Below, in pieces: positions 1-64,000 of a stretch of 64,000 nucleotides of DNA. Position numbers and translations under genes: made by a program. Source of the DNA: Candidatus Hydrogenedentota bacterium (lineage in GTDB: Bacteria; Hydrogenedentota; Hydrogenedentia; Hydrogenedentales; SLHB01). The notes beneath the pieces are model-generated. The model worked only from the letters and a program-made list of their open reading frames with translations, made no database searches and had not been told where the DNA came from. Location of the stretch: assembly GCA_963745075.1 (NCBI GenBank), contig CAVUWV010000036.1, positions 160,001-224,000 of the forward strand, in the 5' to 3' direction. How positions within the stretch are numbered: the first letter of the stretch is position 1; the number at the start of each line of letters is the position of its first letter.

Positions 1-1743
1 TTTGACAAATCCGTACAGGGTTTGATGCTGCGCTTCGAAATCCTCGCGCAAGGTTTCCGGATCGCGAATAACCACGTTCAAGGACGTATCGACCCCCACG
101 TACCGCAAATCGAGCGAACGTTCCTCGGTCGTATGCGTCGCGTCAAACCCTTCCGCCTCGATGGTGCGACGGCCGTCCGCTTCCAAGCGCGCGAAGCGGG
201 ATTCCAGCTGCTCCAGCGTGTCCGCGTCCAACGGGCACAACACCGCTTCCACGTCGGCGTGGATCATGTCGGCAAGCCCCATGCCGTATGCACTGAGTAC
301 GCCCGCGTGGGGATGCAACAGAATCGTGCGGATGCCGAGCGTGTCCGCGATGGCGCAGGCGTGTTGCGCGCCCGCCCCGCCGAAACAGGCGAGGGCATAC
401 TCCTGCACGTCGTACCCGCGCGCCACGCTGATTTCTTTGATGGGTTTCGCCATGTTCTCGTTGGCGATGCGGACGAACCCGGCCGCGGTTTCCTCGACCG
501 TGAGGTCGCGCCCGGTGCTCTCGCGCACGTACTGCGCAATGGTCACCAGTTTTTCACGCGACGCCTCCGCGTCCAGCGGTTCATCCGCATCGGGACCGAA
601 GCACGTGGGGAAATACGTGGGCTGGATGCGCCCGAGCACGAGGTTCGCGTCGGTCACCGCGGCCGGACCGCCGCGCCGGTAACACGCGGGACCCGGGTTG
701 GCGCCCGCGCTTTCAGGTCCCACAGTGAAGCGATGCCCGTCGAAGGCGAGGATAGAGCCGCCGCCCGCGGCCACCGTTTCGATGTACATCATCGGCGCCT
801 TGATCCGTACGCCCGCGACGAACTTCTCAAAGATGCGCTCGTAGCGCCCGTCGTACCGGCTCACGTCCGTGCTGGTGCCGCCCATGTCGAATCCGATAGC
901 CTTTTGAAAACCCGCGAGTTTGCTCACGTGCGCGTAGGCCACGACGCCCCCCGCCGGTCCGGACAGGATCGCATCCTTGCCCGAAAACCGATCCGCGTCC
1001 GCCAGTCCGCCATTAGATTGCATGAACCGCAGCGGTGTGCCGTCGTCCAGGAACGTGCGAAGCCGATCAATGTAGCCGCGCATGATGGGTGTGAGGTAGG
1101 CGTCCGCCATGGTCGTGTCGCCCCGGCCTACGGCTTTGATCTCCTGTGCGACGCGGTGGCTGAGGCTGACTTGCGCGAACCCCGCGTCCCGCGCGAGGCG
1201 CTCCACGAGCAACTCGTGTTCAGGATAGGCGTAGCTGTGCAGGAACAACACCGCCAACGCATCCGCGCCGCGATCCCGCAGTTCCCGCAACGCCACGCGC
1301 ACCGCGTCTTCCGAAAGCGGCGTCCGCACCGTCCCGTCCGCCAGCACCCGTTCATCGACCTCGACAATCGCGTGCGCCAGCGTAACCGGTTTCCGAATTT
1401 CCAACGCAAACAACTCCGGCCGATCCTGATACCCAATCTCCAGGAGATCCGCAAACCCCCGCGTCGTGATGAGCCCAACCTTCGCACCTTTGCGTTCCAG
1501 CAACGCATTCGTGGCCAGCGTCGTCCCCATCTTCACGGATCGAATCCGCGCGCTCGGAATCGGCTCGTCCGCGCCCAACCCCATCAACACCCGGATCGCG
1601 TGCAACGGCGCGTCGTCGTAATGTTCCGGGTCCTCGCTCAACAACTTATGGACATGGATCCCCCCCTCCGGGTCTCGCGCCACCACGTCGGTAAACGTGC
1701 CGCCGCGGTCGATCCAGAATTGCCAGTGGTTGTTGGTGCTCAT
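1..1743 (-). CDS. 5-oxoprolinase / hydantoinase A-family protein (N-terminal part; runs off window start)
   Basis: Not in the ORF track; read manually from ATG at 1743 with an open frame to position 1. MSTNNHWQFWIDRGGTFTDVV, KMGTTLATNALLERKG, ILSGPAGGVV, FDMGGTSTDVS, ETVAAGGGS, GPESAGANPGPACYRRGGP and FGGAGAQHAC are hydantoinase/oxoprolinase motifs. Confidence 0.93.
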   Translation of the reverse strand, partial: MSTNNHWQFWIDRGGTFTDVVARDPEGGIHVHKLLSEDPEHYDDAPLHAIRVLMGLGADEPIPSARIRSVKMGTTLATNALLERKGAKVGLITTRGFADLLEIGYQDRPELFALEIRKPVTLAHAIVEVDERVLADGTVRTPLSEDAVRVALRELRDRGADALAVLFLHSYAYPEHELLVERLARDAGFAQVSLSHRVAQEIKAVGRGDTTMADAYLTPIMRGYIDRLRTFLDDGTPLRFMQSNGGLADADRFSGKDAILSGPAGGVVAYAHVSKLAGFQKAIGFDMGGTSTDVSRYDGRYERIFEKFVAGVRIKAPMMYIETVAAGGGSILAFDGHRFTVGPESAGANPGPACYRRGGPAAVTDANLVLGRIQPTYFPTCFGPDADEPLDAEASREKLVTIAQYVRESTGRDLTVEETAAGFVRIANENMAKPIKEISVARGYDVQEYALACFGGAGAQHACAIADTLGIRTILLHPHAGVLSAYGMGLADMIHADVEAVLCPLDADTLEQLESRFARLEADGRRTIEAEGFDATHTTEERSLDLRYVGVDTSLNVVIRDPETLREDFEAQHQTLYGFVK

Positions 1744-1838
1744 ACGTGGAATTCACCGTTGTGATTGGTCCCGCTACCGTAGCACATCTGCGGGGTGACC
1801 GTTGAATGACGAGAACAATAGAACGCGGATTTTGGGAA

Positions 1839-2643
1839 TCACGCGTTCCCAACCGCTTTGAAGAACGTATAGCAAAACACCCCGTCTTCCTCCGCGGCGC
1901 GACGGAGGCCCTGGACGCCGTTTTCGAAGGTCTCGGCGTCGATGACGTGTTGTCCGATGGCGTCGGTGCGGACGCCTTCGATCATGGCGGTGAAGGTGTT
2001 CTTGGTAAATCCCTCGACGTAGTTGGGGCGGCTGGAGTCGACGTAGACCATGCGGGGGGAGACGTGGCAGTCGCGGTAGCCGGCCTGGGTCAGGAGCGGG
2101 TAGAGTTGGCGGCCGATGTTGGCGTTGCCGCCCGCGCGGGCCTGGAGTTCGACGAGGGCTGCGACGGCTTTCAGGGTGTCGTCGTTGTGGGGATGCATGA
2201 AGGTCGAGCCGTGATCGCCTTCAATGACGGTGAGCGTGCCGCCGGGCTTGATGAGGCGGCGCAACGCGGCGAGTGCAGCCTCGGGTTGCGCCAGATGTTC
2301 GAGCACGAAGCATACGAAGGCGTGGTCGAAGGAGGCGTCGTCAAAGGGTAGATTGAAAATGTCGCCTTCGTGAAAGGTGACGTTGGTCGAAACCGCGTTG
2401 CTCGATCTCCGCGCGCGCTTGCGCCAGCGACGACGGCGAGATATCCACCGACGTGAACCGGGCGCCGGGACTTCGTTTCGCGAGGATATGAGTCTGCGCG
2501 CCGACGCCGCACCCGGCCTCCAGCACGTGACTGCCCTCGGGATAGGCCGTGTTACCGTGGAGCAATTCGTCGAGGGTCTTGGCCTGATCTTGCAGGCGGG
2601 TACTTTCGCGCGGGTCGTATCCGTGGACGTAGGAATTGGTCAT
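1839..2643 (-). CDS. Class I SAM-dependent methyltransferase (frameshifted near 2350-2390)
   Basis: MTNSYVHGYDPRESTRLQDQA and VLEAGCGVG in one frame; LEHL..P..AL...LIKPGGTLTVIEGDHGS in another frame, ending at the stop at 1839. Confidence 0.85.
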
Positions 2644-2746
2644 GGTTGATGGTCCCCCCGGAGCGCGGTTTGGGCGCCCAAGGTGATCGTAGTGGATGGT
2701 GAGGGCTTGGGTAAAGAACGGGACCGCCAATTTCTTCGCAAAATTT

Positions 2747-2898
2747 TGGAGTGCGGCCGCTTGCGGCTGCTTTTCTTCGGCTATTTCAAGTGTCCTAATA
2801 CGTACAAAACTCGTGTCGCCAGAAGACAGTTGCATTCGCTGCTCACAAACCGCAGGCAAGCCTGCTCATCAAAAGCAGCCGCAAGCGGCCGCACTCCA
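2747..2898. repeat. REP/MITE-like element with perfect 28-bp terminal inverted repeats
   Basis: TGGAGTGCGGCCGCTTGCGGCTGCTTTT (2747-2774) is the exact reverse complement of AAAAGCAGCCGCAAGCGGCCGCACTCCA (2871-2898); intergenic. Confidence 0.85.
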
Positions 2899-2929
2899 CA
2901 GCTGCGCTGAAATTGCGCAATGCTGTCCC

Positions 2930-4453
2930 TCACTGGCTCCAGGCGGGGAGTTCGCCGGGGGTGATGTTCAAGACCGGCATGACGATTAAGTACGTGACCA
3001 ACACGACCAGCACGACCCCGACCAGATTCAGCACGAACCCGGTGCGGGCCATTTGCGGCACGGTGATGTGGCCGCTGCCGAAGACGATCGCGTTGGGCGG
3101 TGTTGCGACGGGCATCATGAACGCCATGGATGCGCTCAGCGTCGCGGGCACGAGCAGGACGAGGGGGTGGAGATGCAACGCCTTTGTGGCCGTCACGGCG
3201 AGGATGGGCAGCATGATGTTCGCCAGCGCGGTGTTTGACGTGAACTCGGTGAGGAAGGTGACGGCAGCGCACATAATCAAGAGAATCGCGAGCAGCGGGA
3301 ATCCCGACAACACGTGAAGGTGACCGCCTACCCATTCGACCAAGCCGGTGTCGCTGAACCCCTGCGCGATAGCGAAACCGCCGCCGAACAGCAGCAGCAC
3401 CCCCCACGGGATGCGCACGGCCCAATCCCAGTCCAACGTGGTTTCGCCCGTCTTTCGGTCGACGGGAATCACAAAAAGCAGCACGGCGAAGAAGACCGCC
3501 ACCGTTCCGTCGTTGACATACTTCGCGTGGGCCAACAGACTCGACCATCCCGGGATCGTGTAGTCACCGATCTGCAAATCGGAACGCGTGATCCACGCGA
3601 GCGCCGTCATGCAGAACACAATCAGTACGATGCTTTCGCCCCGGTTCATGGGACCCAGCGCGGCCAGCCGTTCCCGCACCGCACTTTCGCCGTCGGACTG
3701 CGTTCCCAGTTCGCCGATAGGACAGAGGACCTTCGTCAACAGCAACCAAACAATCGGAATGAAGACTACGACGAACGGCACCGCGAAGATCATCCATTGC
3801 AGGAATCCAATGCGCGGCGCGTCGGGGAAAATGTGGTTCATCGTTCCCGCGAGCACGATGTTGGGCGGTGTGCCGACGATGGTGCCGGTGCCGCCGATGC
3901 TGGCGGCGTATGCGATGGCGAGCATCAAGCACACGCCGAAGTTACCGGCCGATTTGTCACCGGTCTTGTGGGCCACCTCATCGATCACCGCAAGGCCGAT
4001 GGGCAGCATCATCATGGCGGTCGCGGAATTCGAGATCCACATCGACAGAAACGCCGTCGCGATCATAAATCCCAATACAAGCCGGCTCGGATTGCCGCCG
4101 GTCCGTGCGACAATGTTCAAGGCGATGCGTTCGTGCAGCCGCCACTTCTGCATCGCCATCGCGATAAAGAACCCGCCGGCAAACAGGAAAATGTTGGGAT
4201 CGCCGTAGGACGCCGCGAGATCCTTGCCGCTCATCACGCCGAGAAGGGGAAACAGCGCCAGGGGCAAGAGCGATGTCGCTGGAATGGGGATCGCCTCGCT
4301 GATCCACCAGACCCCCATGAGCACGGCGACCGCCGCGACGCGCTGGCCTTCCGGTGACATCCCCGCGGGCGTCGGACTCAGAATCGTCACGAGCAACGCA
4401 ATCGGCCCGAGGTAGAGCCCGATGCGCCGTAGTCTTCCCGGTGCTGCGTTCAA
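2930..4453 (-). CDS. DASS/SLC13 family sodium:dicarboxylate (sulfate) symporter
   Basis: 507 aa polytopic membrane protein with FLSMWISNSATA, GGTGTIVGTPPN, FLTEFTSNTA and AFMMPVATPPNAIVF. Confidence 0.93.
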   Translation of the reverse strand: MNAAPGRLRRIGLYLGPIALLVTILSPTPAGMSPEGQRVAAVAVLMGVWWISEAIPIPATSLLPLALFPLLGVMSGKDLAASYGDPNIFLFAGGFFIAMAMQKWRLHERIALNIVARTGGNPSRLVLGFMIATAFLSMWISNSATAMMMLPIGLAVIDEVAHKTGDKSAGNFGVCLMLAIAYAASIGGTGTIVGTPPNIVLAGTMNHIFPDAPRIGFLQWMIFAVPFVVVFIPIVWLLLTKVLCPIGELGTQSDGESAVRERLAALGPMNRGESIVLIVFCMTALAWITRSDLQIGDYTIPGWSSLLAHAKYVNDGTVAVFFAVLLFVIPVDRKTGETTLDWDWAVRIPWGVLLLFGGGFAIAQGFSDTGLVEWVGGHLHVLSGFPLLAILLIMCAAVTFLTEFTSNTALANIMLPILAVTATKALHLHPLVLLVPATLSASMAFMMPVATPPNAIVFGSGHITVPQMARTGFVLNLVGVVLVVLVTYLIVMPVLNITPGELPAWSQ

Positions 4454-4537
4454 CGGTAAGTCCCCGTTACAGGTGTAGACAGCAAGAATTCATTGCCGCG
4501 AACGCACGGCCCATTCGTAAACCATGTGTTGCGACTC

Positions 4538-4710
4538 AAGAACATCCCCCTTGATCCCCCTTCAAAGGGGGAATTATTCAAAACCCCACTGGTGGAAATG
4601 TTCTCATATGATTGCGCGATCTGAAGCTCTCGGCTGTCCCCGCCGCGCGAGTATAGCGAGCGCGATTCCCCCTTTGAAGGGGGCAGACGCGAAGCGTCGA
4701 GGGGGATGTT
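4538..4710. repeat. REP/REPIN-like inverted-repeat element (CCCCCTTGATCCCCCTTCAAAGGGGG family), copy 1
   Basis: Left arm AAGAACATCCCCCTTGATCCCCCTTCAAAGGGGGAA (4538-4573). Right arm 4666-4710 is its reverse complement with a GACGCGAAGCGTC hairpin inserted. Same motif recurs at 9078-9245. Confidence 0.85.
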
Positions 4711-4760
4711 AAGCATTCGCTTCAAACGTTGCTCCTGTGTTTGGTTCAGAATCAGCCAAA

Positions 4761-6822
4761 TCACGGCGCCGCCGCCGCCCCGTAATACGCCAAAATACCC
4801 CGGTAAATCCCGTCCGCCACTTTGCGCTGGACTTCGGGCGACCGATACCGCGCTTCGTTATCGCCTTCTGCAATGTCGGCGGGCTGCACGAGCACCGCCG
4901 GGCACCCGGTCTGTTGCACGACGTACGCCACGGATGGCACTGCAGGCAACCCGCCCAGCGCATCGCCGATCTCCTTGGCCAACCGCGCCCCGTCCGGACT
5001 GTTGGGATAGTGGCCGGCAAAGGCGCTGCGATCCGCGCGGTGACCCGAGGCGTCGAGTGTCTTCGCGCTTTCACCGCGCGACCCCAGTGCGATTGACACC
5101 ATCATATCCGCGCCCGAATCTTCAGCAACCATCACGCGCCGGGGTTCGGACGTCTCGATGTCGCCGGGACGCGTCATTTGTACGTTCGCGCCCGCCGCAC
5201 GGAGAAGCGCGGCGGTCCGGCGCGCGATGTCGAGGGCGTAGTCGCTGGCGCGCATACCGTTCGGTCCGATGGAGCCCGCGTCGCGTCCGCCGGAGGACGG
5301 ATCGAGCACGATCGTCTTGCCGATGAGCACACCATTAGCGATTGGGTTGAGTGCCACATCGGTACGGGGGTTCTTCAGCGTCACGAATGCGGGTTCGTAC
5401 CCGGGACACCGCACGTAGATGTCATTCACGGAAATCGGAACTGCAAACCACCCTTCCGGCGTCGTGACACCGGCCGTCGTCCCGTTGACAGCAACCGCAG
5501 CGCCGCCGAGTAGCGCGTTCGTATCCGCGCGCATCACGCGCAAACTGCGGTACCGCGCATCGTCGAGGTGCAGCGTTGCCGACTGGCGCGCGCGGCCGCT
5601 GGTCAAGGTGAGTTGCGGAGTTACCCTCGGGTCTGCGAGGTAGAACCGCGCAACGCCGCCGGCCGTCGTCGCGGTGTCACCGGTCTCTTCGAGCGCGACG
5701 GTCGTGCCGTCGGCTACGCTGAACCCGAGCGCGTCGAGTAAATGCGCCTGGATCAAGATTTCGCAACCGGATTTTGCGGCAACCGGATCCGGCGCCTGGG
5801 TCACGGAAATGGCCGCGGGGGGACGGTTAACCTTCGCGTCCAGGGGGAATTCAAGCGCCGCGCCTTTGCCGTTGCGGAGGGCTACCCGCAGATGCTGCAT
5901 GCCGTTGCGTAAGGTGTCGGGAAACGTCCAAACAAAGCCACCTTCCGCTGGTTCCGCCGCACCCGGTGCAGGATCGTCGTCCAACCAGACCCGAACGGTC
6001 GTCATGTCGATGGGTAATCCGCGCGCAAACCGAACGCGCAATTCCTGGGCGCGACCATCTTCCAACGCGACGAGTTCCGCACTGGCGATCTGCGGCGGAT
6101 CGAGCGCGAAATAGTTCGCGAGACCCACCGCGATGGCGTGCGCCTCGGCGGTGATCGTCTGGTCCGTGGCCAGCGCCGCCGCGTTGGCCGCTTGCGTCAT
6201 GTACGACGACTCCAGCAGCACCGCCGGCACTTCCGCCAACCGCAGTACTTTGTAGTTGCCGGGGAGCAGGCGCCGTGCCGTCGCTGTCGCCCCCAGTTCG
6301 CGCGCCAGGGATCGCGTCAATGCCTGGGCAAGGTCGAGGCTCGCCCCTTCTTCGCGCAGTTTGTAATAGACCTCGAGATCGTTTTTGTCCGATCCCGATT
6401 CAATGTCGGCGTTGTGATGAATGCTGACGAAGGCGTCCACCCGCTGTTGGTTCGCAACGGCCCGCGCGCGCTGCGAGATCGGCCGCGAGATTTTCCGGTT
6501 GCAACACCGCGTCGTCGGTGCGGGTCATAATGACCGTCGCGCCGGCTTGTTCCAACATGCGTTGCAGACGCAGCGCAACGTTCAGGTTCACATCGGCTTC
6601 CCGAACGGCATTGGTAGGCGCGATAGCGCCGGGCCAAGGGCCCCCGTGGCCAGGATCGAGGCAAATACGCCGCCCCTGCAATGGCCCCAGATCGCCCGTG
6701 TCCACCGCAACGGGAAACTGTTCGACGGGTTCGTTCGGCCCTTCCGTCACCGGCGGCGTGGGAGGAGTCGTCTTACATCCCGCAACCAGAACTATCGCTA
6801 CCAGCACCGCAAATCGTTTCAT
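4761..6822 (-). CDS. N-acetylmuramoyl-L-alanine amidase lipoprotein with two Amidase_3 domains (frameshift ~6440-6500)
   Basis: Lipobox MKRFAVLVAIVLVAGC. Domain 1 has CLDPGHGG, READVNL, FVSIHHNA and VLLESSY; a second amidase-like domain starts at GKTIVLDPSSGG. Confidence 0.85.
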
Positions 6823-6971
6823 AGAAGAACATTCCCCGAGGTCGTACATCTACATGCGCAGCCAGAGTGACGGAAGGGGTGCGGGCAATTCAAGAAGGTG
6901 GGGAGACTGGAGGCAACAAGGCAGTCCCAGTTGCAGAACAGATTCTCCGCGCCAATCTGCCGTACCGACGG

Positions 6972-7010
6972 GCCGATCGGACCGATCCGTCCGATCGGTC
7001 CCATCCGGTA
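6972..7010. repeat. Short 9-bp-period tandem repeat (CCGATC-based)
   Basis: ccgatcgga ccgatccgt ccgatcggt cccatccgg in the intergenic region between divergent genes. Confidence 0.6.
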
Positions 7011-7206
7011 CAGAGCTCTAACCACTGTTGCTGTGTGTCGAGCCGCCGTAATCGCGAGCCCAGAAATTGGCAGACGCTCCCTCCAGCCTCCGCAAGATTT
7101 TTCCCCGGATTTGGCGTATGATGGTCTGCGGGGAACGACGTTCCCGTGCGGCATGGGCTTGTCGCGGTAAACCGGGGGTACACACGTTTCGGGGAGGAAC
7201 GGTGCA

Positions 7207-8034
7207 ATGGGAAACGTTTTACTGGGCATCAATCTGGAATACGTGCGGCACGAGGACAAACCCATGGAGTGGGGCGTCGAGAAGGCCGCCGAACTCGGCT
7301 ACGATTTCGTCGAGCCCATGGTCCACTGGGGGCGCGAACTGCTGAGTGAAGCGGGCTATTTTCACAGCGTCTCCATGCTGGACGATCCGTATCGCGTCAA
7401 ACGGGCCTGCGAAAAGGCCGGCGTTCGCTTGTCGGGATTGTCCGCGCATTGCCCTTTGTGCAAACCGGAAATCAGCACGGAATACCTGAAGCAGGCCGTG
7501 CGATACGCGGCGGAGTGTGGCGCGCCGGTCATCAATACCGACGAAGGCCCGAAACCAAAATGGACCACGGAAGAGGAAGACCACACCCTCATGCGGTACG
7601 TCCTGCACGAAGCCGCGCAACTGGCCGAAGCGCGCGGTATTCTCATCGGAATCGAACCGCACCAGCAATACAGCAAAACCCCGAAAGGCCTCGACAAGAT
7701 TTACGGTCTCGTCGATTCACCGGCCATCGGGATTAATTTCGACACGGGCAACAGCTACCTTTCGGGGGAAGATCCGGTCGAATGGTTGGAACACGTTCTC
7801 GACCGGCTCGTGCATCTGCATGCCAAGGACATCTCCGTGCAGCAGAGCGACGCGGAACGCGGTAAAGTCACAGGCACGCCCGTGGGCTGTGCCTGCGGCG
7901 AAGGCGTGGTCGATTGGGCCAAGGTCGTCGAGGTGTGCAAGCGCGCGAAGCGGGATATTGTCCTGAGCGTGGAATGCGGCACGGTCGATCAGGCGGAACG
8001 GAGCGTGGCGCATTTGAAGCCGTTGTTGAAGTAA
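7207..8034 (+). CDS. Sugar phosphate isomerase/epimerase (xylose-isomerase-like TIM barrel)
   Basis: IGIEPH, INFDTGN, LVHLHAKD, GEGVVDW and LSVEC metal-binding motifs; GGAGG RBS upstream. Confidence 0.9.
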   Translation: MGNVLLGINLEYVRHEDKPMEWGVEKAAELGYDFVEPMVHWGRELLSEAGYFHSVSMLDDPYRVKRACEKAGVRLSGLSAHCPLCKPEISTEYLKQAVRYAAECGAPVINTDEGPKPKWTTEEEDHTLMRYVLHEAAQLAEARGILIGIEPHQQYSKTPKGLDKIYGLVDSPAIGINFDTGNSYLSGEDPVEWLEHVLDRLVHLHAKDISVQQSDAERGKVTGTPVGCACGEGVVDWAKVVEVCKRAKRDIVLSVECGTVDQAERSVAHLKPLLK

Positions 8035-8082
8035 CGCGGGCATGGACTACTGGCTCTGAACATCGTGTGAGGGGGAATCAAC

Positions 8083-9031
8083 GTGATGGTTATGCGACGG
8101 AACATTTGGATTCTTGGTGTAGTGGTTTTGATGGGCCTCGGCACGATGCCTACCGCGTTCGGGCAAGCCAACCTGACCATGACACTGGATGCCACCCATT
8201 TGACGATTGCCTCCGGCGATCCCATCCTGCGCTACCACTACACCGACGTTCCGTTCAAACCCTACGTGCAGGAGTTGTATTCGCCCCGCGGGTTCAATCT
8301 CTTGCTCGATGCGCCTTCCGATCACCTGCACCACCACGGGCTGATGTTTGCCGTGGCCGCGAACGACGTCGATTTCTGGGCGGAAACGGAAACCTGCGGG
8401 AAGCAGATGCACCGTGGATTCACCGGCGTATCGGTTGACGAAGTGAGTGGAGTTGCGCGCGCTACCTTCTCCGAAGCGGTGGACTGGGTTCGCCCGGACG
8501 ACAACGCAACCCTGTTGAACGAAGCCCGCACGATCGCAACGTACCGCGCACCCGACTTGCCGGCGACACTCGTGACGTGGATATCCGCATTGACGCCCGC
8601 GCCGGGATTGCCGTCGGTCACGTTGACGGGTTCCCACTACTTCGGCCTCGGGTTCCGGTTCCCGCCGAGCATGGATGCCATCGGCACCTTCCGAAACTCC
8701 GCAGGGGACCTCGGACACATTGTCCGGGGCGAAGAGCGGAACGGACGCGCGAACTGGTCTTGCTACACCGCGAGTGGTCGACGGCAAACCCGAAACCGTC
8801 GCCATGTTCGACGACCCCGCCAACGCGCGGCATCCGGCGACGTGGTTCACCATGCCGGTCGGCTTCGCCTATATGTCGGCGACGCTGGATTTGAAAGCGG
8901 AACCCTTGGTCATCGAAGCGGGGAACACATTGAAGTTGCGTTATGGCGTCGCTATCTGGGACGCGGAACCCACTGACGCGGATATCGAGGCGATGTACCG
9001 TGTATGGCTCGAAAAGGCGGGGATCGATTGA
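8083..9031 (+). CDS. PmoA-like / DUF6807 family secreted protein (frameshift ~8770)
   Basis: Signal peptide; FKPYVQELYSPRG, DHLHHHGLMFA and HYFGLGFRF; continues in the 8675..9031 frame (AMFDDPANARHPATWF...LKLRYGV). Confidence 0.75.
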
Positions 9032-9077
9032 GGGCAGTATTAGCGCGTGTGCGTCAAATTGAATCTTGAGACCGGAA

Positions 9078-9245
9078 GAAGAACATCCCCCTTGATCCCC
9101 CTTCAAAGGGGGAAACGTTCGCGACGCTTCGCGTCGCGTTTTGAGTTCGCCGACCAACTACTGTCGAAGAGTGTCACAATACTCATTGCCACGGATGAGA
9201 GTGCGCAACTCCCCCTTTGAAGGGGGATCAAGGGGGATGTTCTTC
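9078..9245. repeat. REP/REPIN-like inverted-repeat element, copy 2 (perfect 36-bp arms)
   Basis: GAAGAACATCCCCCTTGATCCCCCTTCAAAGGGGGA (9078-9113) and its exact reverse complement (9210-9245); internal GCGACGCTTCGCGTCGC hairpin at 9121-9137. Confidence 0.9.
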
Positions 9246-9346
9246 GGTATGCGGGCAGCGCCGCATCATAACGTCGGATTTCGATAATCGATTAAGAATA
9301 CGATTGCGAGGAAGAACGGGGGAAGACGATTCTTAAGGAGGTCGCT

Positions 9347-10639
9347 ATGGGCACCACATCCAACCATCCAACGGGGGACAATCTGACACGCCGGCAATTC
9401 ATGGGCCGGTCGGCAACGGCAGGGGTCGCGGCGACGGTTGCCGCGTCGGCATTGCACGTCGCGGCGCAGGAGCCGAAGAAGGATTTGCTGCGGGTCGGGC
9501 AGATCGGCTGCGGAGGCCGCGGCGGCGCGCACTTGAAAACCCTCGGCTACCTGAAAGAAAACGGCGGCAACGTGGACGTCGTGGCGGTGTGTGACGTGTA
9601 CCGTCCGCGCATGGAACGGGCCGCGCAGGCCTGGGGCGCGAAGAGCTACATGGACCACCGCGATCTCCTCGCCGACCCCGACGTGGACGTCGTGTTCATC
9701 GCCACGCCCGACCACCTTCACGGGTACCAGGCCATCGACGCCATTCGCGCGGGCAAGGACGTGTATTGCGAAAAGCCCGTCACCCATTGGCGGCAATTCG
9801 AATTGGTCCGGCAATTGGCGGCGGAGGTGGAGGCGTCCGACCAGGTCTTCCAACTGGGCACGCAGGGTATGTCGGACTCGGCCTGGCATCAGATGAAGAA
9901 ACTGGTGCAGGAAGGCATTATCGGCCAGCCCATCGTCGCGGAATGCGGGTACTTCCGCGTCGGCGACTGGGGCGAACGCGGTATGCCCATCGACGATCCC
10001 AATGCGAAGCCCGGTCCCGATCTGGATTGGGAGGCCTTCCTGGGCGATTCGCCGGAACGGCCCTTCGACGTAAGCCGCTTCTTCCGCTGGCGCATGTACG
10101 AGGATTACGCGGGTGGACCGTCCACCGATCTGTTCCCGCACTCGCTGACGCCGGTCGTCTACATGCTCGGTCTCGGTCAACCCAACATGGCGGTCTCCAC
10201 CGGCGGCATGTTCCGCTACACGGAACGCGAAGTGCCGGACACCTACAACATGCTCATCGACTATCCGGATAAGTGCACCATCGCCGTGCTTGGCACCCAA
10301 GGCAACGATTACCAGGGCACCGGCGGACGCGGCGCGGGCGGTCGCATCCCCATCCTGCGCGGATGGGATGGCACACTGACGGTGCAGGGCGAACAAATCA
10401 TCTTCGTTCCCGCGGCGGAGTCGAAGGGCGAGCCTAAGAACTTCCCCATCGAAAACAAGGAAGACATGGTGCGGTACTTCGGCCACTTCCTGGATTGCTG
10501 CCGCACGCGCACGAAAGATACGTGGAGCACGGCGCAACTCGCGTTAAACGTGCAGACCGCGCTGCAGATGGGCACGCTCGCCCTCCGCGAAGGCAACGTC
10601 GCCCGCTTCGACGCCCTGCAACAGAAAATCGTCGTATAA
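9347..10639 (+). CDS. Gfo/Idh/MocA family oxidoreductase with Tat signal
   Basis: LTRRQFMG twin-arginine signal; IGCGGRG, IATPDHLH and KDVYCEKP; AGGAGG RBS. Confidence 0.92.
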   Translation: MGTTSNHPTGDNLTRRQFMGRSATAGVAATVAASALHVAAQEPKKDLLRVGQIGCGGRGGAHLKTLGYLKENGGNVDVVAVCDVYRPRMERAAQAWGAKSYMDHRDLLADPDVDVVFIATPDHLHGYQAIDAIRAGKDVYCEKPVTHWRQFELVRQLAAEVEASDQVFQLGTQGMSDSAWHQMKKLVQEGIIGQPIVAECGYFRVGDWGERGMPIDDPNAKPGPDLDWEAFLGDSPERPFDVSRFFRWRMYEDYAGGPSTDLFPHSLTPVVYMLGLGQPNMAVSTGGMFRYTEREVPDTYNMLIDYPDKCTIAVLGTQGNDYQGTGGRGAGGRIPILRGWDGTLTVQGEQIIFVPAAESKGEPKNFPIENKEDMVRYFGHFLDCCRTRTKDTWSTAQLALNVQTALQMGTLALREGNVARFDALQQKIVV

Positions 10640-10732
10640 GCGACAAACAGCCAACGGGCTTGGAGATTGAAAACGCCGGGTTGCTTCGCGATGCGGAGCA
10701 ACCCGGTATTGTCTGGTATAAGGTTGGAGAGA

Positions 10733-13387
10733 ATGATGAACGCGACAATGCTGACGAGCATGCTCGCTCTGGCGAGCTGCATCACAGCCTTCGCTCAAGG
10801 GGGCCAGGTGCTGAACGTAGACGAATTGAATCAACTTCGCAACGACAATCCCGCAGCGGCGGCGCAACCCACACCTATGACCATGGCGCCCGCGCAATGG
10901 ATCTGGCTGCCCGGCGAACGCACGCTGTCCAACACGTTTGCGCTCTTCCGCAAGGAAATGGACCTGAAGGAAGCGCCGGTGCGTGCAACCGGATGGCTCA
11001 CCGCGGACAGCCGCTACCTCCTGACGGTCAACGGACAGCACGTGCAGTGGGGGCCCGCGCCCTGCGACCCCCGGCAACTCGACGTGGACCCCTGCGACCT
11101 GACCGCGTTGTTACATGCCGGAAAGAACGTCATCGGCGCCGAAGTGCTGTTTTACGGATTCGGCGACGGGACGTGGCCCGCCGGGCAAGCCCGGCTTCAT
11201 CTTCCACGCCGTGCTCGAATATCGCCGACGGGCATACCGAACGGATCGTGTCGGACCCCTCGTGGCAGGTCCTGCTCGATCGGGCACACCGTCCGGGCGC
11301 AGTACAAACGGTGGTATCTGCGATCGTTGCAGGAAGAGTACGACGCGCGGCTGCGCCCGGTGGGCTGGGACACAATTGAATTCACGCCCGATGCCGCCTG
11401 GATGCCTGCCGCAGCCATCGAATGTCCGCCCGACAAGCCCGCCGCATGCGGGTTTCACGAGAGCAACGACACCATCGACCGGGCCAATCCCGAGAAGAGC
11501 GCCTTGCGTGCGCGCCAGATTCCCGCCGTGCGTGAAGTGCCCGTGCCCGCCAAACGGCTGGCCCAGACCGGCCGCGTCACGTGGCTGCGCGACCCCAATG
11601 ACTGGTTTGACATGCAGATTCCGCATTCGTTCACCATCGAACGCGCGGACATCGCGACGCCCCAAGGCGACGGTTGGGAATTGCCCGCCACGGCGAAACC
11701 GAATGAGGGGGTGTTCGCCACCTTCGAGTTCACCGAGCAAGTCGTAGGCTGGCCGTACTTCACCATCGACGCGCCCGAAGGAACCATCGTCGAATTGATG
11801 ATCCAGGAAGGACACGACGTGGACAACGGGCCGCTGTGGCTCGACACGCACATGCACTCCTGGACGCGTTTCATCTGTCGCGAAGGGGTAAACACCTTCC
11901 AGACCTTCGACTACGAATGCGCGCGTTGGGTGCAATTGCACGTTCGCAACGCGAGCCGTCCCGTGGTGATCCGCAACGTGGGCATCCAACGGCGCCTGTG
12001 TTCCTGGCCGGAAATGCCGCACATCGTGTGCGACGATCCGTCCCTGCAGCGGCTGTTCGACGCCACCGTCAACACGTTTTACAACAGCGCCATCGAAACC
12101 TTTGTGGACGGCATGGGCCGCGAACGGCAGCAGTACAGCGGCGATTGCGGCGTCCAGCCCTTGGTCGCGTACTACGCGTTCGGCGATACCCGCCTCGCCC
12201 GGCGTTATCTGCGCACCTTCAGCGAAGGCCAGTCGCCGGACGGATACTTCATGGATTGCTGGCCCGCCTTCGACCGGCTCGCGCGTGTGATCGCAAAAGC
12301 AGATCGACGGCGCCTACTGGGGGCCCCTGCTCGATCACGGCGTCGGGTTCAACTTCGACTGCTGGTGGCACTACCAGTGCACCGGCGACCTCGACGCGCT
12401 CACGGAACCCTATCCCCGCTTGCTGCGCTTCGCCGCGTACCTGGAAACCTTGCTCGACGCGAACGGACTGCTGCCCGTCGAAGGGCTCACGATTCCAACC
12501 GTCTGGATCGACCACAACGCCTACAAGAAGACCCGCCACAAACAGTGCGCGTTCAATCTCTACGCGTCCGCCATGTTCAAGAATGCGCTCGCGCCCATCT
12601 GCCGCGCCATGAACGATGCGGACAAGGCGGACCATTTCGAAGAACTCAGCGACAGCCTGCTTCAGGCCACGGTCGCGCGCTACTGGAACGCGGAACGCGG
12701 CCGCTTCGAAGCGAACCTCCCGTGGCAGGACGAAGAAGGCGAAGTGCGGCTGTGCGACCGGTCGCTGGCCACCTCGATCCTCTTCGACCAATGTCCGGAC
12801 AACAACACCGCCGCGGCGCTTAAAGCCGTTGGTGGACTGCCCGCCCGAAATGGGCCTCTCCTATCCCGCCAACGCGTATTGGCGCTACTGGGCGCTCGCC
12901 AAACTCGGCCGCACGGACGTCATCGTGAAGGACTGGCGCGAGCGCTGGGCCACCATGCCCTCCGTCGCGCTGAACAACAGCCTGGGGGAAAACTGGACGC
13001 GCCAAGCCGGACAGCTCCAACCTCTGGAGCCATTGCCCCATCTCGCCGATCTTCATCCTGTTCATGGACATCGCCGGGATACGCCCGCGTCGCCCGGTTT
13101 CGACACCTGCGTCGATACGCCCGCAGCTCACGGGATTCGGCAAACTGGAACTCACCGCCTACACGCCCCACGGGCCGATTCCCTTCACCGCCGTCCCCGA
13201 GAACGGCGGCCACCGGGTCACCGTCACCCTGCCCGAGGGCTGCGAAGGCGAATTGCTATTGTCCCCATCGGCGAAGCCGGATTTGAAAGCGCTCACGCCG
13301 GATCATCCCCTGGGATTGAAGCGATACCGGCTCGTGTCCGGTACCACGAGTGCGTTCTTCGTGCCGGAAGACGCGCCCGCACGATAA
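10733..13387 (+). CDS. Alpha-L-rhamnosidase-like glycoside hydrolase (GH78), multiple frameshifts
   Basis: Signal peptide; AQWIW, FRKE and TADSRYLLTVNG (rhamnosidase N-domain), DGMGRERQQYSGD, C-terminal IAGIRP and TPHGPI. Split over ORFs 10667, 12420, 12616 and 13064. Confidence 0.78.
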
Positions 13388-13402
13388 GCCGGCACAGGCT
13401 TA

Positions 13403-13431
13403 TTGACTCACACATAAGATTGTGTGATAAT
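13403..13431 (+). promoter_or_regulatory. Sigma70-type promoter of vapBC with an overlapping palindromic operator
   Basis: TTGACT (13403-13408)-N17-GATAAT (13426-13431) with an extended -10 TG; perfect inverted repeat TCACACA-N6-TGTGTGA at 13408-13427. Confidence 0.75.
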
Positions 13432-13450
13432 ATGTGTGGAGACGCACATC

Positions 13451-13651
13451 ATGGCAACCAACCTGGATCTCGATGACAAACTCATCCGTGAAGCTGTACG
13501 GCTTGGCGGTCACCGAACGAAGCGTGCCGCGGTAACGCAGGCGCTGGTCGAGTACGTGCAACATCTCGAGCAATTGCGCGTCACGGAATTGTTTGGAACG
13601 GTGGATATCGATCCCGCGTACGACTACAAAGCCCAGCGTCGCAAGCGATGA
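13451..13651 (+). CDS. vapB: Type II TA antitoxin, VapB family
   Basis: MATNLDLDDKLIREAVRLGGHRTKRAAVTQALVEYV...YDYKAQR; ATGA overlap with the PIN toxin gene. Confidence 0.9.
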   Translation: MATNLDLDDKLIREAVRLGGHRTKRAAVTQALVEYVQHLEQLRVTELFGTVDIDPAYDYKAQRRKR

Positions 13652-14043
13652 ACGTTCTCGTGGACACCAGCGTATGGTCGTTGGCGTTGCGGCGTCGCGC
13701 CGGCACTCCGCCACGTGAAGTCCGCGTGTTGGAGAAGCTCATCCAGGAACGGCGGGTCATCATGATTGGCCCGGTCCGGCAGGAGTTGCTGTCCGGCGTC
13801 CGCGAGGAGAAGCAGTTTCGCCAACTCGCACAACGGCTCGACGCCTTCCCGGACCTGGAGTTGAAGACGGACGACTACGTTGAAGCGGCGCGCTTCTTCA
13901 ACCTGTGCCGCGCGAAGGGGGTGCAGGGGTCGAACACCGATTTCCTCATCTGCGCGGTGGCGGTCCGCCACGATCTTGCCGTCCACACGACGGACAACGA
14001 TTTCAAGCGGTACGCGAAGCACGTGCCGTTCAGCTTGTATTGA
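13648..14043 (+). CDS. vapC: Type II TA toxin, PIN-domain ribonuclease VapC
   Basis: VLVDTSVW, QELLSG, TDFLICAVA and TTDNDF acidic PIN catalytic motifs; 131 aa. Confidence 0.92.
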   Translation: MNVLVDTSVWSLALRRRAGTPPREVRVLEKLIQERRVIMIGPVRQELLSGVREEKQFRQLAQRLDAFPDLELKTDDYVEAARFFNLCRAKGVQGSNTDFLICAVAVRHDLAVHTTDNDFKRYAKHVPFSLY

Positions 14044-14063
14044 TTCCGGAGCCCCCCGGCCCC

Positions 14064-15462
14064 TCAATCCTCCGGGCGTTCGCCGGCGGGGGCCATCTTG
14101 ACGAGGCGGGGGTGGAACCGCGCGAGCACGTCGACGAGATCGCTTTGCGCGGACATGACCTCGTTGATGTTCTTGTAGACCATGGGCACTTCGTCGAGCC
14201 CGGCGGACATCAGCGTCACGCGCGACTTCTTCAACCACGCTTTCGCCTCCTCCCAGGACAACGTCTTCTTCGCCTGTTTGCGGCTCATGACGCGGCCCGC
14301 GCCGTGGGCGGCGGACTTGAGCGACTCCTCGTTGCCGCGGCCGCGCACGACGAACCCCGGCGTCGCCATGGAGCCCGGAATGATGCCGATGACCCCGTCG
14401 CCCGCGGGCGTCGCGCCTTTGCGATGGACGACCACTTCTTCGCCGTCGTGCTCTTCTTTCCACGCGAAGTTGTGATGGTTCTCGATGTCGAGCAACACCG
14501 CCACGCCGAGATGCCGCGCGATGTGCGCGATGAATGCACGCGTGGTTCGCGGCCGCGTACTTGCCCATCAACTCCATCGCGGCCCAATACTCCTGCCCTT
14601 CGTGCGTGTCGAGATCGAGCCAGCCGAGGTGCTGCATGGGACGCGGCAATTCCTTGTGCCGTCGCATGGCCAGCTTGCTGTAGTGATCGCAGACCGACGC
14701 GCCCGTGCCGCGGCTGCCGCTGTGGCTGAGCAACGCGAGATAGCGCCCCGGCTCCAGCGCCAGCCCCGGCTCGACAATCTCCAACTCGCCGAACTCGACG
14801 AAATGGTTGCCGCTCCCGCTCGTTCCAAGCTGGCTCCAGGCCTTGTCTTTGTTGTGGCGCGTAATGGGCGGAGACGTTCCAGTCCTCGTCCAACACGTCG
14901 TGGCCGGCGCTTGTTCGTGAACTTCGCGCCGATGCCGAACCGCGTCTCTTCCTGGATCGCCTTCTTGAGCCGATCCGGATCGGCGTCCAGCGTCTTCAAG
15001 GGCAGATCGAGCACGGTCATCTTCATGCGGCAGGCGATGTCGACGCCGACCGCGTACGGAATCACCGCATTCTCCGTGGCGAGCACGCCGCCGATGGGCA
15101 GCCCATAGCCCACGTGCGCGTCGGGCATGAGCGCGCCCCGCACCGACACCGGCAAGCGCACACGCATTCTTCATTTGATCGATGGAATTGCGGTCGAGGT
15201 TCGCGCCCCACTGCTTCCACGGCGCCGGCCCCCCCACCCGTTCGGTGGGCGGCGCCGGCGGACGCGACGCGAGGCTTCGCGCCAGCGCGCCGAAGGTTTC
15301 GTCGTCGCGATAGTTCTCGGGCGCGCTGACGACCGACGCCATCGCCTCGCGAATCGCGCTCTTCTTCATCCCCGCATCGGCCGCGTCGCGCATGGCTAGT
15401 TGCGCCAGCTTCATCGCCTCCCCGCGCGGGATGCCGAGCTGGATCAAATAACGTGTCTTCAT
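14064..15462 (-). CDS. rtcB: RtcB family RNA 3'-phosphate/cyclic-phosphate ligase (several frameshifts)
   Basis: ALMPDAHVGYGLPIGGV, PYAVGVDIACRM, QLGTSGSGNHFVEFG, HSGSRG, ENHHNFAW, HRKGATPA, IPGSM, SAAHGAGR and DEVPMVYK, distributed over three frames. Confidence 0.92.
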
Positions 15463-15603
15463 GGGAATCATCTCTCGCGGTTTCCGTTCGATGCGTATCC
15501 GAAAACGGACACCGACTCTTAGCCGGACATGCATACTGTAAAACAAACGACGCCGCGAAACCTCATTCGGCCCGCGGCGTCGTGGTGATGACTCGTGGAG
15601 ATA

Positions 15604-17361
15604 CTACGGCAGCTTCAGATTCGCGTCCGTGACCGCGCCCTCGGAAGCCGAGTTGACGAGCATCGCATACTTCGCAAGCACTCCCTTGGTGTAGCGCGGT
15701 TTCGGCGCCTTCCACTTCGCGAGGCGCTTCTTGATCTCCGCTGCCGGGATACCGAGATTGATTTGCCGTTTCTGCGCGTCGATGGTGATAGAGTCGCCGT
15801 CTTTCACGATGGCCAGCGGGCCGCCGACCTGCGCTTCGGGGGTGATGTGGCCGACCACGAACCCGTGGCTGCCGCCGGAGAAGCGGCCGTCGGTGATGAG
15901 CGCCACGTCTTTGCCGAGGCCTTTGCCCATGACCGCCGACGTGGGCGCGAGCATCTCGCGCATGCCGGGGCCGCCCTTGGGGCCTTCGTAGCGGATGACG
16001 ATCACGTCGCCCTTCTTGACCGTGCCGTCGAGGATGCGTTTCAGGGCGTCTTCTTCGGAGTCGAACACGCGGGCCTTGCCCGTGAACTTCAACGCCTTCC
16101 TTGCCGGTGATCTTCGCCACGGCGCCCGTCGGCGCGAGGTTGCCGTAGAGGATGACGCAGGTGCCCGTCTTTCTTGATGGGATCGTCGACATGGGCCGGA
16201 CGACGTCCTGGCCTTTCGGGTATGGCTTCGACGTTCTTCAGATTCTCTGTGAGCGTCTTGCCGGTGACGGTCATGCAGTCGCCATGGAGCAGGCCCGCGT
16301 CCAGCAGCATCTTCATGAGCGGCGTCGATGCCGCCGATGGCGACGAGGTCGGCCATGACGTAGCGCGCCGCTCGGCTTGAGGTCGGCGAGGACGGGGGCC
16401 TTCTTGCCGATGCGCGTGAAGTCGTCGATGGTGAGCTTCACGCCCGCCGTGTGGGCCATGGCGAGCAGGTGGAGCACCGCGTTGGTCGAGCCGCCGAGCG
16501 CCATGACCACGGTGATGGCGTTCTCGAAGGCCTTCTTGCGTCATGATGTCGCGGGGCCGGATGCCCTTCTTGATGAGGTTCAGCACCGCCGCGCCCGGCT
16601 TCGCGGCAATCGCGCGCCTTGTCCTTCGAGATGGCGGCCTGGGCCGAGCTGTTGGGCAGGCTCATGCCGAGCGCTTCGATGGCGGAGGCCATGGTGTTGG
16701 CGGTGTACATGCCGCCGCAGGAGCCCGCGCCGGGGATGGCGCAGGCTTCGATTTGCTTCAGTTCCTTGTCGCCGATATCGCCGCGCGCGTGGGCGCCCAC
16801 CGCCTCGAAGACGGACACGATGTCGACGTCTTTGCCCTTGTGCTTGCCCGGGCAGGATGGTGCCGCCGTAGACGAAGACCGACGGCCGGTTCAGCCGCGC
16901 CATGGCCATGATGCAGCCCGGCATGTTCTTGTCGCAGCCGCCGATGGCGACGAAGCCGTCCATGCCTTCGCAGCCCGACGACCGTCTCGATGGAATCGGC
17001 GATGACCTCGCGCGAGACGAGCGAGTACTTCATGCCTTCGGTGCCCATGGAGATGCCGTCGGAGATCGGTGATGGTGCTGAACTCGATGGCCTTGCCGCC
17101 TGCCGTGTTGACGCCTTCCGCGGCCTCGTCGGCAAGCACGTCGATGTGCATGTTGCACGGCGTCACCATGCTCCAGGTCGACGCGATGCCGATCTGCGGC
17201 TTCTTGAAATCCTTGTTCTCGAACCCCACCGCGTGAAGCATGGCCCGGGACGGCGCCCGTTCGACCGTCTCCGTGACGTGGGACGAATACACCCGATGCA
17301 ACGATTTTCCATTCTTAGCCGCGGCCTTGCGGCTCTTTGCTGTCTTGGTTTTCATAGCCAT
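15604..17361 (-). CDS. ilvD: Dihydroxy-acid dehydratase (many frameshifts)
   Basis: [90 protein letters not shown] and [10 protein letters not shown]. Confidence 0.95.
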
Positions 17362-17653
17362 GCTCCGCTTGATAAACGTGAAAACACCCAAAAAGAATAG
17401 TCAGACCCGCATTATAGGACTCTCCCATGGAAAGGTAAAGTATGCGCATGACGCGATGACCCCGACATTCGCAGATTCCTCGTGCTCGTACTCGACACAA
17501 CCAGCGACCCGCTGGAGCGAAAAGGGAGGTGCTCCGTCGGACAATCCCATTTTCCCCATCCTTGTATCCTCCAAATACGAAAAGCCAGCGGCGGCTACGA
17601 GAAAACGTAAAGCGCCCTACGTCTGTCCCGTGCGCGCGGGAGAGAAATCCAGC

Positions 17654-18472
17654 CTACCCGGCCATAGCCTGCATGAGCATATGCGTAAAAATCCCCGAAC
17701 CCAACAGGTTTTGCCTGCCGTCCGCGACGATCAACGCGCCAGTGACATACGATGCCAGGGGCGACGCCAGAAAAACGGCCAATTGCCCGATGTCGTCGAC
17801 TGTGCCAAAGCGTTTTAGCGGCACGACATCGCGGAACTTCTCGCGCATCCCGTCCGGCAATAGCCGTTGAAAACCTTCCGTGCCTTCAATAGGTCCGGGA
17901 GCGATGCTGTTGCAGCGGATGCTGTATGGGCCCCATTCGAGCGCCAGGTTGCGCATGAAATTGTCGATACCGGCCTTGGCCGCGCCCACGTGACATTGCG
18001 CAAAGTACGGCAGAAAGGCCTGGCCCGCCGAAATGAAAATGACGCTGCCTTTCGTCTTCTTCAGTTGGTCCACGGCGAACCGGCAGGAATTGAACGACCC
18101 CAGGAGATCGATGTCTATCACCGCTTTGAACCCGTTCGCGCTCATCCCTTCCACCGGACACGGAAAGTTCCCCGCCGCGCCGCAGACCAGCACGTCCATG
18201 GGGCCGAGTTCGGCTTCCGATTGCTGAAACGCCGCCTGCAACGCTTCCGGATTCCGCACGTCGGCCGCGACCGCGCACACCTTGGCGCCCAGACCGCGCA
18301 ACTCCTCCGCCGCGCCGTCGAGCCGTTCCTGCGTCCGCCCGCAGATCCCGAGGTTCGCCCCCACGGCCGCGAAGTTCTTCGCGATGCCGAGATTGATGCC
18401 GCTGCCGCCGCCCGTGAGGAAAACGGTCTTGCCCGTGAAAAGGTCTTTGGAAAAGACATCCGTGATTGTCAT
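17654..18472 (-). CDS. SDR family oxidoreductase (2,4-dienoyl-CoA reductase-like)
   Basis: TGGGSGIN, GAAGNF, HVGAAKAG, NSIAPGPIEGTEG and PLKRFG; AAGGAG RBS before ATG 18472. Confidence 0.88.
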   Translation of the reverse strand: MTITDVFSKDLFTGKTVFLTGGGSGINLGIAKNFAAVGANLGICGRTQERLDGAAEELRGLGAKVCAVAADVRNPEALQAAFQQSEAELGPMDVLVCGAAGNFPCPVEGMSANGFKAVIDIDLLGSFNSCRFAVDQLKKTKGSVIFISAGQAFLPYFAQCHVGAAKAGIDNFMRNLALEWGPYSIRCNSIAPGPIEGTEGFQRLLPDGMREKFRDVVPLKRFGTVDDIGQLAVFLASPLASYVTGALIVADGRQNLLGSGIFTHMLMQAMAG

Positions 18473-18670
18473 GTTCGCTCCTTGGTAAGGGGTCGTCACC
18501 ATATACGTGAATTGCCAGACACTATAAACCGTGATGGGCCGCTGTGGGAAGGCACGCGTCGCCAGGGTGGCACCGGCGGCAAGTGAACGCCTATGATGGC
18601 AGAAGGTAACTGGATTTCGTTCAGCCAATGCAAGTACGGGGGACCGAAAATGCACATCAAGATTGAAGCG

Positions 18671-21259
18671 ATGCGTACGAGTGGATTTCGCGCATCGATA
18701 GTTTTCGGAACGTGCCTCCTGGCGACAGCATGGAGTCTTGGCTTTGTAACCAGTGCGTTCGCGGATGAAGCAATCCCCTGGCCCCAGACGATCGGTACCC
18801 AGCATTGGCCGGGGGCGTACTGGTGGTGCCCGGGCAGCGCATGGAATGAAGATGACATTGCATACAACCTGAAAACCATGCACGACGGGGGTATTCGCAA
18901 CGCGCACATCGTCCCCATTTACGGCGCCAAGGGATACGAAGACCGCTACATCGACTTTCTTTCACCGGAATGGATGCACATGCTCGATTTCATCGTGCAG
19001 ACCGGCAAGTCGCTGGACATGAACGTCGACATGACTACCGGCACGGGCTGGTGTTTCGGCGGACCCGGTATAGAAGGCGCCTTTGCCGATACGGTTATCG
19101 AATGGGACGCGGACGCGGGTACCTTCGCACTGAAACCCGGACGCAAGGTAAAGCGCGCCGCCCCCGGCGGCGAAGGCATGATGCTAAACCCGTACTCGCC
19201 CGCCGCGATGGAGTTTTACCTGGCGCGCTTCTCGAACGCATTCGATGAAGCCAAACCTGCGTTACCGCGCGCGCAGTACCATGACTCCTTCGAATACCAA
19301 GGCAACTGGTCCGAAGATCTGCCGGACGTGTTCCAGTCGCGCCGGGGGTATGACCTCATGAAGCGCCTCCCCGAGTTCTTTAATTCAGGGGCAGACCTCG
19401 AAATCCTATCCCGTCTCAAGTACGATTACCGCTTGACCCTCGGCGAACTGCATCTCGAAACCATCCGCGCGTGGGTGGACTGGTGCCATGCGCGGGGCAT
19501 GCTCACGCGCGACCAGGCGCATGGCAGCCCGGCGAATTTGCTCGACGTATACGCCGCGGCGGACATCCCCGAAACGGAAATGTTCGGCGCGCCCGACTTT
19601 CCCATTCCCGGGTTTCGTCTCAACCCCGACATGTCTCGCGAAGGCGACGTGGACACGCGCGTCTGCATGTTGGCCGCATCGGCTGCGCACGTCGTCCACG
19701 AGCCCGGCAAACAACTGGTCTCCTCGGAAACGTGCACGTGGCTGCGCGAGCACTGGCACACCAACCTGGCCGACGTGAAACTGCAACTCGACCGCTTCTT
19801 CCTCGCCGGCATCAACCACGTCTTCTACCACGGCACCTGTTACTCGCCACAGGATGCGCCATGGCCCGGTTGGTTTTTCTACGCCTCGACCAAGTTCGAC
19901 TGGCGCAATTCCATCTGGCACGACCTGCCGTACCTGAACGCCTACGTCGCGCGCTGCCAGTCGGTGCTGCAAGCGGGCACGCCCGCCAACGATATCCTGC
20001 TCTACTGGCCCATTCACGATCTCTGGAGTTCGCCGGACGGCATGGAGATCCGCTTCGCCGTGCACGGCCCCAAGTGGATGTCCGAGTCCCGCGCCGGCGC
20101 CGTGGCGAAGCAGTTCATGGACAAGGGGTATACCTTCGATTTCGTCTCCGATGCCATGCTGAAGGATGTCGTGTATCGCAATGGCCGGCTCCATGCGACC
20201 GGTTCGGATTACCGTGCCGTCGTCATCCCCAAGTGCGAATACATGCCCCCCGAAACCTTGAAGGCCCTCGCCGATCTCGCGGAACAAGGCGCACCGATCC
20301 TTTTTGAAGATGCGCTGCCGGAGGATGTCCCGGGCTTCGCCGATCTTGATACGCGCAGGGCTACGTTTGCTGCAGAACGGAAACGCGCCGCACAGGCCGC
20401 GCAAGTCGTAAGCAATCTCCCCGAGGCTTTGGACGCGGCCGGCGTGACGCGGGAGCCTATGACCGACGGCGGGTTGAAGTTCATTCGGCGTCGCGTCGAT
20501 GGCGGCTATTACTATTTCATCGCCAACCACACGGCAAATGCGTGGGACGATTGGCTGCCGCTTGGCGTCACCTTCGCGTCCGCAACGCTGTATGATCCCA
20601 TGACCGGCGCGTCGGGAGCGCTGCAAACGGGCGAAGTCGACGGCCAGCAAGCCGTGTATCTACAGCTTGATCCGGGCGTCGCGACAATCCTACGCACGAG
20701 CGGCGCCGAGGCGGACGGTTCTCGCTGGACCTACCTGATACCCGCGAGTGATGGGATCGACATCGCCGGTCCCTGGTCACTCGCGTTCATCGAAGGCGGA
20801 CCCACGCTACCCGGCCCGGCGACGCTGGAATCGTTGACGTCTTGGACCGAAAAGCCCGGCGGCAACGCCGTCGCCTTCGCCGGGACCGGCCGGTATACGG
20901 TTCAATTTGATCTGCCCCGGGACACCAACGCGGACGATTGGATCCTCGACTTGGGTGATGTACGCGAGAGTGCGCGACTAAACGTGAACGGAGAAGACGC
21001 GGGAACCCTTGTCGCGCTTCCCTTCCGCATGCGCATCGGTCAATATTTGCACCCCGGTGAAAACACGCTCGCAATTGACGTCACCAATCTCTCCGCCAAC
21101 CGCATCCGTGACTTGGCGCAACATTCGGACGATTGGAAAGTCATGCGCGACATCAACATCGTCACGGTCGACTACACGGAGTTCAAACCCCAGGACTGGC
21201 CCGTCGTCGAGTCCGGTTTGCTGGGACCGGTACGGCTGATTCCGATGCAGGCGAAGTAA
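18671..21259 (+). CDS. Secreted glycoside hydrolase, GH106 (alpha-L-rhamnosidase-like)
   Basis: Signal peptide; YWWCPGSA, PIYGAKG, DMTTGTGWCFGGP, HDSFEY, QAHGSP, SSETCTWL, GINHVFYHG and C-terminal SGLLGPV. Confidence 0.85.
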   Translation: MRTSGFRASIVFGTCLLATAWSLGFVTSAFADEAIPWPQTIGTQHWPGAYWWCPGSAWNEDDIAYNLKTMHDGGIRNAHIVPIYGAKGYEDRYIDFLSPEWMHMLDFIVQTGKSLDMNVDMTTGTGWCFGGPGIEGAFADTVIEWDADAGTFALKPGRKVKRAAPGGEGMMLNPYSPAAMEFYLARFSNAFDEAKPALPRAQYHDSFEYQGNWSEDLPDVFQSRRGYDLMKRLPEFFNSGADLEILSRLKYDYRLTLGELHLETIRAWVDWCHARGMLTRDQAHGSPANLLDVYAAADIPETEMFGAPDFPIPGFRLNPDMSREGDVDTRVCMLAASAAHVVHEPGKQLVSSETCTWLREHWHTNLADVKLQLDRFFLAGINHVFYHGTCYSPQDAPWPGWFFYASTKFDWRNSIWHDLPYLNAYVARCQSVLQAGTPANDILLYWPIHDLWSSPDGMEIRFAVHGPKWMSESRAGAVAKQFMDKGYTFDFVSDAMLKDVVYRNGRLHATGSDYRAVVIPKCEYMPPETLKALADLAEQGAPILFEDALPEDVPGFADLDTRRATFAAERKRAAQAAQVVSNLPEALDAAGVTREPMTDGGLKFIRRRVDGGYYYFIANHTANAWDDWLPLGVTFASATLYDPMTGASGALQTGEVDGQQAVYLQLDPGVATILRTSGAEADGSRWTYLIPASDGIDIAGPWSLAFIEGGPTLPGPATLESLTSWTEKPGGNAVAFAGTGRYTVQFDLPRDTNADDWILDLGDVRESARLNVNGEDAGTLVALPFRMRIGQYLHPGENTLAIDVTNLSANRIRDLAQHSDDWKVMRDINIVTVDYTEFKPQDWPVVESGLLGPVRLIPMQAK

Positions 21260-21292
21260 CGATTTCGAAGTGCGACGCGGGACGTTCGCGAG

Positions 21293-21850
21293 TCAGTCTT
21301 CCGCGACGGGTGACAACGACCGCCTGAGAATGGGATCGTGCACCGCATGCTTGCGCGGCGTCCACGCGTACAAGCCGATGGCCACGACCCAGACCAGTAC
21401 TTCCAATCCAAAGGTCCAGTGCAACATAAAATTGAGGAGCGTATAGGGATACACGTTCGGTACGGCGAAGAACACCACATACCGGTGACTGAACGGTTCC
21501 AGCCACCGAATGCCGGCAACGATCGTATCGAGAAAACAATGGAGCAGAACGTTCACGCCCACAAGAGCAACCAGCGGGATGTAGTGCCGACACCGTAGCG
21601 CGTAACACCACGCGATGATTCCCGAGAATGCGACCAGCCAGAAGAAGGGAATATGCGTCCAGTAACTGTGATGCAGATGCTGCCGCGCGTCGATCGTCAA
21701 GAAATAGATCAAGTCCAGGTCGGGTAGAAGTGCGGCACAAACTCCGATTCCAATTATCGTTCGAGGCGAAAATGTCCGATCGGGGATCAGCCCCAGAGAG
21801 ACTGCGAGTTTCGAAACGGCATATCCCGCCGGCGCGTGCGCAGTAATCAT
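21293..21850 (-). CDS. Membrane metal-dependent hydrolase (YbcI/YdjM-like)
   Basis: MITAHAPAGY, LPDLDL, HHSYWTHIP and LLHCFLD motifs; hydrophobic. Confidence 0.85.
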   Translation of the reverse strand: MITAHAPAGYAVSKLAVSLGLIPDRTFSPRTIIGIGVCAALLPDLDLIYFLTIDARQHLHHSYWTHIPFFWLVAFSGIIAWCYALRCRHYIPLVALVGVNVLLHCFLDTIVAGIRWLEPFSHRYVVFFAVPNVYPYTLLNFMLHWTFGLEVLVWVVAIGLYAWTPRKHAVHDPILRRSLSPVAED

Positions 21851-21989
21851 GTGTCGTCCTGCTCCGGATTTCAGATGGGCCGGTCGGCGTACTGCATGTA
21901 ATCCTTGCTGAGAACGTAAAGTTGCGCGTTGACCATCGTACGAGTCCGAGAACTCGATAAACCGTGCAGTGGGAGAAGAGAAGACCAAT

Positions 21990-23375
21990 CTATTGCGACG
22001 AGACAACTGCAGCAGCCCACGCTCCCGAATCGGGCGGGGCAACATCAACACGCTCTCCGCCGTTCAGCGTAAATGTATCCCCCCAAGCGCCATTGCGGAT
22101 ATCGATCCATTGCGACGTGAACGTTCCGGACGATTTCGTGAGATCGAGTTTCACCGAACCACCCTCCGGGAAGTACAGCGCGTAAGCCTTGCCCGGCTTC
22201 GCACGAAGGTACGCCTCGTCCGGATCGCGATCGGCGAGCAACTCATTATGGGGGTCAAGGTCCCACAACTTCATCCGGCTTTCCAGCAGGCGCGCGGCTC
22301 CGATGCAGGCCTTCGCGCTGTCATCGAGGGCCGATCCCGCGGGTGCGCGGTGGAAGCGGATTCCCGCCATGCCCGCCATGAGTCCGCGCCAGAATTTCTG
22401 ACGCGAATACGTATCGAGTTCGTCATCTTGGTTTGTAATGATCTTTACCGCGTTGATAGGTCGCGGCGTATCGCCCATGGCGGCCATCGTGTCGAGCACC
22501 GTTTGCCATTGGCCTTCTCCTTTCGGCGCCCAGGCCTGGCGGCGGGGACCGAGGATCTTCGATCCTTCCACAAAGTTGTAGAGATCCGGACGGCTTACGA
22601 CGGGTTCCAGCTTGCACTGGTCCAACATCTCCGTTACGTAGACCGGAACGCCGGCTTTCCGAGCCGTATCCTGTACCAACCGTGCCCAATGCGCGCTCCA
22701 TTCCGCCGGCGCCGAGCCCTCGTTGTTGATGCAATACAGCACGTTGTTGCGCGGGAGACTGTACGAAAGCACGTTCGCGACAAACGCGTCCTGATACTGA
22801 AAAATACGGGCGTACCGCGGATCGTACTGCGGCAGACCGGGAACCGTGAAAAAGAACGGCTGCTTATCGCGATAGGCCGGCGCCGGGTATTCATCCGCGA
22901 GTCCCGATTCGTCCCCCGTGTAGTTCACGTTGTTGACCGGCCGCCATGCGCTGGCCGCCCACTGCTCCTGCGAATAGTCGAACCGGTCCCACAACTCGAT
23001 CTGCAGGATGATGTCGCGCGCTTCGCACCAATCGAGACAGCGCTGGAAGCGTTGCCAATAGTCTTCGTTCCATTGATCGAGATCGAACTTCCCGTTCGGC
23101 AAGAGCCGATGCGGTTTCAGCGTTGCCCCTTCCCGTTGGCTCATGACACAGCGGACATAGTTGCCGCCCGCTGCGACAACCTCGTCGAGATGCGTTTCCA
23201 GATCGTCCAACAGGAAGATGTGGTCCGTCTTGCTGCCGCCCAGCAACAGCACCGGCGCACCGCGATATTGCCAGTAATGCGGATTCGCCGCGTAGGGCTG
23301 AATCCGGTCGCCCTTGTTCCTTTGGGCCGACGAAAGAACAGCAGGGAGAACAAGGACAGCAAGGACGGTAAGCAT
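21990..23375 (-). CDS. Secreted putative glycoside hydrolase (DUF4038-like) with C-terminal collagen-binding-like domain
   Basis: Signal peptide; NPHYWQYRGAPVLLLGG, GGNYVR, QIELWDRFD and NVLYCINNE; C-terminal YALYFPEGGSVKLDL...QWIDI. Confidence 0.65.
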   Translation of the reverse strand: MLTVLAVLVLPAVLSSAQRNKGDRIQPYAANPHYWQYRGAPVLLLGGSKTDHIFLLDDLETHLDEVVAAGGNYVRCVMSQREGATLKPHRLLPNGKFDLDQWNEDYWQRFQRCLDWCEARDIILQIELWDRFDYSQEQWAASAWRPVNNVNYTGDESGLADEYPAPAYRDKQPFFFTVPGLPQYDPRYARIFQYQDAFVANVLSYSLPRNNVLYCINNEGSAPAEWSAHWARLVQDTARKAGVPVYVTEMLDQCKLEPVVSRPDLYNFVEGSKILGPRRQAWAPKGEGQWQTVLDTMAAMGDTPRPINAVKIITNQDDELDTYSRQKFWRGLMAGMAGIRFHRAPAGSALDDSAKACIGAARLLESRMKLWDLDPHNELLADRDPDEAYLRAKPGKAYALYFPEGGSVKLDLTKSSGTFTSQWIDIRNGAWGDTFTLNGGERVDVAPPDSGAWAAAVVSSQ

Positions 23376-23449
23376 TCGATTACAACGACTGCCGGTGAAG
23401 TTCACGACCATCTCCTCAGGAAGTCTTGCATCACTGTTCTTCTCATCGA

Positions 23450-25801
23450 TTACGGACCCGGCCAACGAGTTCCGGCGAGTGTGATGGCTCCATCATCGAA
23501 ACGCAAGATCACCGCGCCCAATTTGTCCGTGCGATAGACGGGGATTTTTCGTTCTCGATACCATTGCAAGACCTGTTGCGACACCGCGCCCCGGCCGAAT
23601 GCACCGCCCGTGGACACCACCGCATACTGCGGCGCAACCGCGTCGATAAACCGGGGGGAACTGGACGTACGCGAGCCATGATGCGGCACTTTCAGGATAT
23701 CCGATCGACAGTCGCTTTCGGCAACCAACGCTTCCGCCTCCGATTCGATGTCACCGGTGAGCAGGACCCGTATTCCATTGCAGTCGAGGCGCAGCACGAT
23801 GCTGCAATCGTTGTCGTCGTGCGCAGCCTCCCAGTCGGCGGGAGGATGCAGCACATGCAGTTCCGCCCCGCCCAAATCGAAGATATCGCCCGCCGATATG
23901 CGCCGAATAGTGATACCGGCTTTCGCGCAACGCTCGACCAGTTCCCGCTCCGTGGTGCTGTCCCCCGCCACCGGGCCCAGCAACACCTCGCGAACCGACA
24001 TTTCGTCCACGAGGTACAATGCACCCCCCATGTGATCGCGATCCGCGTGCGTGAGAAAGAGGTAATCGATCCGGTTGATGCCGCGCCACCAAAGGTAGGG
24101 TGCGACCGCCCGTTCACCGTAATCGACGTATTCGTTCCGGTCGCCCGCGTCGACAACCGCGACTGTACCGCCGGGCGAGCGGATGACAGTTGCGTCGCCA
24201 TGCCGGACGTCGAGAAACGCAACGCCGGGGACCGGGTACCACTCCCGCCAGAAAACGACCGCGCAAATCAATAGGACCGCGATCGCGCCCAGGTGCAAGC
24301 AGCGTCCTCGCCGGGTCACCGTACGGATACCGACTACCAGCAATACCGCCATGACGTAGGCAAAAGCCGCGCCAGCCGTCGGTGACGTTATGGCCGGCAT
24401 GAAATGCTGAACGGCCGTGCCCCACCGTGCGAGGAACAGTATGACGGCCATGGCGGGCAATATCGCGTGAGCGAATACCGCGGCAATCGGAAGCGAAATG
24501 AGTGCTGCCAGCGTGGCGAGGAAACACAGCCATAATACAACGGTCAATAACGGCACCACGATAAGATTGAGCAACGGGCCGCAGATCGGGAGCACGTGGA
24601 AATAGTAGGCCGCCAGCGGTACCGGCAGAATCTGCACCGCCAACGAAACCGCGATAGACTGCCGCACCCCAAAAGGCAACGTACCGAGCAGCCCTTCGAT
24701 GGGCGGTGCGAAGATCAGGATGGAGGCCACGCTGGCATAGGAAAGCTGAAAACCGATGTGATACAGCGTATCGGGATCGTATCCGAGAAAGAGGACCGCG
24801 GAGATACTCAGCGCCGTCGGCACGTCCGGTTCGCGGTCGAACAGTTCCGCGACCAGATAGATGCAGACCATCAACGCCGCCCGCAGACTCGTCATGGACG
24901 CGCCCGCCGTGAACGCAAAGAGCACCACCGTCGCCATCGCTACCAGCGCACGGTACCGCCCGTTCCGCATGAACAGTCGCAACACGAACATGGTACTCGC
25001 GAAGATGATGCCGACGTGGACCCCCGAAACCGCAAGGATATGCGCAATGCCCGACAGCCGGAAGATAGCGTAGCTGTCCCGCGGCAGATGATTCCGGTCG
25101 CCCAACCACACCGCGTAGATGAACGGCAGTAACCGGCCCGGCGTAATTTCGTGGAACCACGCCGCTTCGGCCACCCGGAAACGCGACGCCTGGTAACGCA
25201 AGGACCACCACGGGGCGTCCGCCACCTTCGCGACGTCAGCCGCCTTCCGTACCGTTAGCTCCGCGTGGATCCCTTCCGCGTGAAGGTGGTCTTCCGCATC
25301 GTAGATCCCCGGGTTGACCGCACCCAGTTTGTTCGATGCGGCGCCTTCGGCGCGGATGCGCTGCCCCACAAAGACCGGGCGCTCCGGTTCGCGCCAACGA
25401 ACCTGTACCCGGCCGGCCGCGTCGTACCTTCGTCCATCTATGACAACATCGTCAACGTCGAGCACAAGACTCATCGACGCCTCGCCGTCGACGTACAAGT
25501 CGGTGCGCTGCACCCGGCCGGTCATGACGTACCGCGCCTCTTTGTTCAGTTCGACGAGGCGAGAGACGCCGTCGCCCGGCGGTCCGGCGTGCCGCGCGTT
25601 CCACAGGAGTGCTCCCAGCGCGAAGAAGCACAGCGCCACGGTAAGGGGCCGCAAGGCGGGTCTACGGAGTGCAAAAAAGGCGAGGATCAGGCCAGTGAAA
25701 AAACCGGCCAGTGGCAGCCCATACCCGGCGATCCACTCCTGGCCGGCCGCGAAGGTGCCGGCGGCCCAGGCGACCGCAACCCATGCGAGAGGCCTGTTCA
25801 T
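23450..25801 (-). CDS. comEC: DNA internalization competence protein ComEC/Rec2
   Basis: Competence domain SGIAHILAVSGVHVG and GFQLSYASV, plus MBL domain FLDVRHGDA, THADRDHMGG, LLTGDIE and KVPHHGS. Confidence 0.93.
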   Translation of the reverse strand: MNRPLAWVAVAWAAGTFAAGQEWIAGYGLPLAGFFTGLILAFFALRRPALRPLTVALCFFALGALLWNARHAGPPGDGVSRLVELNKEARYVMTGRVQRTDLYVDGEASMSLVLDVDDVVIDGRRYDAAGRVQVRWREPERPVFVGQRIRAEGAASNKLGAVNPGIYDAEDHLHAEGIHAELTVRKAADVAKVADAPWWSLRYQASRFRVAEAAWFHEITPGRLLPFIYAVWLGDRNHLPRDSYAIFRLSGIAHILAVSGVHVGIIFASTMFVLRLFMRNGRYRALVAMATVVLFAFTAGASMTSLRAALMVCIYLVAELFDREPDVPTALSISAVLFLGYDPDTLYHIGFQLSYASVASILIFAPPIEGLLGTLPFGVRQSIAVSLAVQILPVPLAAYYFHVLPICGPLLNLIVVPLLTVVLWLCFLATLAALISLPIAAVFAHAILPAMAVILFLARWGTAVQHFMPAITSPTAGAAFAYVMAVLLVVGIRTVTRRGRCLHLGAIAVLLICAVVFWREWYPVPGVAFLDVRHGDATVIRSPGGTVAVVDAGDRNEYVDYGERAVAPYLWWRGINRIDYLFLTHADRDHMGGALYLVDEMSVREVLLGPVAGDSTTERELVERCAKAGITIRRISAGDIFDLGGAELHVLHPPADWEAAHDDNDCSIVLRLDCNGIRVLLTGDIESEAEALVAESDCRSDILKVPHHGSRTSSSPRFIDAVAPQYAVVSTGGAFGRGAVSQQVLQWYRERKIPVYRTDKLGAVILRFDDGAITLAGTRWPGP

Positions 25802-25876
25802 AGGCCAAGTGTACCTGGTACGGCGTGCGCGTGCAAGAGGCCGTGCTAGCCCCCTCCCGCAGGATTCCCCCTCCAC

Positions 25877-25915
25877 AAAGAGAAAAGCGCCCGCCATCCT
25901 CTGACGCGCGGGCGC
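25877..25915 (-). terminator. Probable intrinsic terminator downstream of the small ORF
   Basis: Stem GCGCCCGC/GCGGGCGC (25887-25915) followed on the minus strand by TTTTCTCTTT. Confidence 0.6.
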
Positions 25916-25954
25916 CGTTCAAACTCAGAATCTCTTTTTCGTCCTTGCGACCGG

Positions 25955-26080
25955 TTACGCCGGCATCTGGAACGTCAGAAGCAGATTGATCAGCCAGAGC
26001 AACAGCGAGTAGCCGAAGTCACCGATGCTACTAAGCAAAAAATCCGAGAAATAACCAAGTGCACTGTCAAAAATCGGCAT
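25955..26080 (-). CDS. Small hydrophobic protein (41 aa)
   Basis: MPIFDSALGYFSDFLLSSIGDFGYSLLLWLINLLLTFQMPA, preceded by a strong AAGGAGGA RBS and followed by a terminator-like hairpin. Confidence 0.7.
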   Translation of the reverse strand: MPIFDSALGYFSDFLLSSIGDFGYSLLLWLINLLLTFQMPA

Positions 26081-26297
26081 GTCCGTTTCCTCCTTCTCAA
26101 AAAATGTACGATGAGCCATCCAACGTCGTGCTATGCTACCCAATCCCGATTGCGTTTGTCAAGGATTGCCCCAAAACCTCGCGTCAAATTTCGCGTTGCG
26201 ACACCCCAACCCCTATCCCTGCCACCTCTTCGGCGAGATCGGCCGACAACTCCCTGAAATTTGAATTCTATTACGATACAACCGAAGTAGCAATAGA

Positions 26298-28304
26298 TTA
26301 CATGCGATTGGGCGTCACGCTCGGCGTCTGTAGCGCCGTCAGCGTGGGGCGCGCCTTCGTCGGCTTATCCAGAAGGGCCGCCCCCGATTCATTCGCAATC
26401 AACAGGACCTGCCGGCTCCCCACCGACTCGTACCCCACCACGGGAAACCTGCCCAATTTCGGCGCAAAAGTCAGAAGCCACCGCCAATCCTGGGTTTGCA
26501 CGAACATGAACGCCGGTTCGGGACCACCAAAGTCGACCGCAAACTTCCCGATCGCTTCCGCCACCGCCGCGCGGAATGGTTTGGCAAGGTCGGATTTGCT
26601 TTCCGCAAAGGCAAACGCAGCATCTGCGGCGCCTTTCAACGCCTGCAATTCGTCATCCGTCACGGCACTGATATCCGCAATCGGCACGTCCGCCGTTGCC
26701 CGCCGCAACACGCTGCCCATCGCCCGCTGTTCCACGGCGACTTCCGTCGGATCGCGGCCTTCCGGTACGGGCAACGGCCACTCTTCCACGAGGAACGGAA
26801 TATGATGGTGTTTGGAATAGAAGATGTATGATTCCCGCGAAAATGCGACGGAATACAGCCGGAAATCGTCCCCCGCTTCCGCCAGTCGGCGGATGGGTGC
26901 GCAAAAACTTTCCGCGCCCTTGAACGTGTTGATGAACGGAAACACGATCACTGCCACCACCGTCGCCAGACCCGCAAAATGGCCCGCCACCGCATACGGA
27001 ACCATGCGCCCTTCGTTCCGACGCGCCGCGATGAAGGCGTGAATCGAGAAGATCAACGCACACACCGTCAGCGGCAGTACCGTCAGAATCAGCGTCAACC
27101 CGTTGTCGGTCACCGCCATGGGAAGGTCCCAGGTCGCAAGATAAGCGTTAAACCCTTCGAGATGCCCGCTGCACGCCAGGTACCCGAGGGGTATCGTCGG
27201 CAACCCCAGCATCAGCAGAAACGCCGCCCATACGTAACCGGTTCGGCGTCGCCAGGTTGCACGATCGCTATCCATGAGGTCGACCACCGTCGAGCCGATC
27301 AGAATCGCGAAAGCCGGGTAGAGTGGCAGGAGATAAATCGCCCGTTTGCCCGAACTGATCGAGAAAAACACGATGGCCGGCAACGTCCAACTCACCAGGA
27401 ACCGCACCGCCGGGCCTTCCCGCCGCCGCTTCCAAATCGCATAGATCGTCCAGGGCAGAAACAGGGTCCAGGGCATCAGATTGATCGGCAGGTTCTCGAT
27501 GTAATACCAAGGTGGCTGCTTCTTACTGACCCCCAGCACGAAACGGCCGATGGTCTGCCGGTACAGATTCTGAACGATCATGCCCACGGACGTGTCTTGT
27601 GCAATCTCGGGCCGGTCTTCCTGACCGCTCGCCATGGAGTAGGCGGGGACCAGCCAGAGGCCGATCAGAACGGCTACCACCAGCACACCCACCACCCAGT
27701 GAAGCGAACGGCGATCCGCGCGCTTGCCCCAATAGAAAGTAAACGTCAGCAACAGCGGGAACACCACGCCGGGCGGACCTTTCGTGAACACCGCCGCAGC
27801 CATCGCGCCATACAGCACGATGAGCCATTTTGTCTCCCGCGACTCGAAGTGACGCCAGAACGCGTAGAGACTCAGCGTGGTCCACGCCGTCAGCAGCATA
27901 TCGGTTTGGGCGGTCCGCGCCTCCCACCAGAAGAGAGCCGTTGTCATCAAGATGACAGTCGAGGCAAACGCGACCCGCTTGCCATACATCCGTTCCGCCA
28001 GCAGGAAGGTCAGCCACAATGCGGCCAAAGCGCCCAGGATCGACGGCATCCGCGCCGTGAATTCGGAAACCTCGCCGAACGGAAGCGAAATGACGGCCAT
28101 ACTCCAGAACAGAAGCGGCGGCTTCTCGTAGTAGGGCTGCCCGTTCACGTGCATGACGAGCCAGTCGCCGGTCTCGCCAATCTCGCGGGCCACCTCCCCA
28201 AACCGCGGTTCGTCCGGTGCCCAAAGGTTGTAGCCCCACACGTTGATTCCAAACAGCACGGCTCCGCAAGCCAGCACGAAAATGAGCGGCAGATGTTTGA
28301 TCAT
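26298..28304 (-). CDS. ArnT/PMT-family (GT83-like) membrane glycosyltransferase
   Basis: WAPDEPRF, YYEKPPLLFW, ARMPS, TKGPPG, PWYY and KRAIYLLPLYPA; ATGA overlap with the upstream gene. Confidence 0.88.
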   Translation of the reverse strand: MIKHLPLIFVLACGAVLFGINVWGYNLWAPDEPRFGEVAREIGETGDWLVMHVNGQPYYEKPPLLFWSMAVISLPFGEVSEFTARMPSILGALAALWLTFLLAERMYGKRVAFASTVILMTTALFWWEARTAQTDMLLTAWTTLSLYAFWRHFESRETKWLIVLYGAMAAAVFTKGPPGVVFPLLLTFTFYWGKRADRRSLHWVVGVLVVAVLIGLWLVPAYSMASGQEDRPEIAQDTSVGMIVQNLYRQTIGRFVLGVSKKQPPWYYIENLPINLMPWTLFLPWTIYAIWKRRREGPAVRFLVSWTLPAIVFFSISSGKRAIYLLPLYPAFAILIGSTVVDLMDSDRATWRRRTGYVWAAFLLMLGLPTIPLGYLACSGHLEGFNAYLATWDLPMAVTDNGLTLILTVLPLTVCALIFSIHAFIAARRNEGRMVPYAVAGHFAGLATVVAVIVFPFINTFKGAESFCAPIRRLAEAGDDFRLYSVAFSRESYIFYSKHHHIPFLVEEWPLPVPEGRDPTEVAVEQRAMGSVLRRATADVPIADISAVTDDELQALKGAADAAFAFAESKSDLAKPFRAAVAEAIGKFAVDFGGPEPAFMFVQTQDWRWLLTFAPKLGRFPVVGYESVGSRQVLLIANESGAALLDKPTKARPTLTALQTPSVTPNRM

Positions 28305-29011
28305 GACTTTTGGGGGACCCCGGCCTGGTTGTTCTGGGAGTTTTCGGGATGCATGTAGATAAACCAGAGGTTCCGGCTGTACACCAGAATGTTGGCCATC
28401 ATGCCAAGAGCAAAAATCCATTCCCCGCGCTGCCAGAAGCAGGTCAGTTGCAGCAGACTGGCGACCACGCTGATATGCCAGAATATGTGGGGGATCACGC
28501 TCTTGCGCTTCATCTCTGTCACGATCCACTGAATGATAAACCGGCATGCAAACAGGGCTTGCCCCACGACCCCGATCGCGAGCCAGAACCAGATTTGGCT
28601 GGCCTCGTCCTGGGTGATCGTCTGGGTGTGCCGGTATTCCGTGAGCCAGATGTGCGCCACCACGGCCAATGCCACCGTCGATATGAGTACGACTGCCGTG
28701 TGAATCGCCCAGTTGGCCGCTGGCGACAGCTTGCCTCTTTCGCGCCAGATATGCACGAGGTTCCGTGAATAGATGACGATGTTCAGACTCTGCCCCAAGG
28801 CGCCTACGGGGGACTGATCATGGATGGCGTAGGTCAACAGCATCAGCGAACCGGCGCTGCTCATATACCAGAACGCCACCGGCACAACGCTGCGCTTCTG
28901 GCGTTCCGAGGCCCACCATTGGACGTAGAACCGGCCGTAGAATATCACGCCACCCGTCGTGCCGAGCAGCAACCAGCACAAATTGACGGGGTCTGACAGA
29001 TACTCGCTCAC
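28301..29011 (-). CDS. Lipid A biosynthesis N-terminal (LAB_N) domain membrane protein, two repeats
   Basis: Repeated F.GRFYVQW..SE...SVVP..FW and F.CRFIIQW..TE...SVIP..FW, each followed by YSRNL. Confidence 0.88.
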   Translation of the reverse strand: MSEYLSDPVNLCWLLLGTTGGVIFYGRFYVQWWASERQKRSVVPVAFWYMSSAGSLMLLTYAIHDQSPVGALGQSLNIVIYSRNLVHIWRERGKLSPAANWAIHTAVVLISTVALAVVAHIWLTEYRHTQTITQDEASQIWFWLAIGVVGQALFACRFIIQWIVTEMKRKSVIPHIFWHISVVASLLQLTCFWQRGEWIFALGMMANILVYSRNLWFIYMHPENSQNNQAGVPQKS

Positions 29012-29012
29012 G

Positions 29013-29729
29013 TCACTCCTCTCCTTCCACGCGGAAGGTTACATAGCGCCGCCGCAGCCAGCCCACGCCGATGAGATCGTAGATGCCCCGCCACAGCCGG
29101 TTATGAATGCCATATTTCGACACCCCGTGAATCCGCGGGTGGTGTGTAACCGGACATTCGGTCAACGAGAACCCACCGTTGCGCACCATAACCGCGAAGT
29201 AGCGGTGCACCCCATTGAACGGCACGATGTGGTCCACACAGCACCGGCGGAACCCCTTGCTGCCACACCCCGCGTCGCGGATACCGTCGTCGAGAATCAT
29301 GCGGCGCACCCCGTTCCCAATCTTGCTCGATATCTTGCGAATCCAGGTGTCTTGCCGGTTGGCCCGGTAACCGCACACACAATCGTAGTCCTTCAACAAT
29401 TCCAACATCTTCGGAAAATCACTGGGATCGTTCTGTAAGTCCCCGTCCAGCGTCAGGATATAGTCGCCCCGGGCCCGCCGCATGCCCGCCACCAGCGCGG
29501 CCGACTGCCCCCGATTCTCAGCGAGATGCAGCGGTATCACGTGCGGATCTTCCGCCTGAAGCGTCTCCAGCCGTTCCCGCGTCGCGTCGGTGCTGCAATC
29601 GTTGACGAACAGACACTCGTAGTCATACTCCCGCAACTCGCCGAACACCGCCGCGATCCTCTTCGCCAACGGCCGCACGTTGTCCTCCTCGTTGTAAAAC
29701 GGGACGACTACCGACACCAATGTCTTCAT
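29013..29729 (-). CDS. GT2 polyprenol-phosphate glycosyltransferase (ArnC/DPM1-like)
   Basis: VVVPFYNEEDN, VNDCSTD, NRGQSAA, TLDGDLQNDP and HHPRIHGVSKYG. Confidence 0.92.
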   Translation of the reverse strand: MKTLVSVVVPFYNEEDNVRPLAKRIAAVFGELREYDYECLFVNDCSTDATRERLETLQAEDPHVIPLHLAENRGQSAALVAGMRRARGDYILTLDGDLQNDPSDFPKMLELLKDYDCVCGYRANRQDTWIRKISSKIGNGVRRMILDDGIRDAGCGSKGFRRCCVDHIVPFNGVHRYFAVMVRNGGFSLTECPVTHHPRIHGVSKYGIHNRLWRGIYDLIGVGWLRRRYVTFRVEGEE

Positions 29730-29975
29730 TTCGAGGCCTTCCTTCTCCGCCTGAAAACGCGAAGTATACTACAGCGATGACGCCCGAATCAGCCGCAGCG
29801 GAGTCTCGAGGCTGGAGGAATTCGCCACGAACCAAATCTGCGTCAGTCCGTCCGTGCAGGTCCGTGTCCGTCCGTGTGGGTCCACGCAGAATCTCCCCCC
29901 GCCTCTTGGATTGCGCCATCCAATCCCGCATAATCGGTCCCTGCTGCAAGTTGCACCCGTATCACGGAGATCGCT

Positions 29976-30413
29976 ATGGCCCGCCTTTCCGAATCGACGC
30001 TCGGTGATTTTCTGGAACGTTTTCGACAGATCGCACCGGACGCGAAACCGCTCTGGGGTGAAATGACCGCACCTCAGATGATCGGCCACCTGAACGGCGC
30101 GGCACGCTACTCCATGGGATACGGCCCCGATATTCCGTTCAAAGGCAATTGGAAAACCAGGCACATCTTCGCCCCCTTAATCCTCAACGGGTTCAAACAA
30201 ATTCCCCATAACGTCAAAGGCGCACGGTCCTCGGATCCCCCGGTTGCCGACCTCCCCACCCTTGAAACCTCACTACAAGAAATGCTCGAGAAATACCGCG
30301 CCGGCGCCTTCAATCCGCCACACCATCCCTTCTTCGGAACGATCGGGCCCAACGGCTGGATGAAGTTCCACGGTCTCCACCTCGACCATCACCTGCGGCA
30401 ATTCGGCGTATGA
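29976..30413 (+). CDS. DUF1569 / DinB-like protein
   Basis: LWGEMTAPQMIGHL, HPFFG and W..FHGLHLDHHLRQFGV signature. Confidence 0.85.
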   Translation: MARLSESTLGDFLERFRQIAPDAKPLWGEMTAPQMIGHLNGAARYSMGYGPDIPFKGNWKTRHIFAPLILNGFKQIPHNVKGARSSDPPVADLPTLETSLQEMLEKYRAGAFNPPHHPFFGTIGPNGWMKFHGLHLDHHLRQFGV

Positions 30414-30429
30414 TCGGCATCGGAGCCTC

Positions 30430-31503
30430 ATGAAACAACTCTTCCTCACACTCTTCGTCCTTATGCTGCTGCCGGCCATGTACCTCCTTTTCTGGCCCGT
30501 GGAGATCCAGCCCGTTGCGTGGAATCCTCCCAAGGCGCCGCCGCTTGAAGGGATCTATGCGGTTAACTATCGCCTCGACAGCGCCGAACGCCTGCTCGCC
30601 GGACAGTTGACCGGTCCTGAAGACGTGACCCGGGACGCCACCGGCCACTTGTATACCGGCGTCGACGACGGCCAAATCCTTCGCTTCAACTCGGAAGGGA
30701 CGGACGTAGCGGTCTTCGCCGACACCCACGGCCGGCCGCTCGGCATGGCCTGGGACGCGAATGGAAACCTGATCGTCGCCGACGCGCTTCAAGGCCTGCT
30801 CTCCGTCGATCCCGAAGGGAAGGTAACCACGCTGGTGACCGAAGCGGACGGAATCCCCCTCGGCTTCACCGACGACGTGGACGTGGCGAATGACGGCACC
30901 ATCTATTTCACCGACGCGAGTTGGCGGTTTCACGTGCCCAACTACATGGCCGATCTCATGGACGGCCGCGGCAACGGCCGTTTCCTGGCCTACGACCCGA
31001 CGACGAAACGAACGCGCGAACTCATCGGCGACCTCGCCTTCGCCAACGGCGTGACGCTGAGTCCCGACCAGACGTTCGTTCTCGTGAACGAAACGTGGCG
31101 CTACCGCGTGTTGCGTTATTGGCTCGAAGGCGACAAGAAAGGCACGTGGGACGTCTTTATCGACAACCTGCCCGGCTTCCCCGACAACATCTCGTCAAAC
31201 GGCAAAGACACCTTCTGGCTCGCCCTGTTCACCACGCGCAATCCCATGGGCGACATGCTCGCGCCGTACCCATTCCTGCGAAAAGTGGTCTGGCGCTTGC
31301 CAAAATCCCTCATCCCCCAGGCCAAACCCTACAGCTTCGCCCTCGGCCTCGACCTCGAAGGCAACGTCATCCACAACCTACAAGGCCCCCGCGCCGTCGT
31401 CGCGCCCGTCACCAGCGTCAACCAGTTCGACGACACCCTCTACCTCGGCAGCGTTGAAGACGACGCCATCGGCCGCATAACCGTTCCGCAACAGCAACCG
31501 TGA
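30430..31503 (+). CDS. Strictosidine synthase / SMP-30 family beta-propeller protein
   Basis: N-terminal TM; GPEDV, GRPLG, IYFTDAS, FANGV and NLPGFPDNI. Confidence 0.9.
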   Translation: MKQLFLTLFVLMLLPAMYLLFWPVEIQPVAWNPPKAPPLEGIYAVNYRLDSAERLLAGQLTGPEDVTRDATGHLYTGVDDGQILRFNSEGTDVAVFADTHGRPLGMAWDANGNLIVADALQGLLSVDPEGKVTTLVTEADGIPLGFTDDVDVANDGTIYFTDASWRFHVPNYMADLMDGRGNGRFLAYDPTTKRTRELIGDLAFANGVTLSPDQTFVLVNETWRYRVLRYWLEGDKKGTWDVFIDNLPGFPDNISSNGKDTFWLALFTTRNPMGDMLAPYPFLRKVVWRLPKSLIPQAKPYSFALGLDLEGNVIHNLQGPRAVVAPVTSVNQFDDTLYLGSVEDDAIGRITVPQQQP

Positions 31504-31752
31504 CGGACTCGCCACCCGGACGGGACCAGCGAAAAAGTGCAGACCGGAAGCAAAACGCGGCACTGTGGGACTGGCGCCCCTTGTGCATTTGCCCAACGGA
31601 GCGTATCATCGAAGAGGGACAGCGGCACCCCACTCAACGTTCGAGCTACGTTTCTGCGGCATCCAAAGTAGACGCAGCTTCCAGCCGCGTTGGATCTTCG
31701 AACGCACTGCCGCTACCGAGAAACAGGACCTCCCGAGGCCGGAGGATGCAAT

Positions 31753-32289
31753 ATGCACATCGAATACGATGTCCTCGGCGACGACACCATCGCCGCGATC
31801 CGGGGTGACTGGGACGCGTTCGCATCCGCCAACGGTGCCGCGGCCCTTACCACCGATGCCGTTATCGGACGCAGTCTCTGGGAATTCGTCGAGGGGCAAA
31901 ACGTCCGCGCCTTGTACCGCATGCTGGTCGAACACGTCCGCGCGACCGGCAAACCGAAAGATTTCCAGTTCCATTGCGACGACAGCATATACGTCCGGCT
32001 CTTTCGTCTTATGATTTCATCCGCCGATGAAGGGAACGTGACGTTCTCGTCCACGCTGTTGGAACAACGCAAACGTCCCAATATGCCTTTGTTCGATTAC
32101 TCCCTGTCCCGGACCGACGATATCCTCACCGTGTGCAGCGTGTGCAAAAAGGTCAATTGCGACGACATCTGGCTCCCGGTCGAAGAAGCCCTCGCCCGTC
32201 TCGACCTCTTCGAAGAACCCCGGCTCCCCGAACTATCCCACGGCCTCTGCCCCGACTGTTTCGCAAAACTGCAAAGCACCATGAACTGA
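31753..32289 (+). CDS. PAS-like protein with C-terminal CxxC...CxxC motif
   Basis: WDAFASANG...VIGRSLWEFV (PAS-like); C-terminal VCSVCKKV...SHGLCPDC; GGAGG RBS. Confidence 0.7.
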   Translation: MHIEYDVLGDDTIAAIRGDWDAFASANGAAALTTDAVIGRSLWEFVEGQNVRALYRMLVEHVRATGKPKDFQFHCDDSIYVRLFRLMISSADEGNVTFSSTLLEQRKRPNMPLFDYSLSRTDDILTVCSVCKKVNCDDIWLPVEEALARLDLFEEPRLPELSHGLCPDCFAKLQSTMN

Positions 32290-32325
32290 ACCGAACGACC
32301 GGTGCAGCGAGTCCGCGCCCGGACC

Positions 32326-32355
32326 AAAAAGAGGCCCCCACGCCGTGAGGGCCTC
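32326..32355 (-). terminator. Probable intrinsic terminator between convergent genes
   Basis: GAGGCCC...GGGCCTC stem (32331-32355) followed by T5 on the minus strand. Confidence 0.6.
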
Positions 32356-32385
32356 ATGCGATTCTTCACTACGCCGTCCGAACGC

Positions 32386-34314
32386 TCACTTCACATGCGC
32401 GTGTTCTTCCTCGTGAACGCATTCGGTGCCCAGTTCACGAGCGGCGGCTTTGCGGACGTAGTCCTCCACGATGTCCGTGGACAACCATCCGAACTTGCCG
32501 TCCATCAGCGAATTGGTCACGGCGCTGAACTGATGGTTGTGGTTGTGTTTCACCGCGCGGAAGTTTTCTGCGATGCGGTCGCGGGCGTTGGCGCAATACA
32601 GATCGGCCAACTCCTGCGGGCTCGAATCGCCGGGGTTCTGACCAATCAAATATTCGGCGTAGGCGAGCGACGCGCCCATGGCGAACAGGTCGACACCCAC
32701 CTCGACGAAGTTCGCGAGGATCAACTGTTCGTACTCGAGCTTCTCGCGGTACTTGCCCATGGTGTGGAAGAGGGAGCGCGCGAGTTTCCGGCAGGCGCTA
32801 TCCACAAATTGAAGATGATCCTGGCAGGCCGGCGAGAGGTGTTTCACGTTGTAGTTGGTCCCGGACGGTAGCCACAGTTTCGGATACCAGCTCGCATAGA
32901 ACTTCACCGCCTTCCAGATGAGCGACATCTTGCTCTCGTCCTTGGCCAGTTTTGGATTCATGAGCGGCATGATCAATTTGAAGTGAGTATCCATGGCTTC
33001 ACGCGCCATGATGAGGTGCATGATTTCGCTCGACCCTTCGAAGATGCGACCCACGCGCGAGTCGCGTAGGAACCGCTCGACCGGTACCGGCTGTTCGCCC
33101 CGTTCGCGCAACGAATGCTCCGTCTCGTAGCCGCGACCCCCACGCACCTGCAGGTAATCGTCCAGCACGCGCCAGGTGGTTTCCGTGCAGAAGTACTTCG
33201 CGATGGCGGCTTCCAGACGGATGTCTGCGTTTTCCTTGTCGGCGAAGGCGCAGGCCAGCCACACCACGCTCTCCATGGCGAAGGTGTTCGCTCCCATGGT
33301 GGCAACCTTCTTCGCGATCGCCTGGTGTTTGCCGATGGGCACGCCCCACTGGACGCGATCGTTTATCCAGTTCTTCACTTCCTGGACGCACAGCTTGCAC
33401 GCCCCCGCTGACGCAGCGGGAATTCCGAGCCGCCCGGTGTTCAGCGTGGCCAAGGCAATCTTCAAGCCCTGCCCCGGCTGTCCGATGAGGTTTTCCGCTG
33501 GCACCTTCACGTTCTCGAATTTCAGCAGGCCGTTGGACAGACCTTTCAACCCCATGAACGAACACCGGTGCTCGACCAAATAACCGGGCATCGTCTTCTC
33601 TACGATAAACGCCGAGATTTGCGTGCGTTCCTTGCCCTTGATCATCTTCGGCGGCGTTTGGGCCATGACGACAAGAATGTCCGCGTCCGGTCCATTCGTG
33701 CACCACAGTTTCTCCCCGTTCAACAGGTAGTAGGATCCGTCTTCGGACGGCGTGGCCGTCGTACTCATCTTCCCGGGATCGGAACCAACGTCCGGCTCCG
33801 TCAACGCGAACGCCGAGATCTCCCCCGCGGCCAAGCGCGGGAGGAACTTCTTCTTTTGTTCATCGGTGCCGTACATTTTTAACGGTTGCGGCACGCCGAT
33901 ACTCTGGTGCGCGGAAATCCACGTCGTCGTGCTCTGGCAATAACTCCCCATCAACGAGAGCACGCGGCTGTAGTTGGTCTGGGACAAACCAATGCCACCG
34001 TACTCCTTCGAGATCTTCATGCCAAACGCGCCCGCTTCGGCAAAAGCGCGCAAGGCCTCTTTCGGGTACTCGCCGCTTTCGTCAATTTCGATGGGATCGA
34101 CGTACTTCTCCAGCACCGCGCGGATCTTGGCGATATACTCGTCACCGGCCTTCTTGTCCTCGGGGTCCTGCGCGGGATACGGGTGCATCAAGTCCCACCG
34201 GAACTTGCCCCGGAACAATTCCGCGGTAAAGCTCGGGAATTTCCACTCGGTTTGCCGAGCCTCCTCGGCCAAATCCATTGCTTTTTCTTTCGCTTTATTG
34301 TCGACTTCTGCCAT
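32386..34314 (-). CDS. Long-form acyl-CoA dehydrogenase (VLCAD-like), paralogue 1
   Basis: SAHQSIG, AFALTEPDVGSD, LNGEKLWCTNG, LNTGRL, QVRGGRGYET and RIFEGSSEI. Confidence 0.93.
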   Translation of the reverse strand: MAEVDNKAKEKAMDLAEEARQTEWKFPSFTAELFRGKFRWDLMHPYPAQDPEDKKAGDEYIAKIRAVLEKYVDPIEIDESGEYPKEALRAFAEAGAFGMKISKEYGGIGLSQTNYSRVLSLMGSYCQSTTTWISAHQSIGVPQPLKMYGTDEQKKKFLPRLAAGEISAFALTEPDVGSDPGKMSTTATPSEDGSYYLLNGEKLWCTNGPDADILVVMAQTPPKMIKGKERTQISAFIVEKTMPGYLVEHRCSFMGLKGLSNGLLKFENVKVPAENLIGQPGQGLKIALATLNTGRLGIPAASAGACKLCVQEVKNWINDRVQWGVPIGKHQAIAKKVATMGANTFAMESVVWLACAFADKENADIRLEAAIAKYFCTETTWRVLDDYLQVRGGRGYETEHSLRERGEQPVPVERFLRDSRVGRIFEGSSEIMHLIMAREAMDTHFKLIMPLMNPKLAKDESKMSLIWKAVKFYASWYPKLWLPSGTNYNVKHLSPACQDHLQFVDSACRKLARSLFHTMGKYREKLEYEQLILANFVEVGVDLFAMGASLAYAEYLIGQNPGDSSPQELADLYCANARDRIAENFRAVKHNHNHQFSAVTNSLMDGKFGWLSTDIVEDYVRKAAARELGTECVHEEEHAHVK

Positions 34315-34594
34315 GGCTGTTCACCCCGAGGTTATTTTGCGACTGACGGAAACCTACCTACAGGTAGTTAGATTACCCAGTATAGGTCAAAAGTCCTACC
34401 TTGTCTACTCTTTATGAATGGCCGGATTGCCACCACCCCCGTTTCAACTCCCCGCTATTATACCCGATGCCGTGCGACATGCGGAAACCCCATAACGAAC
34501 GGACGGTCTGGACAATATGGACACCGTGCACGAGGGATCAACGGCCATCGAGTCCATCTACCCCATCGCGGTCTCCATACCGTCCATCCATTGA

Positions 34595-34623
34595 TTGACA
34601 AAAACCCAAGCATACACTAGACT
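34595..34623 (+). promoter_or_regulatory. Sigma70-type promoter of acyl-CoA dehydrogenase paralogue 2
   Basis: TTGACA (34595-34600)-N17-TAGACT (34618-34623), about 45 nt upstream of ATG 34670. Confidence 0.6.
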
Positions 34624-34669
34624 TACACCTTCACGCCGGACAGTCACCACTCACGTAAGGGATCCCGCC

Positions 34670-36613
34670 ATGAGTTCGAGTGAGAATCACGAAAAACAGG
34701 CTGCCATGGACCTCGCCGAAGATTCGCGCCAAAAGGAATGGGTCGATCCCAGTTTCGTGGCCGAACTGTTTCGCGGCGAATTCCGATGGGATCTGATGCA
34801 TCCGTTCCCGGTTCAGGACCCCGAGGACAAGCGCATCGGCGACGAATACATCGAAAAACTGCGTAAAGTCCTCGAACAGCATATCGATCCCGAGGCCGTC
34901 GACCGGAACGGCGAAGTTCCGCAGGCCGCCTTCGATGCCTTGAAACAAATCGGCTGTTTCGGCCTGAAGATCGCCAAAGAGTACGGTGGTCTCGGCTTTT
35001 CCCAGACCAACTACAACCGGGTTCTAGGGTACATGTCGACCTATTGCACGTCGACCTCGGTCTACGTGTCCTCGCACCTGAGCATCGGGGTCCCCCAACC
35101 GTTGAAACTCTTCGGCACCGAGGAGCAACGCAAAAAGTTCATGCCGCGCCTCGCCAGGGGCGCCATTTCCGCCTTTGCCCTGACGGAACCCGCCGTCGGC
35201 TCCGATCCCGCGAAAATGAGCACCACAGCTACGCCTTCCGAAGACGGGTCCTACTACCGCCTCAATGGGGAAAAACTCTGGTGCACCAACGGGCCTGTTG
35301 CGGAAATCCTTGTCGTCATGGCGGTTACGCCTTCGAAAATCGTCCATGGCAAGGAGAAGAAGCAAATCACGGCCTTCATCGTCGAGACCGATACGCCCGG
35401 ATTCGAGGTGGCCCACGTCTGCCAATTCATGGGGTGCCGCGGCATCCGGAACGGGTTGCTCCGCTTCAACGACGTCAAGGTGCCGGCTGAAAATATGATC
35501 GGCGAACCGGGCCAGGGCCTGAAGATCGCGCTAACTACCCTGAACACCGGCCGGTTAACGGTGCCGGGAACCTGCGCCGCCGGCGCGCGCATGGCCCTCC
35601 ACGCGTGCCGGGACTGGGTCAACGAACGCGTCCAATGGGGCGCCCCTATCGGCCGCCATCAGGCCGTCGGGAAAATGCTCGCCAACATGGTGGCCGACAC
35701 CTTCGCTATGGATAGCATCGATGCGCTGTGTTGCGCCTACGCCGACCGCGGCGGTGTCGACATCCGCCTCGAAGCGGCCATGGCCAAATACTACGCGACC
35801 GAGACCACGTGGCGCATTTGCGATGACTTCATCCAGGTGCGCGGCGGCCGCGGCTACGAAACCGCGGAGTCCCTGCGCAAGCGTGGCGAGAAACCTATCC
35901 CTGCCGAGATGGCCATGCGAAACGCTCGCGTGTCCCGCATCATCGAAGGCACCAGCGAAGTCATGCAGCTCTTCATCGCCCGGGAAGCCATGGACACCCA
36001 CGTCAGCCGCGTGATGCCCATCCTCATGCCGAAGCCCGGCGATAAGTCCAGTAGATTCAAACACATCCTGAATGCTGCGAAGTTTTACCTGCGTTGGTAT
36101 CCCAAAACCTGGCTGCCCGCGGGCGGATTTTCCAGCAAGACCCTATCCGCCGCGAATCAGGCCCATCTTCGCTACATCGGCAAGAGCGCCAAACGCTTGG
36201 CGCGCAGCATGTTCCACACCATAGTGAAGTTCGGGCCCAAACTCGAGCGGGAACAATTGATTCTCGCAGATTTTGTGAATGTCGGCACCGACCTCTTTGC
36301 CATGGCCGCCAGCCTCGCCCGGGCCGAACGGCTACTGGCCGACCATTCCGGCGACCAGGATCTCCAGAACGTGGTGGACCTGTTCTGCTGCAATGCCCGA
36401 AAACGGATCGAAGCGGCCTTCAATTCCGTCAAGCGGAATCACAATCGCCTGATCGACAAAGTCTCCCGGTCCTATGTGGATGGCAAATACACCTGGATGG
36501 TGCAGGACGTCTACGACGCCTTCCCGCCGATCCTGGATCCCGCCGAACTGGCCGCCATGGCGGCCGCAAACGAGGCACAGCCCGACACGGCCGAACCCGC
36601 CACGCGATCCTGA
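34670..36613 (+). CDS. Long-form acyl-CoA dehydrogenase (VLCAD-like), paralogue 2
   Basis: AFALTEPAVGSD, LNGEKLWCTNG, QVRGGRGYET and RIIEGTSEV; collinear with paralogue 1. Confidence 0.93.
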   Translation: MSSSENHEKQAAMDLAEDSRQKEWVDPSFVAELFRGEFRWDLMHPFPVQDPEDKRIGDEYIEKLRKVLEQHIDPEAVDRNGEVPQAAFDALKQIGCFGLKIAKEYGGLGFSQTNYNRVLGYMSTYCTSTSVYVSSHLSIGVPQPLKLFGTEEQRKKFMPRLARGAISAFALTEPAVGSDPAKMSTTATPSEDGSYYRLNGEKLWCTNGPVAEILVVMAVTPSKIVHGKEKKQITAFIVETDTPGFEVAHVCQFMGCRGIRNGLLRFNDVKVPAENMIGEPGQGLKIALTTLNTGRLTVPGTCAAGARMALHACRDWVNERVQWGAPIGRHQAVGKMLANMVADTFAMDSIDALCCAYADRGGVDIRLEAAMAKYYATETTWRICDDFIQVRGGRGYETAESLRKRGEKPIPAEMAMRNARVSRIIEGTSEVMQLFIAREAMDTHVSRVMPILMPKPGDKSSRFKHILNAAKFYLRWYPKTWLPAGGFSSKTLSAANQAHLRYIGKSAKRLARSMFHTIVKFGPKLEREQLILADFVNVGTDLFAMAASLARAERLLADHSGDQDLQNVVDLFCCNARKRIEAAFNSVKRNHNRLIDKVSRSYVDGKYTWMVQDVYDAFPPILDPAELAAMAAANEAQPDTAEPATRS

Positions 36614-36634
36614 TCGGTAGGCCCCTACGTTTCG

Positions 36635-37585
36635 TCACTCCGCATTATCGAAACGGGGAATGGAGATTAGCGGTAAGCTCGGCGGTGCGGCGTTCACGGC
36701 GACACTGGCGGAATCCGATTCGTCTCCCGGTGCAGCCTCCGTGGTGGTACTGGCAGCGGTTGCTGACGAAGCGACGTTTCCGGACGCCGCAAGGTCCACA
36801 TTTACCACAACCTGGAAAACGGCGCCTTCATTCTTGATGACGGCCCCCTTGGAGAACTGGACTGCACCGGTCGCTCCTACCGACGGCGCCGAAATGCTGA
36901 ATCCCGTGCCCGTCGTGACGCTCGCCGAAACGAAGGTCGTGTTCGCCGGAACGGCCTGAGTCACGGTCACGTTCTGCGCACTGCTGAGTCCGTTGTTGAC
37001 GAAGGCATACTGATAGGTAAGGTTGTTCCCGGCATCCACCGGGTCCGGCGTGCCGACCATGCCGCTGATGGCCAGATCGGCCTCGGCGGACACGGTGGTT
37101 TGCTCGGTGGGGTTCTCATCCCCGGGGTTGGTGTCGGCCTGATCGGCGACCACGCTGGCCGCGCCATTCAAAATGGTCCCGTCGGGCGTAGTGGACGCCA
37201 CCCGAACCGTGATGCTGAATGACGCCGTCTCGCCCGAAGTTACCGTGCCCTTGCTGAACTGGGCGCCAAAACCGCCACCCGGGTCCGGCACCACAGTGAC
37301 CGACCAACCGGTGCCGGTCAACACCTGGAAGTTGACCAGGGTTGTATTCGCTGGATCGTATTGGGTCACCGCAACGTTCGTCGCGTCAGCGCCCCCGTTG
37401 TGAGCCAACGACATCGTGTACACCAGCAAATCGCCGGCAACCACCGGGTCCGTGCCATCGGAAAGCGTCAAACTCAAGTCTTGCGCAAACGCGGGTGCAC
37501 TCAGCAACATCGCGACAAAAAGTACGGGTAATGGTACAAGTGTCCGGACGCGGCAAAACTTGGCTGTGCCAGCCTGTGGAAGCAT
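36635..37585 (-). CDS. Secreted DUF11-repeat protein (two Ig-like repeats)
   Basis: Signal ending APAFA-Q; DLSLTLSDGTDPVVAGDLLVYT and ADLAI...PDPVDAGNNLTY repeats. Confidence 0.8.
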   Translation of the reverse strand: MLPQAGTAKFCRVRTLVPLPVLFVAMLLSAPAFAQDLSLTLSDGTDPVVAGDLLVYTMSLAHNGGADATNVAVTQYDPANTTLVNFQVLTGTGWSVTVVPDPGGGFGAQFSKGTVTSGETASFSITVRVASTTPDGTILNGAASVVADQADTNPGDENPTEQTTVSAEADLAISGMVGTPDPVDAGNNLTYQYAFVNNGLSSAQNVTVTQAVPANTTFVSASVTTGTGFSISAPSVGATGAVQFSKGAVIKNEGAVFQVVVNVDLAASGNVASSATAASTTTEAAPGDESDSASVAVNAAPPSLPLISIPRFDNAE

Positions 37586-38089
37586 GGTGCTACTCCTTCC
37601 TTCGAGATCAGTGGCGCCCACGGGAACGCGCCCGCCCAGTTGCGGACGCCCCGTACTTGAATCGTCGGTATACTTGGAAACCCAGCCCCATTTAGTATAC
37701 CTCAAAACGAAACGATTGTTAACGAATAAACGGGGTAGAAACCAGCGCACCTGCGGGGAATTCTGAATTTGCTCCGGCGCCACCAGGCGACACGTGCGAG
37801 AGGAAGGAATTCTGTAAAAATTGAGCTAAAAAAAGGAAAAGACCGGAGCGAAGCGCGCTCACCTTTCGCTACACTCCTGCTTCAACCCAAAAACCGGCGG
37901 TTGAATGAAACTAATGCCGTTTTTACCCAATCAAGACCACAGTCGCCCCCGGCTGCGGCCGGTCGAAGACTCGGAGTACACCACATGCCGGTCGCCACGT
38001 TCTATCAAAACCCTTGGGGGTCCATCTTAACGACGATGCCATCTCTTCAAATGCCGTTCTTAGGTCCTAGCGCTACCGAATCTCGGCCG

Positions 38090-41000
38090 CTACTCCTTCC
38101 CACGATGTGAACGGCGTAATCTGAAGCTCGCCACCCAGTGACCCACCCAGGCCACGGCCAGGAGCAGGATGAGATTGACAAAACCGCTGGGTTGCGAAAG
38201 CCCGCCCACCGCCGCCTTGGATACGGCCGGCACATTTGCATCGGCCGGTCCGAGGACAATGGCGCCTCCGTGGTTGACGAGGATGCCCAGGTACTGTTGC
38301 CCGTTCACGTCGAGCACATAGCGTTCGGGCGCGGCCAACCAACCGTCGACGGCGTCGCCCGGCAGCCACTGTCCCGAGGCACCGTCTTCGTCGAAGTAAT
38401 ACACGTCCGTCGCGTCAGCGGATACACCCTCCGGCACCGGAATCCACACCCGTTGGGCCATCCTGTACGGCGTCGCCGGGCCCACATCGTACGCCGCGCC
38501 GACTGCGCCCGGCAGAACCGGCAAGTCCTGCGCATCACGCAGGGCCAGGAATACCTGGTCGTTGGATTCCACCGTCAGGTCCAGGCCGGACGAGTCGAAA
38601 TCGCTATACGCCGGTTGCGGCGCCAGGTCGGACAGTTTCATGGCCGAGCCGCTCCCGACGCGGAAGACGGCGGTGAGGGTTCCCGCATCGCGGCCGTTCA
38701 CCGTGACGCCGCCCGCGGTCATGGTGATCTTCTCGCCGTCCTGCCAGGGGACTAACGGGGTGTACTGCACCCAGACGTCATTTCCGTCCCCGCCGGCGGC
38801 CGGCACAATCGTGACCCCGGCTGCGTCCAGCGCCGTTTCGGAATAGATATTCGCCCAGACGCGCTCCGGATCGATGGATTCGCCCGCGTTCAACCGCACG
38901 GCAATAGCGTCCGTGGGACCAGCGACGTGGTATCCATCGTCATCCCTCTTAGCGGGAAGCACGCTCGCGTAGGACGCCTTCGATATGTTGATGTAGCCGG
39001 TGTCCGCGCCGCTGGGGTCGCTCTCGCCACAGATCCCCCGGGCTTTGACTTGGTAGTAGTAAAGCATTGGTACGGTTGTCGACGAACAACCGCTGCTCGA
39101 CGTGGTGGTGCCTACGTCGAAGTCGTCGTAAACCAGATCGGCAATCCAGTCGGTTACGGGTACCGCATTTGAGAAGTTCGACTTGGTCGAACGGAAAACC
39201 CGATACGCGTCGGCCCCGGGAACGGCGGACCACGTAACCTGGACCTTGTCGTTGTAGGTTCCGTCCGATGCGGCGGTGTAGTCACTGGCCGGGTTGTTCC
39301 CGACGGTGAGTTGATTCGTCGAGACTTCCGGAACGGCGTTCACGGTCAGCGTCGCTTCCTGCGTCATCAGGTCGGCGCCGCAGGCGTTGCTCAACACCGC
39401 GCGATAGACGTACCCATCCATGTCTTCGGTCACGTCGAGCAGCTTTAGCTTCTTGGCTGTCTCACCCGGCAGGTCGACAAAACCCGATCCATCGTTCACC
39501 TGCCAATGAATGGACGGCTCCGGTGTGCCGGTAGCGTCGAGTGTGAACACCGTCTTCATGCCGACACACCCGTCCGTATTCTGCGGTTCCTGGGTAATCG
39601 TGGTGCCGGTATTGACCGTGAGGGTCGTCTCCGTGGTGTAGTCTTCGCTGCACATGTTGCTCACATACGCACGGTAGACGTTGCCGCTCTGATCCGCGGA
39701 CGCGGTGAAGGAGAGGGTCGCGCCCGTTTCGCTCGGAAGGTTCACGAATCCGCTGCCTTCGTCCACCTGCCACTGGATATCCGGCGTTGGATCGCCCGTC
39801 GCCGTTACGGCGAACGTGGCTGTTTCACCCACACAGACGATGTCCGTGTCGACGTAGTCCACGATGGTCACCGCACCGCAGACGGTCGTGGTTTCGTCGT
39901 CCGTGTTGTTCCCCGGCACGCTGTCGCTGGAGCTGCTGGTGGCCGTGGCCGTGGCATCGATCGTATCCCCGCTGGTTGCACCGGGATCGACGTGAACCAC
40001 TACCTCAAAGGTCGCCATATCGCTCGCCGGCATGGTCGACTTGGAAAAGACCACGTTCCCCGTACTGCCCACGGACGGCATTGCGGGGGTCCACCCGGTT
40101 CCGGTGATCACCGACGCCGATACGAAGATCGTATTTGCCGGCACCGCCTCCGTCACCGACACGGATTGGGCATCGCTCGGGCCGTTGTTCGTGACATCGA
40201 TGGTGTAGGCGAGGTTGACGCCAGGGTCTACCGGATCCGGGCTGTCGCCCAACGTCATCGCGAGGTCGGCATCCACCGCCACCGTCGTCGACGCAGTCCC
40301 GGTTTCATCGCCCGCGTTGGCTTCGGCAGTCGCGGATTGAGCTGTAGCGGAGGCATTGATGGTCGTCCCGCTCGCCGTGTCCGAAGCGACGAGCACGACG
40401 ATTTCAAACTCGGCGCTTTCTCCCGCCGCGACGGCGCTCTTGGCGAACTCGATGTTACCGGTTCCCCCGACCGACGGCAGGGTCGGCGTCCAGCCGGCGC
40501 CGCTGGTGGCCGAGGCGCCGATAAACCTAGTGTTCGACGGTACCGCCTGAGTCACGGTGACTGTCCGCGGCGTCGCTCGGACCCGCATTCGTGAAGGATA
40601 CGGTGTAGGTCAGATTCTCGCCGGCAATCACCGGATCCGGAGAATCGCCCAGCGTGGTTTGCAGGTCCGCCTTGACTTCTACCGAAGTCGACGCACTGTC
40701 GGATTCGTCACCCGGACTCGCTTCTGTCGTGGAACTGGTCGCCGACGCGGATGCGTTGATGGTCGTGCCATTGGCCGTACCGGCCCCGACTTTCACGACG
40801 ATTTCGAACTCGGCGGAGTCGCTGGGGCCGCTGGCGGTCTTGGAAAAAATGACGTTGCCTGCACCGCCGACCGCGGGCGAACTCAACGACCAGCCCGTCC
40901 CGGTGCTCGCACTGGCGGATACAAAGGTGGTATTCACCGGAACGGCCTGCAGAACCGTCACTGAGTTGGCGTTACTCGGGCCGGCGTTATCGTAGGAGAC

Positions 41001-42416
41001 CGTGTAGGTCAGGTTGGCGCCCGCGACCACGGGGTCCGGCGAGTCGGACAGATGGATCTGCGCGTTCGCCCGTGCCGTGGTCGTGGTCAACGTCGAAGCG
41101 CTGTTGTTCGTTAAATCCGGGTCGTCGATTTGGTTGGTCGCAGACACGTTGGCGCCGACCGCCGTTCCGCTGGCCGTGGCGGGATCGACCTTGACAACCA
41201 CTTCCAGTTCGGCGGTATCCCCCGATGGCGACGAATACTTCTCGAAGGTCACGTCTCCGGTCCCGCCTACGGACGGCGCCGATGATCCCCAACCCGTCCC
41301 GGAATTAATGCTTGCCGACACAAAAGACGTGTTTGCCGGCGTGGGTAAGGTGACTTCGACAGACGCGGCGGAATTCGGACCGTTGTTCGTGTACGGAATC
41401 GTGTAGGTGATCGTGTCGCCCGCATCCGCCGGATCGGGGGCGTCACTGATGTCAACGTCCAGGTCCGCTTTTCGGTGGAAGAACGTCGTTGCCGTCGCGG
41501 TGTTGTTGGAAGCCACCGGGTCGGTGGTTGTACTGGCCGCCGTTGCGCTGGCACTCACATCCCCGCCGTCAGTAATGGCGCTGGAGGATTTCACAACGAT
41601 TTGGAAGACGGCGCCCTCGCTCTTGCCCACCGTGGATCGGGAGAACACCACGTTGCCGGTCCCGCCGACGCTCGGCGCCGAAGTGATAGTCCATCCCGAT
41701 CCGGCATTCAGGTTGGCGGACACGTACGTCGTACTCGTCGGTGTGGGAAGGGTCATGGTCACGTCCTGCGCGCTGCTGGGACCGCTATTCGACAGGGTGA
41801 TCAGGTAAGTGATGTTGCTTCCCGGCGTCGCGGGATCCGGGGAATCCGTCATGACGACCCCAAGGTCCGCCTGGGTCGAGACGGTCGTCTGTTCGGTCGC
41901 GGTATCGTCGGCGGGGTATTCGTCCGTTTCGTTCGCCGTCACCGTCGCCGACCCGTTGATGACCGAGCCGCTCGCGGTCGTCGCGTCAACCCGAACCGTG
42001 ACCGTGAATGTGGCGGTTTCACCGGAGGCAACGGTATCTTTGGTGAATTGCGCCCCAAAGCCGCCACTGCCATCCGGCGTAATCGTGTTATTCCATCCCG
42101 CGGCAGGAGCTTGGACTGACGAAGTTGCGAAGAAAGTGCCGGCGGGCGCGAACTGCGTAACCGCAACCCCCGTGGCGCTATCGGTTCCGTTGTTCGAGAA
42201 CGAAATGGTGTAGGTCAGTAGGTTGCCCGCAACGACAGGGTCTGGAGAATCGCTGACCGACAAACTAAGGTCGTGGGCATAGGCGATCTTGGTTTCAGCG
42301 ATGGCGGTACCCGGCGCGAACGCTCCAAAGGCCATACACACGAGCAAGATGGCGATGGTAGCAATCCTAGAATAAGAGGTCGTGGCGGCCCCCAACCGAA
42401 CACGATACGGATCCAT
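38090..42416 (-). CDS. Large surface protein with ~6 DUF11 repeats, Ig-like and FN3-like domains and a C-terminal TM anchor (frameshift ~40570)
   Basis: Repeated DL....DSPDPV.AG..LTYT...N.GPS.A; Ig-like segments (IQWQVDEGSGF, YRA.VSN.C); FN3-like VQVTWSAVPGADAYRVFR and YYYQVKA; hydrophobic C-terminus plus basic tail. Confidence 0.85.
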
Positions 42417-42479
42417 GCGAAACTCTCCTTCCACTGCGTAGGTAGCTTGATCCGGCGAAACTCAATATATAGTGGAGAT

Positions 42480-42508
42480 AGAATACAGTATCCCTCCAAA
42501 TTGTGCAA
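42480..42508 (-). promoter_or_regulatory. Candidate sigma70 promoter for the large DUF11 gene
   Basis: Minus strand TTGCAC-N17-TATTCT in an AT-rich region about 65 nt upstream of the ATG. Confidence 0.45.
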
Positions 42509-42710
42509 TAATTTATTGACAAATTCACCTAATACTCATTTAGCCATATAGTGATTCGGGTATTCGGCGGGGTTTCGGCGCGGACCATCCTGTATAAGTC
42601 ACCGCTTACAAGAGACTTACACTGTAATCAAGAATCTCCTGCGCACAGATCTTCCAGGGAGCGTTGCCCATCACGCCGTGGCGCGATTCTCGGGCGGTGA
42701 GAAATGCAGA

Positions 42711-43472
42711 CTATCCCGTCAGCGATGCGGCCAAGTGGTCCCGATTCATCTTGGCGATCGTCTTCACGCTGATCCCCTTCGGGCAGGCCGCCTCGCATTC
42801 GTAGTGGTTCGAACAGTTGCCGAAGCCTTCCTTGTCCATCTGGGCAACCATTCCCCGAACGCGCAGGTTCTTCTCCGGCTGACCCTGGGGCAGGACGTTG
42901 AGGTGGGTCACTTTCGCCGCGACAAACAGCATGGCGGACGCGTTCGGGCATGCCGCCACGCAAGCCCCGCAACCGATGCATTGCGCCGCATCCATGGCGA
43001 AGTCGGCTTTGACTTTGGCCACGGGTACGGCGTGCGCTTCCGGCGCTTGCCCGGTCCGCACGGAAACGAATCCACCCGCCCCAATGATCCGGTCGAAGGC
43101 CGACCGGTCCACCACGAGATCTTTGACGATGGGAAACGCCTCAGCACGCCACGGCTCGATGGTAATGGTGTCGCCGTTCCTGAATTTGCGCATGTGGAGC
43201 TGGCACAGCGTGGTCTCTTTTTGTGGCCCGTGAGCCTGGCCGTTCACGACCGCGCCGCACATGCCGCAGATGCCTTCGCGGCAATCGTGATCGAAGGCGA
43301 TGGGCTCCTTGCCCTGCAATTCGAGATTCGTGTTGACGATGTCCAGCATCTCGAGAAACGACGCGTCCGTGTCGATGTCGCGGGCTTCGTAAGTCTCGAA
43401 TCGCCCTTCCGACGCAGCGTTCTTCTGTCGCCAGACTTTTAATGTCAGGTTGATCTTCTTCGACATTGCCAT
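42711..43472 (-). CDS. sdhB: Succinate dehydrogenase/fumarate reductase iron-sulfur subunit
   Basis: [26 protein letters not shown] and [15 protein letters not shown]. Confidence 0.95.
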
Positions 43473-43505
43473 GCTCCAGTCATTTTATTTCACGGGCGAT
43501 GCTGA

Positions 43506-43598
43506 GGAAAATGAGGACAGTAACCATTTATTTGTTGATAGGATAAGTCCCTTGGATGGAGGCCGTTGACCAATAAATGGTTGTGGTCCCCGTTTTCC
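43506..43598. repeat. Imperfect inverted-repeat element between sdhA and sdhB
   Basis: GGAAAATGAGGACAGTAACCATTTATT (43506-43532) vs AATAAATGGTTGTGGTCCCCGTTTTCC (43572-43598). Confidence 0.65.
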
Positions 43599-43605
43599 AC
43601 CATTC

Positions 43606-45528
43606 CTACTTATAACTCCGCGTCGCCAAGTGTACTTCTTCAAATTCCAGCGATTCCTTGTGCAGTTCCGGCGCTTCGCCGATGCCGGTAAACTCCCATG
43701 CGGACACGAAGGCAAAGTTTTCGTCGTCGCGCTTGGCCTCGCCCTCTTCTGTCTGATGTTCTTCGCGGAAATGGCCGCCGCACGACTCCTCCCGGTGCAA
43801 GGCGTCGCGCACCAGCAGTTCGGCAAATTCGAGGAAATCGGCCACGCGTCCGGCCTTTTCGAGGTTCTGGTTGAGATCTTCTTCCGTGCCGGTGACGACG
43901 ACGTTCTCCCAGAACTCCTGCCGGATTGCGGGAATTTCTTCGAGGGCTTCACCGAGTCCCTTTGCGTTGCGGGCCATGCCGCACTTTTCCCAAAGCAGCA
44001 GACCAAGCTGCCGGTGGAAATCGTCGACGGTGCGTTTGCCTTTGATGCCCAGCAACGTGTCGATGCGCGCTTTGGCGTCTTCCTCTGCTTTCTTGAACTC
44101 TGCGTGGTCCGTATCGACCTTCTCGAACTTGTGGCTGCCGAAGTAGTGGCCGAGCGTGTACGGGATCACGAAGTAGCCGTCGGCCAACCCTTGCATCAAG
44201 GCGCTCGCGCCGAGCCGGTTCGCGCCGTGATCGGAGAAGTTGGCTTCGCCCAATACGTGCAGCCCCGGCAGGTTGCTCATCAAGTTGTAGTCCACCCACA
44301 AGCCGCCCATAGCGTAGTGCACGGCCGGGTAAATCATCATGGGCACCTGATACGGGTTGTCGTCCACAATACGTTCGTACATCTCGAACAAGTTTCCATA
44401 GCGCTGCTCGATAACGTCGTGGCCCAGCCGCTCGAGGGCGTCGCGGAAATCCAGGTACACAGCCTGCCCGGTCGAGCCCACGCCGTGACCCCCGTCGCAG
44501 ACCTCCTTGGCGCTGCGGGATGAGATGTCGCGTGGCGCGAGATTTCCAAAGCTCGGGTACTTGCGTTCCAGGTAGTAGTCGCGGTCCTCTTCGGGGATTT
44601 CGTTGGCCGGACGCTTATCGTCGGGATTTTTCGGCACCCAGATGCGCCCGTCGTTGCGCAGGCTTTCGCTCATGAGCGTCAGCTTGGACTGGTAGTCGCC
44701 GTGAACGGGGATGCACGTGGGATGGATTTGCGTGTAACAGGGGTTCGCGAAGTACGCGCCCTTTTTGTGCGCGCGCCAAGCCGCCGTCACGTTGCAGGCC
44801 TTCGCGTTGGTGGAAAGATAAAACGTATTGCCGTAACCGCCCGTGCACAACAAAACCGCGTCGCCCGCGTGGGACTCGATCTTGCCCGTCAACAGATTAC
44901 GGCATACGATGCCGCGCGCCTGGCCATCAATGACCACCAAGTCCAGCATTTCGCGCCGGTGCATCACCGTCACGCCGCCCCGGCTGACTTCTTTCATCAG
45001 GGCGCTGTAGGCCCCGAGCAGCAACTGCTGCCCCGTTTGGCCGCGCGCATAGAATGTGCGGCTCACTTGCGCCCCACCGAAGGACCGGTTGTCGAGTAAC
45101 CCACCGTATTCGCGCGCGAAAGGCACGCCCTGCGCGACGCACTGGTCGATGATGTTCACGCTGACTTCGGCCAGGCGATACACGTTCGCCTCGCGCGACC
45201 GGAAGTCGCCCCCCTTCACCGTATCGTAGAACAGGCGATAGACGCTGTCGCCGTCGTTCTGATAATTCTTCGCGGCGTTAATGCCGCCCTGCGCCGCGAT
45301 GCTGTGGGCGCGGCGCGGACTGTCCTGGATGCAGAACGACTTGACGTTGTATCCCAACTCCGACAACGTGGCTGCCGCCGAAGCGCCGGCCAGCCCGGTA
45401 CCCACCACGATGACCGTGTACTTCCGTTTATTCGACGGATTCACCAACTTCATGTCGAACTTGTGGCGGGTCCACTTTTCCGCCATGGGGCCGCTGGGAA
45501 TCTTCGAATCGAGGCCGTTACCACTCAT
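43606..45528 (-). CDS. sdhA: Succinate dehydrogenase/fumarate reductase flavoprotein subunit
   Basis: [40 protein letters not shown] and [10 protein letters not shown]. Confidence 0.96.
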
Positions 45529-45562
45529 TCCAGTACTCCGAATCCTTTCCGCACGGACCGCG

Positions 45563-46267
45563 TTACACGCCCGGCCCTATGGTGAAATGGCGAATGACAA
45601 TATACACAGGTACGAGGCTGAACCCGATGGCTACGATGGCGCCAAGCGCGATGCTGATCTTACGAATCAGGGGCGTGTAGCGATCGTGGAAAAAGCCGAT
45701 CGTTTGAAACAGGCTCTGAATGCCATGGCTCAAATGCAGACCGACACAACATACCGCGAGAATGTAGAACAGCGAGCGGGGAAGAAACGTGAAGGAGTTC
45801 CATACCAATCCGTAGAGGCCGAAACTGACGTCGCCTTCCGCAGTCGGTAGGACGGTGTCAGGACCGGTCTTCGCGGGAAACGTAAAGTCGGTGAGGTGCA
45901 GGAAAATGAAGAAGAAGACCAGAAGCCCCGTGTAGATCATGGTCTTCTTCGCGAAATTCGTTTCGCCCAGGTCGTTTTGAACCGCGTAGCGGTGCGTGCG
46001 GGCCGCGCGGTTTTCCAGCACCAGGGCTATCGTGAAATAGACGTGTACGACGAAGGCCGCGATCAGAATCAGGCGGGCCACCCACAAAAGTTCCGGGATG
46101 GCGTGCAACAGCTCGGAATAGCCGTTCAGCGACTCGGGACCCACAAGAATCAGCAGGTTTCCCGCCATATGCATTAAGATAAAGCCAACCCCGACAAGGC
46201 CGGTCACCGCCACGATCTGCTTCTTGAACACCGAACTACGCAGCATTCCGCCGATTTGTCCGCTCAT
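45563..46267 (-). CDS. sdhC: Succinate dehydrogenase cytochrome b subunit
   Basis: [22 protein letters not shown] and [14 protein letters not shown] heme His motifs; first gene of the operon. Confidence 0.92.
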
Positions 46268-46381
46268 GCGTTTCTAAACTCTCTGTTACTACCCCGGTTA
46301 CCAAATACCGCGACACGCGAGGATCGAGTATACCACTCGGAGGGGTCAAGCAAAAATGAGTGCGGTCCGCGCGTGCACCCG

Positions 46382-46795
46382 TCAGTATGCGCCGCCCTGC
46401 GCTTCCAGGAACTCGGCGAATTCCTCGTAGCCCAGCCACTTCGCGAGCGCGAAGGGCGTCAGGTCCGTAATGCTCTCTTCCCGCGGATTGATGTTGGCGC
46501 CGCGGTTTATGAGGAGCTTGGCCAAATCCAGATATCCCGTAATCGCCGCCCAGTGCAACGCCGTCAGCCCGTATCCGTCCGTCGCGTTAATGTCGGCTCC
46601 ACTTTCGAGGGAAAACTTCACGTCCGCGATTCGGGAATTCCGGGCGGCCTCGTGAAGGGGGGTGTCGAGTGCCGGATTGGGTGGCTCAATGACCTTCATG
46701 ATCAAGGTCGCGGTCGCGGAATGGCCACATTTGAGCGCCCGTGATACGGGGGTCTCTCCGAAAGCGTCTTCCGTATTGGTCCAATCGTCCGTCAT
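46382..46795 (-). CDS. Ankyrin repeat protein
   Basis: FGETPV, TPLHEAA, GADINATDGYGLTALHWAA, GANIN and TPFALA. Confidence 0.88.
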   Translation of the reverse strand: MTDDWTNTEDAFGETPVSRALKCGHSATATLIMKVIEPPNPALDTPLHEAARNSRIADVKFSLESGADINATDGYGLTALHWAAITGYLDLAKLLINRGANINPREESITDLTPFALAKWLGYEEFAEFLEAQGGAY

Positions 46796-46946
46796 GGGTG
46801 TCGCTCCGCCGTGACGCGTATCTACCCCACGGCATTCGCCGGCATTCCGCGCTACAGCATACCTTCACACGGCCCCATGTCGATCTTCCTACCTATATTG
46901 TATCGCGTTCGACGCGATCCGGCAATGGGTCGGATTATTTTTCACC

Positions 46947-48737
<1,791 letters not shown>

Positions 48738-48743
48738 GGCGGT

Positions 48744-49007
48744 TTACTCGTCGACGTGGTGCGAGATGTCGTACTTGTCCATCCGCCACGCGTAGTAAAA
48801 GATCATCGCCACGAACACGTAGATGGAGCCTTGTTGCGCCATCCAGAACCCGAACGGCACGCCGAAAAACGTGATCCGGTTCAGTTGCTCCACAAACAGA
48901 ATGCCGCACCCAAACGAGACTACGGCCCAGATGACCAGCAGCTTCGCGATGAGCCGCTCGTTCGCCCGCCAGTACCGCGCGTATTGCTCGTGCTTGTCCT
49001 CGGACAC
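48744..49007 (-). CDS. DUF4212 small membrane partner of the SSS transporter
   Basis: YWRANERL...IWAVVSFG...GVPFGFWMAQQGSIYVF; GGAGGGAG RBS before GTG 49007. Confidence 0.88.
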   Translation of the reverse strand: MSEDKHEQYARYWRANERLIAKLLVIWAVVSFGCGILFVEQLNRITFFGVPFGFWMAQQGSIYVFVAMIFYYAWRMDKYDISHHVDE

Positions 49008-49232
49008 AGTACTCCCTCCCTGCTTGTTTGGTGCCGAAAGGCACAACATGCCCCACAGGATTCCTGCTTGACCGCCTTGCACCGGAGACCATAGCGAACC
49101 CGAACGCCCCGCGCAACCTTGCCGGTGAAGAGTTACCTCACCACGAAACACACGACAGGCACGAAAGAAATAAGAAAGGAACTTCTTCTCTTCGCGTACT
49201 TCGTGCTTGTACGAGATAGGGACCTCGTGTGG

Positions 49233-49988
49233 CTACGTGTAGTTTGTGGGGGCTCCGGCGTTCACCTCATACGACGCGCGATTCGGTTCGCCAAAGGCAA
49301 CCGCGCCGTGCACGGCGCACAAGCCGACCCCGACCGCCGCAGCGAGAAGCAAGCCCTTGGCGAGGGCAACGCTTACGAAGAACAGAACTACGCTCAAACC
49401 CACCCACCGCGCGTAGCGATTGGGTCGCCAAGAGCCTCCTGCGACGGAAAAGGCGACTAATGACACAACTAACCAGCCCAGGAAGTTCGTCGCGGGGATG
49501 CCGTAGTACCAGCCGGGGTGCTCCCAGGCCCAGTAATTCAGCGGGCCCGCAGCCAACGGATCGATGACGAGATCGATGGCGGTCATCCACAGTGCCGCCA
49601 GGGGCACGCGTGTCCGCGCGGGCAGGCTGATTTCGCGCAGCATGTCCTGGATGTAGACAAGCAGGATCATCCACGCCGCGATCATGACGACGGGCACGCC
49701 GAACAGGTGCGGCCGGAGCACATGCGTGTATGCGTACGCGCCGAACGGCAGGTTCGTGTGCACGCCGAGAATCTCTGAGGCGAATCCCACGCCCCCGCAC
49801 AACAGAATGCGCGGAATATTGCGCGGCGCGCTCCCGGCTAGAACGAGCACCCCCGCCAACGCGAGAAACAGCGGCGCCGTCCAGGCAACATGCTCGGGGG
49901 GACCGCCGAAAATCCAATAGGCGCCGACGCCTCCAAGCCAGAAGAATCCGTACGCTAAGACGAGCGCTATCATCATCGCCTTACGCAT
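49233..49988 (-). CDS. Carotenoid biosynthesis membrane protein (CruF/DUF422, 1,2-hydratase-like)
   Basis: EILGVHTNLPFGAYAY, GVP, DLVIDP, YWAW and YYGIPATNFLGW; last gene of the crt operon. Confidence 0.85.
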   Translation of the reverse strand: MRKAMMIALVLAYGFFWLGGVGAYWIFGGPPEHVAWTAPLFLALAGVLVLAGSAPRNIPRILLCGGVGFASEILGVHTNLPFGAYAYTHVLRPHLFGVPVVMIAAWMILLVYIQDMLREISLPARTRVPLAALWMTAIDLVIDPLAAGPLNYWAWEHPGWYYGIPATNFLGWLVVSLVAFSVAGGSWRPNRYARWVGLSVVLFFVSVALAKGLLLAAAVGVGLCAVHGAVAFGEPNRASYEVNAGAPTNYT

Positions 49989-51459
49989 GCTCGTGCTTCC
50001 GGATCAGTTCGCTGGTCATTGCCGCGGAAAGCAAGACCGTGGGCGTGCCGCCTCCGGGGTGCGTGCTTCCTCCCACGTAATACAGTCCCGCGTAACGTTT
50101 GTCTTTGTTCGGTGGTCGAAGAAACGCGCGACGCCAACCGTGCGAGTGCGTTCCATAAATCGCCCCGCCCGGCATCAGGAAGCGGTCCGCGATGGTGCGC
50201 GGCGTCCAAACCTGTTCCACCCGGATGTCCTGCGCAATATCCGGAAACCCGCCTTTTGCCAGGCGCGCAAACACGCGCTTCCGCGCTTCGGCAATCTGCG
50301 CGTCGTCCCAGGGGTCGTGGTCGTTCGCGGGCGCGTTTGCCATGACGAATAGGGCTTCTCCCTCGCCGGGAACCAACGAACGATCGCTCCGGCTCGGTGC
50401 GCTGACGTACACCGTTGGATCGTCAGGGAACCGCCGTTCCTCGAACAGTTGGCGAAATTCACGCGCGTAGTCCTTGGAAAAGTACACGGTGTGATGATGC
50501 AATTCTTGCAGCGACCGGCGCACACCGAGTAGAAACACGAGCCCCGACATGGATCGCTCCGGCGCCGCCAGGGTCGAATCCGAAGCGTCGCCCAACAATG
50601 ATGGAGCCGACGAGGCGTCTCCATTCATGACGACCGCGTCCGCCTCGATCTGCTCCCCGCCGTCGGTTTCCACACCGGTCACGCGCCGGTCTTCTTGAGT
50701 GATACGTGTTACTCGAGTATTCACGCGCACGGCGACGCCCAACTCCTGGGCGATGGCAACCAAGCTCTCCACAATGCGATACAGACCGCCGTTGACGTAC
50801 CAACCGCCGAACGCGAATTCAATATACGGAATCACCAGCAACGTCGCCGGGCTCGCATACGGCGAAGAACCCACGTAGGTCGGGTACCGATCGTAGAGCT
50901 GCCGCAAATGCGGGCTCTTAAAGAACGACACGACCGCCTTGTGGTAATTGCCCCACGCGTGGCGCACGGGGAAATGGCGCAAGGCCCGGATTCCCTCCCA
51001 ATCCGGCAGGTCGCCGGGCGGACGACGCAGAAAGGTCGCGTTCGATAGCTCGAATAAGCGCGCGCCAAGCCGCAGGAACCGCAGGAAACCATCCACGTCG
51101 CGCGGCTCCAGCCCGCGAAGGGTCTCCAGCCATTCCGGCATGGAACTGGAATAGGTGAACTCCGTGCCGTCGTCGAAACGGTAGCGGGCCAGGGGCCGCA
51201 TCGGTGTAAGGTCGAGATAGTCAGCAAGCCGTTTGCCCGCCGCCTCGAACAGGTGCTCGAAGACCCACGGCATCGTGATCAACGATGGTCCGGTATCAAA
51301 CGTGAAACCGTCGGACTGAAACCGGTTCATCTTACCGCCGACGGTGGGACCCTGTTCGCAAACCGTGACCCGCCACCCGCGCGCCGCAAGGCGAATCGCA
51401 GCCGCCAATCCGCCGAGTCCGCCGCCAATAACCGCTGCATGCGTTGGTGTCTTGTCCAT
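49981..51459 (-). CDS. Phytoene desaturase (CrtI) family FAD oxidoreductase #2
   Basis: VIGGGLGGL, GGK, FTFDTGPSLITMP and YYVGGSTHPGGG. Confidence 0.9.
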   Translation of the reverse strand: MDKTPTHAAVIGGGLGGLAAAIRLAARGWRVTVCEQGPTVGGKMNRFQSDGFTFDTGPSLITMPWVFEHLFEAAGKRLADYLDLTPMRPLARYRFDDGTEFTYSSSMPEWLETLRGLEPRDVDGFLRFLRLGARLFELSNATFLRRPPGDLPDWEGIRALRHFPVRHAWGNYHKAVVSFFKSPHLRQLYDRYPTYVGSSPYASPATLLVIPYIEFAFGGWYVNGGLYRIVESLVAIAQELGVAVRVNTRVTRITQEDRRVTGVETDGGEQIEADAVVMNGDASSAPSLLGDASDSTLAAPERSMSGLVFLLGVRRSLQELHHHTVYFSKDYAREFRQLFEERRFPDDPTVYVSAPSRSDRSLVPGEGEALFVMANAPANDHDPWDDAQIAEARKRVFARLAKGGFPDIAQDIRVEQVWTPRTIADRFLMPGGAIYGTHSHGWRRAFLRPPNKDKRYAGLYYVGGSTHPGGGTPTVLLSAAMTSELIRKHEHA

Positions 51460-51485
51460 GATCCCGCGTGTTTGCCCCGAAACCC

Positions 51486-52611
51486 TCAGTGACTGGTCCG
51501 GTATTGCCGGCCCTTCCAATCGACACCCCGGCCCGTAGCACACCGCCACCAGGACGCGACGCCCAAGCCGATCAGCATCGCTTCGGCGAGAGGATGTCCC
51601 AACGCAGACCATAGGGGTTGCCCAAACCGCATGGCAAGCAATACGCGGGACGCAAAAATACATCCCGAAGCCCCCACGAGCGGCGTCCATCCGGGAATGC
51701 CGGCTAACGCCATGGGCAGCGCTGCAAATGGTGTTAGAAAGACAAGGCCGTGGAAAACCAGGAACAACCAGAACACCGCCCCATGATGAAACGCGGGATA
51801 GAAATTCTTTCGGAATCCCTTCCAAATCTCGCTCAACGATCCGTACATGCGCACGCGGACGACATCTTGCCCGTCCAGACAGATACCCCGCTCTCCGCGC
51901 TGACGCCACACACGGGCAATACGCGTATCCTCGAAGATTTCATTGCGAACGGATTCATGCCCCCCGACGCGAGCATAGGCATTTCTCTGCACGAAGATAC
52001 AGGCACCATGGGCAAGACCGAGCGACGTATCCCAGCGCCGCAAGGACAAGGGCGCGGGGAACATGGTGAACACAATGAAGTTCAACATGGGCATAAGCAA
52101 ACGTTCCCAGAACCCGCCCAGAACAAATCCCGGCCAGCAGGACAGGAGCGTGACGTCACGGGCCCGGACCTCGTGAATCATCCGCGCCACAGCTTGCGGC
52201 TCCAGCCGCGCGTCCGCGTCCAAAAACAACAACCATTGGGACCGCGCAGCGGCGGCTAGGCGCGCACAGGCAAAGTTTTTGCCGCACCAGCCGTTCGGCA
52301 ACGCATGGGGTTCGAGCAGCCGGACCCGCTCATCATCGGCGCGGAGCATGCGAACGACTTCGGCGGTGCCATCCGTGGAATGGTCGTCGTACACCAGCAC
52401 TTCCCGCACCGCACCGCCCTGGCGCAGATACGGATTCGATGCACGCTCCCAGTGTCCCGGCTTCGTTGCGCGCAGGGATCAGAACGGACACCGTGGCGAT
52501 CTCGCCCCGTCGAAGGCATGCGCAACGCCGGGCCAAGACACGACGTTCCACATGACGAGCAAGAGCGCGCCGAACGCTCATGAAGCAAACACTGTAGCCA
52601 AGAATCAGCAC
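51486..52611 (-). CDS. GT2 carotenoid glycosyltransferase (CrtQ/CruC-like), frameshifted near the 5' end
   Basis: VSVLIPARNEA, VYDDHSTDGT, GWCGKNFAC, LFLDAD, EDTRIAR, RMY and WKGR.Y. Confidence 0.85.
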
Positions 52612-52623
52612 CGCGGTTCCTTA

Positions 52624-53443
52624 TCATTCAATTGGCGAATGCGTCAGTGCGTGACGACGAATGGCGTCGGCAGTTTGCGATCCCACCGGGCATATCCCGG
52701 AAGGTGTGCCCGGTCCAAATGCGACGGAGGCGACCTGAACCGTCGCTTCCACGAGGGGACTGTGACCGGCTCCGGCCAACGCATGCTCCCGAGCCTGCGG
52801 CCAGACCGATTGCCAGATCACAACCGATTTTTTCACCGCAGTAAACGAACGCTCTCCGCAAACCAGGTCAATCGGGATAGCAAGATCGGAGAACGTTTCC
52901 CAATGCGGCACGCGGCGAAACGCCCGCAACACATCCAGGATAAAGTCGTGGTCCACGTTTTCAAAAGATCTTGTAAGACTGGAATGGCCGGTGCGTTTCT
53001 TTCGCAGGACCGCGTTCGTGAAATGGCGACCCACCGGGTTGGCAAACGTGCTGAAGTACGCGCGTCGCCCGAATTCGCCCCACGTGAAGATTTTGAAATA
53101 GAGCGGCATGTACGCGAACGGATCGATCAGCACTAGCCGCGCCACCCGATCCGGCACTCGTTGAGCCGCCATCATGGCAAGGTTCCCGCCGCCGCAATAG
53201 CCAAGCAGCGTCACGGGCTCGCGCGACACCATGCATATGACGTTCTGCGAGCGCGTCGGCCATCGCATCCAAGGTCCACGCGACGGGTCTTGGCGAAAGA
53301 CCGTACCCCGGAAGGTCGACACTGTACAGCGCGGCCTCCTCCGGCAGATAGGGAACCAGCGGACGGAAGGTGCGGTGATTGCCCGCCCACCCGTGCACCG
53401 CCAGATAGGCCGTTCCACCGGTGCCGTAGGGTTCAACGTGCAC
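52624..53443 (-). CDS. Alpha/beta-fold hydrolase (frameshift ~53240)
   Basis: VHGWAGN and VDLPGYGLS; nucleophile elbow LLGYCGGG; RLVLIDP; C-terminal AGHSP. Confidence 0.82.
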
Positions 53444-54953
53444 GGGCCGCGATCCTTTCCGCCGTCAGACGTCCACCGAGGACGACCATGGGCATCCCCG
53501 TCCCCGGCGTGGTGCTCGCGCCCACATAATACATCCCTTCCACGGTGTCGAGATAGTTCTTCGCACGGAAGGGGCCAACTTGGAATAGATTGTGTGCCGC
53601 ACCAAATGCGGAACCGTCGTAGAGCCCGAAAGTGTCGCGCCAGTCTTCGGGCGTGTATACCCGCTCAAACACAATGCGTTGCGGATCGAGTTCGGCTCCG
53701 TGATGGGCGAGCCGTTCCAGCACGCGATTCTTAACCGAGGGGATCGCGCTGCGCCAATCGAAGCCCGGCATTTCACTGAGCAGCGGGGTCGGCACAAGAA
53801 CGAACATGGCCGCATCGTCTGCCGGCGCGAGGTCCGGATCCGTCTCGGAAGGCACGCTCACGTAGAACGGAAGTCCACGGGGAATCTGGTGGTTGCGCAT
53901 GAGATCATCAAAGGCGCCACGATAATCGTCGGGCAAGTAGATCGTGTGGTGAGGCATGCCCTCGACTTTGCCCCGAATGCCCCAGTAGAACGTCATCACG
54001 CCGCAGGTCATGCGCGTGCGGTCCGTTTTGCGTTGGAGGTCCTCTCCCAGTCCATTCGCGGCCAGCAGCATCGTGTCCGTCGTCGGCACATCCACGTTCG
54101 ACACGACTGCGGAAGCCCGCACACGTTCGCCGTCGGCAAGGTCCAACCCGGTAATCCGGAGATTCTCCATCCGGATCCGGCTGACGCGCCGTCCCGTGTG
54201 AATCTCGACGCCCATATCCCGTGCGAGCCGCTCGATGCCTTCGACCAGACCGTAGATGCCGCCTTTGGGGAGCCACAAGCCATACGCCAGTTCGCCATAG
54301 GGCAGGATGGAAAAGAACCCCGGCAATTCGTGGGGGGAGCCGCCCAGATACATGCCGTAGGAACCCAGTGCCTCTTTGATGTAGCGACTTTTGAAAAAGC
54401 GTCCGAGTTCGCTGTATAGCGAACGCCACACGCTGAGCTTCGCCATCTGACGCGGCGAAAGAGCGCCGATCCACTTCAGCGGATTGTCCTCGTTCCGGGT
54501 CACGAGTTTGTCGAAGGCCAGATTGTATTTTGCCGCGGCATCGCGCAGATAACTCAAGACGCCTGGCGTGGAACCGGGATCAATACGGTCGCACTCGGCC
54601 AACAGTTTCTCGAGATTGCTGGACAACGTGAAATGCGTACCGTCCTGCCACTGAAAACTCACGGACGGTTCGACCGGAAGCAAGGTCACGTAGTCCTCGA
54701 GCCGCCGTCCCGCCGCTTCGAAGAGTTCGTGAAACACCCACGGGTAATTCAACAGCGAGGGTCCCGTATCGAACCGGAAGCCAGCTTCCTCGATGACGTT
54801 CGCCCGGCCGCCGACGCGATCGTTGGCCTCGTACATGACGACGTCGAATCCGGCGACGCGAAGATGGATCGCTGCGCTCAGCCCGCCAAGCCCGGCCCCG
54901 ACAATGACGACGCGGCTCTTAGCCTCGGTCGAGGGTGCGTTTGTCGTGCCCAT
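53433..54953 (-). CDS. crtI: Phytoene desaturase (CrtI/CrtN) family FAD oxidoreductase #1
   Basis: IVGAGLGGL, VGGRA, FRFDTGPS, GSAFG and YYVGASTTPGTGMPMV; directly follows crtB. Confidence 0.88.
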   Translation of the reverse strand: MGTTNAPSTEAKSRVVIVGAGLGGLSAAIHLRVAGFDVVMYEANDRVGGRANVIEEAGFRFDTGPSLLNYPWVFHELFEAAGRRLEDYVTLLPVEPSVSFQWQDGTHFTLSSNLEKLLAECDRIDPGSTPGVLSYLRDAAAKYNLAFDKLVTRNEDNPLKWIGALSPRQMAKLSVWRSLYSELGRFFKSRYIKEALGSYGMYLGGSPHELPGFFSILPYGELAYGLWLPKGGIYGLVEGIERLARDMGVEIHTGRRVSRIRMENLRITGLDLADGERVRASAVVSNVDVPTTDTMLLAANGLGEDLQRKTDRTRMTCGVMTFYWGIRGKVEGMPHHTIYLPDDYRGAFDDLMRNHQIPRGLPFYVSVPSETDPDLAPADDAAMFVLVPTPLLSEMPGFDWRSAIPSVKNRVLERLAHHGAELDPQRIVFERVYTPEDWRDTFGLYDGSAFGAAHNLFQVGPFRAKNYLDTVEGMYYVGASTTPGTGMPMVVLGGRLTAERIAARAR

Positions 54954-54957
54954 GCTC

Positions 54958-55959
54958 TCACCACCCCATGTAGGCGAGCGGGAGCCGCCAGTACTTGCTG
55001 CGCGGCAGTACCCTGAATTTCTCGCGCATCGGCACGCTCTCCCGGTGCGCAACTCCGTTCCGACTTGTGCGAATACGTTCGTTCAATTGACCGTACACGT
55101 CGATACAGGCCTGAATTGCCGTCCGGCTGTCCGGTGCGAAAGCGTCCAGGTCCCGTTGCGCTGCCAGGTAATAGGTCGAGGCGACCGTCGCCACGCGATG
55201 AATGACCCTTTTCAGCCCGTGATGTTGTGTGGGGTTCTGGGTGTCTATATGCTCAATCCCCTCTGCCGCCAACATGTCCAGCGGCAAGTACTGCCTTCCC
55301 CTCCGCTGGTCTTCGCCCGCGTCACGGATGAAATTGGTCAATTGCAGCGCAATACCCAGGCTGCGGGCCGCTTCGATCGCACGGCCGAAGTCGGCGGGGC
55401 GCGCCGGACCATAAATGTGCGCCAGAAAGTACCCGACCACGATGGCGCTCCCGTAGATGTACGAGTCAATGAGGTCTTCCATCGTCTCAAAAGACCGAGG
55501 TTCCACGTCCAACCGCATTGCGTCGAGGAAGGCGCGATAATGGTCTTCCGGAATGCCCGTTTCCCGCACCACCCGGGTGAAGGCCCCAAGGAAACAGGGA
55601 ACCCCGTCGTTCACGGCTTCTTGCGTGGTGCGCGCGCGCAGTCCCCGCTCGTAGCTGTCCCGCCATGCGTCCAGTATTCGCAGCCGCTCCGCGGCCGGAA
55701 GAGGGAAGGTGTCAACGACCTCGTCCGGATACCGAACGGCGGCATACACCGCTTCGACTTGAACACGTTTCCGTGGGGGCAGGAATCGCGTCACCGCAAA
55801 GAAGCTGGTGCTGTAGGTCTGCAACACCGCACGCGCCTGCCGGGTGATGACGTCCCGCGCGGCGTCTTCCGTCGCGGTGTGCACCACCCGGCTGCGCATA
55901 CGGTTCTCCAGTCGCACCCAATCCTCAAGCGACCAGATACTCGTGTCGGAGGTTTTCAT
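54958..55959 (-). CDS. crtB: Phytoene/squalene synthase family (CrtB/CrtM)
   Basis: STSFF, YAAVRYPDEVVD, AMRLD and LGIALQLTNFIRDAGED..RGRQYLP. Confidence 0.92.
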   Translation of the reverse strand: MKTSDTSIWSLEDWVRLENRMRSRVVHTATEDAARDVITRQARAVLQTYSTSFFAVTRFLPPRKRVQVEAVYAAVRYPDEVVDTFPLPAAERLRILDAWRDSYERGLRARTTQEAVNDGVPCFLGAFTRVVRETGIPEDHYRAFLDAMRLDVEPRSFETMEDLIDSYIYGSAIVVGYFLAHIYGPARPADFGRAIEAARSLGIALQLTNFIRDAGEDQRRGRQYLPLDMLAAEGIEHIDTQNPTQHHGLKRVIHRVATVASTYYLAAQRDLDAFAPDSRTAIQACIDVYGQLNERIRTSRNGVAHRESVPMREKFRVLPRSKYWRLPLAYMGW

Positions 55960-56312
55960 CCCGTCTCTCCTTCGCCGGTTTGCTTGTTCTCATCTCGCCC
56001 TGCGGACCGATGCTCCGGCGTTCGCGTGATGGGGAGGACCTGTGCGGACTTCCGCCACGCAGGACGGACGGGCTTGCTTTGCGGGAGTCGGAGGTGATGC
56101 GAGGTGCAAGCAAACCACGCACTGAGGGAGACGCGGCCGAATTCTCCCACGGGCTTCGGCCCGCACAGGCCGGGTAGAGAGGAAGCAAACTCATCGCAGG
56201 CGCTGAGCCGGAGCCGAAACCAGCGGCATCGTGGACGCCCAACCAAACCGAATACTCTGTTGCCGCTTTGACTGACCATCTACCGTCTCGACTCTTTTGC
56301 CCAGGATTGTGT

Positions 56313-56352
56313 TGTCTAAGTGATGTCTAAATAACGTCACGATTGTGACACA
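56313..56352 (-). promoter_or_regulatory. Putative CarH/LitR operator (11-bp-spaced direct repeats) upstream of the crt operon
   Basis: TGTCTAA at 56313 and 56324 (TTAGACA on the minus strand; spacing 11), with weaker copies at 56335 and 56346. CarH operators are tandem 11-bp repeats with TnnACA. Confidence 0.7.
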
Positions 56353-56539
56353 AGATTCCCGAAAAGGCAAAATTATTCTCCCTCCAACACTCAGATGGTC
56401 CAATTATAGACTTAAATCATTTCATAGCAGTCATTTAATAATTTGAGCCAATACGAATTGGCCCCATCGCCACCGTATCCCGATACTCTTCCAACTTCCC
56501 TTTTTCCATCCGGATTGATTCCTGGTTTCGCCATATTTC

Positions 56540-56568
56540 TAGACATTCATTGAACAAATCAGTATAAC
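56540..56568 (+). promoter_or_regulatory. Promoter of the carH-like gene overlapped by TnnACA repeats
   Basis: TAGACA (56540)-N17-TATAAC (56563-56568); TAGACA and TGAACA (56551) are 11 bp apart; the ATG is only 7 nt after the -10. Confidence 0.6.
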
Positions 56569-56575
56569 TGTAAGT

Positions 56576-57517
56576 ATGAGCAGCGAAAAACGGCATCCCA
56601 TTCAAGTGGTCGCGGCCCAGACCGGACTGACCCAGCACGCAATCCGCGCGTGGGAGCGCAGGTACGGCGCCGTGCAGCCCGCGCGTACCCCGACCAATCG
56701 CCGCATGTATTCGGACGACGATATCGCTCGGCTCCGATTACTGTTGCGCGCGACCCAAGAAGGGCGCAGTGTCGGCCAAGTCGCTCAACTTCCAACCGAT
56801 GAACTGCGCGACCTGCTTAGGGATGTGCCGCGCACCGTAGTCGCCCGTCGCAATAGAATCGACGGACCCCCGACACCAGAGACCTTTCTGGCGAACGCCG
56901 TGCAGGCAGTGGAGGAATTGAATGGAGAGAAGCTTGAAGCCGCGCTCGCGGAGGCCGAGACCAGCCTAAGCCAGGTCCGTGTGATTGAAGATGTGGTTCT
57001 GCCGCTGATCGAGGAAGTGGGAGACCGGTGGCGCATCGGGACTCTGCGCGTTGCCCACGAACATCTGGCCTCGAGCGTCGTGCGCGGATTCCTTACGACC
57101 ATGCGGGTAGGGATGCGCGCGCCGGAGCATGCCCCGGTCGTGGTGTTTGCCACGCCCGCCGCGCAGTGGCACGAACTGGGCGCACTTATGGCCGCCGCCG
57201 CCGCCGGTTTGGAAGGGTGGCGCGTGACTTACCTCGGGCCGAATCTGCCTGCGGAAGAAATCGCAGCGGCAGCTCTCACCGTGGATGCGAAGGTCGTTGC
57301 CCTCAGCATCGTGTATCCCGAAGACGATCCGCTACTGGGACACGAATTGCGGAAACTCCGGAAACTTTTGGGGCCAGAGGTCCTCATTCTCGCCGGAGGA
57401 CGCGCCGCGTCAGCCTACCTTCCCGTGCTGCAGCAGGTCGATGCTGTGCATACACCGGATCTGAAATGTCTTCGGCAAGAGTTGCTGCAGGCCCGCCGCC
57501 CCGCGACCACACAGTAG
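56576..57517 (+). CDS. carH: MerR-family cobalamin-binding photoregulator (CarH/LitR)
   Basis: MerR HTH (IRAWERRYG, RRMYS), W-x9-EH (WRIGTLRVAHEH), HELG, YLGPNLP and LAGG; divergent from the crt operon. Confidence 0.88.
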   Translation: MSSEKRHPIQVVAAQTGLTQHAIRAWERRYGAVQPARTPTNRRMYSDDDIARLRLLLRATQEGRSVGQVAQLPTDELRDLLRDVPRTVVARRNRIDGPPTPETFLANAVQAVEELNGEKLEAALAEAETSLSQVRVIEDVVLPLIEEVGDRWRIGTLRVAHEHLASSVVRGFLTTMRVGMRAPEHAPVVVFATPAAQWHELGALMAAAAAGLEGWRVTYLGPNLPAEEIAAAALTVDAKVVALSIVYPEDDPLLGHELRKLRKLLGPEVLILAGGRAASAYLPVLQQVDAVHTPDLKCLRQELLQARRPATTQ

Positions 57518-57518
57518 T

Positions 57519-59420
57519 TCAGTCGCGAGCCCGCGGCGTAATCGTAAGCTCCAGCCGTTTCCCATCGCGCATCACCGCGATGGTGACCGGTTCGCCAATC
57601 TTCAAGGCCTCGATGGCGTACGTGTAGTCGTAAATGTTTTCGATGATCGTGCCGGCAAGTTCGACCACCACGTCGCCGCCTTGTACGCCTGCCTGCGCGG
57701 CCGGTCCACCTTCGGCCACGCCGGAGAGTTTCAGTCCGTTGCCGCTATCCTGTGAATAGTCCGGGATCGTGCCGAGATACGCGCGTAAACCCGCGCCGCC
57801 CTCGCGCTCCGGCGGTTTCGCCTGCGGGATGTAGTCTGGCGCCTCGGCGCATTCGGCGAGGTACGCGGTCGCTTCCGCCATGAACCGGGCGACTTGCGCG
57901 GCCCCGGCGTAATTGATCGTACTGGGCGTGTCGCGCGGCGTATGATACTCCTCGTGCGCACCCGTGAAGGCATTGATGAACGGTACGCCGCGCACGAAGA
58001 ACAACGTCGCGTCGGTAGGCAGATAGCTGTCGTCTTGCGTGGTGACTTGGAGATTGCCCGCCGCCTCGCGCCATTTCGGGATCAGACCTTCCCAGATCGA
58101 ACTCGAACCCACGCCGCCGATGATGACGGACTCGCGCAGACGGCCAATCATGTCCATGTTGACGTACGCGGCGATCGCCGGACGCAACGGTTCGGATTCG
58201 GGGATGTCGCGATAGGTTTGCGCAAACTTCGCCGAACCGAGGAGCCCCAGCTCTTCGCCCGACCACGCGGCAAAGAGGATGTCGCGTTTCGGCTTGAACG
58301 CGCCCGCCTTCTTTTGGTTTACAAGATACTGGGCAATCTCAAACATCCCGGACACGCCGGACGCATTGTCATCTGCGCCGTAATGGATGCGGTTCGTCTC
58401 GTAGTCCCGGGCGAGCGATCCCGTACCCGAACCGCGGCCGAGATGATCGATGTGCGCTCCTACGACAACTACACCCTCTTCGGCTGGGTCGTCCGCAGGA
58501 AGCCGCGCCAAAACGTTGCGGCCCGTGCGTTTCTCCTGGACGATATCCACGTCCACGCGCAGGGTCGTGTCCGGCGGTTCAAAACCCATCACCGGATCGC
58601 CGGTGTCCAATTCGGATTGCACCGCCTCCAACGTGCGGCCCGCCGTGCTCAGCAGGGATTCGCCGACCCGGTCGTCTACCGAAACGGCTGCGATGCTGGT
58701 ACCCGAGAACGACGCGTCGAAACTCAAGTTCACCAGCGGATCGGACACCTTGGAATTGGGTCCGCTCACGAACACGATTCCCAGCGCGCCCCGGTCGCGG
58801 GCAATCATGGCCTTGTAGCGGAGTCCGGCGTACTGGGTGAGGTGCAGTCGCCGTTCCTTGGACACATTCTCCGGGATATACCGGAACACGACGACCCACT
58901 TGTCCTTCACGTCGAGGTGGACGTAGGAATCGTATTCGGGGAGGTCCTCATGTTCCGGCGCGACGATGCCGTAGCCGGCGAACGCAACCGGCGCTTCAAA
59001 TGTGCCCGTTTTCGAGAACGCCACCGGACGCCACGCCTCGTCCACGGGATAACAATCCGGTTCCGGCGCACCGGGCCGCACGACGCATAACTGATTATCG
59101 GGCCCCAACGACGCGCCCGCCGTGAAGTCGAAGGACTGAAACCACGACCCGTCATCGCCCGCCCGTTCCAGGCCCAGCCATTCGAAAACCTCCGCGGCGT
59201 AATCCGTCGCGCGGTGTTCTCCCGGCGTGCCGGTAGAACGTCCCTCCATGACCTCCGAAGCAAGGTAATCCAGATGGAGCCGTATGTCCCCGGGAAGGAT
59301 CTCCGGCACCGTAGTGGCAAGATCCGGCGGCTCCGCCTCCGCCCGCGCGAAGGAGGGAAGCGTCGGGAAAACAAGACACGCTGCAAAAGTGACGAGCCGG
59401 ATAACGCCAGTAGGTAGCAT
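57519..59420 (-). CDS. M28 family peptidase with PA and PDZ domains
   Basis: Signal peptide; GAHIDHLG, GADDNASG, SGEELGLLGS, NMDMIGR and YHTP.D; C-terminal PDZ YLGTIPDY. Confidence 0.92.
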   Translation of the reverse strand: MLPTGVIRLVTFAACLVFPTLPSFARAEAEPPDLATTVPEILPGDIRLHLDYLASEVMEGRSTGTPGEHRATDYAAEVFEWLGLERAGDDGSWFQSFDFTAGASLGPDNQLCVVRPGAPEPDCYPVDEAWRPVAFSKTGTFEAPVAFAGYGIVAPEHEDLPEYDSYVHLDVKDKWVVVFRYIPENVSKERRLHLTQYAGLRYKAMIARDRGALGIVFVSGPNSKVSDPLVNLSFDASFSGTSIAAVSVDDRVGESLLSTAGRTLEAVQSELDTGDPVMGFEPPDTTLRVDVDIVQEKRTGRNVLARLPADDPAEEGVVVVGAHIDHLGRGSGTGSLARDYETNRIHYGADDNASGVSGMFEIAQYLVNQKKAGAFKPKRDILFAAWSGEELGLLGSAKFAQTYRDIPESEPLRPAIAAYVNMDMIGRLRESVIIGGVGSSSIWEGLIPKWREAAGNLQVTTQDDSYLPTDATLFFVRGVPFINAFTGAHEEYHTPRDTPSTINYAGAAQVARFMAEATAYLAECAEAPDYIPQAKPPEREGGAGLRAYLGTIPDYSQDSGNGLKLSGVAEGGPAAQAGVQGGDVVVELAGTIIENIYDYTYAIEALKIGEPVTIAVMRDGKRLELTITPRARD

Positions 59421-59581
59421 GTTCGTTCCTTGCAGTAACTCCGAGAAGAAGAGGAGTATAGCATGGCACACGCATCGCCCGTTGCGAAATTCGGCGCTCC
59501 GGCGCATAATGTCATAGAGACGTGGGGAGAGCGTCGTCCTGGACGGTGCAGCACCTACCGGCACATCAGGGGGAAGACCGG

Positions 59582-59929
59582 ATGAAAGCCTTGGGCTATT
59601 TGTTTGCCGGATTCTTGATTGTATTGGGGATGCTGTTCTGTGTGGCCGCCGGCGCCACCGGCCTTTGGCAACGATGGATATTGGGCGGAATCCTTTTGGG
59701 TTCGGGCCTTGCCGTTGTGTACTTCCTGCGCATGAAGACCCCCGAAACCCGCGTTTCCGTCACCCAACAAATCGACCTCACCGGGGATGTCAGCCTCGAA
59801 AAACTGACGTGTAAGAATTGCGGCGCCACATTGGATTCCAAGAGCGTGTCCGTGCGTGCCGGGGCGGTATTCGTGAGCTGTCCCTATTGCGAAACCGAAT
59901 ACCAGATGGAGGAGGCACCGAAATGGTAA
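59582..59929 (+). CDS. Small membrane protein with a C-terminal zinc ribbon
   Basis: Two TM helices, then CKNCGATLD...CPYCETEYQMEEAPKW; stop overlaps the radical SAM start. Confidence 0.8.
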   Translation: MKALGYLFAGFLIVLGMLFCVAAGATGLWQRWILGGILLGSGLAVVYFLRMKTPETRVSVTQQIDLTGDVSLEKLTCKNCGATLDSKSVSVRAGAVFVSCPYCETEYQMEEAPKW

Positions 59930-61294
59930 CCACCCTCAAAAAGAAGATGCGCGACATCTTCGGACAGCCCGGGCCGGTCCAACCGGGTCTTTACCACTAC
60001 CAGCGTGAGTTGGCGGATCGGTACATGCGCCTGCATCTGCGAATCGACCCCGACCATACCGGCATGCTTTCCGTGAATGCGTCGGGCGTGCTCCATCTCA
60101 ACGAAACGGCCGCCGCCATGATGAAGCAGGTCCTCGACGGCAAGTCGAAAGCCGACGCCGTAACATGGACGAGGAAAGTCTACCGCGGAGCGAAAAAAGG
60201 CAGCGTCGAAAAGGACTACGACCAGATTCTCGATATCGTGCGGCACTTGGAAACCACCGAAGACGCGTGTCCGGTCTATTCCGTGAACGTTCCCTCCATC
60301 CCGCCGTTTGGCCGCAAACCTTCCGCGCCGTACCGTGCGGATCTCGCGTTGACCTACGCATGCAACGACAACTGCACCCACTGCTACGTTGCGCGCCGGC
60401 CCGAAGACGTGGAGCCCCTAAAGCTCGATGAATGGATTCGAGTACTGGAAAAGCTTCGCGACATCGGTGTGCCGCACGTATGCTTCACAGGCGGCGAAGC
60501 CACGGTCAGCCCGCATCTCAGGGATCTTGTCGAGAAAGCGGAAGACCTCGGCATCATCACGGGGCTCTTGACCAACGGGCGCAAGCTCTCGGATCGTGAG
60601 TTCACCAAGCGCCTGTGCGACGCCGGTCTTGACCACGTGCAAATCACGATCGAAAGCCATGACGAAATGGTCCACGACCGCATGGTGGACACGGAAGGCG
60701 CGTACAAGGAAACGGTCGAGGGGATTCGCAACGCCCTCGCGGAAGACATCTACCTCGTCACCAATACCACCTTGTGCGCGCTTAACGCGGACGACATCGA
60801 AGAGACTATCGAATTCCTGCACGGCCTCGGCGTGCGGCAGTTCGCCATGAACTCCTTCATCAACACGGGACGCGCGCCGAAATCGGGTCTCGGCATCGAC
60901 GAAGCAGGATTTGGAACCCATCCTGGGACTCGTCACGGAGAAGGCCGACGAGTTGGGGATGCGTTTCATCTGGTACAGTCCTACCCAGTATTGCGTGCTG
61001 AATCCCGCCGAAATGGGCGTCGGATTCAAACGCTGCACCGCCGCCGAATACAACATCTGCATCGAACCCGACGGTGCGGTCCTGCCGTGTCAGAGTTACT
61101 ACAAACCCGTGGGCAACTTCCTCAAGGATGACTGGAAATCCATCTGGGAAAGCCCCTTGTTCCTGGCGATTCGCAACCGAACGGAACTGCCGGAAGATTG
61201 CCGCGAATGCCCCGACATGGACGTCTGCGGCGGCGGATGCCCCTTGAGCGGCGGCGATCAGTTCCTGTGTTCGGACAGTCCTTCGGAGGGATAG
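59923..61294 (+). CDS. Radical SAM/SPASM protein with N-terminal PqqD/RRE-like domain (one frameshift ~60905)
   Basis: LHLNETAAAM (RRE-like); CNDNCTHC, FTGGE and LLTNG; SPASM CTAAEYNICIEPDGAVLPC...CRECPDMDVCGGGCP in the 60911 frame; ~456 aa reconstructed. Confidence 0.9.
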
Positions 61295-61298
61295 CGTG

Positions 61299-63139
61299 AT
61301 GAAACGCCTCGCACTTGTACTCATCCTAGCCGCCGGGCTTGCCGTCGTTGCGCACGCGCAAAACTATCGCTTCGCCATTCCCGAGGCCGAAGTCACGGTT
61401 ACCATCCAACCTGACGGTGCCGCGCTGATTCAGTACCGGCTGACATTCACGTGCCGGTCCGGTGCACATCCCATCGAACGTCGTAGATATCGGCATGCCC
61501 AACCTGTCAAAACACTCGCCCGGCGGCGCCACGATCGACGGTAACCCAATCCCGCAAAGCAGCGTTCGAATTTCGACCTATCTCAAACCGCGCGGCTCCG
61601 GGTATGAGATCCAACTTGGCCGGCACACGATCCGGCCCGGCCAGACCGGCGTCTTCGAGTTCACGGCGCGCGAACAGAATATGGTCTGGCAGGACACGAC
61701 CAACCCGGACCTGGCATCGTTCCGGTTCACCCCGACCTGGTTTGGTTCCCAATTTGTCGATGGGACCACCCGCTTGACCCTGCGCTACAAGCTGCCAATC
61801 CCGGCGGCGCAATATCCTGCCGCGAAGGATCAAATCCTGTGGCAAAAGAAGGGGCAGGACTTCGATGTCAAAGGCGTGATGGAAGGCGAAGACGTCGCCT
61901 CGGTCGCCTGGGTGGATACCGTGCGGCTGACGGGCCCCCACGAATACGGCGTCTCCTTTCCCAAGCGCTTCGTGACCAACGTGCGGAAAGACTCGATCTG
62001 GGGCCTGTTCCTGCGCTGGTTCAAGGGGAATCCCGACGTCGCAATTCATGAGCGGCGTCGCATTGCTCTTCGTGTTCAGCATCTGCTTCTTCATGCTGAC
62101 CCGCGGCACGGGGTTCGCCCTCTACATTATCGCCACGGCGGGGTTCATCTACGGGATGTACCAGAGCGTCGTGTTTCATTTGTGGTTGTACCTGGCGATG
62201 CTCGCGCTTGTGTTGCTCGTATGCCTGATGCGGCAGCGCCGCAAACGCCGGTACTTCCCGGCCGAACTGTGCCGCGAAGGCGGTGGGTTGAAGCGCGGCC
62301 TGACCGCGGTCGAAGCCGCCATCCTTCTCGAAATCCCCTTGAACAAGATCTTGACCATGGTGATCTTTGGACTCGCCAAGAAAGGGCTCATTGAAGTCCG
62401 CGAAGAAGACCCCATGCGCATCGAAGTCGTCGCCACACACCGGAAATTGCGGGTCTGGACCCGGCCGGACGGAAAAGACGTAAAGATCTGGCCGTTCGAA
62501 GAGTCGTTCCTGCGGATCTTCAAGGACCAGCACGACAAACCCGTCGAAGCCATGAAGTTGGACGAACCGTTTGACGCAGTCATCGAGCGGGTCGTCACGG
62601 CCATGAAAGGGTTTGATCTCAAGGCCACGCGCGAATACTACCGCAGCATCGTCTCGCGCGCTTGGATGATGGTCGAAACGGAAGCGGGATACGAGGCCCG
62701 CTACCAACGGCTCGACCGCCACCTGGAATGGCTGCTGATGGACGATTCGTGGGACCGCCGGTTGAAGGATACCACCGCGGAAACGCCCTATTACCCCAGT
62801 TGGTGGCACGGGTACGGACAAAGCCACGGACCCGTCTTCGGTGGTGGCGTCGCTCCAACTATTCCGTCCGGCGGCACTACGCCGTCGACTTCTTTTGGCA
62901 ACGTCGCCAGTTCCATTGTGGGCCGTTTCGAAGGCACTTCCAGCCGCGTCGTGGGAAGCCTCGACGCGCTTTCTGGCTCGACAGCCGGGACCATTAATCT
63001 TTCCGGTCTTGACAAGTTCACCGGAGAAGTCTTGAGCGGTTTGGCCAAGGGCGGCGGCGGAGGCGGCGGGGGTGGGGGCTGCGCGTGCGCCTGCGCCGGG
63101 TGTGCGTGTGCCTGCGCCTGTGCGGGCGGCGGACGATAA
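61299..63139 (+). CDS. DUF2207-like membrane protein with C-terminal Gly10-(Cys-Ala)n tail (frameshifts ~61477 and ~62040)
   Basis: Signal peptide; V.VTIQPDG..LIQY extracellular domain; three TM helices; RGLTAVEAAILL...LAKKGLIEV; ends GGGGGGGGGGCACACAGCACACACAGGGR; ~612 aa reconstructed. Confidence 0.8.
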
Positions 63140-63147
63140 GGATCGTC

Positions 63148-63786
63148 ATGCCCGCGCCCGAAGAATTACGCGCCATCTATCGCGGGCAAGCGGAGTGGTT
63201 CGCGGGTGAACGCAACCGGCTCCTGCGCAAGGCCGAGATCGCGCGGTGCCGTCGCGTCCTCGATCTCGGGACCGGCACCGGCGAACTCCTGGAAAACCTG
63301 GATCGGCGGGCGGCCGGGTTCGCCGTCGGCCTCGATGCCGACGGCGCCGTATTACGACTGGCCCGTGGCCGACGGGTTAACGCTCGGGCCGAATCATTGC
63401 CGTTCGCGGACAACGCGTTCGATGTAGTCTTCACCCAAATGTTCTTCCTGTGGGCGTCACCGCTGGAACGTGTCCTCGCAGAAATCTTCCGTATCCTTCA
63501 TCCGGGGAGTATTCTAATCGCCGCAGCCGAACCCGATTACGGCGGCGCCATCGAATATCCGGAAAATGACGCCGGAGCAAAGTCCTTCGAAACGCAACTG
63601 GCACGCGACGGTGCCGACCCGCGCGTCGGCCGCAAGCTGGACGAGGCCATGCGGCGCACGGGATTCGACGTGGAATGCGGCGTACACACCGCGCGCCCTT
63701 TGGAGCGAGCGATAACGGGAACCATTGAAGATGGAGCGTTCTTGTACGTTCCCTATTTTCATTTTCTGGGATGGAAACCCGCGTGA
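63148..63786 (+). CDS. Class I SAM-dependent methyltransferase
   Basis: VLDLGTGTG, AESLPFADNAFDVV and EIFRILHPG..AEPDYG; starts 8 nt after the preceding stop. Confidence 0.9.
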   Translation: MPAPEELRAIYRGQAEWFAGERNRLLRKAEIARCRRVLDLGTGTGELLENLDRRAAGFAVGLDADGAVLRLARGRRVNARAESLPFADNAFDVVFTQMFFLWASPLERVLAEIFRILHPGSILIAAAEPDYGGAIEYPENDAGAKSFETQLARDGADPRVGRKLDEAMRRTGFDVECGVHTARPLERAITGTIEDGAFLYVPYFHFLGWKPA

Positions 63787-63825
63787 CGGTCTGGTAGCGC
63801 CTCGCATAGAATTTTTGGGCGCGCA

Positions 63826-64000
63826 CTACCCCTTGTCGCGATACGCGGCGGTAACCGTGCTGGCAAGTCCGCCACGGGGATTGCACGTGATGACAATCTT
63901 CATGTGCCGCGGTTGGCAGGCCTTGACGAGATCGTCGAGCATGCGGTTCACGAGGTGTTCGTACCAGATCCCTACGTCGCGGTACGAAGTGAGGTAGTAC
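63826..64000 (-). CDS. queF: PreQ1 synthase (7-cyano-7-deazaguanine reductase), 3' end only
   Basis: Manual translation YYLTSYRDVGIWYEHLVNRMLDDLVKACQPRHMKIVITCNPRGGLASTVTAAYRDKG* matches the type I QueF C-terminus. Confidence 0.85.
   Translation of the reverse strand, partial: YYLTSYRDVGIWYEHLVNRMLDDLVKACQPRHMKIVITCNPRGGLASTVTAAYRDKG

Follow-up and report, generated by a model that had tools for sequence, protein, structure and literature searches.

The locus considered here recalls a set of RRE-dependent radical SAM enzymes with an auxiliary-cluster domain, namely those of the StsB/StsA, BlaB/BlaA and SkfB systems, which in the available portions of the reports act on short peptides with an N-terminal leader, CxCxC thiol donors, GxGxG acceptors and recognition sequences of the W/YxxP type. 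In a hairpin of its CxCxC precursor, StsB joins Cys2, Cys4 and Cys6 to Gly, and precursors of the StsA/BlaA class contain CACAC in rows of the supplement to the same report (PMC10288494); W/Y/LxxP-type recognition sequences are given for the RREs of PqqD, FusE and StsC in the accessible part of PMC12710340. Thioethers or similar enzyme-made marks on large proteins have few validated examples, as far as the accessible part of PMC13692751 goes, and the closest proven case of radical SAM thioethers on a protein is the one treated there: CrpC of Methanococcus voltae, which installs them on the 29 kDa protein CrpA, characterized by an N-terminal leader-like region and CxxQ/D repeats (ranthionine). 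The closest proposed case in a membrane protein, in the available text of PMC12452194, is that of the TIGR04222 proteins, in which an unstructured Gly/Ser/Cys tail is proposed as a substrate of MNIO (DUF692) enzymes; these tails are diverse, loosely linked to MNIO and predicted to be periplasmic.

Fragments of the family described below have already surfaced in this literature. The supplement of PMC10288494 places three of its C-terminal fragments (about 80–180 aa) in SSN group 40, "Other Uncharacterized", as RODEO-predicted sacti/ranthipeptide precursors beside radical SAM accessions, with no chemistry given in the rows concerned; one fragment of a sister family with (ACHS)n ends is also found in that supplement. 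In group 40, as presented there, the fragments are treated as free precursors and not recognized as the ends of membrane proteins, whereas in intact loci a membrane protein of 550–650 aa terminates in the Cys core. Precursor-mining tools would thus miscall such tails as free peptides. The main texts of open papers yielded neither the motif strings nor the combined system, nor such a mark on any integral membrane protein whose recognition strand is internal; since the motif was found in one supplement, other supplements may hold it too. In the CrpC supplements, two of the nine places with "CACAC" are listed, and both are DNA, with no protein-level match among them.

In our reading, the tail is probably a RiPP-like core embedded in a membrane protein and modified in the cytoplasm by the RRE-radical SAM-SPASM enzyme of the same cassette. 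Such an arrangement would share with the sactisynthase systems the enzyme architecture, the CxCxC donors and, in part, the type of the proposed recognition sequence; unlike them, its core ends a protein of several hundred residues, its leader-like strand is internal and Cys is present in both halves of the core. It would share with CrpC/CrpA (TIGR04463) an RRE-radical SAM-SPASM enzyme directed at the Cys-rich C-terminal region of a protein, but here the target is an integral membrane protein with neither CxxQ/D repeats nor acidic or Gln acceptors, conserved Cys in the SPASM region number eight, and the cassette also includes a methyltransferase, a zinc ribbon and, often, a dead paralogue. With the TIGR04222 proteins it has in common a membrane protein with an unstructured tail as the candidate substrate; in contrast to theirs, the present tails are invariant and predicted to be cytoplasmic, and their tight linkage is to a radical SAM enzyme.

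The locus and its reading frames

The window, i.e., the whole stretch of 64,000 nt that was analysed, spans positions 160,001–224,000 of the forward strand of contig CAVUWV010000036.1 in assembly GCA_963745075.1 (Candidatus Hydrogenedentota bacterium). Near its end, genes for a zinc-ribbon membrane protein, an RRE-radical SAM-SPASM enzyme, the tail protein and a methyltransferase follow one another, with these features:

59582..59929, forward strand: small membrane protein with 2 predicted hydrophobic helices and a C-terminal C4 zinc ribbon ending in EEAPKW
59923..61294, forward strand: RRE (PqqD-like)-radical SAM-SPASM enzyme, proposed maturase (PF04055, PF13186, PF05402), with a +1 break near 60905
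61299..63139, forward strand: tail-bearing membrane protein (about 612 aa in relatives), with +1 breaks near 61477 and 62039
61299..62020, forward strand: predicted signal peptide and extracytoplasmic beta-sandwich domain (AlphaFold model of the homologue P0121)
62030..62251, forward strand: three predicted TM helices, then RQRRKRR (P0121 model, hydropathy and charge survey)
62252..62305, forward strand: juxtamembrane strand YFPAELCREGGGLKRGLT, proposed internal RRE recognition sequence (conservation, complex model)
62306..62810, forward strand: globular domain, predicted to be cytoplasmic and perhaps GOLPH3/Vps74-like in fold (pLDDT 88 when modelled on its own)
63050..63079, forward strand: Gly10 linker, variable in length and composition across homologues
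63080..63139, forward strand: CACACAGCACACACAGGGR and stop, proposed modified core (two CACACA blocks at an odd offset, end AGGGR)
63148..63786, forward strand: class I SAM-dependent methyltransferase (PF08241)

When intact relatives are compared with the window by tblastn, the tail-protein gene falls in three frames, with single-base insertions at about 61477 and about 62039 and another at about 60905 in the upstream radical SAM gene. These frames are open in all five same-genus genomes; base 61477 is absent from a public contig that is otherwise identical over 270 nt, and a second contig, about 90% alike, has one base fewer at 62041. Split genes also occur elsewhere in the assembly (three of eight unrelated genes mapped from relatives). 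Hence, assembly errors are the likely source of all three frameshifts in the window; the reads give no coverage of the one near 60905.

Conservation of the C-terminal tail

The last ninety nucleotides of the gene (63050–63139) translate as ten Gly, CACACAGCACACACAGGGR and a stop, a stretch limited to the residue types C, A, G and R. Its codons are mixed (Gly GGC/GGA/GGG/GGT, Cys TGC/TGT, Ala GCG/GCC), as an earlier note on this DNA had observed in describing a Cys/Ala repeat; the strict alternation implied there does not hold, as there is one conserved Ala-Gly break. In the 6.8 Mb genome, translated in six frames, CxCxC-x(1,2)-CxCxC has just two matches, the tail of the window and one unrelated YC repeat, and the chance expectation of the 19-mer is about 4e-17. 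BLAST with the 19-mer alone produced no alignment, as expected for a short, simple query.

Matches and loci from searches with the tail in the query were left out of the test of conservation. A tail-free query of 320 residues gave 45 homologue matches, with the tail at the end of 44 (the break being AG in 40 and DS in 4), while the end of the remaining one looks like off-frame text. A tail-free profile, built from 76 tail-bearing proteins each cut 30 residues before the first Cys, found 1,144 representatives at E<=0.001; the tail ends 120 of the best 150, and the other 30, judged by eye at the protein level, stop within the body or have an off-frame end, with a plain Gly/Ser end in none of them. 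At the DNA level, the last ten codons of 85 tails (from 80 loci and the window) comprise 83 haplotypes that encode a single decapeptide, with mean pairwise differences of 0.048, 0 and 0.588 at the first, second and third codon positions; as the 80 loci were found partly via the tail pattern, these values measure synonymous freedom and not the frequency of the tail. The tail is real and selected as a peptide, in keeping with the protein-level selection that had been claimed for it. It could still be asked if it is a low-complexity DNA repeat or an artefact of an assembly that is evidently rich in indels and splits unrelated genes as well; with synonymous sites saturated while the peptide stays fixed, and with the tail recurring in hundreds of independent assemblies, this is vanishingly unlikely, and the earlier argument against a simple microsatellite expansion is thereby borne out.

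Across 272 tails, the final eight residues are identical in 271–272, Cys occupies -17, -15, -10, -8 and -6 in at least 267, and the Cys spacing has exactly one odd (3-residue) step in 265. The Cys-Ala end that had been predicted to be conserved across homologues is thus indeed so, but not the Gly10 that had been included in the selected element: the run of G/S/R/H ahead of the first Cys varies from 0 to 20 residues, and, going by these alignments, the fixed part of the tail is the Cys-Ala block only.

A sister system adds to this pattern. In six further genomes of the same phylum there is a weak match to the body of the tail protein, and these, together with others that have a mid-scoring enzyme, show the same architecture with an (ACHS)n end. 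The ACHS proteins adjoin a sister enzyme of about 33% identity, lack the methyltransferase found here, and carry W-x-P-P-[RK]-[IL] where the CA-tail proteins carry the YxP[P/A] strand. As CA and ACHS tails stand beside different enzyme subfamilies, the tail type tracks the enzyme subfamily.

Architecture and topology of the tail-bearing protein

The AlphaFold model of P0121, an intact relative (mean pLDDT 82), proceeds from a signal helix through a beta-sandwich, three helices (245–267, 272–288 and 290–313), a globular domain and two further helices to a disordered tail. The ectodomain fold resembles the N-domains of ribophorin I (OST subunit 1) and M1 aminopeptidases (Z 14.1, rmsd 3.1, 180 aligned). 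For the cytoplasmic domain, the best fold match is GOLPH3 (3kn1; Z 7.4, rmsd 4.3, 156 of 187 residues aligned), followed by Vps74 (2zih; Z 6.2) and then by a row at Z 5.0 over 53 residues; with Z under 8, this match may reflect a common arrangement, and Foldseek gave no match for the domain at E<=0.001 (GOLPH3/Vps74 at E 1.5). The parallel with GOLPH3/Vps74 would accordingly be one of the predicted fold of this domain only.

The topology was read from the AlphaFold model, hydropathy and charge. In 207 of 210 homologues the residues that directly follow the last helix carry a net positive charge; in the window, RQRRKRR lies at 62231–62251. A single helix is found in one subfamily (53 of 58 members); the other has 2 or 3 by a crude window (143 of 148), with 3 in the model. 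An odd number of helices after a cleaved signal peptide would place the tail inside the cell. In 102 of the 210 homologues, an extra hydrophobic segment is called after the juxtamembrane motif, and the models pack it within the globular domain; were it instead to span the membrane, the tail would lie on the outer side. The C-terminal tail is thus most likely cytoplasmic, which agrees with the order of signal peptide, ectodomain, three TM helices and RQRRKRR, and with the cytoplasmic end, that the earlier note had predicted.

The same note had called the protein DUF2207-like, and this stands in the sense of a distant look-alike but not as membership in the Pfam family. In architecture it is similar to DUF2207 proteins (PF09972/PF20990), from which it differs in its fixed Cys tail and in its maturase cassette. 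Among the neighbours by the Atlas language model are DUF2207 clusters at 0.96 (16% share) and 0.93 (99% share; DUF2207_C). By profile comparison, DUF2207_C matches 1 of 76 members at E 0.048, below the Pfam cut-off, and P0125 scores 13.1 bits against DUF2207, for which the cut-off is 33. On these scores, it is a distant relative only of DUF2207. TIGR04222 gives 16.6 bits with the window piece (cut-off 43), a weak likeness that falls in the domain common to both, and no match with P0121, and the NCBIfam for CXXX-repeat radical SAM targets has no match at E<=1 in P0121, L009, the window tail or two ACHS proteins.

Family affinities and active site of the enzyme

The RRE is recognized in the intact L002 enzyme by PF05402 (27.6 bits, above the cut-off of 23.4) and lies just under it in the window piece (22.3 bits). 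The radical SAM motif CxxxCxxC, at 60361–60384 in the window, and a SPASM Cx2Cx5Cx3C are both present in 55 of 55 enzyme homologues. Eight Cys are near-invariant in the SPASM region, where the usual C-terminal ligand is missing; should every one of them bind iron, there would be no open site for a substrate thiolate. In CrpC, by the accessible description, there are seven SPASM Cys (PMC13692751).

By family models, the enzyme falls well below the cut-offs of the sactisynthases (SkfB 91.8 of 300 bits, AlbA 80.2 of 850, StsB 71.4 of 625) and of SbtM (TIGR04082, 67.1 of 350), and the best 25 of 76 families do not include TIGR04463, the CrpC family. No curated family in Pfam or NCBIfam that names any part of the cassette was found. 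The system as a whole would work like RRE-dependent RiPP maturation, outside every named family tested. Among solved structures, the sactisynthase SkfB (PDB 6efn, E 1.9e-29) is nearest in sequence and the best PDB match, with PqqE nearly tied.

At six active-site-proximal positions, as defined in the available part of PMC10288494, the residues are Y,T,I,S,K,L in StsB and F,F,T,S,H,Q in CteB. The enzyme here has Y,T,N/L,T,Q,S and SkfB has Y,T,F,S,Q,L, with Tyr and Thr at positions 1–2 in common with both SkfB and StsB; exact matches number three with SkfB, two with StsB and none with CteB, a partial match only. Y/T at these first two positions is common in SPASM enzymes that make no thioethers; the profile, as read from the alignment, is nearer to SkfB/StsB than to CteB but is not diagnostic.

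Composition and phyletic spread of the cassette

Among 80 loci, many of which are clipped by contig ends, profile thresholds recover the enzyme in 60, the zinc-ribbon protein in 64, the methyltransferase in 51 and a dead copy of the enzyme in 56. All 61 homologues of the zinc-ribbon protein retain its four Cys and terminal Trp; the Pfam matches of this protein are weak, every one being below cut-off. Within the phylum of the source, 10 of 135 genomes have a full tail protein, and the enzyme (E<=1e-124) and the methyltransferase occur in those same ten, the latter on a separate contig in three. In a second phylum, that of an Anaerolineales locus, 25 of 301 genomes have the tail protein, with the enzyme on the same contig in the same 25; this count is a floor, a first look having been stricter, and the 301 are a sample of the phylum. 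In that sample, the methyltransferase is found in all 25 tail genomes, in G139 and as one weak extra match; the zinc ribbon in 26 genomes, namely the 25 and G139; and the dead copy in 22 of the 25 and in G337. Thus, over a total of 436 genomes, 35 of 35 with the tail protein also have an adjoining enzyme and the methyltransferase, and, going by these patterns, the zinc ribbon and the methyltransferase are dedicated members of the cassette; related genomes not being independent, the co-occurrences are counts and not statistics. Identities of protein and enzyme correlate across 49 loci (Mantel rho 0.82, 0 of 999 permutations), which reflects shared inheritance only and not co-evolution. Named records come from Hydrogenedentota, Chloroflexota, Planctomycetota, Armatimonadota, Cloacimonadota and Deltaproteobacteria, and two bear archaeal labels.

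The recurring neighbours in the 80 loci include neither a protease nor an exporter. This bears on the reading in which the tail is modified and then released as a free peptide, raised earlier as cleavage of a modified peptide: the Gly-rich linker and compact core do resemble precursor peptides, and RODEO scored three such fragments as precursors, but with the conserved folded domains, the predicted cytoplasmic position of the tail and no conserved cleavage motif, release is highly unlikely and is not favoured. A divergent peptidase-like gene upstream in the window (57519–59564) was considered as part of the system and set aside, being absent among the recurring neighbours.

Predicted docking of the enzyme on a juxtamembrane strand

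After the last TM helix there is a motif of the form Y-[LF]-P-[PA]-x-[AILV], followed by E-G-x-G-[IL]-K-R-G-L-T, with Y318 conserved in 121 of 122 homologues, P320 in 114, E326 in 111 and RG in all 122. The proline of YxxP is present in only 69 of the 122, with Ala in its place in the source clade. In monomer models without a partner this segment is disordered. A complex of the intact L002 enzyme with residues 314–619 of P0121 (95% identical to the L002 protein) was modelled with a score of 0.77, the best of three controls scoring 0.00; in the benchmark, 116 of 157 solved pairs scored at or above the mark, as against 2 of 215 mismatched ones. The runs share at least 43% of contacts, and the partner pLDDT is at least 69. 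Confident contacts place enzyme residues 55–63, 85–104 and 117–130 (the RRE region) on partner residues 315–335, about 280 residues upstream of the tail; residues of the tail are absent from them. As solved RRE-leader complexes exist, this pass may partly reflect likeness to them. We propose from the model that the RRE recognizes the internal juxtamembrane YxP[P/A]x[I/L] strand. An LSGxD helix beside the linker had also been considered as the RRE site, and the confident contacts at 315–335 are instead on the strand. Of the earlier suggestion that a flexible Gly linker presents a core-like segment to an Fe-S enzyme, the core-like segment thus gains support from the co-occurrence and the docking model, while recognition would reside in the juxtamembrane strand and not in the linker.

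At two loci, L065 and L066, a paralogue with neither tail nor ectodomain adjoins the enzyme and retains the docking motif, so that the enzyme may have a tail-independent partner.

Possible mechanism and alternative chemistries

These patterns can be assembled into a conditional sequence of steps. The protein would be inserted with the beta-sandwich outside and the C-terminus inside, as model and charge suggest; the RRE would, on the complex model, bind the internal Y-x-P-[P/A]-x-[I/L] strand as a leader far upstream of the core; the flexible Gly/Ser linker might then allow the Cys-Ala block to enter the active site, where thioethers from Cys-S to the C-alpha of Ala or Gly could be formed across a hairpin. 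The methyltransferase might conceivably cap the free carboxylate of the C-terminal Arg or the seventh Cys, and the product would remain part of the membrane protein, giving this receptor-like protein a cytoplasmic tag that is rigid or binds metal. Thioether stapling of the tail overall is the likeliest chemistry on this analysis; it is unproven, and its probability falls somewhat short of even.

The geometry of the core is suggestive in this regard. The two CACACA blocks are offset by nine residues, and it follows from this odd offset that each Cys lies opposite an Ala in one antiparallel register. Against thioether stapling, the acceptor slots of the StsA register are all Cys here and not Gly. 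In the neighbouring antiparallel register there are three Cys-Cys cross-strand pairs (-19/-6, -17/-8 and -15/-10), and these favour a reading in which the unmodified tail binds a metal or Fe-S cluster through six to seven thiolates on a hairpin, as a sensor, store or carrier, and the enzyme docks for another purpose. Such a reading would also accommodate the zinc-ribbon protein of the cassette, the tail left unplaced in the active site of the complex model and the docking motif retained by the tail-less paralogue, but it leaves unexplained the invariant spacer Ala, the invariant GGGR end, a dedicated methyltransferase confined to CA-tail genomes and the change of enzyme subfamily with tail type; we consider it unlikely.

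A different chemistry on the same substrate would be the oxidation of Xaa-Cys to 5-thiooxazole or related forms of Cys, which would make the tails an anaerobic counterpart of the copper-binding tails made by MNIO. The Ala-Cys unit is common to the CA and ACHS tail families, eight SPASM Cys would fit fully ligated redox clusters, the radical SAM-SPASM enzyme SbtM makes thiooxazoles from Cys (accessible part of PMC11002830), and MNIO enzymes are associated with the Cys-tailed membrane proteins of TIGR04222 (accessible part of PMC12452194). The score with the SbtM model is, however, only a fraction of its cut-off, the nearest solved relative is a sactisynthase with PqqE nearly tied, and per-residue heterocycles need no conserved break in parity. 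This option, counted within the share assigned to the tail as an enzyme substrate, is rather unlikely, and other radical chemistry on the tail is improbable to a slightly greater degree.

Returning to the tail as an embedded core, its invariant terminal GGGR and the dedicated methyltransferase suggest a C-terminal or thiol methylation. The best PDB match of the methyltransferase profile is LahSB, over the SAM-binding half only and tied with unrelated enzymes. LahSB is described, in the source as available, as a peptide C-terminal carboxyl-methyltransferase; the likeness is a lead only.

A possible wider role for a modified tail

The locus points to an uncharacterized chemical modification on a whole membrane protein rather than on a small peptide, and the 19-residue tag with its docking strand could offer a portable means for site-directed protein stapling. 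A broader and more doubtful possibility is that of a tail-processing pathway across domains, in which a Cys-Ala hairpin, stapled perhaps by a double ladder of thioethers from Cys to Ala and methyl-capped at its C-terminus, would bear a mark that the dead paralogue reads or shields. Were this the case, RiPP chemistry would serve as a regulatory modification of an integral membrane protein in both bacteria and archaea. The dead copy is absent from the source genome; where it occurs, it lacks CxxxCxxC in 48 of 48 aligned sequences. In one planctomycete cluster it is fused to the N-terminus of the tail protein, with eight of nine members at 993–996 aa from four sources, a consistency of length by which the fusion is judged to be real.

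Architectural variation in the tail-protein family

The longer tail-protein homologs (P0102, P0104 and P0108-P0120), which reach 760-930 aa, bear added N-terminal extracellular domains, with PF06439 and PF13385 being listed for some of them; these additions suggest a variable, ligand-binding ectodomain. A short paralog, which retains the TM helices, the docking motif and the GOLPH3-like domain and is devoid of both the ectodomain and the Cys tail, lies directly after the active enzyme gene, on the opposite strand, at two loci:

L065:9749-10750, (-), short tail-protein paralog
L066:11016-11870, (-), short tail-protein paralog

Each of these loci also holds a tailed copy of the membrane protein. 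At loci L007, L018, L051 and L052, the tail protein is duplicated in tandem, with the tail present on both copies and a single enzyme common to the two. Tail proteins to which the catalytically dead rSAM paralog is fused N-terminally are seen in the P0065 cluster and at locus L047, and the homologs P0046 and P0083 are apparent further cases; the P0065-type fusion is present in 8 of the 9 members of its cluster. The apparent fusions in P0046 and P0083 have other junctions.

A sister system is seen at L100:2476-4053, L101:2747-4465, L102, L103, L107, L108, L109 and L111, wherein membrane proteins homologous to the tail protein terminate in (ACHS)n-ACVSGGSH or (ACHS/ACVHD)n. Adjacent to their genes are that of a related RRE-rSAM-SPASM enzyme and a further conserved gene, for a membrane or zinc-ribbon protein; the methyltransferase of the Cys-Ala-tail cassette is absent from these loci.

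Genomic neighborhood

In Chloroflexota, a stand-alone PAS-fold protein of 113 aa is often encoded between the genes for the active enzyme and its dead copy (18/80 loci, including L006, L009 and L013). The indel load of the whole genome that furnished the window (G000) is high: of 8 unrelated genes that were mapped from relatives, 3 are frameshifted; therefore, apparent pseudogenes of this assembly call for caution. Two further features were noted in the window:

57519-59564, (-), divergent peptidase-like gene
51486-57517, apparent carotenoid genes and a MerR/B12-binding regulator (by eye, from the ORF list)

The former, whose position beside the cassette is not conserved, probably encodes, judging from its motifs, a peptidase of the M28 type that has PA and PDZ-like parts. 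The carotenoid genes of the latter appear, by eye, to comprise a glycosyltransferase and phytoene desaturase-like and phytoene synthase-like genes.
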